In this document: one piece after another, positions 1 to 64,000 of the stretch
Layout: every line of letters starts with the position of its first letter
How positions within the stretch are numbered: the first letter of the stretch is position 1
Assembly: GCA_965287045.1 (NCBI GenBank)
Contig: OZ336878.1
Span: forward strand, 97,030,001-97,094,000
Reading direction: 5' to 3'
DNA from: Carcharhinus amblyrhynchos
Lineage: Eukaryota
Length of the DNA stretch: 64,000 nucleotides
Made by a program: the position numbers and the translations under genes
The notes under the pieces: model-generated
What the model saw: only the letters and a program-made list of their open reading frames with translations
What the model was told of the DNA's origin: nothing
Databases searched by the model: none

Positions 1-3000
1 CACCTCAAAACAGTGTACAAAACCAAGAACATTAAGGCCAAATGTTCTTGATGTGGTAAGTATGGGGAGTTCCACTCTATTGCCTGCCACTACCCGAAAT
101 GTCAGGGTGAGGGTCGATCCTTGATAGTTGGGCAATATCAGTGCAGTGCTTGTGAGTTGGCCTTCACAACAGAGAATGGACTCAGCCAACACGAGAGACA
201 CGGTCATCCAGTTCTTCACAATGAGAAACGCGCGAAGAAAGCACTGCCTAAAACCACAACCAAATGGGGTAAAAACATGAGTGTATGGTCCGAGGAGGAG
301 GAATCACTCCTCAAAGAGCTTGAAAAGAGATTTGCTGGTGCCTGGTTTATAAATAAAGAGATTGCCAGTATTTTAACATCTAAAACTGGCAAGCAAATCT
401 CAGATAAGCGCAGGTTGCTTGCAATTGCATGCAAAACAGCAAACACTGCAACACGGGCAGATGTTGATGTACATCCGGATTCCGAGCAAGAACAGGAACC
501 GGAAGAGGCAGATGTCGGGAGCCCAGCCCCGCATGTAAGTATCGCTGGTAAACCTCCGGACCGAGTCCCTAAGTATAGGGACGTGGATGAACACCTGATC
601 CAGGTGGAGGAGCTCCTGAATGCAAGGAATGATCCCGACAAACATGTCTTAGCAGTGGGTATAGTCGAGAGCATCACTGACCTTCTGATGGACGATGAGA
701 CAAACAGGCAAAGAAAGAACGGTCTGACGGCAAAGGTACCTAAGAAAGGCACTCGGAAGGTAAGGCACGAGGTCAACAGCGGAGCCAGAAAGTGATGGGC
801 AAAACAGAAATCCGTTTTCAGAGCAACTCAGCTGCTCTAGAAGAACAACAGGCGCCAGCTGGCCCGTCAAATCACGGGCATGCCGTCACAAATCACTTGT
901 CCACTATCCATAACTGAACTGGAGGCAAGCTTTTGGGAGAAACTCTCCAGCCAGAACAATAAGGCAAATATAAGCAAAAACACACCATACAGCGGGCAAA
1001 CGGATAAGGGTGAGTTGATGAAGCCGATCACCACAGAAGAGGTTATCCAAGCCATCTAGGGTACTAAGGAGGCAAGTGCACCTGGACCAGATGGTCAAAA
1101 GTTGGAAGACATCCGAGACATCCATGAGGCATATGAGACCCGTATATCTCGCCTCTTCACTCTGTGGTTGGCCTCGAGAACAATCCCGAACTGTATGAAA
1201 CAGAGTTGGACAGTCCTTATCCCAAAGTGCCAGGATAAGGAACGGCTGAAAAGCATTGACAACTGGTGTCCAAATACGATCGGCCCAATGCTGCTACTAC
1301 GCCTCTTTGCCAAGATCACGGCGAAGAGACTGAGTGAGATAGTCGAAATAAACCCATGGCAGAAAGGGTTTTTAGCAGCAACTCCCGGATGCAACGAGAA
1401 CTTCGCAGTGTTGCAAAACATCATGAAGGGAACTAAGAAAAATCACAAGGACCTGGCCATTGTTTTTGTGGACCTGGCAAAAGCGTTCGACTCGGTGGGG
1501 CACAAGCTGGTCATCAGGTCATTACAAAGAACAAAGCTACCAAACGCCTTTGTAGAGCTTATTCAGGACCTCTGCACTGGCAACACAACGGTGGTCGAGG
1601 GCACAAAGTCCAAGACCGCCCCAGTAAACATTGAGAGGGGTGTCAAGCAGGGAGACCCGCTCTCTCCAATATTATTCAACATTCAAATGGATCCACTGAT
1701 ATGTAGTCTCGAAGAGGCGAGATCTGGTGTCAGCATGACGCTAGATGGAGCAAGAGTCAACTGCTCAGCCCTTGCATTTGCGGATGACATTGCCCTGCTT
1801 AGTGATTCATACGTCGGGATGACCCGTAACCTGAAGATTCTCCAGTCTTTTTGCGACTCGACAGGTCTGGCTGTCAGCACCAGCAAGACCAAAGGCTTCC
1901 ACTTTACCTGTAAGAGGAAGACCTTCATATACAATCAATGCAAGAACTGGCAGATTCGGAAGGAAGATATTGCATACATCCCCCCAGGAGAGGCTGAGAA
2001 ATGCCTGGGAGCCCAGATGGATCCATGGGCTGGCGTAGAAGAAGGTGCATGGGAAGAGAGACTGAAGGCCTGGATTTCCAGCTTACAGGCAACAGCTCTT
2101 CGGCTGAGGCAACGAGTAGAGCTGTTTACAGTCCATGTCATTCCGAGGCTATATTTTCATTTGATCCTGTCAGAAGCGTCTCAGAATATCCTTATTAAAC
2201 TGGACCAACTGATCCGTAATGCTGTCAAGCAGTTCATGCACCTTCTACCCCATACAACATATGGCATCCTCTATTCACGGGTTCGGAATGGAGGTTTGGA
2301 AATTCCCAAGCTGGAGATCCAAATACCATCTGCAGTGATCTGAAAATGGGAGTCGCTGTCTGCCTCCAATGACTGAGTCATTCACGCCTCTTTCCAGTTC
2401 TTTGAACAGAACATTGACGAGAGCATCAAAGAACTGCGGTCTCAAGGCATTGAGAGAGATCGAGGACTTCATGCCAACGAATGAAGAGAGCAGCAATGAT
2501 GAAACGGAGTCATTGAACATGATCAGAGCCGCATTACCAACACTCGATGCGGAGGAGGCAGGTCCCAAGAAACCAGTGAACAATTATGCAGGGTGGAGGG
2601 AATGGGAGTTCTGCAAGTGGAGGCAGCTACCCTCTCGAGGCATCGGAATGCACTACTATAATAATGACAAAATTTCAAACAGTTGGATTAAGGCTGCATA
2701 CCAGCTGAAATCACATTGCTTCCTTAATAACTTGCTACTCAGGTGCAATCTGTATCCCACAAGGGTGACCCTGTCAAGAGGGAATCCCTTCACCACTAAA
2801 ACCTGCCGAAGGTGTGAAGCGGGTTTAGAAACTCTGAGTCACATTTCTGGCCGTTGCCCGTTTGTTAAGAACTGCCAGATTAAACGCCACAATAAGATCC
2901 TGGAACAGCTGCGCAACTACGTTGGAAAATACGGCTGGACATCCTACCTTGAACCATGAATTATCACCAAAGATGATTATCACCAAAGGCTCCCTTTGGA

Positions 3001-3327
3001 AGCCAGACATCGTCTTCAAGAGGGAGAAAGACCAAAGGGTTGCAGCGTTGGATGTGACGGTTCGGTTCGAAGACAATTGCAGCAGTCTGGAGAAGGCGTG
3101 GCAGGAAAAGTGCCAGAAGTACCAACACCTCGGACCGGAGGTTGAAAAACTGACTGAATGCCAGAATCCCCAGTTCAGTTGTTGGCGCCTGGCGTAAGTG
3201 GCTGGAAAAGAACAACAGCCTCATGACCTTCCTGGGAATAAAGTGATTCCAATCATTCGCCCAACAAATTTCAAGGCTCACTTTGTCGCTTACGTTGGAG
3301 CTACTGGGGATCTTCAACGACAGGTGA
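1..3327 (+). pseudogene. Disrupted single R2 ORF (ZnF-Myb-RT-CCHC-RLE)
   Basis: In-frame stops at 49, 793, 838, 1057 and 2341. Frameshifts near 2400-2440, ~2960-2990 (tandem duplication of ATTATCACCAAAG) and ~3175. Ends VVGAWRKW...LELLGIFNDR* at 3327. Confidence 0.9.
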
Positions 3328-3624
3328 GAGGTGACTGAGACCATTAGACAAGCTGGCCACTTGTCAGACCATTGGGCTTATAGCCCGCCAGGAGGCCATA
3401 TGAACTTATATGGTGGACTCTTTGTTAATTGTTTGTATTGTCTGTGTATGTCAATTTTTATTCTTTGATGACACCTATTCCATCTACAGGTGCTACAGTC
3501 CACCTTGTTGACCAACAAGGGACGTGCACTCGGTGGGTCGTGGTTGGATGGCTCTTGGGTGTTGATTCGAGAGGTGCCCAGTCCGTCACATCCGTTAGCG
3601 TATGCTAATTATGGACTGGTCAAT

Positions 3625-3831
3625 GGGCAACACGTCACCTCAGTGGTTAGCACTGCGTGCTGGGCAGTTACAGAGGTCCAGGACGGATTTCTGACTTGGG
3701 TTAATGTCTGTGGGAGTTTGCACATTCTCCCCGTGTTTGCGTGGGTTTTCCCCGGCACTCCGTTTTTCTCCCACATCCGAAAAACGTGCTTGTTAGGCTG
3801 ATTGGCGACAATAAATCGTCCTGTAATTGGA
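3625..3831 (+). mobile_element. V-SINE (HE1-like) inside the R2 3' UTR
   Basis: tRNA-like head (CAGTGGTTAGCACTG) and V-domain (TGTGGGAGTTTGCACATTCTCCCCGTGTTTGCGTGGGTTTT...CTCCCACATCCGAAAAACGTGC...GTTAGG). Confidence 0.8.
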
Positions 3832-6070
3832 TTCCCCTTAATTCGGCATGAACGTAATCCTCTAAATTTCCACCCTCGTCATTATGAGGGTTCTTGTGCA
3901 CTCGGTACCGACAACCTGGCCCATCAGTAGGCCCCTATTAGATCTGGAATGACTCTAGACGGCTAGTTATACTATCTCTAGCTTCGACAACAGCTCACGT
4001 TCCTCAATCAAGATCAGTGGGCCCTTGACTGTGGTTCCGCTAGAGGTAGTCAAAACCGTCGACGAGCGACGTAAAGACTCGAACAAGGCACTCATTGAGT
4101 GTATTAAAGTAAGCCTGACAGGGAAGGTTATGGGAAAATGCATTTTATGGTAAATATCATGCTGGAGTTAGCGGAAATGAAAGAGAAATAAAATGTGATG
4201 TCAATATTCCCTCTTATTGATGTTATCGAACAACTTTGTTTCCATTCTTGATCATTTATCCCACATAAGAGAGCTCCATATATCTTCTCTCACACATTTC
4301 AATGTTTGCTTTTCAGAAAAAATCACACGGCCAACCGCCGCGATCATTCTGAAGGCTCTCGGCTTGACGCCAAACACCTCTTAAATCTCTAATTTTTCGT
4401 CATTATGTTTATTGTTTTATTTATCCGCCATTCAATTCACTTGCACTTCTCAACACGCAAGATGAGTTTCGACCATGCTCGATCATGAAACCATCCAGCT
4501 TTCAGCCGATCGCTCATGAACCCCAGCTGCCAACTTCTGAGTGCCATAGACCATCTGTTATGCAAATTAATGCTGATAGGCAAAGTTCTGGGAAATACAT
4601 TTTACGGTTGATGTCATGCGGAAGTTGGGAGAAATAGTAGAACATTTATTGGATAATATTGATACTGTTTCTTTCCGATGTTATGTTTCATCTAGGTAAT
4701 GATCGTTTTCTTGTTTTCATTATGTTCCACGTGCTGAAAAAAATCCTTCAATCTAAAAACATGGCAGCGTTCGGATTACGCATAATATCCCGCAGAATTA
4801 CTAAACTGAAATGCTGGAATGTTGTGTATGCTACCACACGACGCACATCTTCTTAAAGATGTGTTCCTGTCAAATTCTGAACTAAATCTAGTTCAGAGAG
4901 AAAAAAAAAATCACATAGAGATTGAAGACCGGAGGCAAAATCAACCACATGAAATAGTTCGCAAAGCAAACGTCACTTAGTGGATAGGTAAACTTAAATA
5001 GATTAATGGACCAGAGTTATTTTGCACTTCTTTTTCTCTTCTACGTCTTCATTTATTTATGAGTAGAATTTCAAAACGGCTCAAGGCGCCCACTGGTAGC
5101 GAGCAAGAGAGCATTAAACACAGCGTCTGACAAAAACAACATGCAGCATTAAATGAGAAATATGTTATTGTAATGCAGGTTTTTCGCTAACAGGAAAAAT
5201 GATAATTCTTTCCGCGACTCAAGAAAATGCAATTTGAAAATATTCACCTTTAGCCGAAGAAAGACTTTAATGTTCTTCCTGGAGGCCCGACACCTCTGAC
5301 TGACCAGCACGCACCTGAACAGGTAAGATGTCCATGGAGCAGGTTCGACCTTGTTCAACTTTCCAGTTTTCACCTAACCACTCATGAATCCTTCTGACGG
5401 CTAAACACCGCCCATTTTGCAATCATAACGCAAGTGTTCACTCCGCAATACTACAAATGCAAAATTATGTGGATAGTGCAAATCTGAACTGAAAACAGAG
5501 AGCTTCGAGAAACATTAGACACGAAACAACAGCTCGGCTTCTGTCAGATTTTCCCAGAACATTAATGTGGTTTCGGCACTTTTACCTTTACGTCCGTTCG
5601 CACTGACTGCATGAATATGTTACCAGTAAATTGATGTAATCGGCAGTGCATCAAGGCACTTCCAGAATTTTGCCGATCAGTCACAAAGATTGAGATCATT
5701 CTCTCCCAGTAATTTGAAAACACAGACCTCAATCGCTGCGAAAGGCCCCGGGTAGCCCCAGGAGCAGAGATGGTAGCCAGCAATCTCCATGATGTTAGTG
5801 AAAGTGTGAAATGATGCATCGTCACAGGAAATTGAGGTTGAATAGAACTAGCGAACTTCAGGAGATCTGTAATTGTGGAAAGTGACAAGAGAAGCGTTTG
5901 ATTTCTGGAGCATCAGAGTGACTTTTAAGGGCAATAGTTATGAAGGAAATATATATATGACTGAACGTTTCACCATCAATGCATGTTTCCGTCACACAAA
6001 GATTCTCCTCTGCTTTTGTTTTGTATTGTTTGAGCATGAGCTGCAGAGAGACAAACATTTAAAAAGCTAT

Positions 6071-6140
6071 TTTCCCGATTCCATTTGAACAACGGCTGCT
6101 GCGGCTGCAACGCAGATTCCTAATCATTCTGCGACTGCAG
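6071..6140 (-). pseudogene. Highly degenerate tRNA-His copy
   Basis: Partial match (GCTGCGGCTGCAACGCAGA) at the array position following the conserved GAGCATGAGCxGCAG flank. Confidence 0.55.
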
Positions 6141-6599
6141 TGTCAGCAATGGCATGGTACACGCGCTGGCTGTCTGAATAAAGCCATATGTCCACCCAGC
6201 CCAGCAACTCAAGGATAACATTCTCCTTATCAGCCAGTCATCACAATGGAATCCGTTCAGCTTTCCAAACGTTGGCTGTTCACTGACCATTTGTTTTGCT
6301 ATGACCATTCGGATTGGAGGTCATTTTATAACACTCCACAAAGCTTTGAGAATTGTTTTGTACTCCCACCATGATCTGTTTAGTGCATATTCCAGATGCG
6401 GGGTATTTCCTATTCATTGCTTTTCGACCTCAGTGCACATAATTGTGTGGAGGACAGATGTGTTTTACAATCATTTGCTTTGTCGACGTCACAAGAATGT
6501 GAGGATGTAATGGAAAGTATGATTACTTCACTCTTTCCATTTTGGCATTTCCGCCATGTGACTCACCAACTTTACAGATGCACATACTAAGTATTCATT

Positions 6600-7040
6600 C
6601 TGGTCTTATCACAGCTTGGTATAGCTTCGGCTCTGTCCAAGATGATTGTGAACGAAGCCCAGTTCATCACAGAAACCATCTTCGTATCCATTGATTCTGT
6701 CTACACTTTCTGCTGCCCCGAAAAAAAAGACAGAATAATCAAGACCCCACGTACCCTGGACATACCCTCTTCCACCATCTTCCGTCGGGAAATAGAAAGA
6801 AAAATCTGAGTCATGTATCAACTGATCTAAGAACAGCCCATTCTCTGTTGCCAGCAGACTTTTGAATGGACCTATCTCGTATTCAGTGTTTTTTTTTCTC
6901 TACACCCTCGCGATGACTTTAACGCTACATTCTGCAAACTTTCCTTCCCTCCTTTGGCAACATGCTTTTTCAATATGGCGCGCAAGATACAGTAGTTTTC
7001 ACGATCTACTAATACATGTGGCAATAGTAAACCATTCAAA
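6600..7040 (+). mobile_element. Rex1/Babar-like LINE 3' remnant (paralogues ~22820-23280 and ~44230-44560)
   Basis: Degenerate C-terminal coding (ACAGCTTGGTAT..., AAGGACCCCAC, AAGAACAGCTTCTT) plus a 3' UTR-like tail; recognised by family resemblance only. Confidence 0.5.
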
Positions 7041-7155
7041 TCAAGTCAAGGAGATCAGTGAAAGGGAACGGGGAATACCTGGGACAAGGGGCCGCCTTCA
7101 ATGCTGGCGCATCAGATATATTTAAGGGCGATAGATGTAGAAGGATTTTAGAGGG

Positions 7156-7432
7156 GGGCGGCTGGTGGTACAATTATTAGCGGGGTTGTTATGGACCCGG
7201 GTTCGAATCCTTGTTTGAGTCACTGTGTTTACTGAAACTGCACGTTCTCCCCGACTCTGAGTTCATTTCTTCCCGCTGTTGCTCCCCACAAGTGCGAAAG
7301 AGCAAGGGTAAGAATTATGCCCATGCATAGTTCTTCCTCAGTGCACCCGCACAGGCGCCAGAGTAGGGCGATTCAGGGCTGTTAACTGTAAATTCATTGC
7401 AGTGTCAATGTAAGCCTTATTGTGACATTAAT
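7156..7432 (+). mobile_element. Old V-SINE (related copies ~11323-11530, ~25500-25700, ~28918-29200, ~31001-31257)
   Basis: GACCCGGGTTCGAATCC B-box, CTGCACGTTCTCCCC V-domain, tail TTCATTGCAGTGTCAATGTAAGCC. Confidence 0.65.
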
Positions 7433-7549
7433 GCATAAACATCATCCGTTATGTGACTTACTGAGCGTTTTGCCACCAGAACATGGCTCCTCCTGCAAAC
7501 GATTCTCCTCTGAAAATTCAAACGACCTGAACAAATTCAAACGAACCTA

Positions 7550-7619
7550 GTCATGGTTTACATGCGATCCGAGGTTATTACGGGCACAACGCAGATTTCT
7601 AACACTACACGGTCACAGC
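7550..7619 (-). pseudogene. Degenerate tRNA-His copy
   Basis: CCGAGGTT...CACAACGCAGA...ACACTACACGGTCACAGC matches the reverse complement of tRNA-His with many substitutions. Confidence 0.7.
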
Positions 7620-7870
7620 GTTCCACATGACTGATGTGGTGTTGTGTGCCCGAGTAAAGCCGTACGTCCAACAAGTCCTGCAGTGAAGGACACAATTCTC
7701 GCTTCCGGCTAAGTTAACACAGATGACTAGATTCAGCTTTCAATCCGTTGGTTGCTGACTGAAAATCTGTCATACTAATGATCCGTTCAGATGCAACTCA
7801 TTTTCTACCTTGTCACTCATCCTTCCAGAATTGTTCAGTACATCCATCATATTCTGTCAAATGCGCATGT

Positions 7871-9681
7871 GAACGTTGGACCCTTAGAGGATGAGAGGGG
7901 GGACTTAGTGGTAGGGGGTGGGGAAATGGCTGAGGTCTTGAATAACTTTTTTGTTTCGGTCTTCACGGAGGAGGACGTGAATAATTTGCCGGGTGTTAGC
8001 GATGGAAAGGTGGTAGCACTGGAGGGTCTCAATGTCATTATTGTTACTAGAGAGGCGGTGCTCGACAGACTGGAGGGACTGATTGTGGACAAGTCCCCAG
8101 GACCGGATGGAATGCATCCGAGGGTTCTGAAAGAAATGGCGGAGGTGATAATGGATGCCTTGGTGGTTATTTTCCAAACGTCGCTGGATTCCGGGAAGTG
8201 CGGGAAGATTGGAAAACGGCTAATATTACGCCGTTGTTTAAGAAGGGTGGCAGGCAAAAGGCAGGGAATTATAGACTGGTTAGTTTAATGTCTGTTGTAG
8301 GTAAAATGTTAGAATCCGTCATCAAGGAGGAAATAGCGAGGCACCTTGAGGGGAATTGCTTGATAGAGCAGACGTAGCACGGTTTCGTTAAGGGGAAGTC
8401 GTGTCTGACAAATTTACTGGAGTTCTATGAGGATGTGTCTAGGGCGGTGGATAGAGGAGAGCCGGTGGATGTGGTCCTTCTTGATTTTCAGAAGTCGTTG
8501 GAGAAGGTACCTCACAAGAGGTTATTGCAGAAGGTAAGGGGGCATGGAGTTGGGGGTAGGGTGTTAGCGTGGATAGAGGATTGGTTGTCAAATAGGAGGC
8601 AGAGAATGGGGGTTAATGGGTGCTATTCGGATTGGTGGGTGGTGACTAGTAGAGTGCCCCAGGGGTCGGTGCTGGGGCCTCAGCTATTTACCATTTATAT
8701 CGATGATCTGGAGGAGGGAACCGAGTGTATGGTGTCGAAATTTGCTGATGACACCAAGATTGGTAGAACGGCAAATTGCGCGGAGGGTGTGGAGAGTCTG
8801 CAGAAGGATCTAGATAGGCTGGACGAACGGGCCAGGAACTGGCAAATGGAATTTAATGTTGGCAAGTGTGAGGTGGTCCACTTTGGTAGGAAGAATGGTA
8901 GGAAGGACTATTACTTATGGGGCGAAAAACTGCAGCAGGCGACGGTGCAGAGGGACCTCGGGGTCCTTGTGCATGAGTCACAAAAACCCAGCCTGCAGGT
9001 GCAGCAGGTGGTCAGGAAGGCTAATGGGATGCTGGCCTTCATAGCGAGGGGGATTTAATATAAAAGTAGGGAGGTCTTGCTGCAGCTGTATAGGGCATTG
9101 GTGAGGCCGCAGCTGGAGTACTGTGTGCAGCTTTGGTCGCCGCACTTACACAAGGATATTTTGGCCTTGGAGGGAGTGCAGAGGAGGTTTACTAGGCTGA
9201 TACCGGAGTTGAGGGGGTTGAGCTATGAGGAGAGGTTGAATAAACTAGGCTTGTACTCGTTAGAGTTTCGAAGAATGAGGGGAGATCTCATTGAGACGTA
9301 TAAGATGATGAATGGGATGGATAGGATAGAGGTGGGGAGACTCTTCCCGCTCAGAAAGGACAGTAGGACTAGAGGGCACAGCCTCAAGATAAAGGGGGGG
9401 CGGTTTAGAACGGAGTTGAGGAGGAACTTCTTCACTCAAAGGGTGGTGAATCTCTGGAATTCTCTGCCCGTTGAAGTGGTGGAGGCTGCCTCGCTAAATA
9501 TTTTTAAGACGCGGGTTGATGGATTTTTGATAAGCGAGGGGATTAAGGGTTATGGGGAGAGGGCGGGAATATGGAACTGAGCCACGACAGATCAGCCATG
9601 ATCTTATTGAATGGCGGGGCAGGCTCGAAGGGCTAGATGGCCTACTCCTGCTCCTATTTCTTATGTTCTTATGTTCTCATG
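7871..9681 (+). mobile_element. CR1/HER1-type LINE, 5'-truncated, disrupted RT
   Basis: ORF fragments KSPGPDGMHPRVLKE, VPQGSVLGP, KFADDTK, RRMRGDLIE and a (TTCTTATG)n tail. Absent from the paralogous spacer at ~23775. Confidence 0.95.
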
Positions 9682-11998
9682 AAACATGACAGTTTTCCTT
9701 GTCATTGCCTGCCGTCCCCAAGACATCGAAATGAGTGGAATGAGAAAGGTATTTTGCTATCTTTTGTCTTGGCGGTGCAATGAAAATCACGGGTAAGATT
9801 CGAATACCCATACCCAACGCACCGTCAGAATCACCCAGCTTCATTTGGACGAACTAAATAAATACCGTGGACGTTTGATATCTGATCGAAAAAAAAACTC
9901 CTGAGGCAGACTAAAGATCAGACAGCAATTTCAAAATAGGAACAGATTTTAAGATGACCTGATCAGGAAGTTAACTGCCGCCAAAACCAGCGTGTCTTTG
10001 TTTTCATGAGGGACGCAGGTTAGGACTTGTCTGTGATCTTAACAGCAACTGAAAACGTCACCAATCGCCATATCATTCAACGCACATCCAGTTCTCAAAT
10101 TCAACACTGGTCTGAAAAAGAGAGGGAGACAGAAAGCAGGGAACAATATGTCGCTTAGACTAAAGTCTGTCAAAGGAAAACTATTCGCAATCATGATTTA
10201 GAGGTGTTATGGCAGGTCAATTGAGAAAGTTCAAATCTATGGGCTCTTTGTGGAGTGGAAAACATGTTTGACCAATTTGTTTACATATATTTGCTGTGAA
10301 TTAATGAAAGCTGTTGGATGCACGGTACTTCAAGTTCCAAAAGCCTTTTGGTATCGCACTACATCGAAGCTTGTTGCTGAAAATACGAGCAAATTGCGTA
10401 GAGGGGTAACATATTAGTCTGGTTTGAAGATCCTACAAGAACGAACTTAGGAGAATTTCTGTCACTCAGGACCTTCATTCTCTGAAACTCGTTTGCTCAA
10501 TACACAGTGGAAGCAAAATCTTTGAATATAAGAGAGGTGGAGCTGGTAACATTCTCCATTAAGGACGGGCTGAAAGTTTAGCGCGGGTAAGCCATGATTG
10601 TGGCGATGAAGTTAAAATCAAATCCGCCATGACCTGAGTGAAAGTCGAAACGGTGTCGAGGATCCGGATGGCCTGTTATTGCTCCTAATTCGTATATTTG
10701 TTTGCAATCAAACAGTTTAGTAACATCAAATCATCCCCTCTGGTCATCCTGTTAATTCACTGCAACACAGTTATAGAATCCGAGAACTCTCTTGCATTTA
10801 TGCCATTATACTTCTGCAACTGTGTTGTGTGTTAACTGTTCTGGAGAATTAATTTTACAATCAGCTTATTGTAATAATAATGAACAAATGTGTAAGATAT
10901 AGAAAGGGCATTGTAATCGCCGCTCTTAAATCTTGAAGCTTTTGTTCCATGTTGTCTCGAGTGTTGCCATGAGAAAAACCGTGGGAGAAAAAAAACTTTT
11001 TTTTTCCCCCTTGGAAAGGTGAATTTTTATTTGTTCTGCTGGAGATAGCGAGGTGCGTTTGAATACTGGAGCATGAAAGAAATGTAAGCACGTTATACAT
11101 AATAGAATTGTATGTGCGACTGACTGAGCCATGTTTTGCCATCAAAGCACGTTTCCTCCCGCAAATGATTCTCGTCTGCGAATATTTTAGTTTACTGCGT
11201 TGTTTAAGCATGAGCCGCAGGAACCGAATGTTCAAAAGGGAGACCATCTGGAACAGGAGGCACCCGTGAATTCTGGAGCATCAGAGACATGGAACTGCGC
11301 TAGATATAGAAGAATGTTACAGGGGGTGGCACGGTGGCGTTATCCTTAGCAAAGCTGCCAGAGATCTGGATTCGATTCCTGGCTTAGGTCATTATATGCA
11401 CCAAGTCTTCACGTTCTTCCTGCGCGTTTCCTCACAAGTCCGACAGACATGTTAGATAGATGCGTTGGCCGTGTGAAATTCTTGCTCAATGGACTCGAAA
11501 ATACCTCACAGTGGGACGACTAGGGGATTTCATAGAAATCTAGAAGATAGGAGGAACAGGAGGCCATTCCATCCTTCGATCCTGCTCCGTCATTCATGGT
11601 GGATCGTCCAAACCAATTGTGTAATCTTGTTTTTTCTTCATAACTTTTGATCTCATTCGGCCCAAGTGCTATATCCAGCCGTCTCTTGAATACAGTTAAT
11701 GTTTTAGCAATATGAGGTCATGAATTCCACTCTTTATGTGAACATATGTCTTCTCGCCTCCGTCCTAAATGGTCCATCCTGAAGCCTTCCGTGTGACCCA
11801 TGGTTCTGGACTCCCTTATTACGCAGGAACTTTATAGCAGTGCTAATGTGAGCCTACGCGAATAATACATTTTATGCAGCTGATTGAATAGTTTGCCATC
11901 AAAACACGGTTCCTCCCGTAAACGATTCTCCTCCGCGAAGTAATTCTTCTATGCATTGGTTGAGCATGAACCGCAGAAAGCGAACTGTTTAAAACTAT

Positions 11999-12070
11999 CA
12001 CCATGACTGGGACGCGAATCGAGGTTGTTGCCCCTATAACGTAGAGTACCAACCACCAGTCGACCACCGC
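11999..12070 (-). pseudogene. Degenerate tRNA-His copy
   Basis: CCATGACTGGGACGCGAATCGAGGTTGTTG...AACGTAGAGTACCAACCAC. Confidence 0.7.
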
Positions 12071-25072: not shown

Positions 25073-26222
25073 TAAAATATTAAAAGGGGCATTGTAATCG
25101 CTAGCCTTGACTCTTCAAGTGTTTTGTTTCACCCAGGCTAGAGTGCTACCATGAGAAAAACCATGTGAAAAAAACAGCTTTGTTTTCCTTGAGAAGGTGA
25201 TCTTTTATCTATTCTGCTGGAGATACTGAATGTGCCCTTGAATTTTGGAGCATCGGAGAAATGTAAGGGCGCTATACAAGATAGAATTATTTGTGTAACT
25301 GATTAAGCCATGCTTTGCCATAAAAGCACGTCACCTCCCGCAAACGATTATCCTTTGTGATTTTTTTTCTGCGTTGTCTGAGCATGAGCCGCAGGAAACG
25401 GAAGTTTGAAAAGGGCGAGTATGTGGGACAAGAGACGCCCTTGAATTCTGGAGCATCAGAGATATGCAACGATGCAAGAAACTGAAGGATTTTATTGGAG
25501 AGGCAATGCTGCAGAGACCTAGATTGGATTTCCGCCTTGGCTCACTATCTGTGCTGACTCTGTACGTTACCCCGTGACTTCTCTCGGGTGCTCCAGTTTC
25601 CTCCCATAGGTCCGAAAGACATGCTGGTTATGTGGGTTGGCCATGCAAACTTTTTGGACAATGCACCCGAAAATGCCTCAGAGTGTGACGACTAAGAAAT
25701 TTCATAGAAACATAGAAACCTAGAAGATAGGAGCAGGAGGAGGTTATTTCGCCCTTCATGTCTGTTCCGCCACCGCCATTCATCATGATCATGGTAGATC
25801 ATCCAACTCAGTCGCCTCATCCTGCTTTCCCCATAATCTGTGATCCCATTCATCCCAAGCGCAAAATCCAGCACCCTCTTGAATACATTCAATGTTTTCG
25901 CATAAACTATTTCCTGTTGCATTGAATTCCACAGGCTCCCACTCTTTGGGTAAAGAAATGTCTTCTCACCTCCGTCTGAAATAGTCGACCCTGAATCCTC
26001 AGACTATGACCTCTGGTTCTTGACTCCCTTATTTCGCAGTAACTACATAGCAGTGTTAACGTAAGCCGAATTGTGAAGCGAATAATAAACTTTTATGCTG
26101 CTGAATGAACACTTTTGCATCAAAACACTTCCTCCCGCAAATGATTTTCCTCTGCCAAGGAATTCTTTTCTGCGTTGGTTGAGCATGAACGGCAGATAGC
26201 GATTTTAAAACAAAACAAGTAC

Positions 26223-26294
26223 TGCCGTGACGTGGATTCGAGCCGAGGTTGCTGTGATTACAACTTTGAGTATTAATCACTATACAGTCACGGC
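26223..26294 (-). pseudogene. Degenerate tRNA-His copy
   Basis: TGCCGTGACGTGGATTCGAGCCGAGGTTGCTG...CACTATACAGTCACGGC; anticodon stem broken. Confidence 0.8.
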
Positions 26295-27431
26295 ACCATG
26301 TATAGCTTGCTGCGAAGTGAATTGCCCCACGAACTCAATACGTTCGAATAGCCGTGCAGATGAAGCGCTCTCCTTTTCGATTCTGTATCACAGAAGAATG
26401 GTTTTCAAATACTTGGCGACTCAGAGAAAATTTGTCTTACTCATGACCCGTTCCGATGGAAACTAACTTTCTACCTCTCCACATATCCATTCAAAATTGT
26501 TCAGTACTTCCCGCATAAGCTTCCCGACTCCTTGAGCCGTACAACCTTGAACGATTGTTCACTTTTTGAAAATAAGTGGTGGATGATTTATCACACAGGT
26601 GAGTAGAATTCTGGTCGCTCAGACAATCTTTAGTCTCTGAAATTCTCTTCCTCACACGACAGTGGAAGTAGAGCCTTGAATACAGCAAAGGCAGGGCTAG
26701 AAAAAAATCTTGATGAAGGAGCGAGTGAAAGCATATGTGGGACAGTCTAGATTGCGAGGTTGAAATTACAATCCGATCAGCCATGACTTCAGTGAAATTC
26801 CGAGTGGTCTCGAGGGGCCGACTGTCCCACTGCTCATAATTCATATATCTGTAATCAAACGATTTAGTAACTTGAAACCATTCCCTCCGATTCTCCGGTA
26901 AGTTCGTGTTAACACATGTATGCTAGAATCCCAAAATTCACTTGTATTCACGGCGTAATGTTTCATGCTCTGTGTCGACTGTTTGGAGAATGAAATTTGC
27001 AAATCAGCTCATTGTAATAATAATTGTAAAATGGCACTGTAATCGCCAGCATTATGTTCAACTTGCTGAAACGTTCCTCATCTAAAAACATGGCAGCGTT
27101 CAGAATATACAGAATATTCCGTAGAATTATGAAAGTGAAATGTTGGAATGTTGTGCCTGCTACCACAAGGCGCATGTATTTTTAAGGATGTGTTCCAGTT
27201 CAGAGTGCAACAATCACTAAGAGATTCAAGACTGAGGCGAATTCAACTACATAAAATCATTTACAATGGAACTGTGACTTAGTGGACAGGTAAACTCAAA
27301 GGGATTACTGGACCAGAGTTATTTTACCCCTCTTTTTTTCTCTCCTGTAGCTTCAGCTATTTATTATACGAATTGAATTTAAAACTTGTTGGCGATGCCC
27401 ACTGGCAGTGAACACGAGAACATTAAACACA

Positions 27432-27655
27432 GTAAGAAGTTTCACATTACCATGTTAAGGTCCAACAAATTTGTTTAGTAGCAGGAGCTTTTGGAGTGCT
27501 CTCCTTCAGCTCTTCTAAATATCTCATAATTACTGGCCATAATTACTCTTTTCTGCCATTCTGTTCACTCACCTGATGAAGGAACAACGCTCCGAGAGCT
27601 CGTGCTAACAAATAAATCTGTTGGACTTTAAGCTGGTGTTGTGAGACTTCTTATT
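27432..27655. mobile_element. Penelope-like non-autonomous element with inverted ends and a hammerhead-like core (fragment also at ~31558-31622)
   Basis: Left end GTAAGAAGTTTCACA...GTCCAACA...GAGC...CCTTCA is an imperfect inverted copy of the right end CTGATGAAGG...CTCCGAGAGCTC...TGTTGGAC...TGTGAGACTTCTTA. Confidence 0.7.
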
Positions 27656-28477
27656 GCACAACGCCAGTATTTGCACAACATCAAACACAATAGCTGACAC
27701 AAACAATGCGCGGCAGTGAATAGGAAATCTGTTACCGCAATACAGATTGTTCAATAACAGGAAAACACAGAAACCTCTCCACTATTTTTGAAAATGCACT
27801 TTGGAAATACTTCACCTTCAGTCGAAGAAAAACCTTATGCTCTTCCTGGAGCCAACACTTCCGACTGGCCAACACTCACTATTTACTGCTCTGAGCACCT
27901 GCCCCAATTTTGCTGCTCAAGCACAAAAGCGAGGCCACAGAGACCCGCCTGCTCTATTCTGGGTCGAAGCTACTGTTCCCTGTTTTTGCAAAGGGTCGTC
28001 TGGTCTCGAAACGTCAGTTCTTGTTGTATTCTTACAGTTACTGTTTGACCTACTGATATTTTCCAGCTTTTTCTCTGATGGTTGCTTTTAGGTTTTCCAA
28101 ATTTCGCAAGCCTTTTCCATATATCCTCTTCCGGAATCACTTCGAGCAAATTTGATTAATTCTCATCCTCGATGAAAACAATACGGTGAACTGAGCGAAA
28201 TGCTTCATGTGTTGTCGGGATTCAATGGAGCGAGACAAACATTATCTTTTGGCAGGTGAATTAAAAGTTGGTGACCGACCTGCCGAAAACTTCCAGTGTT
28301 TGCGCTTTCCGTGGCAATGCGCCAAATAATTAACGGCTTCATTTCCTTCCTTGAGTATTTATCTCACACAACATCGTTCCTTACATTTTCACATGTCCAC
28401 TTTAATGTTTTTCTTTCCAGAAACTGCGTCATGTGCCATGTTCGTTGCAAAGAATTTTCGCATTATCTGACGGGGAG

Positions 28478-28841
28478 GCAGAGATTCTTCCCGCTTAGAA
28501 AGGATAGCAGGACCAGAGGGCACAGCCTCAAGATAAGGGAGTTGGGGGGGGGGGGGGGGGGGCAGTTCAGATCAGAGTTGAGGAGGAACTTCTTCACTCA
28601 AAGGGTGGTGAATCTCTGGAATTCTCTGCCCGTTGAAGTGGTGGAGGCTACCTCGATGAATATATTTAAGTCGCGGGTAGATAAGTTTTTTATAGACAAG
28701 GGAATTAAGGGTTATGGGGAGAAAGCGGGAAAGTGGAAGTGAGCCACTTCAGGTCAGCCATGATCTTATTGAATGGCGGGGCAGGCTCGAAGGGCTAGAT
28801 AGCCAACTCCTGCTCCTATTTCTTATGTTCTTTTGTTCTTA
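28478..28841 (+). mobile_element. Short 3' fragment of a young CR1 LINE
   Basis: FPLRKDSRTRGHSLKI...RRNFFTQRVVNLWNSLP, 3' UTR and TTCTTATG-type tail. Confidence 0.92.
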
Positions 28842-29323
28842 TCTGGGGCAAAATACCGCCCTTGAATGCTGTCACATCAAATATATTTCAAGGCGCAAGA
28901 TATGGAAACATGTTATAGGGTGCGAACGGTGGCACAATTGTTCGCAAGGCTGCCAGGGACATGGGTTCCAATTCCTGCTTGGGCCACTGTGTGTGCTGAG
29001 CCTGCACGTTCTCCCCGTGTCTGCGTGCAATCCCTTCGGCGATTGCTTCCCACAAGCGCAAAAGTGGAAAGGGTTAGATACATTGCCCATGCATAATTCT
29101 TCCTCAGCGTACGCGAACAGACGCCTGAGTATGGCGACCAGGGGATTTTAGCAGTCAAATTATTGCAGTGTTAATGTAAGTCTTCTTGTGACACTAATAA
29201 ATAAATTTTAAACTTTGCGTGACTGATTGAGCGTTTCGCCATCAAAACATGATTCGTCCCACAAATGATTCTCCTCGAAAGATGCGCATGAGTCGCATGG
29301 TGCGTTTTTTTAAAATTACCACT

Positions 29324-29394
29324 TGCCGTGTGTGAATTCGAATCGATGTTACTGTAGCCATAACGTAGAGTTCTAACCATTACACGATCACGGC
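29324..29394 (-). pseudogene. Degenerate tRNA-His copy
   Basis: TGCCGTG...ATTCGAATCGATGTT...CTAACCATTACACGATCACGGC. Confidence 0.8.
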
Positions 29395-31397
29395 GTCTCA
29401 CTGCCGCTACCCGTATAAACACCTGCACCTAACCACTCCTGCAACTGAAGGACAACGCTCTACTTCTCGCCCAAGTTATTACAGATGATTCGATTTCCGC
29501 CCCCGTCTCACCGCGAAGGCATCGTCAGATATCCTGAAGCTTCCGTTGCACGAACTGAGTAAATACCGTGGGAATTCGAAATCTGAACGAGAAACCAAAA
29601 CTGGTGAGATAGACTGAAGGTTTGGCAGCATTTTATGAAAGGGAAACAGATTTTAGGATTACCTGAGAACGAAGTTAACTGCCGCCAAAACCAGTAAGCC
29701 TTTGTTTTCATTAAAGAATCAGGGTCGGATTGTCTGCGATCTTAGCAGGAAATGAAATGTTCACCAAACGCCATATCATCCATTGCATCCAGTCCTCAAA
29801 TTCAAGACAGGTCTGAAAGAGGGAGGGAGACAGAAAGTAGACATCAGCAGGTCACTTAGATTAAAGTCTACTGCAGGAAATATATTGCAATCATTATTTC
29901 GAAATGTAATTGCAGGGCACTGGGGAAATTTCAAGGCTATCGGGCCCCTTGTGAAACAAAAAAAAACATGTTTGACCAATTCATTGGCGTCACATTTGCT
30001 GTGTATTGATGAAAGCTTGCGGATGCATGGTCCTTAGAGCTGAAGAAGCCTTTTGATATGGCTCCACACTGAAGCTTGTTGCGGAAAATACGAACATATG
30101 ATGTAGGGGAGGGGAGTAACATATTGGCCTGGTTTAGAGATCCTATAAGAAAGAGGTTAGGAGTATTTCTGTCACTCGGAGGATCTCTGGTTTCTGCAAC
30201 TTTCTTGCTCCAAAGACAGTGGAAGCAAAGTTTTTGAATGTAAGAGAGGCGGAGTTAGAAGAATTCTGCATAAAGGACCGGCTGAAAGTTTACCTGGGTT
30301 AAGCCATGAATGTGGGGATGAAGTTAAAATCAGATCAGCCAAGACCTGAGTGAAAGGCGGAGCGTTGTCGAGGGGACGGTTGACACACTGCCGTTCCTCT
30401 TTCCTATGCTTGTTTGTAACCAAACGGCTTAATAACCTGAAACCATCCGCCCTTGTCTTCCTTTTAATTCTTTCTCGCACATGTTTAATAGAATCCGTGA
30501 TTTCTCTTGTATTCATGTCATTATGCTTCTCCACTTGTGATGGTGTTGGCTGTTATGGAGAATTAACTTCACTAATTGGCTTATTGCAATAATAATAAAC
30601 AAATATGTCAAATATAAATGGGCTTGGCAATCGCCAGCCATAGTTCTTGACGTTTTCGTTCCACGCTGTCTCGAGTGCAAGAAAAACCGTGAAAAAAAAC
30701 GTTTTTTTTTCCTTCGGATAGTGATTTTTTTTTAACCTATTCTGCTGGAGATAGTTGAGGTGCGCTTGAATTCTGGAGCATCAGACCGCTATGTATGATA
30801 GCATTTTATGTTTGACTGATTGGGCGTTTTGCCATCAAAACATGGCTCCAACCGCAAATAATTCTCTACGAATTAATTTTTTATGTGTTGTTTGAGCATG
30901 AGCCGCAGGCAGCGAAAATTTAAAAAGGGAGGCTAACCGGGACAACCCTGAAGCATCAGAGATATGTGACGGTTGTATATGGATATGGACGGATTTTATA
31001 GGGGATGACACGATGGCACAATGATTAGCAGTGCTACTAGGGACCTTGGTTGGATTTCGTGTTTGGGTCTGCACGTTCTCCCCATGCGTTGCCTCCGGGT
31101 GTTCCGGTTTCCTCCCACAATTCCGAAAGACGTGCTAGTTAAGTGCATTAGCCATATAAATTTTCGCTTAATGCACTCGAAAAAAATTTGTGGCGAATAG
31201 GGGATATCGCAGTACCTTCATCGCAGTGTTAACATGAGCTTACTTGTGACACGAATAATAATCTTTGTATGACTGGTTGAGCGTTTTGCCGCCAAAACAC
31301 TGTTCCTCCGGCAAATGATTCTCCTCTGCGAACGAATTCTTCTCTGCGTTGTTTGAGAATAAGCCGCAGGGGGCTAATTTTTTTTTTAAATAATTTT

Positions 31398-31469
31398 TGC
31401 CATAACTTTGCTTAGGGCCGAGGTTGCTGCGTCCCCAATGAAGAATGCTAACCACTATACGGTCACGGC
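31398..31469 (-). pseudogene. Degenerate tRNA-His copy
   Basis: CCGAGGTTGCTGCG...CTAACCACTATACGGTCACGGC. Confidence 0.75.
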
Positions 31470-34199
31470 GCCACACATCGCTTGCTGCGCTAACTTGTGC
31501 CCGACTAGCTCAATACGTCCATGATGTGCTGATGCCAGAGCTGGACTGGGCTGTGCGCAGTAAGAAGCCTCACAACACCAGGTTAAATTCCAACAGGTTT
31601 ATTTGGAATCACGAGCTTTGGAAGGTGTACTTCGTCCAAGCAACCCTGCAACTAAATACAACATAGCTTTGGCTCGGATATCACAGAAGAAAGGTTTCAG
31701 CTTCCAATCCGATGGCGGCTAAGGGAAAATTTGACTCTTTCAGGACACGTTCAGATGGAAACTCATTTTCGATCTCTCTACATATTCCTTCAAAATTCTC
31801 TAGTATTTCCACTATGTTCTTTCATGTGTGCATGCTACAATGACAGAGTTTTCCTGTTCATCGCCTGCCATCCTCGAGGCACAGAATTGAGTGGAGAGAT
31901 AAATACATTTTACAATCACTTAGCTTAACGGTTCAATTAAACCTGACTTTGGTAGATGTTGAAGCTGTGAATGCCATTGTTCTGTGGTCGTGGGTACAAT
32001 TCAGATTCTGCCACCTATACGCCCTTACAACGAACCCGCTCCCTTCGCCTTGAACGAAATCGTCGGAAATGTTGCAGATTCATTCGCAAAATCTCACCAC
32101 ATACCACAGACGTTCGAAGTCTGAACGAGAAACAGCAACTGTTCACGTAAACCGCTGCAATTTTCGAAAGACAAATGGTTCTCAGGAATTCTCTGAGAAC
32201 CAAGTTTGTAGCCGCTCAATCATCAAGCCTTTGTTTTCATCCTGGTGATCTCAGCAAGAGCTGAAGTCATCTTGAATCGCTATGCCATCCATAACCTGGC
32301 TCTTAAATTCAAGACTCGTTTGAAAAAAGGAGGGAGACAGAAAGCAAGACGCAACATGTCACATGGGCTAAAGTCCAAGTCTCGCATTGGGAAATTGTTA
32401 GCAATCGTTACTTAGAAATACCATAGTGGGACGCTTGAAAGGCTCAATGCTATACCTTTTTGCAAGGGAAAGCATACTTGACCAATTTATTGGAGTTATA
32501 TGTGTTGTGAATTAAGGAAAACTGCTGGATGCACGATCCTTAGATTTCCAGAATCCTTTTGTTTTAGTGGTTGGGCCAAGGGATATTCTCCAAATAAGCC
32601 TGACAGGCGAGGTAATGGGAAAATGCATTTTATGATAGACATCATGCTGAAGTTAGCAGAAATGAAAGAGCAATATAAGGCGATGTCGATCCCAGTTACC
32701 AAACGGCTATACTTCCTTTCTTGAGTATTTACCTCACATAAAAGACTCCATTTTTTTTTACATCCTTTTCAATGATTGCTTTCCAAAGAAAATATCGTTC
32801 GTTTTGGTGTTTTTTTTTACGAGGTGGCAATTAGTCTTAGGAAACTAATGTCACAGTACAAAAGGTAAAACATTAAATTAAAAACCAGTGATCAATGGAA
32901 GAAGCTATCTCAGTGGTCACAGATACACGGAACTCTTGGATAGGGTTCTGAAGTTATCAGTAAAAAAAAAGAACAGTTATACATTTTCTTTATCAGGCTT
33001 ATCCCACACTTCACTGGTTTCAAATTAATTTTGTTTGGTATACACAGGTTAATGCAAATCTCCATCTAGTACCTCAAACAACCATATTTTCCTTTTCAGC
33101 ATGATGTTTCTCGGAAACATCATTAAACTCGGAAGCTAACCCTCTTTTTGTCTAAAGTTTCTTCCCTATTGCCTGGTTACGGTAGCCGCTCCAGTAAGGG
33201 TCAAATTGGATGTTTCCACCAGCTTACTGCCAAGCTGAATATTCATTTGTTCCTGCATCCAGGGCCATATCTATTCTGTGTCTGGGCAGTGATGGAACAT
33301 ATTCATTATTATTGCAAAATGTGTTCCCTCATAATAATTTCCATATTTGTGTTCTGCTAGCTCACGGGTTTCCAGGTATGTGGCTCTCAACATTTTACCA
33401 TTGCGCCTTTCAGTAACGTGCATTGGCCAAGTTGTCCAATCACAGTAAAATACTTGAAATACATGTGGAATATCAACTTACATGTTTTAAAATAATCGTA
33501 GCTTATGATTTAAAATCATAGTAGCTTGCATCTAGATATGTGTTATCATTTAACTCTTTAATGTTAGCTCTGCCCGTGACTGTATGCTGTCTAAAAGCTA
33601 AGAGAAATGTAAAATAATCACTTTCATGTGCCATGTTCGTTTTGAAGGATTTTCACATAACACAGAATATCTTCTAAACCTCTCATTTCCCATCACAATA
33701 TTTATTGATTTAATCATTTGCCATTCAGTTCACTCGCACTTTTCAACAGATAAGATTTCAGACAATCGCTCATAAACGCCAGCTGACATCTTCTGAGTGC
33801 AAAACAACATCTATTTTGCAAATATAAGTTAATTGTTCACTTACCATTACAGTAAAGGCGGCTGTTGGAATTCTGAAATGAAAACAAAACTGTTGCAGAA
33901 CATTGGCCTCAAGGCGTCAATTCGGTTACTTTCTCCATAGATGTGAGACCGTCAGTTAGCAATACAAGTTCCCACTAAAATGTCGTATTGCCATCACGTC
34001 AAAGCACTTCCAGCAATTTGCCCATGATGGGTCAGAAAGATCGAAATGTTCCTGTTCAAATATGTTCAAAGCACATCGTGTGAAACGGATCCGTGCAACC
34101 CCAGAAAGATGGCAGCCAACAAACTCCCCGGTGTTACTGAAAGCGTGAGACATTGCAATACGACAAGGAAGTGAGGATAGAATGGAAGCAGCGAAGTAA

Positions 34200-34730
34200 G
34201 GGAACAACAAAAGGAGAATACAGTACAGGAACAGGCCATTCGAACAATCAGCCAGCCCCAATTCCAAATCCTTATTTAGACCCACTATTATTGCACATAC
34301 GCGGTTTCTATTTTTATGTTTTCCTCCCGTTCATGTATCTACCAAGATACAGTTAAACGTTGCTAACATACCTGCACCCACCATCGTCTGTGTGAAAAAT
34401 TTTGCACGCATGTGTTCCCGAAACCTTCCCCCTCTCACATTTAACCTTTTCGCCTGAGGAAAAAGCCTGAACCTGTTCCCTCGTAATTGACCATTCAGCA
34501 CTGAGAAATTAAATCTCCGGCTATCCATCCTGCTTTTGTTTCTCTTAATTTTCCAGTGCTTGATGAGGTTACCCCTCAGCCTCCGCCTTTCCAGTGAAAG
34601 CAACCGGAGTTTAATCCATCTCTTCATATATCCAAAACCCTCCAGAGTAGACAACGCTCTGGAAAAACTCCTTTGCACCCTCTCCAAAGGACCCCTGTCC
34701 TTCTAGTACTTGTAGATAATATTCCAATTG
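34200..34730 (-). mobile_element. Old CR1-like LINE 3' remnant
   Basis: ORF 34331-34687: ERVQR.F.R...SLERRRLRGNLI...FFTQ. Confidence 0.7.
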
Positions 34731-34982
34731 TCTAAATCAAAGTTTCGTACAACTTTAACGGAAGCGAGTTTGAAGTGGGGCGGGAGTGGGGGGGAGCGCT
34801 GGGAGGGGGGATGCTGTCGGAAGTGCGGGGTTGTGGAATGTGATGGAAGCATAGAAGAAGTGTGTGATTTTTGGATCTTCAGAGACATGCATGACGTGTT
34901 ATATATGTGACTGATTGAGAGTTTTCCGCCAAAAAAAAATACTTTCTACTTGAGCATGAAGCCAAACGTTTCAATCAACCGC

Positions 34983-35055
34983 GGTCATGACTCGGATTCA
35001 AGCCAAGGTTGCTGCGGCCACGATGCAGACTATTAGACAACTAAACGATCACGGC
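34983..35055 (-). pseudogene. Degenerate tRNA-His copy
   Basis: ATGACTCGGATTCAAGCCAAGGTTGCTGCGGCCAC...ACGATCACGGC. Confidence 0.8.
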
Positions 35056-37562
35056 ACACCTCAAAGCTTGCTGCAGCTGCAATTGGTCGGGTCAACCCAT
35101 ACGTCCATCGAGACCTGCAAGTGAAAGACAGCGTTCTCCTTCTTGGCACTTTGTCACCGAATAATAGTTTCAGCTTTCAACCCATTGGTTGTTGATAGAA
35201 AATTTGCGTCACTTATGACCCATTCAGAAGGAAACTCATTTTCTAACTCTCCACCTATCCTTCCAGAATTGTTCAGCAATTGCAGCATGTTCTGTTGTTA
35301 GTGCATGTTACACATGGCAGAGTTTTCCTGTTCTTCGCCTGCTGCCTTCAAGGCGCAGAATTGAGTGGAGGAATAAATGCGTTACGCAATCATTCGTCTT
35401 AGTGGCTCAGGCCGTTTTTCTTCGGCACATGTGGAATTTATTAATGTGAGTCTTCAAAGGCCGTGGGAACGATTCGGTTGAATTCCTCATTTCACCCCAG
35501 TCAGCCTCTGCCATCCCCTGTCCCCCACCTCCCCCCTCCTCACCTCACAGCCACCACCACCACCACCCCCATCCCCCACCCCACCCCCTCCCATCTCCCG
35601 CCACCGCTCTCCGCCTCGAAAGATATTGCTGGATATCATGAAACTTCATTTACACAAACTATCTAAATACTACAGATGTTCGAAAACTGAACGATAAACA
35701 GAAACAGTTGAGGGACACATGATGTTCTTGCAGCAAATTTGGAAAAATAAACAGATTTCACGAACTTTCAGCGAGCGAACTTAGCTGCTAAAAACAAACA
35801 TTAAGCCTTCCCTTTCATTAAGGAATCAGATTAGGCCTTGCCTCTGGCCTTAACAGAAATCAAAATAATCATTAATTGGCATGTCATCCATAACATCCAG
35901 CTCTCTAATTCAAGAAAATGCGAGGAAAGCGGAAAAAGGGAAACAGCGGGTTATTTCGTCTAAAGTCTGTCAGGGAAACGCGTTAGGAATCATTATTTAG
36001 AACTGCTACAGAGGAAAACATGGAAGAGTTCAAGAATATCAAGTCTTATGTGAAAGGGAAAACGTCTTGACAAACTTATGAGAGTCATGTTTGCTTTGAA
36101 TTAAAGGAAGCTGATGTTTGCACTTTCCTCAGATTTCCAGGAGCCAGGATCCTTGTTCTTGCTGAAAATACTATTTCCTGGCGTAGCAGATATCATATTG
36201 ACCGGGATTGAAGTTTGACTAGCTCACAAAGAGCAGCGTTATATATGGTTGACATGATGTGGCCATTAGTATGGCACGTGAATCAGCAATTGGGGTCTCA
36301 ACGTTTTGTCATGTATATAAATCATTTGGATGATTTGACTGAAGCTCGTGCTTGCTAAGTTTGTTCATGCTAAAAAGATAGATAGGAAAGTAAATTGTGA
36401 AGAAAATGTAGCGGGGGAACAGGTTGAATGAATATTAAAAAATCTGGCAAATGGAGTGTAAATGTGGAATGGCAGGAAGAAAACTAAATTGATCATAATC
36501 TAAGTGGCGAGGGCGTTCAGAACGCTGACTTGCAGATTGATCTGAGTGTCCTCGTACATGAATCACAAAAGGATAGTATACAGACAGAGCAAATATTTCT
36601 GAGGCGAACAAAATGCTCATTGGAAGCAGAATTAGTTCCAAATGTAGGGATGTAAAGCCTCCATTTCAAATGGTCTATTGTATGCAGCAATGGTCGCTAA
36701 TTTGAGGAAAAATGTACAGTCTTTAGAAGTAGTACACTGAAAGTTTTCCGGACTAATTCCAAGAAAGTGCTGGCCTTTCCTTTGGGGAAGGTGGAGATCC
36801 AGACGATTTTAAAAGGGTAAGAGTCGACTTTATCAAAGCCATTTAGATCCTGAGGTGTTTTGACAGACTGGACGTGGAGAGGATAACTACTTCTGCCGAA
36901 CAATCTAGAACGATCGTTCACTTTTTGAAAATAAGTCGTCGATCATTTAGAAAGGAGGTGAGGAGAATTCCTGTCCCATCTCTGGAATGCTCTTCATCAA
37001 AAGGCAGTGGAAGTACAGTCTCTGAATATATTAAAGACAGAGTTAGACAAAAGCTTCATAAAGGAGGGAATGAAAGGATATCTGGGATAGCCTGCTACGA
37101 GGGGTTGAAGTTACGATCAGATCAGCCATGATCTCAGTCAAAGTCGGAGTGGTGTCGTGGGGCCGGCTCTCCCACTGCTCGTAATTCATATTTTTGTAAT
37201 CAAACGATTTAGTACCTTGAAACCATCCACTCTGGCCTTCCTGTAAGTTCATATATATAATAGAATCCGAAAAAAATCACTTGTATTCATGGCATAATGT
37301 TTCTCGATACGTGTTTTGTGTTGAGTGGATAATTAACTTGGCAAATCAGCTTATTCTGCTAATAATGAAGAACGATGTAAAATATAGAAATTGGCATTGT
37401 AACGCCAGCCCGAATTCGACGAAGCTCTTATCCCACGTTATGTAGAGTGCTAACAGTTGAAACACTCGAAAAAAAAACCCTTTATTTTCATTTGGGAAGT
37501 TGAATACTTATTTGTTTTGCTGGAGATAATAGAGATGCGTTTGAATTCTGGAGCATCAGAGA

Positions 37563-37867
37563 TCAGAGAATCCCTACAGTACACTTAGAGGCCATTCTGC
37601 CCATCGAGGCTGCACGGACCACAATCCCACCCACATATTTACCCGCTAATCCACACATCTCAGGACACTAAGGGGCAATTTTAACATGAGTTAATCAACC
37701 TAACCCGCACATCTTTGGACAGTGGGAGGAAACTAGGGCACCCAGAGAATACCCACGCAGATACGAGGAGAATGTGCAAACTCCACAAGACAGTGCCCTA
37801 AGCCGGGAATCGAACCCAGGTCTATAGAACTATGAAGCAGCAATACTAACCACTGTGCTACCGTGCT
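37563..37867 (-). mobile_element. HE1-type V-SINE
   Basis: Reverse strand reads CAGCACGGTAGCACAGTGGTTAG...GGGTTCGATTCCCGGC...GTGGAGTTTGCACATTCTCC, with a CR1-like tail. Confidence 0.88.
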
Positions 37868-38029
37868 GTATCCAAAAGTGTGAGGTATGATCACATTATA
37901 TGTGCGACTGATTGAGCGTTTTGCCATCAAAACATGGCTCTCACCGCATATGATTCTACTCAGCGAGTGAATTAGTTTCTATGCTGTTTCAGCATGAGTC
38001 GCAGGAAGCGTATACTTTTAGAAAAAAAA

Positions 38030-38101
38030 TGCCGTGACTCGGATTCGAACCGAGGTTGCTGCGGCCACAACGCAGAGTACTAACCACTATACGATCACGG
38101 C
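38030..38101 (-). tRNA. trnH-GUG: tRNA-His(GUG), intact
   Basis: Exact reverse complement of the canonical sequence; T8 terminator immediately 3' (A-run at 38022-38029 on +). Confidence 0.98.
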
Positions 38102-38683
38102 GCCACAGAACAACTGCTGCAGAAACACTTGCTCATTTCAAGCCATATTCGGGTCCCCAGTTGAACCATAGCTCTCTGGAAAGCAACCAAAACAGAAGTG
38201 CTGGAAAATAGTAGCGGGCCTGCCAGTTTCTGAGAGAGAACAGAGCTCAACGTTTCGAGTCCGCATCATTCTTCATCAGCTCCGTGCATCATTCTAAACA
38301 CGCCGGCCAGCAACCGCATTTCTGTTCTCAGTACCGATATATTTCAAACCAACTTTTTATTTGTTAAAATAAAGCAGAGTTAGCGCAGATGGGTCAGCTC
38401 TTTTTTTCCTGTTTGGACAATTGACATCGATGTCTTCGAGGAGTGGCCGGTGTGCAGGCTGGGGGTGCTTTTAGGTTTTTGGGTGGTCTCCTGGTAAGCC
38501 TAGCAGAGGAGGTTATGGGAAAGTGCATTTTATGGTAGATATCATGCTGGAGTTAGCGGGAAAGGAAAGGAAAATAAAGATGTGATGTTTACACTCCCTC
38601 GTTTCACTGTTACCGAACAACTTCGTTTCCTTTCTTGATTATTTATCTCATGGAAGGGTGTTCCATACACCTCACACACATGT

Positions 38684-40815
38684 CATAAGGACATAAGAAA
38701 TAGAACATAAGAACATAAGAAATACGAGCAGGAGTAGGCCATCCAGCCCTTCGAGCCTGCCCCGCCATTCAATAAGATCATGGCTGATCTGAAGTGGCTC
38801 ACTTCCACTTTCCCGCTTTCTCCCCATAACCCTTAATTCCCTTGTCTGTCAAAAACCTATCTACCCGTGTCGTAAATATATTTAGCGAGGTAGCCTCCAC
38901 CACTTCAACCGGCAGAGAATTCCAGACATTCACCACTCTTTGAGTGAAGAAGTTCCTCCTCAACTCCGATCTAAACTGTCCCCCCCCCCCCCCCTTATCT
39001 TGAGGCTGTGCCCTCTAGTCCTGCTGTCCTTTCTGAGCGGGAATAATCTCTCTACCTCTACCTTATCCATCCCCTTCATTATCTTATACGTCTCTATAAG
39101 ATCCCCCCTCATCCTTCTAAACTCCAACGAGTACAGACCCAGTCTATTTAGTCTCTCTTCATAGTCTAACCCTCTCATCTCCGGTATCAGCTTAGTGAAC
39201 ATCCTCTGCACTCCCTCCAAGGCCAAACTATCCTTGCGCAAGTGTGGCGGCCAAAACTGCACACACTACTCCAGCTGCGGCCTCACCAGTGCCCTGTACA
39301 GTTGTAGCAAGACCTCCCTACTTTTATATTCTATCACCCTCGCTATAAAGGCCAGCATCCCATTCGCCTTCTTGATCACCTGCAGTCTGCTGCACCTGCA
39401 GACTGGGTTTTTGCGACTCATGCACAAGGACCCCCAGGTCCCTCTGCACCATAGCATGCTGCAGCTTTTTGTCCTTTAAATAGTAATCACTCCTATTATT
39501 ATTCCTGCCAAAGTGGATAACCTCACACTTGCTAACATTGTACTCCATCTGCCAGGTCCTCGCCCACTCGCTCAGCCTATCCAGATCCCTCTGCAGACTT
39601 TGCACACCGTCCGCACAATTTGCTTTTCCACTCATCTTCGTGTCATCAGCAAATTTCGTTACCCTACACTCAGCCCCCTTCTCCAGATCATCTATGTAAA
39701 TGGTAAATTGCTGAGGCCCCAGCACCGATCCCTGTGGCACTCCACTAGTCACCAACCGCCAATCAGAATAGCACCCATTGATACCAACTCTCTGCCTCCT
39801 ATTAGGCAACCAACCCTCTATCCACGCTAACACCTTACCCCCAACTCCATGCCCCCTAACCTTCTGAATCAACCTTTTGTGCAGCACCTTATCAAACGTC
39901 TTTTGAAAATTGAGAAACACCATATCCACCGGTTCCCCTCTGTCTACCGTACTAGTCACATCCTCATAGAAATCCAATAAATTCGTCAAACATGACTTCC
40001 CCTTAACGAATCCGTGCTGTGTCTGCTGTATCAAACCATTCCTTTCCAGGAGCCTCGTTACTTCTTCTTTGGTGACGGATTCCAGCATTTTTCCAACAAC
40101 AGACGTTAAACTAACCGGCCATTAATTCCCTGCCTTTTGCCTGCTACCTTTTTTAAACAGCGCCGTAACATTAGCCATTTTCCGATCTTCCGGCACTTCC
40201 CCGGAATCCAGCAAAGTTTGGCAAATAATCACTAAGGCATCCACTGTCATCTCTGCCATTTCCCTCAGAACCCTGGGATGCATTCCATCCGGTCCTGGGG
40301 ACTTGTCCACCATTAGTTCCGCTAGTTGATCAAGCACCACCTCTCTAGTGATAGTAATCGCATTCAGGCCGTCAACTCCTACCATCCTTCTATCTTTAAT
40401 ATCCGGCAAACTATTCGCGTCCTCCTCCGTGAAGACCGAGGCAAAAAACTTATTTAAGGCCTCAGCCATTTCCTCATCTCCCACCACTAAATCCCCCTCT
40501 CATCCTCTAAGAGTCTAACATTCACTCTAGCCAGCCTCCTCCTCTTTATATATCTGTAAAAACTCTTACTGTCCTTTTTTATATTTTGCTAGTGTAGCTT
40601 CATAGCCTATCCTTTCTTTACCAACTTCTTAGTCATTCTTTGTCGATTTTTAAACCTCTCCCAATCTTCTACTCGCCCAATACTTTTAGTCACTCTAAAC
40701 ACTTCAGCTTTTAATTTAACACTCTCCTTTCTTTCCTTCGATAACAATGGCTGATTATCCCTTCTCCCGCATTCCTTCTTTACCACCGGAATATATTTCT
40801 GCTGAGCACCGAAAA
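38684..40815 (-). mobile_element. CR1/HER1-type LINE, second subfamily, 5'-truncated, several frameshifts
   Basis: ORF fragments 38960-40876 with RT motifs; CATAAGAA tail. The spacer resumes as at ~4295 and ~15460. Confidence 0.95.
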
Positions 40816-41604
40816 ACATTTCAATGTTTTTTTTAAAGAAAAGCACCATCGCGTTCATTCTGAATGCTTTTCGCATGACTCAAAACATCTCCTGAATCTC
40901 TCATTTTCCGACATTATGTTTATTGTCTCATTTATCCGCCATTCAATTCACTTGCACTTTTCAACAAATAAGATGAGCTGGACAATGCTCGATTTTATTT
41001 TCCAACCCAGGTTTCAGCGAATCGCTCCTGAATCCCAGCTGGCAACCTCCGGGTGCCATACAACATCTATCATGCAAGTTAATACTGACATACGAAGTTA
41101 TGGGAAATACATTTCATGATTGACATCATGTGGAAGTTAGGAAAACTGGCAGAAAATATATCAAATAATGTTGATATTTTCTTTCCGATATTGTGTTTCA
41201 TCCAGATAATGGTCGTTTTTCAGGATTAATTATGTCCGACTTGCTGCAAATTTTTTCAATCTAATTATATTGCAGCTTTCAGAATAAACGAAACATTCCG
41301 CATAATTGTGGAACTAAAATGCTGGAATGCTGTCCCTGGTTCCATAGGGCGCATGCCTTCTTGAAGATGTGTTCCCGTCAAATTCTGAACTGAATCCGGT
41401 TCAGAGTGAAACAAGCACATATAGATTGAAGACCGCCGGCAAATTCAACCCCATTTTAATAATTCACAATGGAAATGTTACTTAGTTAGTGGACAGGTGA
41501 ACCTAAAGGGATTGCTGAACTGAGTTATTTTGCCTCTTTTCCTCTCGCTTCTGTACCTTCAATTATATACTTTATGAGTTGAACTGTAAAACGGTTGGAG
41601 ATGT

Positions 41605-42100
41605 CATAAGAACATAAGAAATAGGAGCAGGAGTAGGCCATCTAGCCCTTCGACCCTGCCCCGCCATTCAATAAGATCATGGCTGATCTGTCGTGGCTCA
41701 GTTCCACATTCCCGCCCTCTCCCCATAACCTTTAATCCCCTCGCTTATCAAAAACCCATCAACCCGCGTCTTAAAAATATTTAGCGAGGCAGCCTCCACC
41801 ACTTCAACGGGCAGAGAATTCCAGAGATTCACCACCCTTTGAGTGAAGAAGTTCCTCCTCAACTCCGTTCTAAACCGCCCCCCCCCCCTTTATCTTGAGG
41901 CTGTGCCCCCTAGTCCTACTGTCCTTTCTGAGCGGGAAGAGTCTCTCAACCTCTATCCTATCCATCCCATTCATCATCTTATACGTCTCAATGAGATCTC
42001 CCCTCATTCTTCTAAACTCTAACGAGTACAAGCCTAGTTTATTCAGCCTCTCCTCATAGCTCAACCCCCTCAGCTCCGGTATCAGCCTAGTAAACCTCCT
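41605..42100 (-). mobile_element. Short 3' fragment of the young CR1 subfamily
   Basis: Near-identical to 19222-19715; empty site seen at ~16447. Confidence 0.95.
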
Positions 42101-43647
42101 CCACTGATACCGAAAAAAACATCAAACACAGCAGCTGACTCACAGAGAACCCAGCAGAATGAAAGAATCTGCTATTGTAATGCAGATTGTTCAATAACAA
42201 GAAAACAGATAAATCTTTCCGCTGTTCTTGAAAAGGCAGTTTGGAGATATTACATCTTCAGTCGAAGAAGGACGTTGGGTTCTTCCTGGAGCCTGATACC
42301 TCCAACCGACCAACATTCACTATTCACTGCTCTGAGTACCTGGCTCCGTTTTGCTGTCAAACACTAAAGTGAGACCACAGAGAACCGTCTGCTCTCTTTG
42401 CGTCGAAGCTGCTGTTTTCTGTTCGCAATTCCAAATATCCTTTGTCTGAATCACTTCGAACAAATTTGATTAATACTGACCCTCGCTCAAAATAATGCGG
42501 TGAACTGCGCGAAAGGCTTCATGTGCTATCGGGGAACCACTTGAATCCACTCGGGGTTCGAGTGGATCGAAACAAATATTATCTTCCAGTCGGTTAATTA
42601 AAAGTCGGTCACCGATCTGCTGGATGTTTCTAGTGTTTGCTGTGTCCATGGCAACGCGCCAAATACCTAACGGCTGCATTTCTTTCCTTGAGTCGTTATC
42701 TCACACAACAACATTCCTTGCATTTTCACACATCCACTTTAATATTTCTCTTTCCAGTGCATGTGTCACTGTGTTCACTGTAAAAGCTTTTCGCATGACA
42801 GAAAACTAAATCTCTTCTAAATCTCTCATTTCTTCCTGATTGCATTCTTTTTTTTCGTTCATCTGCCATTCAGCTCACTTGTCCAATTGAACAGATGAGA
42901 TGATCTTAGAGCAGGTTCGACTTTGCTCACCTTTCCAATTTTAATCCAGTCACGCATAACCCCGATCATCTGAATGCTAAACACCACCTATTTTGCAAGC
43001 ATAATGCAACTGTAATGTAAATTCCGCATTGCAATAAATGCAAAATAATGTGGGTGGTGGAAATCTGAAATGTAAAGAAAGTCAGTTCTGGGCACATGAG
43101 ACTCGAAACAGTAGCTCGGTCTCTCTTCAGATTTTCTCAAAACAATATGTTGTTGCAGTACTTTGTCAGTCATTCGCGTTGACTGCATTAATATGTTACC
43201 AGTAAATTGATGTGATTGGCAGTGCACCGAGGTGCTTCCAGAACTTTGGCTATGAATCACAAAGATCGAAATGTTTCTCTTGCAGTCATTTGAAAGCACG
43301 CATCTACGTCAGTGTGAAAGGGCCGGTGTAACTCTGGAAACGGAGAAGGCAGCCAAAAAATTCCATGGTGTTAGTGAAAATGTGAGATATTGCATCGTCA
43401 CAGGAACGTGAGGTTGAATAGAGGCAACGAACTAAAGGAGACCTGTGATTGTGCAAAGTGACGAGAGCTGCGTTTGAATTCTGGGGTTTCAGAGAGATTT
43501 TAAGGACAAGAAGGGAATATATATGCGATTGATTGAACGTTTCATCATCAAAATATGTTTCCGTCACAAAAGATTCTCTTCTGTTAATTAATGTCCATTG
43601 CATTGTTAGGGCATGAGCCGCAGGTAACCAAACATTTCAACTAGTCA

Positions 43648-43719
43648 TTATTCCGACTCGATTTGAACAGAGGCTGCTGAGGTTACAAAACAGACAAATA
43701 ATCATTTCATGATCACAGC
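43648..43719 (-). pseudogene. Highly degenerate tRNA-His copy
   Basis: GACTCGATTTGAACAGAGGCTGCTG...GATCACAGC. Confidence 0.55.
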
Positions 43720-46700
43720 GTCACCAGTGGCATGGTGCACCATTTGTTGTCTGATTAAAGTATTATGCCCACCCAGACCAGCAACTCAAGGACAACATTC
43801 TTTCGATCGGCCAGGTTATCACAATGGAATCGTTTCAGCTTTCAAACCGTTAGCTGCTGACTGACAGTTCGTCTTCCGAATGACCTGTTCGGATTGAATG
43901 CCATGTTTTTTTTTCTAACTCTCCACAAATCCTTTTAGGATTGTTTTGTTCTTGGAACAAAATCTGTTCTTATTGCATGTGACACACGACGTGGTTTTCA
44001 TGTTCATTGCTTGCGGACCTCAGAGATAAAATTGTGTGTGTGTGCGCGTGTGTGTGTGGGGTGGCGGGCGTGGGGGGCGGGGAGGAACTAAATGTAGTTT
44101 ACACTCACTTGTTTTGGCGATGTCACAAGACTGTAAGGTTTTAGTGGAAAGTGTAATTACTTCACTCTTTCCAATTTGGCATGTCCACTACGTGACTCAC
44201 AACTTTTGCAGATGAACCATAGGAAGTACTCTTTCTTGTTGTATCACAGCTTGGAATGGCTTCTTCTCTGTCCAAGACTGCAAGAAACTACAAAATGTTA
44301 TGAACGAAGCCCAGTCAATCACGCAAACCAGCCTCCCATTCATTGATGCTGTCTACACTTCCCGCTGCCTCGGAAAAGCAGCCAGCATAATGAAGGACCC
44401 CACTCACCTTGGACATTCTCTCTTCCCTTTTCTTCCGTTGGGAAAAAAATGGAGAAGTCTGAGGTCATGCACTAATTGATTCTTGAACAGTTCCTTCCCT
44501 ACTGCCAAAGGACTTTTGAATGGCTTTATCTCCTTTTAAGTTATCTTTCTCTACACCCTAGCTAGCACCACCCGTCTTTACTGTAATGCTACGGGAACAA
44601 TTGGGTTATATTTGCAAAATCGATGGTGCTTGACACTCAGAGGTTGTCAGCTGGGGTTCATGAACGATGGCCTGAAACCAAAACTGCTCAAAAGTGCTAC
44701 TGAACTGAATGGCAAATTATTGAAACAATAAATAGAGTGACAGGAAGTGAGAAATTTTGAACAGGTTTTGCATTATGAGAAAAGACTTCAGAATGAACAT
44801 TCCACCCAGCCCTGCAACTACTGGTGAACGTTTCAACCTGTTGGCCGGGTAACAACAGAATAATAGTTTGGTCTACAAACAGAGCGCTGCTGACTGAAAT
44901 CCCGAATCAATTATGATCCGTTGAATTGGAGGCTTTTTTTTTAACTTTTCACATATACTTTCACAATTGTTCAGTACTTCCAGCATATTCTGTACATGTT
45001 ACACATGAAGGGGTTTTTCTGTTCCCTGCCTGCCGACCTCAGCGCACAGAATTGAGTGAAGCATATCGTATTTTATAATTACGTACGTAAGTGATGCGAA
45101 TAATTCTGCCTTTCCTGCATCCTTGTTATTAAGCTGGATGTTCAAAGTCCTTGGATCCGAGTCGGATTTCTCTCCCCATCCCCGCCCCCACGCCCCCGTG
45201 ACCCCCCCCCCCCCTCAAAAAAATGTCATTTATCTTCCAGCTTAATTGGCACAATCTAATAAAGCACCGCAGATGTTGAAAATCTGAAATGAAAACAGAG
45301 ACTGTTGAGGTGGACTGAAAGCCTGGCAGCAGATTTCGAAAGAGGAACAGCTTTCAGGAATTCCCTGACAACCAAGTTATTCGCCGCTTAACCACGAAGC
45401 CTTTCTTTTCACCAAGGAATCAGACTCAGATTTGTCTGTGATGTTAGCAAAAAAGGAAATCATCACCAATCGCCGTATCATCCATAGCATCCGGTGCTCA
45501 AATTCAAGACTGGTTTGAAAATGGAAGGGAGAGAAAAAGCAGGAAACAACGGGTCACCTAGACTAAAGTCTAGCATAAGGGGAATATTAGCAATCGTTAC
45601 TTCGAAGTGTTATAGCGGAACACTTGCAAACGTTCAAGGCTAGCATGCCTTTTGTGAAAGTAGAAACATGTTTGACCAATTTATTGTCGTTACAGTTTCT
45701 GGAGATTAAGGGAATCTGTTGGATGTACCTTAGATTTCCAGAAGTCTTTTGATATAGCTTGTGGGTTGCGAGAAGTGCTCTAGGTAAACCTTATGGGGAA
45801 ATGCATTTTATGGTAGGCGTCCTGCTGAAGTTCGCGGAAATGAAAGGTCAATAAAATGTGATGGCGATCGCTGCTGCCAAACGGCTTCATTTCCTTTCTG
45901 GAGTATTGATCTCTTAAAAGAGTATTCCGTACATTTTCTTACACTCCTGTTAATGTTTATCTTTCGAAAAACCACATCGTGCTCTGTTAGCGGGGTTTTC
46001 CATGACATGACAATTAGTTTCAGGAAACCAGCGGCACACTACAAAGCTAAAAAAATTATTAAAATCAATGATCAATGGGAGAACCCGGACCTCTTGGACA
46101 AATTCTGAAGTTATCAGTAAAAGTACGGAAGTTACGTATTTTCTTGATCAGATATTCCGTCCGTCATTAGTTTAAAATTAATTTCATCAATGCACACATC
46201 AATATTAATCTCTGTCAAGTACCTCAGCTAATTTCATTCACTCTCCAGCATGATGGTTTCTCGTGTATACTTTAAACTCGGATATTAACTCTCTTTTGGG
46301 GTAAAGCTACTTGCCCCTGGCTTGGTTACGGTGCATGCTACAGGGTCCAAGTGGATGTTCCCACCAGCTTGCTTCCAAGCTAAATAGACATGTGTTCCTG
46401 CATCCAGGGTCATATGTATTGTGTCCGGGCAGCGACTGAATCTATTCATCACTCCACCGAAATTTGCATTAGTAAAGAGGTAGCACTCGAAAAATTAATT
46501 GGATAAAAAGTTGACAAATCCAATTGACTAGATGGATCCACTGAGCATCCCAGAAAGTGAAAGTTTTGACTATAGAGATAATGGATGCTTTGGTGCTTTC
46601 CTTTCAAAATTCTGCAGATATTGGAAAGTTTCATGCAGACTCGAAAATAGCTAATTAACTCCTACTATTACAGAAGGAAGGGATCAATAACATTTAGATC

Positions 46701-48383
46701 TGTAGCCCTATCAGTTTGACGTTAGAAGTGGGTAAAAATTTCGTGTTTCTTATACAGGATGTGATTATCTGAACATAACTGGAACAATAATGATATGATT
46801 AGGCAGAGGCTACGTGTACTTACAAAAGGGAAATCATTTTTACAAACCAGTTAGTGCTGTTTGAAGATGTTACTTCTTGCGCAGATATAAGCTAACAAGT
46901 GGTTGCGGCATATTTGAACTGTCAAAAGACATTCGAAAATGTAGTACACAGCAAGTTGGTAAACAAATTCGCACAGGTTCCATTGGAATGAACATGCAAT
47001 CTGACAGAACTCGAGCCCAACAGATCTAATTGACCCTATTTTATTGAATTGTGTAATCTTGTGCATTCCAACAAACAAATTCAGAGGGAACAAAGGATCA
47101 ATTTGGGCAAGATTAAAATCAGTCGTTCAATAACAACTTTCAACTATTGAGAAATTTGGGCTAACCTTACAAATTAAGTAGCTGCAAGAGCAATACCACC
47201 TAGGATTTCTGTGGTAACTTACCTCCTGACTCCCCAAAGTCTGTTCACAATCCACAAGTCAGAAGGAAGAAATGTGGCAAACATACTCTAATTACCCTGA
47301 TAATTGCAACTCCAGCAACAGCTATAGAAGTTCAAAGCATCCAGGACAAAGAGCCAATTTGAACATCTCATGCAATAATTTAATCTTTCATTGCCTCCAA
47401 TGCAGCACTCGCTGGCACTATGTACACCATCTAAAAGATGCACTGCAGTAACTCAGCAAGGAGCAGGAAGGACATGTTCAGAAGTACCTGAAGTAATGAA
47501 ATGCCTGCTGAGCTCAGGCACATCAGAAGATCCTACAGTGAAGGGAAACCTAGTGCCCATTCTGACCTGATTTGTTTCGCCTGTAGTGACCAGCACCACC
47601 TTCACCCCTCATATACAAATTGAATTTCAGCCTGATTGTTACATGTCATATCAACAACAGGGTGGAGAGAGTAATAATTGAAACTGACATGCTTATGTGA
47701 TCAGCTCAGTTTTGAAATGACTGACACACACCTTTTTTAAAATTTGTGTCAGGTAATTCAAGATAGAGAGGGCTGTGTTAAAATTAAAAATCTGCATGCA
47801 GATTCTCTAATAGAAGAAACTGGTCAGTTTGCAACCCTGAAAGGCTGGGGGTGGGGGGCCGGTGGGGGCGGTGGATGAAATTGGCTCGGAATCTGAAAGA
47901 CAGCCCTGGAAACTATTGAGAAAAGAGTCCTGGAATCCATGTTTTGTGCACTCAGGAACTTAGGTCACCCATTTTCCCTGATCAAGATGAGTCTCTACTC
48001 AGTTTGAAGTCACTGCCTTGTCCACAAATGAGATAAACTAGCAAAGGGAATCACACCTGCAGCAAAAGATGACTTGATTGTTTTAATATTCTTTTACGAG
48101 GGAAGAAATGTTCACAGAGGAAATTCCAAAGGATGGCGTCTCAGCAACTAAAGAGACAATCACGAATGGTGGAACAATTATAAATAAATTGTACACAAGG
48201 CCAGAATTCGGGATATTTGATGTCTGTGGCAAAGAAGGTTGCAGAGATAAGAACAGTTTAGTTTACCGATTTTCTGGATGTGGGCATCACTGCCTAGGTC
48301 AGCATTCATTATTCACTCCTGGTTGCCTTTCAAAAGATGATGATGAGCCGTCTTGTTCACAACAGCAATCACTGATATGTAGG

Positions 48384-48645
48384 TGGAGACAGCACAGTGG
48401 TTAGCACTGCTGACTCACAGCACCAAGGACTCAGGTTCGATTCTGGCCTTGAATGACTATCTGTGGAGAGTTTGCATATTCTCTTCCTGTCAGGTCCATA
48501 ATGGGCACATTACCTGAATTGGCTGTGATAAATGCACAGGGTTAGGTGGATAGGATGTGATGGGTAAATTGTTCTTCTTTAAGAGTCGGTTCAGACTTGA
48601 TGGGACGAAAGCCTCCTTCTACACTGTAGATTTTCTGTGCTTCTA
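48384..48645 (+). mobile_element. Old V-SINE
   Basis: GCACAGTGGTTAGCACTGCTGACTCACAGC...GGTTCGATTC...GAGTTTGCATATTCTC, with a CR1-like tail. Confidence 0.75.
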
Positions 48646-49230
48646 TGTATATCCACAGTGCTATAAGGGAGGAATTTCCAGGATTTTGACTCAGCAACAG
48701 TAAAGGAAAGTCAACATATTTCCAAGTCAGGAAGTAAGGACATGGCAGCAGTTGAAAACATGGGTGAAAATTTGAAACATGAGGTGCTGCTCAACTGCAG
48801 ACGTGTTGGAAGTTTGCCTTGGGTGAAGTTTGACACACAAGTTAGGCAACTTGCAACTCTAAAATAGAAATGAAAATCAGCTAGAAATCCAAAAGAAGCA
48901 AATTTTCAATTTACTAAAGGAAGAGTCAGAGAATTAATGTAATTAGTATCTTTATAATTTTATCCACTCAATGAATTTAGATGACTGACCTTCTCCCGTA
49001 AACATGCATTTGGCTCTGATGGCTTTGCGTTTGTGAAATGAAATTTCCTGAATGAATAAAAGAAACCTGATTGTTTGATTAAACATTTATTTAAAATTAT
49101 AAATGCAAGTCTAATCACAGGGGTTATTGATATCTGCAGACACAAAATATAAATGACAAAATTAACATGGTTCAGTCCTTTTTTGATTGTAATTAATAGC
49201 AACCACAACAACAAAGTCCAATCCCTGCTT

Positions 49231-49905
49231 TCACTTATGGATTTGTTGGTGTTTTAATAGGTTGGATGACTGGGTAAATCCCTTCCCACACAGCGAACAA
49301 GTGAATGGCCTCTCCCCAGTGTGAACTCGCTGGTGCGTCTTCAGGTTGGATAAGCGAGCAAAGCTTTTCACACAGTCAGAGCACTTGAAAGGTCTCTCCT
49401 TGGTATGAACTCGCTGATGTGTCAGCAGATGGAAGGACTGAGAGAATCCCTTCCCACACACAGAGCAGGTAAATGGCTTCTCCCCAGTGTGAACCCGCTG
49501 GTGTGTCAGTAGGTTAGAAGACTGACTGAATCCCTTCCGACAAACACAGCAAGTGAATGGCCTCTCCCCAGTGTGAACACGCTGGTGTTTCAGAAGGTTG
49601 GATGAACGGGTAAATGTCTTCATACAGTGAGAGCAACTGTATGGCCTCTCCCCAGTATGCATTCGTTGGTGTGTCAGCAGATGAGAGGACTGAGTAAATC
49701 CCTTCTCACACATGGAACAAGTAAACGGCTTCTCCCCAGTGTGAAGTTGCTGGTGTTTCTGCAGATTGGATGATTCCCTGAAAGCTTTCCCACATTGCGA
49801 GCAACTGAATGGTCTTTCCCCGGTGTGACTACGCTGATGAATCTCAAGCTGAGATGGGTAATTGAATCCCTTCCCACAGTCCCCACACTTCCACGGTTTC
49901 TCCAT
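49231..49905 (-). CDS. C2H2 zinc-finger protein, 8 tandem fingers
   Basis: Open 224-aa ORF beginning [14 protein letters not shown], with eight CxxC...HxxxH units and TGE(R/K)P linkers. Likely splice acceptor TTTTACAG|G at 50244/50243 upstream. Confidence 0.9.
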
Positions 49906-52569
49906 GTTAACCTTGTGACTCTCCAGGTTGGATGATCACAATGGAACTTTTGTCTCCTTGTTATAAATAATGTGATTTGTTTTAGGTTGTGGAACTGATG
50001 AAAGCTGGTTAAATTTGGTGAACTGGAAAGCTCTCCTAGTCTCACTTGGGTGCTTGTATCTCCATTCTTTTACATTCACATTGGTGCTTGTAACCTTTTC
50101 CCACAGACAGAGCAAACCAACATATCTCCTTTCACATTGAAAAGCTGATGATATTCGGGTGTTGGTGAATCAAGAGGATCTGTCAGATCTGGAAGTGATG
50201 GTCAGCTTGATTGTCCGGCATTCAAATCCTTCCTTTCAAGTACCTGTAAAAGGAGTTTATAGAAGTTATTGCACAAAAATCTGGGTAGAAATTTGGAATA
50301 GACAATTCTAGTTTCTAAGGAACATTCTTGTTCTCTTCCTTCTCCAAAGCAGCACAACCACACATTGTCCCTCCTTACCATGCCGATATCCAAACCCATC
50401 ACAACATTTACATCAAGGGTTACAAACTGTGGGTTCATGATGGACTTCCAGAGTGTCTGCAGAGATGACAGTCACCATGGGATTGACAAACATAGTTTCG
50501 TAAGGAGCAACTGATCAATTTTGATAATAATTACAGCAACAAAATGGGCCAAATAGAGCAGCGCCTCTTGGAGCACTGGATGCTGATAGGCTAGTCAGCT
50601 GATCTCTCCATGGAGTGAAGTTGTTCTTCTCTGATTGGGCACTTCATTTATTCCATTTTATTGTTGTGGCAGAAGAGCCTGCGGGCAAGAGCAAGGCAAA
50701 ATTTGATGGCGACAAGTGAGAGCAGAGTGCAGAGGGCTTGGCAGTGGCATGGAGATGTAGCAGAGAGGCCTTGGAGAGAGGTGAGTATATATGAGAGTAA
50801 GGGGATGTGCACGTGAGGGAGAGGGCAGGTGTGTGTGTGAGAAAGAAAGATATGAGAGTGAGGGATGAAAGTGGGTGAGAGAGTGTGCATGAATATCACA
50901 ATGAGACATTATTATCTATGTGAGGAATAGAGATATGTCCAACATGAGAATCAGCTTCCCACCACGCTTTCACCCATTAAAATTTTCAAAAGATACAATT
51001 TAAAATTCTGTGAATCAGGTAACTTTTTAATTATTACCAGAATACCCACCACTAAAGAGGATACTATTTCCAGGGGTAAATATTAAGCAGCCATGGCAGG
51101 GTGACTTTGCCAGGAGTTAATGTGAGTGGACCATGGTGCTGGCAATTTATTTCTGATTATATGTTTCCTGCTAATTCTTAATATATGCATAGACATAGTT
51201 AGAAAGTGCTTGCTTACATTTGATTTCTGTGTTTGCAGCTTTTTGTGCCAAAAAAGATATGTCAACTTTGAGAATATTTGGATTCCCTTATGCTCTTAGG
51301 TGGTCTCTAGGATTCTGCAGTTTGAAAAGTTGAGGGAAATCGAAAGGATTCATTTCCTCCACTTCCACTTTAATTCCCCCTAATCTAGCCAGATTTATTT
51401 ATCTGACCCATGTTGCGAAGTGAGAATAAAAACAATGACTTTCTCTGCTGCTCACTGGCAACCTGAAGCCCTACCTACTCTCTGCTCCATCAGCAAGGTG
51501 ATTGTGTGTCTCCATGGCCTTATCCAGTCCAAAATGAAGCCAGTGACTCTACTCATCCCAAATTGTCACCATGCGACAACACGGGACTTGTGGGTGCTTT
51601 CTGGGGCCTCATGCCAACCCCAGCTGTTTACTCCTCATATTGTCCCCCTTATCTTTTACCCAAATGCTCACTTGTCAGTCCCCTTAACTTGATAGCTGCT
51701 TTAGCAACACTTTTTCGTCAATCATGTAAACCTGTCATAATCTGGTACAAGTCTGTCAAATGTCCGTTCAGTCTCCTTTGTTCCAGGGAGAGCAATTGCA
51801 GATGCTCCAGCAAAACCTTTCTGATAAATCTCATCTGCACCACCTCTCCAAATCTGTGAGGATACAAACTGGATACAAGACTCTAGTTGTGGTCACATTG
51901 GAGTTTTATGAATGTTTCGCATAGTTTTTGCACCCAATACCTTGATTTATGAAGTCAAAATCTCATATGCTTTTCTAACTAATTTCTCAATATGATGTCT
52001 TTAAAGATCCACCTCCATGAACCCTCAGTTACCTGGACCCATGAACACATTTCAGTACTGTGCCATTTAGTCTATATTGCCTCACCCTATCCCTTCTGGC
52101 ACAATATATTGTCTCAAAGCTCTCTACGTTTCATGCCATCGACTAAATGTCCGTCCATGCCATTTACCTATTGATGCCCTCCTGCAGTTGATATCACCCT
52201 CACTGTCTGCCATATCTGAGTTAAAAGCAGTATTTTGAACACTGAGCTTTGCTATATACTGCTGGCTATCATCACCCAGGGTGAGAAGCAACTACCCAGC
52301 ATAACATGCTGTCTTCAGTTCTTAGACAAATCTTTCACCCAGGCTAACACCAGCCATCCTATTGCATTTTTGTTAAGCAGCATACTACCTGATATTTGGA
52401 TAATTATTTGTTTAATGTCCACATTGACATCTCCACTGTATTCCCTTATCAAACAATTAATACTTCACCAAAAAATTCAATGAGATCCGTCAGATAGGAT
52501 CTGCTTTGCCAAAAACCAATATTGGTACTTTTTAATTAACTCAAACCTCTATTTGCTGAAGTCTTTTGA

Positions 52570-53540
52570 AAACATAACAGAAAAAGTTGATAAGGGAAAT
52601 GCTGTCATTGTGGTGTATGTGCTTTCCAAAAGACATTCGATACACAAAGATTTGCTACACAACAAGCTTTCCAGGAAAATTTCAGCTCATGGAAAGTAGG
52701 CATTTGGATAAGTAAGTAATTGGCTGGTGGCAGGAAAGAGAGTGGTGCTAAATATTGTTTCTCAGAATGGAGGCAGGTTTGTCGTGGAAATTCCAGGGGC
52801 CAGTGCTGGGACTCTTGCTCTTCCTGATTTATGTTAATCACCAAGACAGTGGTGTGCAAGGCGTCATATCAAAATCTGCAGATGACACAAAGAATGGGAG
52901 TGTCAGCTGCGATGAAGATAGCCTTGAACTTCATAAGGACAATCATATTTGTGGATTGGGCAGTAAAGTGCTGGATGAAATTGAATGCAAAGAATTGTGA
53001 GGTGATTCGTTTTGGCAGGAAGAGCATGGAGAGATGGTACAAAGTAAAGAGAGAAACTCTGTGTACATGTACATAAGATACTGAAGGTTGAAAAGGAGAT
53101 TCACCTGACTAATTACTGGGATAAGAGAGCTGTTCTATCAAGAGAGGCTAAATAGTCTGGGTCAGTATTCTTTGAGAGTTTAAAAGAGTGAGGGGTGATC
53201 TTATTCAAACATAAAGGACCCTGAGGTGGTTTGACAGGATCAAAGGTGAGATGTTTTCAATAGGGGAATTTTGAACAAGATAAAGGGCCAGTCATTTAGA
53301 ACTGAGGCGTGTAGAAATTTCTTCTTGCAGAAAATGGTGAATCTCTGGAAATCTCTGCTCTAAAAGGGTGGTGGAGGCTGGATCATTAGAATTATTCAAA
53401 GCAGAGTTGGATAAATATTTGGTTGATCAAGGATTAAAGTGCAATGGGGAAATGGCACAGAAAAGGAGTTGAGGTTGGCTTAGAACAGCCATGATCACAT
53501 TGAATGTTGGGGCAGGCTTAAACGGCCTTGTAGCCTACTC
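52570..53540 (+). mobile_element. Old CR1 LINE remnant (RT to 3' end)
   Basis: QGPVLG..LFLIYVN, SADDTK, NCEVIRFG fragments and a CR1 3' UTR. Confidence 0.8.
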
Positions 53541-54659
53541 CTACTTCTATTTCTTGTGATACCAAGAAGTTACATAAACACTGTACAATACTTCCTCTGT
53601 TGCTTGCTTCCCTAAGAAGTCTGTCTCCCTTTCTTTTTTATGGATTTTCCTTAAAAACCTTTTCTTTGACCAAGCTTTTGGATATTGATCAGAATATCTC
53701 TTTTAGTGCCTTAGTATCAAAATTTAGTTCATGATGTTCCTGTGAAAATCTTTTTAAATTTAATATATTAAAGGGGCTATATAAATAGAAAGTGCTCCAG
53801 TCAACAATATTGTCATTCTTCATCAGCACTGTGTGAAAATTCTGAAACTCACGAGCTAACAGCAAACTGGAAGAATCTTCACCACATGGACTCTGAGCTT
53901 CAAGACAGCAAACCAGCACTTTTTTTAATTGTTCATGGGATGCAGGTGCTGCTGGCCAAATCAGCATTTATTGCCCATCCCTAATTGCCTCTGAGAAGGC
54001 TGTGGTGAACTGCAGTCAGTACACGCACAGTGCTGGAATTGTTACCTAATGACTGTGAAGGAATGCAATCTATTTCCTTGACATTCAGTGGCATTACCAT
54101 TGCTGAATCCTCTAGTCAACATCCTGGGGCTTATCTTTGACCAGGAACTGAACAGCACTAACCCAAGTGCAAACTAATGTGACGGGAGAAGTTAAAAGGC
54201 TAGGAATTTTGTGGCAAGTAACTCACATTCTGACTCACCAAAGGCTGTCTACCATTTACAAGACACAAGTCAGTAGTTAATGGAATACTGTTCATATGCC
54301 TGGTTGAATGCAGCTCCAACAACAGTTATTTGGAGAATAACTTGCATGTTCTCATGCACCTACTACTCTCTTCCACTTAGTTGGCAGAGGGCACAGGATT
54401 GCAAGGTGTTACTGAAGGAGCATTGGTGAGCTGCTACAATTAATCTTGCAGGTGGTATATATGACTGCTACTGCATGTTGATGATGGAAGGAGCGAATGT
54501 TTAAGATAGTGAGAGGAGTGCCGATCCAATGGGCTGTTTATTCCCAGATGGTGTTGGGTTTTGAGCATTATTTGAACTTCACTCACTCAGGCAAATGGAA
54601 AGTATTCCATCTGTTAGACTTTGTTCGCTGAAGGTGGTGAGGGAACCAGCAAGAGGGGA

Positions 54660-57140
54660 AAAAAAACATGCTTAATCTAATCCAATCTTAATGCTTAATC
54701 TTAATCTAATCTGCACCAAGCAGCCTGACACAGATGTATCTGTCTATGACAGCATCATTAGGAATGACCACATCACAGTCCTTCGTGAGATATGGTCCTG
54801 CCTTGAGGATACCCTTCCCTGTTCTGCGGAACTATCACCATGCTAAATGGAATCGATTTCAAATAGATTTAGCAACTCAAGATTGGGAAACCATGAAGCA
54901 GTGTGGGCCATCATCATCAGCAGCAGAATTGTGGTCAAGCACAATGTGCATCTTCATGGCCTGTCATATCCCCAACTCCAACATTAAGATCAAGCCAGAC
55001 GATCATGCCTGGTTCAATAAAGAGTGCAAGAGGGTGCACAAAGAGCAATGCCAGGCATTCATAAAAATGAGGTGTCAACCTGATGAAGTTGTAGCAGAAT
55101 AAAATTTGCAAACCTTACAACACAACCAGCAAGCGACCACACAATGAAAGGAACCGATTTAAGCTCTGTAGACATCCCATACCAAGTTGTCAATAGTGTT
55201 GGAAACATAAACAAGTTGCTGGAGGAGGACCATCCACAAATATTTTCATCCTAATGATGGAAGATCACTGCAAACAATGCAAAAGATAAGACTACATCAA
55301 TTAAAACAATTTTCAACTAGGAGTGCTGAGTGGGAAATCTAACTTGTCCTCCTCAATGTCTCCAGCATCACAGATACCAGTCTTCAGCCAATTAAATTCA
55401 CCTCATGTGATGTCAAGAAACTGTTCAAGGCACTGAATACTATAACGGCTATGGGCTATGATGATATTCCAGCAACAGTTCAGAAAGCATTGGCTACAAA
55501 ATATGATTCACCTCTTCTAAACTCTTCCAGTACAGGTCTAACACTGGCATCTGCTTGGAAACGTGGAAATTTGTCCAATATGTCCTATACACCAAAAGCA
55601 AGACTAATCCAACTTGGCTAAATTATCACTCTATTAGTCTACTCTCAGTCATCAGCAAAGGGATACCAGGGGTCATCAACAGTGATGTCAGGTGGCACAT
55701 GTTTAGCAATAAGCTGAACATGTTCACGTTGAGTTCAGTCAGTATCACTCTGCTCTCAACCTCAGTACAACCTCACTTGAAACATGAACAAAACATCCAA
55801 ATTCTGGAGACGAGATATATTGTGTTGTCTGTGGCTGGAGTGATGCAGAGATCAGTCCGATCCAATTGGTCCACAAGATTTGATAAAAATAGCAGGAGAC
55901 TTTGTCATTAGTATGCATTAGGTAGACTCCCATCCCCAACTGTCAGTAGCCTGTGGAGGCCTTGATGATGTCATAGTGTGATCATGTGACCATTGTCTTA
56001 AAGGTACCATGCCACACAACAAGGTGAGATTGACTGCCCTTGGCATCAAGGCAGCTTTTGACCACATCACCTGTCCCATCAAGGAGCCCTAGCAAAACTG
56101 GAGTCAACAGGAACTGTTTGGATTCATAACTAGCACAAATGATGTTGGCTGTTTATTAGATGTCAGTCAACTCAGTTCCAGTACAAGGAGTTCCTCATGG
56201 TAGCGTCCAAAGTGCACGTTCAGGTGCTTCATCAGTGTCCTGCCATAACATCAGAAGTGGGGATGTTCACTGATGATTTCACAATGTTCAGCACATTCAC
56301 AACTCCTCAGATGCTGAAGTAGTCCTTGTCCAAGTTCAGCAAGATCTGAACAACATCCAGGCTTGCACTGACAAGTGGGAAGTAGCATCCATACAACACA
56401 AGTGTCAGGTAAAGACAATTTCCAAAAAGAGAGAATTTAAGCATCAGCCCTTAACATTCAAAGGTATTTCTATGTTATCAACATCCTTGGGGAGTGCTGG
56501 GAGAGTTACTATTGAGCAGAACTGGAACAACCAGATAAGTACTGTGGTAGCAAGAGCAACTCAAAGGCTAGGAACCTTGCAGCAAGTAACTAACCTCCTG
56601 ATTCCCTATGGCTTGTCCACTATCTACAAGTACAAGTCAGGCCTCTGATGGAATACACTCCACTTGTCTGGACAAGTGCATCTTCAATACTCGATGAGCT
56701 TGACACCATCCATGACAAAGCAGACCGCTTGATTGACACCTTATCCAGATACATTAATTCCCTCTACCACTGATGCACAATGGCAGCTGTGTGAACCATT
56801 CACAAAATAGTGCAGGAACTCACCAAGGATGGTTAAACAGTATTTTTAAACCCATGATCATCTGAAAGGTTAAATACAGCTGACACATCAGGGCTCGACC
56901 TCAAAGTTCCTTTTAAGCCTCTCACTATCCGGACTTGGAAATATATCACCGTTGTTTCACTGTTGCTGAGTCAAAATGCTGCAATTGCCTCTTTAGCATC
57001 ACTTTGGATGTACCTATAACCACATAAAACTTAGTGACTCAAGAAGGCAGCTCACGTCCACCTCCTCAAGGTCAATTAGGGATGAGCAATAAATTACCAT
57101 CTCTCCAGTGATGCCCACATCCTATGAATAAATAAAAACT
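54660..57140 (+). mobile_element. Old L2/CR1-group LINE remnant
   Basis: Degenerate ORF2 (DLATQDWE, PDDHAWFNKEC, NYHSISLLSVISK) and a GATGCCCACATCCTATGAATAAATAAAAA 3' end. Clade assignment is tentative. Confidence 0.65.
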
Positions 57141-57589
57141 CCTGACCTTGGGGACGGTGAACAAGTAGTGGGGAGTAATCTTGTTACAGAAGGTCTGGCT
57201 TCTGATCTACTTTTTCAGCAGGGTATTTAATGGGAATCTTTTTATGGTCAATTGGGCATTGGCAAAATATTCTGTACTTGCTAGTGATGCTTACAGCCCA
57301 AAAATGAAACAATAAAAAGAAACTCAATACACAAAGTAAACTTAAAGACTCCAAAGAAACCCTGGTTCCGAGGCATTACTAGTGTACGCTGCACGGTCAG
57401 TGCATGTTTCACAGACAAATGACCTCTAGAATCTAACTTCCTTTATTTGTTTGTTTATGGGATGTGAGAATTGTTGGCTTTCACAACATTTATTGCGATG
57501 TGGTTGGCTCTTAACTACCCTCTCAGATGGCTGAGCAAGCCACTCAGTTGTGTCAATCACTGCAAAGTCTCAAACAAGGAAATGAAACT

Positions 57590-58975
57590 GGCTCTGTTGA
57601 CCCTGCAAAGTCTTCCTTACTAACATCTGGGGGCTAGTGCCAAAATTGGGAGAGCTGTCTCACAGGCGAGTCAAGCAACAGCCTGACATAATCATTCTCA
57701 TACCTTACAGATAACACCCTAGTCTCCACCAGTACCGTCTTTGTGAAACGTCCTGTTCCACCAGCAGGACAGACCCAACAGAGGTGGCGGCACAGTGGTA
57801 TACAGTCAGAAGGTAGTTGCCCTGGGAGTCCTTAACATTGACTCTGGACCCCAGTCTCAGGGTTTCAAGTTAAACGTGGGCAAGGAAACCTCTTACTAAT
57901 TACCACTTACTATCCTCCTTTGGTGCATAAATCAGCATTCCGTGTTGAACAACACTTGGAGGAAGCACTGAGGGTGGCAAGGGTGCAAAATGTATTTGGG
58001 GTGTCGGATTTCAATATCCAGCACCAAGAGTAGCGTGCAGCAGCACTATTGATCAGGCCTTCGAGGATATAATGGGAATCTTCTTACGGCAGTGAAGCAA
58101 CTAACAAGAGCGAAAAACATATTTTACTTCATCCTTAACAATCTGCTGGCTGCAGACGCATCTGTTCATGACAGTATCAATAAGAGTGACCACCATTCAG
58201 TCCTGTGGAGACGAAATCCCGGCTTCACATTGAGAATAAACTCCATTATGTTGTATGGCACTATCAATGTGCTAAGTGGGGCAGATTTAGAACCGATCTG
58301 GCAACTCAAGACTGGGCATCCATGAGGCGCTAAAGGCAGCACTGTACTCCTGTACAATCTGCAACATCATGGCCTGGCATATCCCTCACTCAACCATGAC
58401 CATCAAGCCAGGGAATTCAATGAGAATACAGGAGGCATGACAGGAGCAGCACCAGACATATCTAAAAATGAGGTGTCAACCTGGTGACACTACTAAACAG
58501 GACATCTTGCATGCCAAATGGCAAAAAACGGCAAGTGATAGACAGAGCTGAGAAATCCCACAACCAACCGATCAGATCCAAATCTGCAATCCTCCCACAT
58601 CCAGGCGTGACTGGTGGTGGACAGTTAAACAATTCACTGGAGGAGAAGGCTTCACCAATATCCCAATCCTCAATTATGGAGGAGCCAAGCACATAAAATG
58701 AAAAGATAAGGCTGAAGCATTTGCAGCAATCTTCAGTGAGAAGTGCCGAATGGATGATCCACCTCGGCTTCCTCCAATGGTCTCCAGCATCTCAGATACC
58801 AGTCTTCAGCTAATTCGATTCAGCTCACGTGATATCAAGACAAGTTTGGAGGCACTGGATACTGCAAAGGCAATGGACCCTGATAATATTCTGGCAATAG
58901 TACTGAAGACTTGTGCTCCAGAACTTGCTGCTCCCCTAGCCAAGCCTTCCAGCACAGCGACAGTACCTGCATGTT
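57590..58975 (+). mobile_element. Second remnant of the same L2/CR1-group LINE family (endonuclease to start of RT)
   Basis: ALDTAKAMDPDNILAIVLKTCAPELAAPLAK; homologous to 54760-55520. Confidence 0.7.
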
Positions 58976-59244
58976 AGCTTTTTGTCATACTTCTATGATA
59001 ACACAAATGTATTGTTGAATGTCAATATTCACAAGTTTCAAGTCTTTTAACAATATCTTGCTTTTCTATTGTTACAACCAAAGCAGAAGCTTTGACTTTT
59101 CCGCATTATACTCCTGCTATCTTATTGCCCAGTCACGTAACTGTCTACATATTTTTGCAGCCTCTGTGTTTTCTTCAGAGGTTGTATTCCACCTAACTCT
59201 AAACTTAAATCGATTACTGCATCTTTGTCTAAGATAATAGGATG

Positions 59245-59640
59245 TCAGCATTGATCATTGTGGCATTCAATAGTCACAGAATGCAGATTTGAAAATATTA
59301 AACTGATCCCTATTTTCTGCAATCTACACGTTAACCAATCTTCTGTACCTGCCAATATATCGCACTCAACTTCATGAATTCTTATCTTTCCTGATAGTTT
59401 TTTGTGTAGTGCCAAATAAAATGCTTTCTGTAAATCCCAGTATACAACATCTACTTGTTTTCCTTTGTCTAGCCTAACTATACCTTCAAGAAATTCAATC
59501 AAACCTGTCAAGTACAATTTCCCTTCCCAAAAACCATGTTGATTTGCTCTAATCATACTATATTTTCGACGTGCACTTTTTAATGTTCGATTCCAGCATT
59601 TTCGTGATGACTGATGTTAGGCTAACTCATCTGTAGTTTC
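59245..59640 (-). mobile_element. Old CR1 RT fragment
   Basis: NQHGF.EGK..LT.LIEF...VDVVY.DLQKAF. Confidence 0.75.
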
Positions 59641-59999
59641 GTGATTTCTCACCACCCCCTTCCTTTCCAGCAATGTTACATTTATTAACTGCTGTGGTCC
59701 TTTCAAAATCTCAGGAAATTTAGGCAGTCAAATAGCCAGTGTCCCTGCAGCTATGTAGAACCACACGATGCAGGCCATCAGAGCAAGGGATTTGTTGGAT
59801 TTATTCCCTCGAGTTTCTTCACTACATATTCTCTGTCTATATTAATTATCTTAATCTCCTCACTCTTATTATCCCCTGACTAACCTTTTTCCTTGTAACT
59901 TTTGACTTCACCTGTGTCCAATATATGACCAATGCCAATTTATTTATTCTGCATGATAATTTTTCCTAACTCTGACTTTCAGAACAGACATTACATTAG

Positions 60000-60640
60000 A
60001 TGCTGGCCTTCATAGCGAGGGGGATTGAATATAAGAGTAGGGAGGTCTTGCTGCAGCTGGAGTACTGTGTGCAGTTTTGGGCGCCACACCTGCGCAAAGA
60101 TATTTTGGCCTTGGAGGGAGTGCAGAGGAGGTTTACTAGGCTGATACCGGAGTTGAGGGGGTTGAGCTATGAGGAGAGGCTGAATAAACAAGGCTTGTAC
60201 TCGTTAGAGTTTAGAAGAATGAGGGGAGATCTCATTGAGACGTATAAGATGATGAATGGGATGGATAGGATAGCGGTGGAGAGACTCTTCCCGCTCAAAA
60301 AAGACAGTAGGACTAGGGGGCACAGCCTCAAGATGGAGGGGGGGGGGGGGGGGCGGCGGTTTAGAATGGAGTTGAGGAGGAACTTCTTCACTCAAAGGGT
60401 GGTGAATCTCTGGAATTCTCTGCCCGTTGAAGTCGTGGAGGCTGCCTCGCTAAATATTTTTAAGACGCGGGTTGATGGGTTTTTGACAAGAGAGGGGATT
60501 AAGGGTTATGGGGAGAGGGCGGGAAAGTGGAACTGAGCCACGACAGATCAGCCGTTATCTTATTGAATGGCGGGGCAGGCTCGAAGGGCTAGATGGCCTA
60601 CTCCGGCTCCTATTTCTTATGTTTCTTATGTTCTTATGTT
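60000..60640 (+). mobile_element. 3' fragment of the young CR1 subfamily
   Basis: 178-aa ORF matching the C-terminus of the 19315 ORF; TTCTTATG tail. Confidence 0.95.
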
Positions 60641-62055
60641 CTATTATCTTCTTTTTCATATGCTGGTAATATCTCTCAAATTTATTTCTACATTCTTGGC
60701 TAGTTTACTCATATATACTTTTTTTTCCTTTTTGGTGGCCATTTGTTTGTTTCTCAAACTTCACTCCAAAACTTCAGCTTTTACTGCTTTTTCCAACTAA
60801 GACTCTTTTAATCTCATGCTATACTTGAACACTCTCTTAAGCCATGGATGGATCTCTTCCTGAGAGTTTTTGTTTTGCTGCAGAGTGTATTTTTATTGAA
60901 TACTGTTGAGATGTTTATCACAAACTTTAATTAAATGCTACAGCTTTAAGTCCATTTCCCAACTGTCAATAGTCAGCTCACCCTTATACCAATGGAATTG
61001 TCTCATTTCAATTTATGATTCCCGTTTGTAATTGGAGTCTGTCATTTCAAACTGAATGTGGACTTTAATCGTATGATGATCACTATTGGTCTCAGGGTCT
61101 TTTCCTTTTAATAATCCTAATAAACCTTCTTTCACTGCTTGATGCTCTACCCAAAGTAGCTTTACCATAGTTGATTGCACAACATATGTCACAGGAAACA
61201 GTCAAGAAAGCATTCTATAAAAATTAATCTTCCTGATCACCTTTGCCAACTTGACTGGTGCAGTCAATATGAAGATAGGATTTTGCACAATGAATACAAT
61301 GCTTTTGTTACAATTCCATTGATTCTTGTTTAATGTTCTGTCAAATGGTAAACTCCAGGAAGGAGAAAATAAAATACACCCGCCAGAATTTTCTGGGTCC
61401 TTGCCACTCCTAAACTGGACTGATTTTAATTCCTGAATTTTGGAGTCACCATATTTCTCCCTGATGTCCTTGTAAAACCCTTCATTATCAGAGCTATCCT
61501 TAATCAATTTCTGTTTTGCCTGTATTTTCAATATAGTATATGGTTACATAACCTAGGTCACCGTGTAACCATGTTTCTGTAATGATGATCAGATCCATTT
61601 ATCACTATGTGTGACATTTTATCTCCCTTATTATGGATATTCTGATATTCTGCACATTCAGGCAAACAGAATTTAAATTTGATTTTATGTCAATAATCTA
61701 TGCATGGACCTTACTCTCTGGTGCAACAATACATTAAACCATCTAACGTTTCCTATCACACATGACTTTTTGTATTTAACACATCATTATACTTTCCAAC
61801 TGTTTCAAATTTTACCTGCAAATCATTACGTCTCCCTTCTCCAGAAATCTCCTTTCCCTCTGTTAGTTTAGAGCCATTTTTCCCTTACTCTGATCATGTT
61901 TTAAGGACCACCCTTCCAGTCATATTCTAACTGCCACCACCTGCATTACTTATCCTGCCACTGACTTGTAACTTCTCTGAATTTCTAAATCTCCCCTAAG
62001 GTGAACCTTTAACCCCACTACTTAGTTTAAAGCACCGTCAACATCAATAATTATC

Positions 62056-62400
62056 ATAGAAACCCACAGAAAACCTGCCATGCAGAAGAAGGCCGATCAG
62101 CCCATCAAGTCTGCACCAATAACAATCCCACCTAAGTGCCATCCCGTAAACCCACATATCTACCCCACTAATCCCTCCAACTGGTGTATCCTGGGACACA
62201 AAGGGGCAATTTAACATGGCCAATACACATAACTTGCACACCTTTGGATTGTGGGAGGAAACAGCAGTACCTGGAGGCAACACACACAGACAAGGGGAGA
62301 ACATGCAAACTCCTCAGAGACAGCAACCCAAGCCAGGAATTGAACCCAGGCTCCTGGAGCTGTGAGGCAGCAGTGCTAACCATTGTGCCACCATGCTGCC
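62056..62400 (-). mobile_element. HE1-type V-SINE
   Basis: Reverse strand reads GGCAGCATGGTGGCACAATGGTTAGCACTGCTGCCTCACAGCTCCAGG...GGGTTCAATTCC...GAGTTTGCATGTTCTCCCC. Confidence 0.88.
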
Positions 62401-62599
62401 CAGGTGCCGTTATTCAACTTGCCAGGACCTTGGAACTCACATGGTTCAAATGAAGAGAGTTCCCATGGTGCAGCTACCTCTTTCCCCAGAACTGGTACCT
62501 GTGTGCCCCTACTTCTCCACAAGTAATCTTTGTGGGGAAAGAAAAGCCTTGACCTTGTGATGTACTGGCATGATGTAGGAGCTAGTGCAACCCACTGTG

Positions 62600-64000
62600 G
62601 TTCGTGAACACTTCTGTATTAAGTGTTGGGTGCTTGAGCATTACAGTTGATGAGCTGGAATCCAAGTTCCAGATGCTGCAACACATTGGGGGGCGGGGAT
62701 GGGATTATCTGCATGCCAATTTTCAGGAGGCAGTCACACCCCTTAGATTAACTAGCTTCAATTTGGCCACTGGTCAGGGACAGGAGGGTGTGACTGTGAG
62801 GTACATGGACCGATCCAGGAGGTAGGCTTGTAGGAGCCTCAATCCTGGTCCAACACACCTTGGTCCTTCTGTGAACAAGAGCAGGGTTTCAAGGGATGAT
62901 GAGCAAACAGACCACAGCAGCATGATATAAGGAGCCATTAACATGGGAGAAAGTAATTGGGGATAATGTAGTTAGGGGCCTACACATTGTTCTCTGCAAC
63001 CAGGATCTAGAGTCCTGTAGGTTGTGTTGCCTGCCTGGTACGAGGGTTTGGATATCTCATTTGGGCTACAAAGAAACTTTGAGTGGGAGAGTCAAGATTC
63101 AGTTGTGGTGATCCACGTAAGTCGCAGTGATATAGATTGAACAAGGAAAGAGGTAATTCTGAGAGATATGAGCAGCTAGGAGCCAAATTAAAAATCAGGT
63201 CCAAAAATGTAAACTCAAGATTACTACCTGAGCCATGGGCTTAGGGTCAATAAGATTAAAGAAGTAAACTTTGAGAGAAATGTGCTCGATTTCATGGATA
63301 TTGGCACCAATACTGGGAAGAAGGGTGCTTTGTGATTGGAGAGGTCTTCACCACACTCATGCTGGGACCAGACCAGTGAATAACATACCTAGGGTTGTCA
63401 GTAGGGTTTCAAATTAAGTAGGGGGAAGAGAGAGAGTTCAGTTGTTTGGAAAATTTAAAAATCAAAATTAAAAGGAATGCAGCTCAGTGATGAGGTGAAA
63501 TATCAAAATGCAATCCATCAGAGTCAGCTTGGTTTCCTGAAAGGTAAATCATGTTCAACAGTTTTGTAAAGATATTATGAGTAGAAAATGGTAATCCCAT
63601 AGATGTACTATATCTGAACTTCAGGAAGGCATTTCTTAAGGTGAGAAAGATCACATGGGGTTGGGGGAATTTATTAGCTTGGATAGAAGACTAGCTACCT
63701 GACACAAGGCAGAGACTTGGGTAAAATGGGTCTTTTTCTGCTTGGCAAGATGTAATAGTGAGGTGTTACAAGGTTTTGTCTTGGACTCCAACTATACAAT
63801 CTTGGATACTATAACAACTTGGATAGAGAGATAGAAAACACTATAGCCACATTTACAGATGACACTAAAATAAGTGGGACAGTAAATTGCAAAGAGGAAA
63901 GTAAGAAATTAACAACAGGTTATGGAAAGGTTCGGTGTTGGCCCAAAATGTGGCAGATGGTGATTAATGTAGATAATTGTGATGTTATCCATTTTGGTTG
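62600..64000 (+). mobile_element. Old CR1 remnant (ORF1-like region and RT fragment)
   Basis: GTGTTGCCTGCCTGGT (CCLPG) ORF1 motif, then CAGCTTGGTTTCCTGAAAGGTAAATCATG, TTCAGGAAGGCATTT and TTTACAGATGACACTAAA RT motifs. Confidence 0.7.

Follow-up and report, generated by a model that had tools for sequence, protein, structure and literature searches.

The analysed window, a stretch of 64,000 nt from Carcharhinus amblyrhynchos, combines two features: a copy of an R2 element, the textbook site-specific retrotransposon, at its left end and the genes and spacers of a tRNA-His array (Table). The R2 copy begins 786 nt to the left of the window edge (G000:C9:97029215), giving it a total length of 4,894 nt. 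Relative to the shark protein P0005 it has accumulated eight stops and three frame changes, and it shares 91–92% identity with its nearest copies; it is a dead, full-length lineage-A R2. In translation, ZnF3 begins outside the window and has its last histidine changed, ZnF2 (CCHC, about 43-102) contains one stop, and ZnF1 (CCHH) lies at about 142-207. Downstream of the reverse transcriptase (RT), the ORFs 2339-2959 and 2838-3197 (43–56% to P0005) bear motifs which, from our reading of the frames, we take to be a CCHC knuckle (about 2804-2880) and a PD..D restriction-like endonuclease motif (about 3003-3070, past a frameshift). The shared segment in the 3′ UTR is presumably SINE-like.

Table. 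Features of the R2 copy and of the tRNA-His array in the window
Feature	Positions	Strand	Basis or remark
Decayed lineage-A R2 copy	1..4108	+	own ends; comparison to P0005 and nearest copies
ZnF3 end, ZnF2 and ZnF1	1..207	+	translation; sister L077 aligned to R2Tg N-terminal region
Myb-like domain	286..408	+	Pfam PF13921, E=0.004, under its cut-off; R2Tg alignment via L077
Reverse transcriptase core	1285..1914	+	PF00078, E=5e-30
Putative CCHC knuckle, endonuclease motif and ORF end	2804..3327	+	ORF reading; PF13966, E=2e-4, under cut-off
3′ UTR	3328..4108	+	includes segment at about 3625-3810 common to most family copies
Right half of spacer target site	4109..4235	+	92% to 18750-18875
Empty spacer motif	13051..13066	+	15/40 upstream positions match 28S
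Degenerate tRNA, anticodon unreadable	14748..14823	-	tRNA search
Empty spacer motif	15261..15277	+	14/40 match 28S
tRNA-His (GTG)	15843..15916	+	tRNA search
tRNA-His (GTG)	18133..18204	-	tRNA search
Empty spacer motif, nearest sister of filled site	18711..18756	+	22/40 match 28S
Empty spacer motif, GG to AA	32585..32600	+	12/40 match 28S
tRNA-His (GTG)	38030..38101	-	tRNA search
Empty spacer motif	38484..38500	+	12/40 match 28S
Empty spacer motif	45776..45790	+	13/40 match 28S

An earlier note, made from the letters alone, had assigned the element to clade A, an assignment with which the domain order, the score against R2Tg and the tree all agree. Three zinc fingers in the order ZnF3-ZnF2-ZnF1 (CCHH, CCHC, CCHH) precede the Myb-like domain, both in translation and in the alignment of the sister copy L077 to R2Tg; L077 scores 468 bits against R2Tg as compared to 192 bits against 8gh6, which is presumably R2Bm. 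The C-terminal CCHC knuckle and restriction-like endonuclease characteristic of lineage A likewise appear to be present. In a quick tree of 43 rows, built without named clade references, the RT falls in a shark clade among the vertebrate homologs (SH-aLRT 97), and the lineage-A proteins P0001-P0006 (named sources Scyliorhinus torazame and Chiloscyllium punctatum; 44–69% identity) belong to the same clade. Overall, the shark family shares the three zinc fingers and Myb, the RT, the CCHC and the endonuclease motif with the vertebrate lineage-A element R2Tg (PDB 9dou, 9nl3, 9nl2).

The likeness to R2Tg extends to the 5′ end, where the window copy bears its family's usual leader, 28 nt derived from 28S, and where both elements have an HDV-like ribozyme, predicted in the shark family. 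In the predicted structure, hand-drawn from family sequences, P1 would form with the 28S leader and P2 shows compensatory changes in four of its six pairs; across 18 copies 87% of the cells are paired, 14 cells have changed on both sides, and none of 500 shuffles equals this. An Rfam search of the R2 5′ end matched no ribozyme family. We take these covariations to point to a 5′ HDV-like ribozyme that uses upstream 28S sequence.

At its 3′ end, the R2 copy gives way at 4108 to array spacer rather than 28S, as the earlier note had read it, and the six empty spacer motifs it had listed are all in place, the one at 32585 with AA instead of GG. The best matches to the right flank are also those it had named, namely 18750 (92% over 127 nt), 15271 (77% over 527 nt) and 38494 (81% over 193 nt), lying 546, 448 and 393 nt, respectively, from minus-strand tRNA genes, of which that at 14748 is degenerate. 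Its two predictions for the sequence beyond the window held as well: at the 5′ junction the left half of the spacer ends in TCTCCA and is followed by the 28S-derived leader, and a minus-strand tRNA-His gene lies 424 nt further left. On the sister copy 18751 the two flanks (93% and 92% identity) are directly adjacent but for a single missing base, in accord with the expectation that the 5′ flank be the matching left half of the motif. As both flanks abut on a sister copy, this is a true insertion in the spacer.

A census of the family places this insertion in perspective. It covers the 100 listed of 153 end-pattern matches and comprises 40 distinct insertion events, with family copies on more than 20 contigs. 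The 153 matches cannot all be counted as separate insertions, as 65 of those 100 represent one LINE-amplified chimera: one R2 3′ fragment was captured by a LINE and then amplified to at least 65 copies. Sixteen events share one position in a CR1-type LINE (site 1), three lie at a second position in that LINE (site 2) and three elsewhere in it; ten are dispersed copies outside rDNA with 28S at the canonical junction, seven are unclassified, and one is that in the His spacer. Thus, while the window copy itself is not in 28S, a quarter of the events (10/40) show use of the canonical site, with 28S beginning at +1; three of these retain just 45–53 nt of R2, and for one (L065) the family is uncertain. 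None of the about 8 assembled rDNA units (on C201) contains a full-length family copy, and the rDNA is likely under-assembled; an rDNA-resident master copy is for this reason postulated rather than seen. tRNA genes occur within 1.5 kb of two of the 40 events, as against none in 409 kb of background loci.

The sites chosen resemble 28S. Of the 38 upstream positions that the filled spacer site retains, 19 agree with the 28S target when the two are aligned in register, GTA at -21 to -19 among them. This likeness is larger than the earlier note had noticed, whereas five of the six empty sister spacers reach just 12–15 of 40. Positions with at least 19/40 matches and TA at +1/+2 constitute 5e-5 of the 2.58 million in the examined loci, a post hoc background drawn from overlapping loci. 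The filled site is a good 28S mimic, albeit not a unique one at the scale of the genome. At LINE site 1, 19 empty sequences match 28S at a mean of 20/40 positions and at 5.6/7 of those from -25 to -19, in a one-base-shifted register selected after the data had been seen; registers with the nick directly before TAG (10/40) or 6 nt upstream (6.6/40) were discarded. LINE site 2 reaches 22/38. Eleven distinct non-28S targets were picked by hand, with each LINE site entered once and the chimera site omitted; from -25 to -19 they match 28S better than random junctions do (p=0.0014), and ten of them have T at -20. Where a site had no empty homolog the deletion size was picked by best fit, and the null was treated alike. 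This pattern parallels that measured for R2Tg, whose off-targets share bases -25 to -19 and T at -20 (PMC12222951, excerpt), as well as a primer-pairing rule (PMC11371274, excerpt).

LINE site 1 is the principal hot spot: it represents about 1.3e-5 of positions, yet received 16 of the 40 events, and one LINE subfamily provides at least 834 empty sites. These hits do not descend from a single amplified LINE::R2 composite: the filled LINE flanks intermix with 16–19 empty copies in both flank trees, an AU test rejects a single clade of filled flanks on both sides (p<1e-5), and the 5′ junctions differ among the LINE-hosted copies. The repeated landings are likely explained by this position also mimicking the normal 28S target of R2. 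The shark homolog proteins include no LINE-R2 fusion at site 1, showing only generic RT similarity of 21–26%, and we found no report of a LINE hot spot for R2 in the literature searched.

Two sub-clades of the R2 family, one of 8 and one of 5 copies, each with bootstrap 100, consist of LINE-hosted members only, with 28S-flanked copies in 0/13 as against 5/19 of the others (p=0.06, post hoc), a hint that preference has genuinely shifted. One might accordingly propose that in one or two sub-lineages a conserved run of codons in ORF2 of the CR1-type LINE has replaced 28S as the main target, making them site-specific parasites of another retrotransposon that possibly use its promoter. LINE-hosted copies in sense with their host would then be transcribed from the LINE promoter and freed by the ribozyme, and the LINE-derived 3′ tail on the R2 RNA would pair with further LINE copies. 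In its favor, site 1 hosts seven of the eight clade X copies (7/8 vs 9/24, p=0.04, post hoc), the remaining one lying at another position of the LINE, and four of the five clade Y copies; the empty sites are plentiful, and where the 5′ junction is clean, the GG of the ribozyme leader is restored. However, the clade X leaders differ in the extent of their 28S identity (to -9 or -7), and the 3′ junction of one clade X copy has TAGCC in place of the TAGAC of empty sites, which together point to rDNA-resident masters. Moreover, none of 18 long family copies retains a stop-free frame over 931 aa, the samples are small, and loss from rDNA could yield the same pattern. We therefore regard such a switch as unlikely, though worth keeping in view.

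It is very improbable that the family lost specificity in the manner of the R2NS elements and inserts near-randomly, so that LINE hits would mirror LINE abundance. The spread over more than 20 contigs, the seven unclassified events and the abundance of CR1-group elements (22–34% of elasmobranch genomes; PMC13343379, excerpt) are in its favor, but the clustering at one LINE position contradicts randomness, a quarter of the junctions are canonical 28S, and the core likeness exceeds chance; a site preference is evident in both 28S likeness and clustering. The earlier note had offered two readings of the locus, retargeting to the spacer or insertion at a mimic. Retargeting would be suggested by the clean insertion between matching halves, the strong 28S-like motif, the zebrafish element Dewa, which targets a tRNA spacer (PMC3706591, excerpt), and an event on C43 with five array-duplicated copies among Trp/Ser/Asn/Ile tRNA genes. 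For this genome it is nevertheless largely refuted and highly improbable: all eight spacer candidates lie in the window's one decayed array, just one being filled (split) as against six empty motifs; no repeated, Dewa-like independent insertions at the His spacer were found among the 40 events; and the event on C43 occupies LINE site 2, a 28S mimic different from the His spacer. Family copies in 28S or in unrelated places, which the note had named as telling against its proposal, are indeed what the census reveals. We give almost no credence to a rearrangement or assembly artefact, as, despite the repeat-rich region and junctions known from assembly sequence alone, both flanks abut on a sister copy and the 5′ end has the family's normal leader.

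What stands of the earlier interpretation is the lineage, the non-rDNA site, the 28S-like target and the near-canonical junction; what falls is retargeting, the mimic option being favored by the census and by the 28S likeness of the filled site. Hence, the explanation that we consider probable is an rDNA-born R2 with relaxed specificity, which inserted off-target once in the His spacer and has its main off-target hot spot at one CR1-type LINE position; the tRNA-array insertion is a single accident. Mechanistically, the HDV-like ribozyme would release the R2 RNA from an rDNA co-transcript by cleavage at -28, and the 3′ end of this RNA would still carry a few bases of 28S. The R2 protein might bind the spacer via ZnF1/Myb/RT6a contacts near -38 to -19 and nick it between GG and TA or one base left, priming on TA, with the 5′ end joined about 2 nt upstream of the nick. 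Turnover of rDNA would purge on-target copies, while dispersed ones would persist and decay.

Dewa is an APE-type Tx1 element. Like the window copy, this non-LTR element resides in a tRNA-array spacer, in its case of tRNA-Leu, but it is target-specific (PMC3706591, excerpt), whereas the shark R2 has one spacer hit. R2-derived families outside rDNA are also represented by R2NS-1_SMed and R2NS-1_CSi of flatworms (clades D and C); these are described as non-specific (PMC5035012), while the shark family keeps 28S recognition and defined mimic sites. The extra-rDNA R1 and R2 copies of Drosophila are likewise non-28S insertions, often in repeats; in the R1 copies upstream 28S ends at -9, sometimes with a few downstream 28S bases, and the excerpted account describes no recurrent single-position LINE hot spot for R2, such as the shark family has (PMC2718515, excerpt). 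In human cells over 99% of R2Tg insertions fall in 28S or 28S-like sequence, and its off-target pattern resembles the shark sites (PMC12222951, excerpt); unlike R2Tg, the shark family has left at least 40 surviving dispersed insertions in the germline, 16 at a single position in the LINE. Several of P0001-P0006 lie on scaffolds of 0.25–4.4 Mb and in the gene model P0041 an R2 RT is fused with a receptor gene, which hints weakly at R2 dispersal in other sharks.

Lineage-A R2 proteins are under development for gene insertion into rDNA. The present genome documents which off-target sites a lineage-A R2 has used in a natural germline, in agreement with the R2Tg cell assays, and it points to two mimic sites in a highly abundant LINE that could serve as test substrates. 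The LINE hot spot further suggests a route by which such an element may acquire a new multicopy target.

The earlier note had the R2 element ending at 4108 and passing directly into array spacer, which reading of the window sequence confirms; the six empty spacer motifs and their distances to the tRNA genes are likewise as it described. The 5′ junction that it predicted in the upstream DNA was found 786 nt to the left of the window, giving a full-length copy of 4,894 nt. At this junction the left half of the His spacer, the 28S-like motif repeated in the tRNA-His array, is followed by a 28S-derived leader without its first two G's, and a minus-strand tRNA-His gene lies 424 nt further left. Since the flanks match both halves of the sister spacer at 18751 (93% and 92% identity, with one base missing), the window R2 is a genuine insertion of a full-length copy. 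It has since decayed, with eight stops and three frame changes relative to P0005, a shark lineage-A R2 protein.

Features in and beside the window (G000:C9:97030001-97094000) and classes of distinct R2 insertion events among the matches listed
Feature or event class	Window position	Events	Remark
Decayed RT element, 3′ part	1-4108		ends TATTAAA, spacer sequence directly after
SINE-like segment	3625-3810		fixed component of the R2 family's 3′ UTR; also matches dispersed flank sequence, 74-78%
Decayed tRNA-His array	4109-46500, plus 40 kb to the left		11 tRNA calls over 104 kb; most repeat units 65-80% alike, broken up by LINE copies
His spacer		1/40	
LINE site 1		16/40	including L005, left LINE flank unconfirmed
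LINE site 2		3/40	
Other LINE positions		3/40	chimera included
Dispersed, 28S at canonical junction		10/40	
Unclassified		7/40	

The N-terminus of the window copy reads as three zinc fingers and a Myb domain. The 931-aa natural frame of a sister copy scores 468 bits against R2Tg, a vertebrate lineage-A R2, versus 192 against 8gh6, which we take to be R2Bm; the database proteins nearest to it come from sharks, and the family falls within a shark clade, among vertebrate homologs, in a quick RT tree of 43 rows. Comparison of 18 copies supports a predicted HDV-like double pseudoknot at the 5′ end, in which the 28S leader (-28 to -23, counted upstream of the R2 nick) makes up P1, with 87% of cells paired and compensatory changes in four of the six P2 pairs, values biased in its favor by a fold drawn by hand from the same sequences later scored.

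Insertions were gathered by a 3′-end search (best 40 of 147 candidates scored, yielding 30 loci), a 5′-end search (35/35 scored) and a 3′-terminal pattern with 153 matches (the 100 listed were all examined). After collapsing duplicates, with five C43 copies and 65 chimeric LINE copies each counted as one event, at least 40 distinct events remain among the matches listed. Two of the 40 lie near tRNA genes, as compared to none in 409 kb of background loci, too few to interpret. The most frequent target, LINE site 1, falls in the codons for KKGSRDNPG-NYRPVSLTS of an APE-plus-RT LINE, presumably CR1 by its motifs and tail. One subfamily alone offers at least 834 empty site-1 copies within one mismatch. 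Background loci totalling 452 kb contain a looser motif 12 times (~1.3e-5 of positions), versus 16 of the 40 events.

In-register scoring used the 28S target as read from C201, the contig with assembled rDNA units. The filled His spacer agrees with it at 19 of 38 upstream positions, GTA at -21 to -19 among them; the sister nearest to this spacer reaches 22 of 40, and the remaining five empty spacers 12-15 of 40. In a one-base-shifted register picked after seeing the data, empty site-1 sequences average 20/40, and 5.6/7 over -25 to -19. LINE site 2 is 28S-like around the nick (22/38 in the C43 example). For 11 distinct non-28S targets picked by hand, the core at -25 to -19 sums to 48, above random junctions allowed the same freedom (p=0.0014). 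This parallels R2Tg, whose measured off-targets have in common 4-5 nt downstream of the nick, the -19 to -25 stretch (T being strongly favored at -20) and pyrimidine-rich bases around -9 (PMC12222951). PRINT off-targets have primer-complementary bases in common (PMC11371274), and A-clade ZnF1-Myb binding is confined to sequence upstream of the nick (PMC11204384). By analogy with these systems, the R2 protein would recognize upstream 28S-like bases and then nick and prime at mimic sites.

It appears unlikely that sub-lineages have truly shifted their target from 28S to the LINE: two R2 sub-clades contain LINE-hosted copies only (p=0.04 and 0.06, post hoc), but their leaders differ in the extent of 28S and one of their 3′ junctions reads TAGCC, the 28S type. 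Amplification of a single LINE::R2 composite is rejected for site 1, as its R2 copies spread over several branches of the R2 trees, the nine filled rows of the LINE flank trees intermix with 16 and 19 empties (of 20, after a length filter), AU tests for either side reject filled flanks forming a single clade (p<1e-5), and 5′ junctions are variously clean, truncated, duplicated or joined to a captured piece. Retargeting to the tRNA-array spacer, one of two readings in the earlier note, is not supported, as all 8/8 spacer candidates lie in one array, inside 60 kb on C9, and only the window copy, a single event of the 40, is split; the other, an off-target insertion at a 28S-like mimic site, is supported.

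At LINE site 2 on C43, an R2 copy with an internal deletion recurs five times (L028, L055-L059) in repeats carrying a Trp, Ser, Asn and Ile tRNA cluster, and is a single insertion duplicated along with its array. A CR1-type LINE subfamily (65 of the 100 3′-pattern matches listed, among them L163 and L181) holds ~650 nt of R2 3′ end between the ORF2 stop and a 60-nt tail, one R2 insertion having become part of the LINE 3′ UTR; its copies are amplified and 5′-truncated, with 41-1,748 nt in common ahead of the R2 end, and some are segmental duplicates. An older R2 subfamily (L226-L230, L233, L234; 66-70% identical), outside the 40 events, is also dispersed, with site-1 flanks in L227 and L228.

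The search turned up no family member of full length in rDNA, but on C201 the assembly shows just six units that are empty and two that hold another, 1,103-nt element. That element (L075 on C201, L076, L224, L225; copies 94-99% alike) shares only its last ~50 nt with the R2 family, has no sense ORF >89 aa and bears an HDV-like core that draws on the 28S leader; it is probably a non-autonomous partner of R2. Two further ribozyme-like segments spotted by eye failed a descriptor scan. Dispersed copies L002, L003, L012, L016, L021, L068, L125, L134 and L138 carry ~27-186 nt of upstream and ~19-35 nt of downstream 28S before unrelated DNA, and the narrow downstream range may mark the end of read-through R2 RNA. 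The four dispersed empty 28S pieces found (L213, L220, L221, L222) all start 15-20 nt before the R2 site, close to the search pattern's own left limit of -18. Because copies may be lost faster from rDNA than from the rest of the genome (PMC13580325), extant counts give no off-target rate.

Sharks are already known to have R2s of both lineage A and lineage D, and non-specific flatworm R2s (PMC5035012) and stray R1/R2 copies in Drosophila (PMC2718515) have also been described; the comparison further drew on PMC13188248, PMC3706591 and PMC13343379. In a literature search without most subscription papers and Repbase, neither an R2 hot spot in CR1 nor dispersal of R2 in sharks was found described. 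On the best reading, the family is a leaky lineage-A R2 and the tRNA-array copy one off-target event; of greater interest than that copy is the family's recurrent use of a single position in a LINE.

Follow-up and report, generated by a model that had tools for sequence, protein, structure and literature searches.

The 3′ UTR of an R2 retrotransposon in the shark Carcharhinus amblyrhynchos holds a conserved box that, by sequence comparison, is complementary to the host 28S rRNA just downstream of where R2 inserts. Folding predictions suggest that this box probably pairs in cis with the read-through 28S tail of the R2 transcript, and we infer that such a duplex would shield or chaperone a tail whose natural partner strands have been lost.

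A decayed lineage-A R2 and its 3′ region

The window (the whole 64,000-nucleotide stretch of contig OZ336878.1 that was analyzed) opens with the 3′ part of a decayed R2 element (positions 1-4108), which carries many stops and frameshifts. Its architecture is that of R2 lineage A, with three N-terminal zinc fingers, Myb, RT, CCHC knuckle, and restriction-like endonuclease in a single ORF; in this copy the first zinc finger is degenerate and the ORF is broken by stops. The RT was detected with Pfam (RVT_1, E 5e-30), and the endonuclease was recognized by eye and alignment, not by Pfam. The element starts ~790 bases 5′ of the window, where the third zinc finger and 17 nt of upstream 28S were found (L035:5215-5231, identical to 28S 2616-2632), and because of this 28S stretch at the 5′ end and the third finger we regard the element as a lineage-A copy of an rDNA-resident master that inserted elsewhere. 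Words resembling the catalytic core of an HDV-like ribozyme were seen by eye near the R2 5′ end. The closest named proteins are shark proteins, and in the available parts of Hassan et al. 2026 (PMC13188248) the shark lineage-A elements R2-1_STig, R2-1_CPu, and R2-1_CCar likewise have three zinc fingers, Myb, RT, and endonuclease, whereas the window copy is dead and lies outside rDNA. The features of the window that bear on this analysis are as follows.

1..3327, + strand: decayed 3′ part of the R2 ORF, with CCHC and C2H2 zinc fingers, Myb, RT, zinc knuckle, and restriction-like endonuclease
3328..4108, + strand: R2 3′ UTR, with the family 3′ end at about 4108-4111
3641..3806, + strand: high-copy repeat inside the 3′ UTR, presumably V-SINE-like (SINE-like), common to the family and with 3 further matches in the window
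3922-3931, 3933-3941, and 3991-4003, + strand: words antisense to 28S domain V, exact matches, within chance in the host genome
3971..3982, + strand: left arm, confined to the window subfamily; in the absence of a long tail it is predicted to cover the box's 3′ half
4018..4050, + strand: candidate anti-tail box, antisense to 28S +69..+102, with its core 4022-4044 matching +76..+98
4057..4081, + strand: H-type pseudoknot, one stem joining 4057-4061 to 4067-4071 and the second, taken from the sequence and not computed, 4063-4066 to 4078-4081
4088..4108, + strand: 3′ stem-loop (4088-4093 with 4097-4102) and A-rich end
7782-9580, strand not given: decayed LINE ORF2 with RT detected, which we take, like the LINEs at R2 3′ flanks, to be CR1-like

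The box lies directly 5′ of the pseudoknot-hinge-stem (4057-4108), a unit kept among 62 R2 3′ ends that were themselves collected by this motif. The same architecture is described for avian and turtle R2 in the available text of PMC12180492 and PMC12222951, and it is the part common to the non-autonomous element described below; the box, in contrast, lies 5′ of the 65-67 nt seen in those structures and is removed in minimal templates. Copy searches with the whole 3′ UTR returned 4513 candidates, as against 41 with 3890-4060.

Dozens of dispersed copies of the window family were found in the host genome, and family copies end in canonical 28S tails; the window copy itself is dispersed, with no 28S after its 3′ end. 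No autonomous window-family copy inside rDNA was found in the host genome, where copy counts are lower bounds, and among the elements found there only the non-autonomous element has rDNA-length context. Separately, 18 of the 62 R2 3′ ends sit at one register in LINE ORF2, at a motif whose first letters resemble the 28S site (compare window 8268-8274); they include the 3′ flanks of L051, L056-L058, L062, L064, L067, L068, L070, L153, L155, L163, and L170. Because the flanks of these LINE-sited ends differ, repeated insertion at a second, high-copy target is suggested, and 3 more ends lie at another common LINE register near 8985. The window also contains tRNA genes at 14749-14823, 15844-15915, 18133-18204, and 38030-38101, with another 5′ of the window in L035; three of them score identically and were read as tRNA-His, with the anticodon assigned by eye.

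The box matches the host 28S in antisense

The host's own 28S (L031) was used as reference, with the R2 nick after 28S position 2641 and at most 2 bases of difference among four 28S copies. An earlier note on this DNA, made from the letters alone, had proposed a 23-nt antisense match, and every string that it quoted is present where it had been placed. The match is real: 4022-4044 is antisense to 28S 2717-2739 (+76..+98) at 21/23 positions (BLAST E 2e-4), its ungapped score being reached by 1/1000 dinucleotide shuffles and 0/75 genomic control windows, and its gapped score by 0/200 shuffles. Both mismatches in the core are genuine (A-C and C-A, not G-U); a sister subfamily shows reversion of one, and a few copies that of the other. 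Pairing is predicted to run on past the core, joining 4045-4049 to +69..+73 across a bulge. A look-alike of the nick site had also been proposed at 4044-4054, and 10 of its 11 letters do agree; its first six letters, however, belong to the antisense box as extended, and what follows in subfamilies B and C is different. Since box pairing extends through 4045-4049 to +69, most of the resemblance is thereby accounted for. Among assembled sequencing contigs, 4 of 22 runs cover the box region; these contigs mix copies and yield variants only, and one high-depth variant, at 4039 in one run, breaks a pair.

The remaining words noticed in the 3′ UTR fared less well. The 13-, 10-, and 9-mer antisense to domain V are exact, but after a search of the whole 28S they fall within chance, as the earlier note had allowed for 9-11-mers taken alone (25/200 shuffles; 4/12 best-of-tile nulls), and they are absent from subfamilies B and C and from the non-autonomous element. 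A duplex with domain V (−62 kcal/mol, 0/300 against the chosen target) was rejected since it is not significant once all of 28S is searched. A sense domain-V fossil at 3450-3542 was likewise rejected: 6/400 shuffles reach it for the window copy, but 192/400 for the family majority. In the available part of PMC13188248, the R2 UTR of a stingray repeats an 11-mer and a 7-mer of the domain-V words and that of a dogfish has a variant 9-mer, for which reason these words are kept as candidates.

Conservation across subfamilies and a non-autonomous element

The conservation of the box was examined in two diverged subfamilies, B and C, which were found by protein search and have mainly the last ~112 nt of the UTR in common with the window. 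Both carry a longer 28S match than the window does, from 23/25 to 24/27 over +76..+102. Compared with an A copy, four-fold sites are identical at only 71/150, 35/81, and 67/141 positions (0.43-0.48), whereas the box is identical at 25-26/33 and antisense to 28S at 28-29/33, a conservation above that of four-fold sites in all three pairs (Fisher p 0.0008-0.003). The 100 nt 5′ of the box are also about 0.66-0.78 identical in a gapped alignment, and constraint therefore reaches the whole 3′ region, not the box alone. In the window subfamily the box has drifted to 26/31 antisense, and many of the fixed subfamily differences within the box are mismatches, not G-U pairs.

The non-autonomous element provides a second comparison. 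It is a 1.1-kb non-coding insert at the R2 site in host rDNA, with the R2 3′ end present, no R2 ORF, and a sub-threshold Rfam HDV match (20.8 bits, E 2.4), and it has only 55 alignable nt in common with the window. Its box was missed by BLAST and detected by duplex folding: the 70 nt 5′ of the common end are predicted to pair with +60..+115 (−55 kcal/mol, z −6.5) in a shifted register, and three A-to-G changes, each giving G-U, fall within one 8-nt helix of this pairing. When the 70 nt 5′ of the pseudoknot were matched to 150 tiles of 28S, the best tile was +60 or +85 in 6/10 ends (the window's own, three from sister-subfamily copies, and two from non-autonomous ones) and lay elsewhere in 4/10. 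A z of −3 or lower against +21..+125 was obtained for 43 of the 62 distinct 3′ ends, a count made on related and not independent copies. As observations in their own right, the family of ~1.1-kb elements comprises L040:1558-2690 (− strand), L041, and L074-L080 and has an internal repeat of its 5′ module, and an older relative (~75% identity) is dispersed in the host genome.

These comparisons bear on whether the match could be a neutral fossil, as the earlier note had offered, or a chance resemblance without function. Dead copies decay, fixed mismatches are present, and engineered R2 systems work without the box, all of which such a reading would accommodate. Set against this, 28-29/33 antisense positions are kept where four-fold identity has fallen to 0.43-0.48, in other words across saturated synonymous divergence; the box recurs in other species; and 1/1000 shuffles reach the match. 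We consider this reading very unlikely and already largely refuted.

Predicted pairing with the read-through tail

In the Rfam model of 28S, +42..+45, +49..+58, and +63..+79 all pair with strands 5′ of the nick, +80..+91 are unpaired, and +92 opens a local hairpin; we take the helices of this region to be H67, H64, H61, and H72. The target strands are orphaned in the co-transcript because ribozyme cleavage removes their partners upstream of the nick. When a +130 tail was appended, folding predicted box-tail pairing at a probability of 0.86 for the window, 0.93 for subfamily B, and 0.77 for the non-autonomous element, compared with a mean of 0.03 and a maximum of 0.37 for 27 control tails. When the tail was left out or cut at +45, folding joined the window box to its own left arm (predicted probability 0.68). 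An in-silico chaperone test was weak, with a pseudoknot stem probability of 0.90 for the native sequence vs 0.47-0.50 with a shuffled box, 8-24% of 25 shuffles reaching the native value; unpairing of +1..+5 was barely altered by box shuffling. The duplex, tile, and box-tail folding predictions, together with the conservation, support the earlier proposal of an anti-rRNA element that could pair with read-through 28S.

The left arm belongs to a hairpin proposed earlier for this 3′ UTR. Its 12-bp helix does form in both the MFE and the centroid structure, but the fold of the 211-nt region is no more stable than that of shuffled sequence (z −0.76; 45/200 as good). As a conserved unit the hairpin does not hold, for the pair 3973-4048 is paired in only 2/27 family copies, and the proposed outer GACGG/CCGTC helix overlaps the pseudoknot stem at 4057-4061, its pair 3961-4057 holding in 7/27 copies. 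A subfamily-B copy has no upstream arm for its box (pairing probability 0.02). The hairpin is thus best read as a predicted alternative fold limited to one lineage.

The pairing may be placed in the R2 life cycle as follows. R2 is transcribed together with rDNA and its 5′ ribozyme removes the upstream 28S, a step that is established, and the R2 RNA continues into 28S, as dispersed copies with 28S tails indirectly show. By the Rfam model, tail strands +42..+79 are then left without partners, which lie 5′ of the nick. The box may capture +69..+102 in a predicted duplex of 25-35 bp, with the pseudoknot, the 3′ stem, and some 65 bases at the start of the tail looped out. Such a duplex would prevent the orphaned tail from disturbing the fold of the pseudoknot, to which protein binds, and from being handled as a pre-60S fragment, until the tail is shortened; in the window subfamily, the freed box would then close on the left arm.

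28S tails of copies and insertion data

Read-through into 28S is seen indirectly in the tails of retroposed copies, at 21 junction matches, 4 of which reach the 28S end and 17 of which are partial, with a search pattern that excludes tails shorter than ~17 nt. Most of the partial tails (14) stop within +17..+45; a further two reach about +85, and one extends to +393. Where the box is clear, copies have tails ending at +27..+45 (8/8), and most box-less truncated copies have tails ending at +17..+42 (6/8). Since tails are just as short in box-less truncated copies, no influence of the box on the position of the 3′ end is visible; tail length was accordingly set aside as a read-out of the box, and the role in 3′-end definition that had been suggested earlier finds no support in these lengths. 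Two further kinds of copy were observed. L179, L182, L183, L188, and L191 are very small dispersed retro-copies in which upstream 28S is joined to the R2 pseudoknot end alone and then to a 28S tail of 17-33 nt, and probably derive from co-transcripts of very short rDNA insertions. L176 (C3:8010152, − strand, host genome) has an R2-type 3′ end, a degenerate box, and a 393-nt 28S tail, its upstream part being unrelated to the window family.

A further reading is that the duplex acts as a cleavage or stop signal that fixes the 3′ end, as a site for a double-strand nuclease or an exonuclease roadblock, or that the box is a ribosome-docking site or a descendant of a snoRNA guide. The native R2 3′ end and the handling of the read-through transcript are stated as unknown in the available text of PMC12222951 and PMC11194090, and a duplex of 25-35 bp could in principle be a nuclease substrate; yet the tail ends show no clustering at the duplex edge (+98..+115), and the equally short tails of box-less copies also speak against it. 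Ribosome pairing, which the earlier note had entertained, is not supported, the target strands being paired with upstream partners in intact 28S. The target region is, moreover, buried in the 60S core. A snoRNA origin is suggested by ATGATGA words, presumably resembling a snoRNA C box, near several boxes, but no Rfam snoRNA lies at or near the box even at E ≤ 5, and capture of a box C/D snoRNA was rejected on the absence of an Rfam match and of CTGA 3′ of the box. We regard this whole group of explanations as highly improbable. The ATGATGA/ATGATTA word itself recurs in L040 about 250-330 nt 5′ of the 3′ end; no D-box partner for the C-box-like words was found. In the available part of PMC13188248 it is also seen, often immediately 3′ of the anti-28S box, in UTRs of shark, teleost, turtle, chimaera, and moth R2s.

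Insertion experiments on avian R2 bear on a role in trans. Templates of 67-100 nt that lack the box region insert as well as full UTRs, or better, in the data available from PMC12180492 and PMC12222951, and on these data the box is dispensable for insertion in trans in human cells; the shortened templates carry short tails only, so that a cis box would have nothing to bind. A need for the box in targeting, a role suggested in the earlier note, is contradicted by these truncations. In a trans mechanism the box, once the tail is shortened, would anneal to nascent pre-rRNA or to the displaced sense DNA of intact rDNA units and so tether the R2 particle near active targets. The same complementarity would serve, the 14/17 partial tails ending at or before +45 fall short of the box target and would leave the box free, and the left arm could mask it until the tail is shortened. 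Apart from the avian result, this account is opposed by the natural partners that the target strands have in intact pre-rRNA and by the many boxed family copies outside rDNA, and we judge it quite unlikely.

Boxes in the R2s of other species

The analysis was extended to other species by eye, using Tables S2 and S8 of PMC13188248, of which part of the workbook and word searches were available, with only the UTR starts visible for long UTRs. The segment that the earlier note had proposed to look for in other shark and fish R2s was recognized in R2-1_STig, which is rDNA-flanked and has the same box (about 24/30) 5′ of the same 3′ pseudoknot as the window, and in R2-1_CPu (11/11 plus 18/20 over +74..+104). 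Antisense boxes against +40..+97 were seen in bird, turtle, teleost, chimaera, and moth R2s: Agelaius (17/17 at +60..+76), Denticeps (19/19 at +40..+58), Forpus (13/13 at +85..+97), Gambusia and Helicoverpa (11/11 at +56..+66 each), Simpsonichthys (12/12), Platysternon (11/12), and Callorhinchus (10/10). A 9-mer related to the Agelaius box occurs at 13 places, and both among the matches listed are passerine UTRs. Of 16 antisense words (10-11 letters, +21..+112), 9 match at least one 3′ UTR and 6 match none among the UTRs listed; the count is not blind, several of the words having been picked once a match had been seen, and row 31, a reverse-stored entry, was left out. Reversed control words gave no match in 5/6 cases, and the sixth gave 13 matches, with 7/7 among those listed being 28S sequence. 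From these sequence matches the anti-28S box appears to be widespread among R2s, though it is not shown to be universal. A metagenome search with a profile from 4 R2 proteins returned 9 distant loci, only one of them in 28S (L143), and no box was found there, z never falling below −0.8; the same four-protein profile found no R2 relatives in viral and prokaryote contigs.

This recurrence must also be weighed against the view that the box arose from 28S once or several times, by template jump or inversion, and was kept because it serves some role within the UTR or binds protein. R2 RT is able to jump templates, and sense 28S has been captured into the 3′ UTR of fish R2s (available text of PMC5035012); the boxes of birds and teleosts look like the upstream strands that are the natural partners, the flanking UTR is constrained too, and internal arms exist in the window copy and in Denticeps. 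Such an origin does not, however, explain the subfamily-B copy that was tested, which is without an internal arm, nor the non-autonomous element, in which sequence and register are altered and pairing is kept, nor registers that vary among lineages yet all lie within +40..+115. We hold this view to be unlikely, and pairing in cis with the tail remains our preferred reading.

Relation to known systems

No description of an antisense 28S box in an R2 3′ UTR was found in a full-text search that most subscription papers lay outside. The closest case in print is that of certain fish R2s with a 28S-derived UTR (R2Gs, R2Pt, R2Bs, and R2Sb; Kojima et al. 2016, PMC5035012), where, as in the window, 28S-related sequence lies inside the 3′ UTR; as we interpret the available text, that sequence is same-strand and tied to more than 100 bp replaced upstream of the site, whereas the window is antisense to the downstream side, and such a derivation was excluded for the window on both counts. 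The "3′ homology" tail of R4/R5 templates likewise concerns the read-through 28S tail, but there sense RNA pairs with nicked primer DNA at +1..+4, and the window UTR is antisense to +69..+102 (PMC11371274; PMC6795142, available parts). The Drosophila R2 SIDEs are like the 1.1-kb rDNA insert L040, with its weak HDV-like ribozyme match, no R2 ORF, and an R2 3′ end; the shark-type element also keeps an anti-28S box, of which the available text of PMC3414825 makes no mention for the SIDEs. A more distant parallel is found outside retrotransposons. The box C/D snoRNA guides and chaperones U3, U8, and U14 pair antisense with rRNA before it folds; compared with these, the predicted window duplex is longer, lies in a retrotransposon transcript, is probably in cis, and has no Rfam snoRNA match.

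Implications for R2 biology

A conserved box against orphaned 28S strands would offer a precise, mutable handle on the processing of a Pol I read-through RNA with a third of 28S still attached. The box may also be relevant to tail-length effects, as lengthening the tail from 4 to 100 nt raises the efficiency of medaka R2 (available text of PMC6795142), yet in avian R2 a tail of R20 is worse than R4 (available text of PMC11371274). Beyond the shark family, we suggest only tentatively that R2s across vertebrates and at least one insect may repeatedly have evolved a 3′ UTR guide that replaces the lost 28S partners, in effect a built-in anti-rRNA chaperone pulling the RNA from ribosome assembly and surveillance toward export, translation, and priming. 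R2 is in active use for gene insertion, with minimal templates that delete the box region, and if the proposal is true, the chaperone guide would be a missing step of the R2 life cycle as well as a module for tail-bearing gene-insertion templates.
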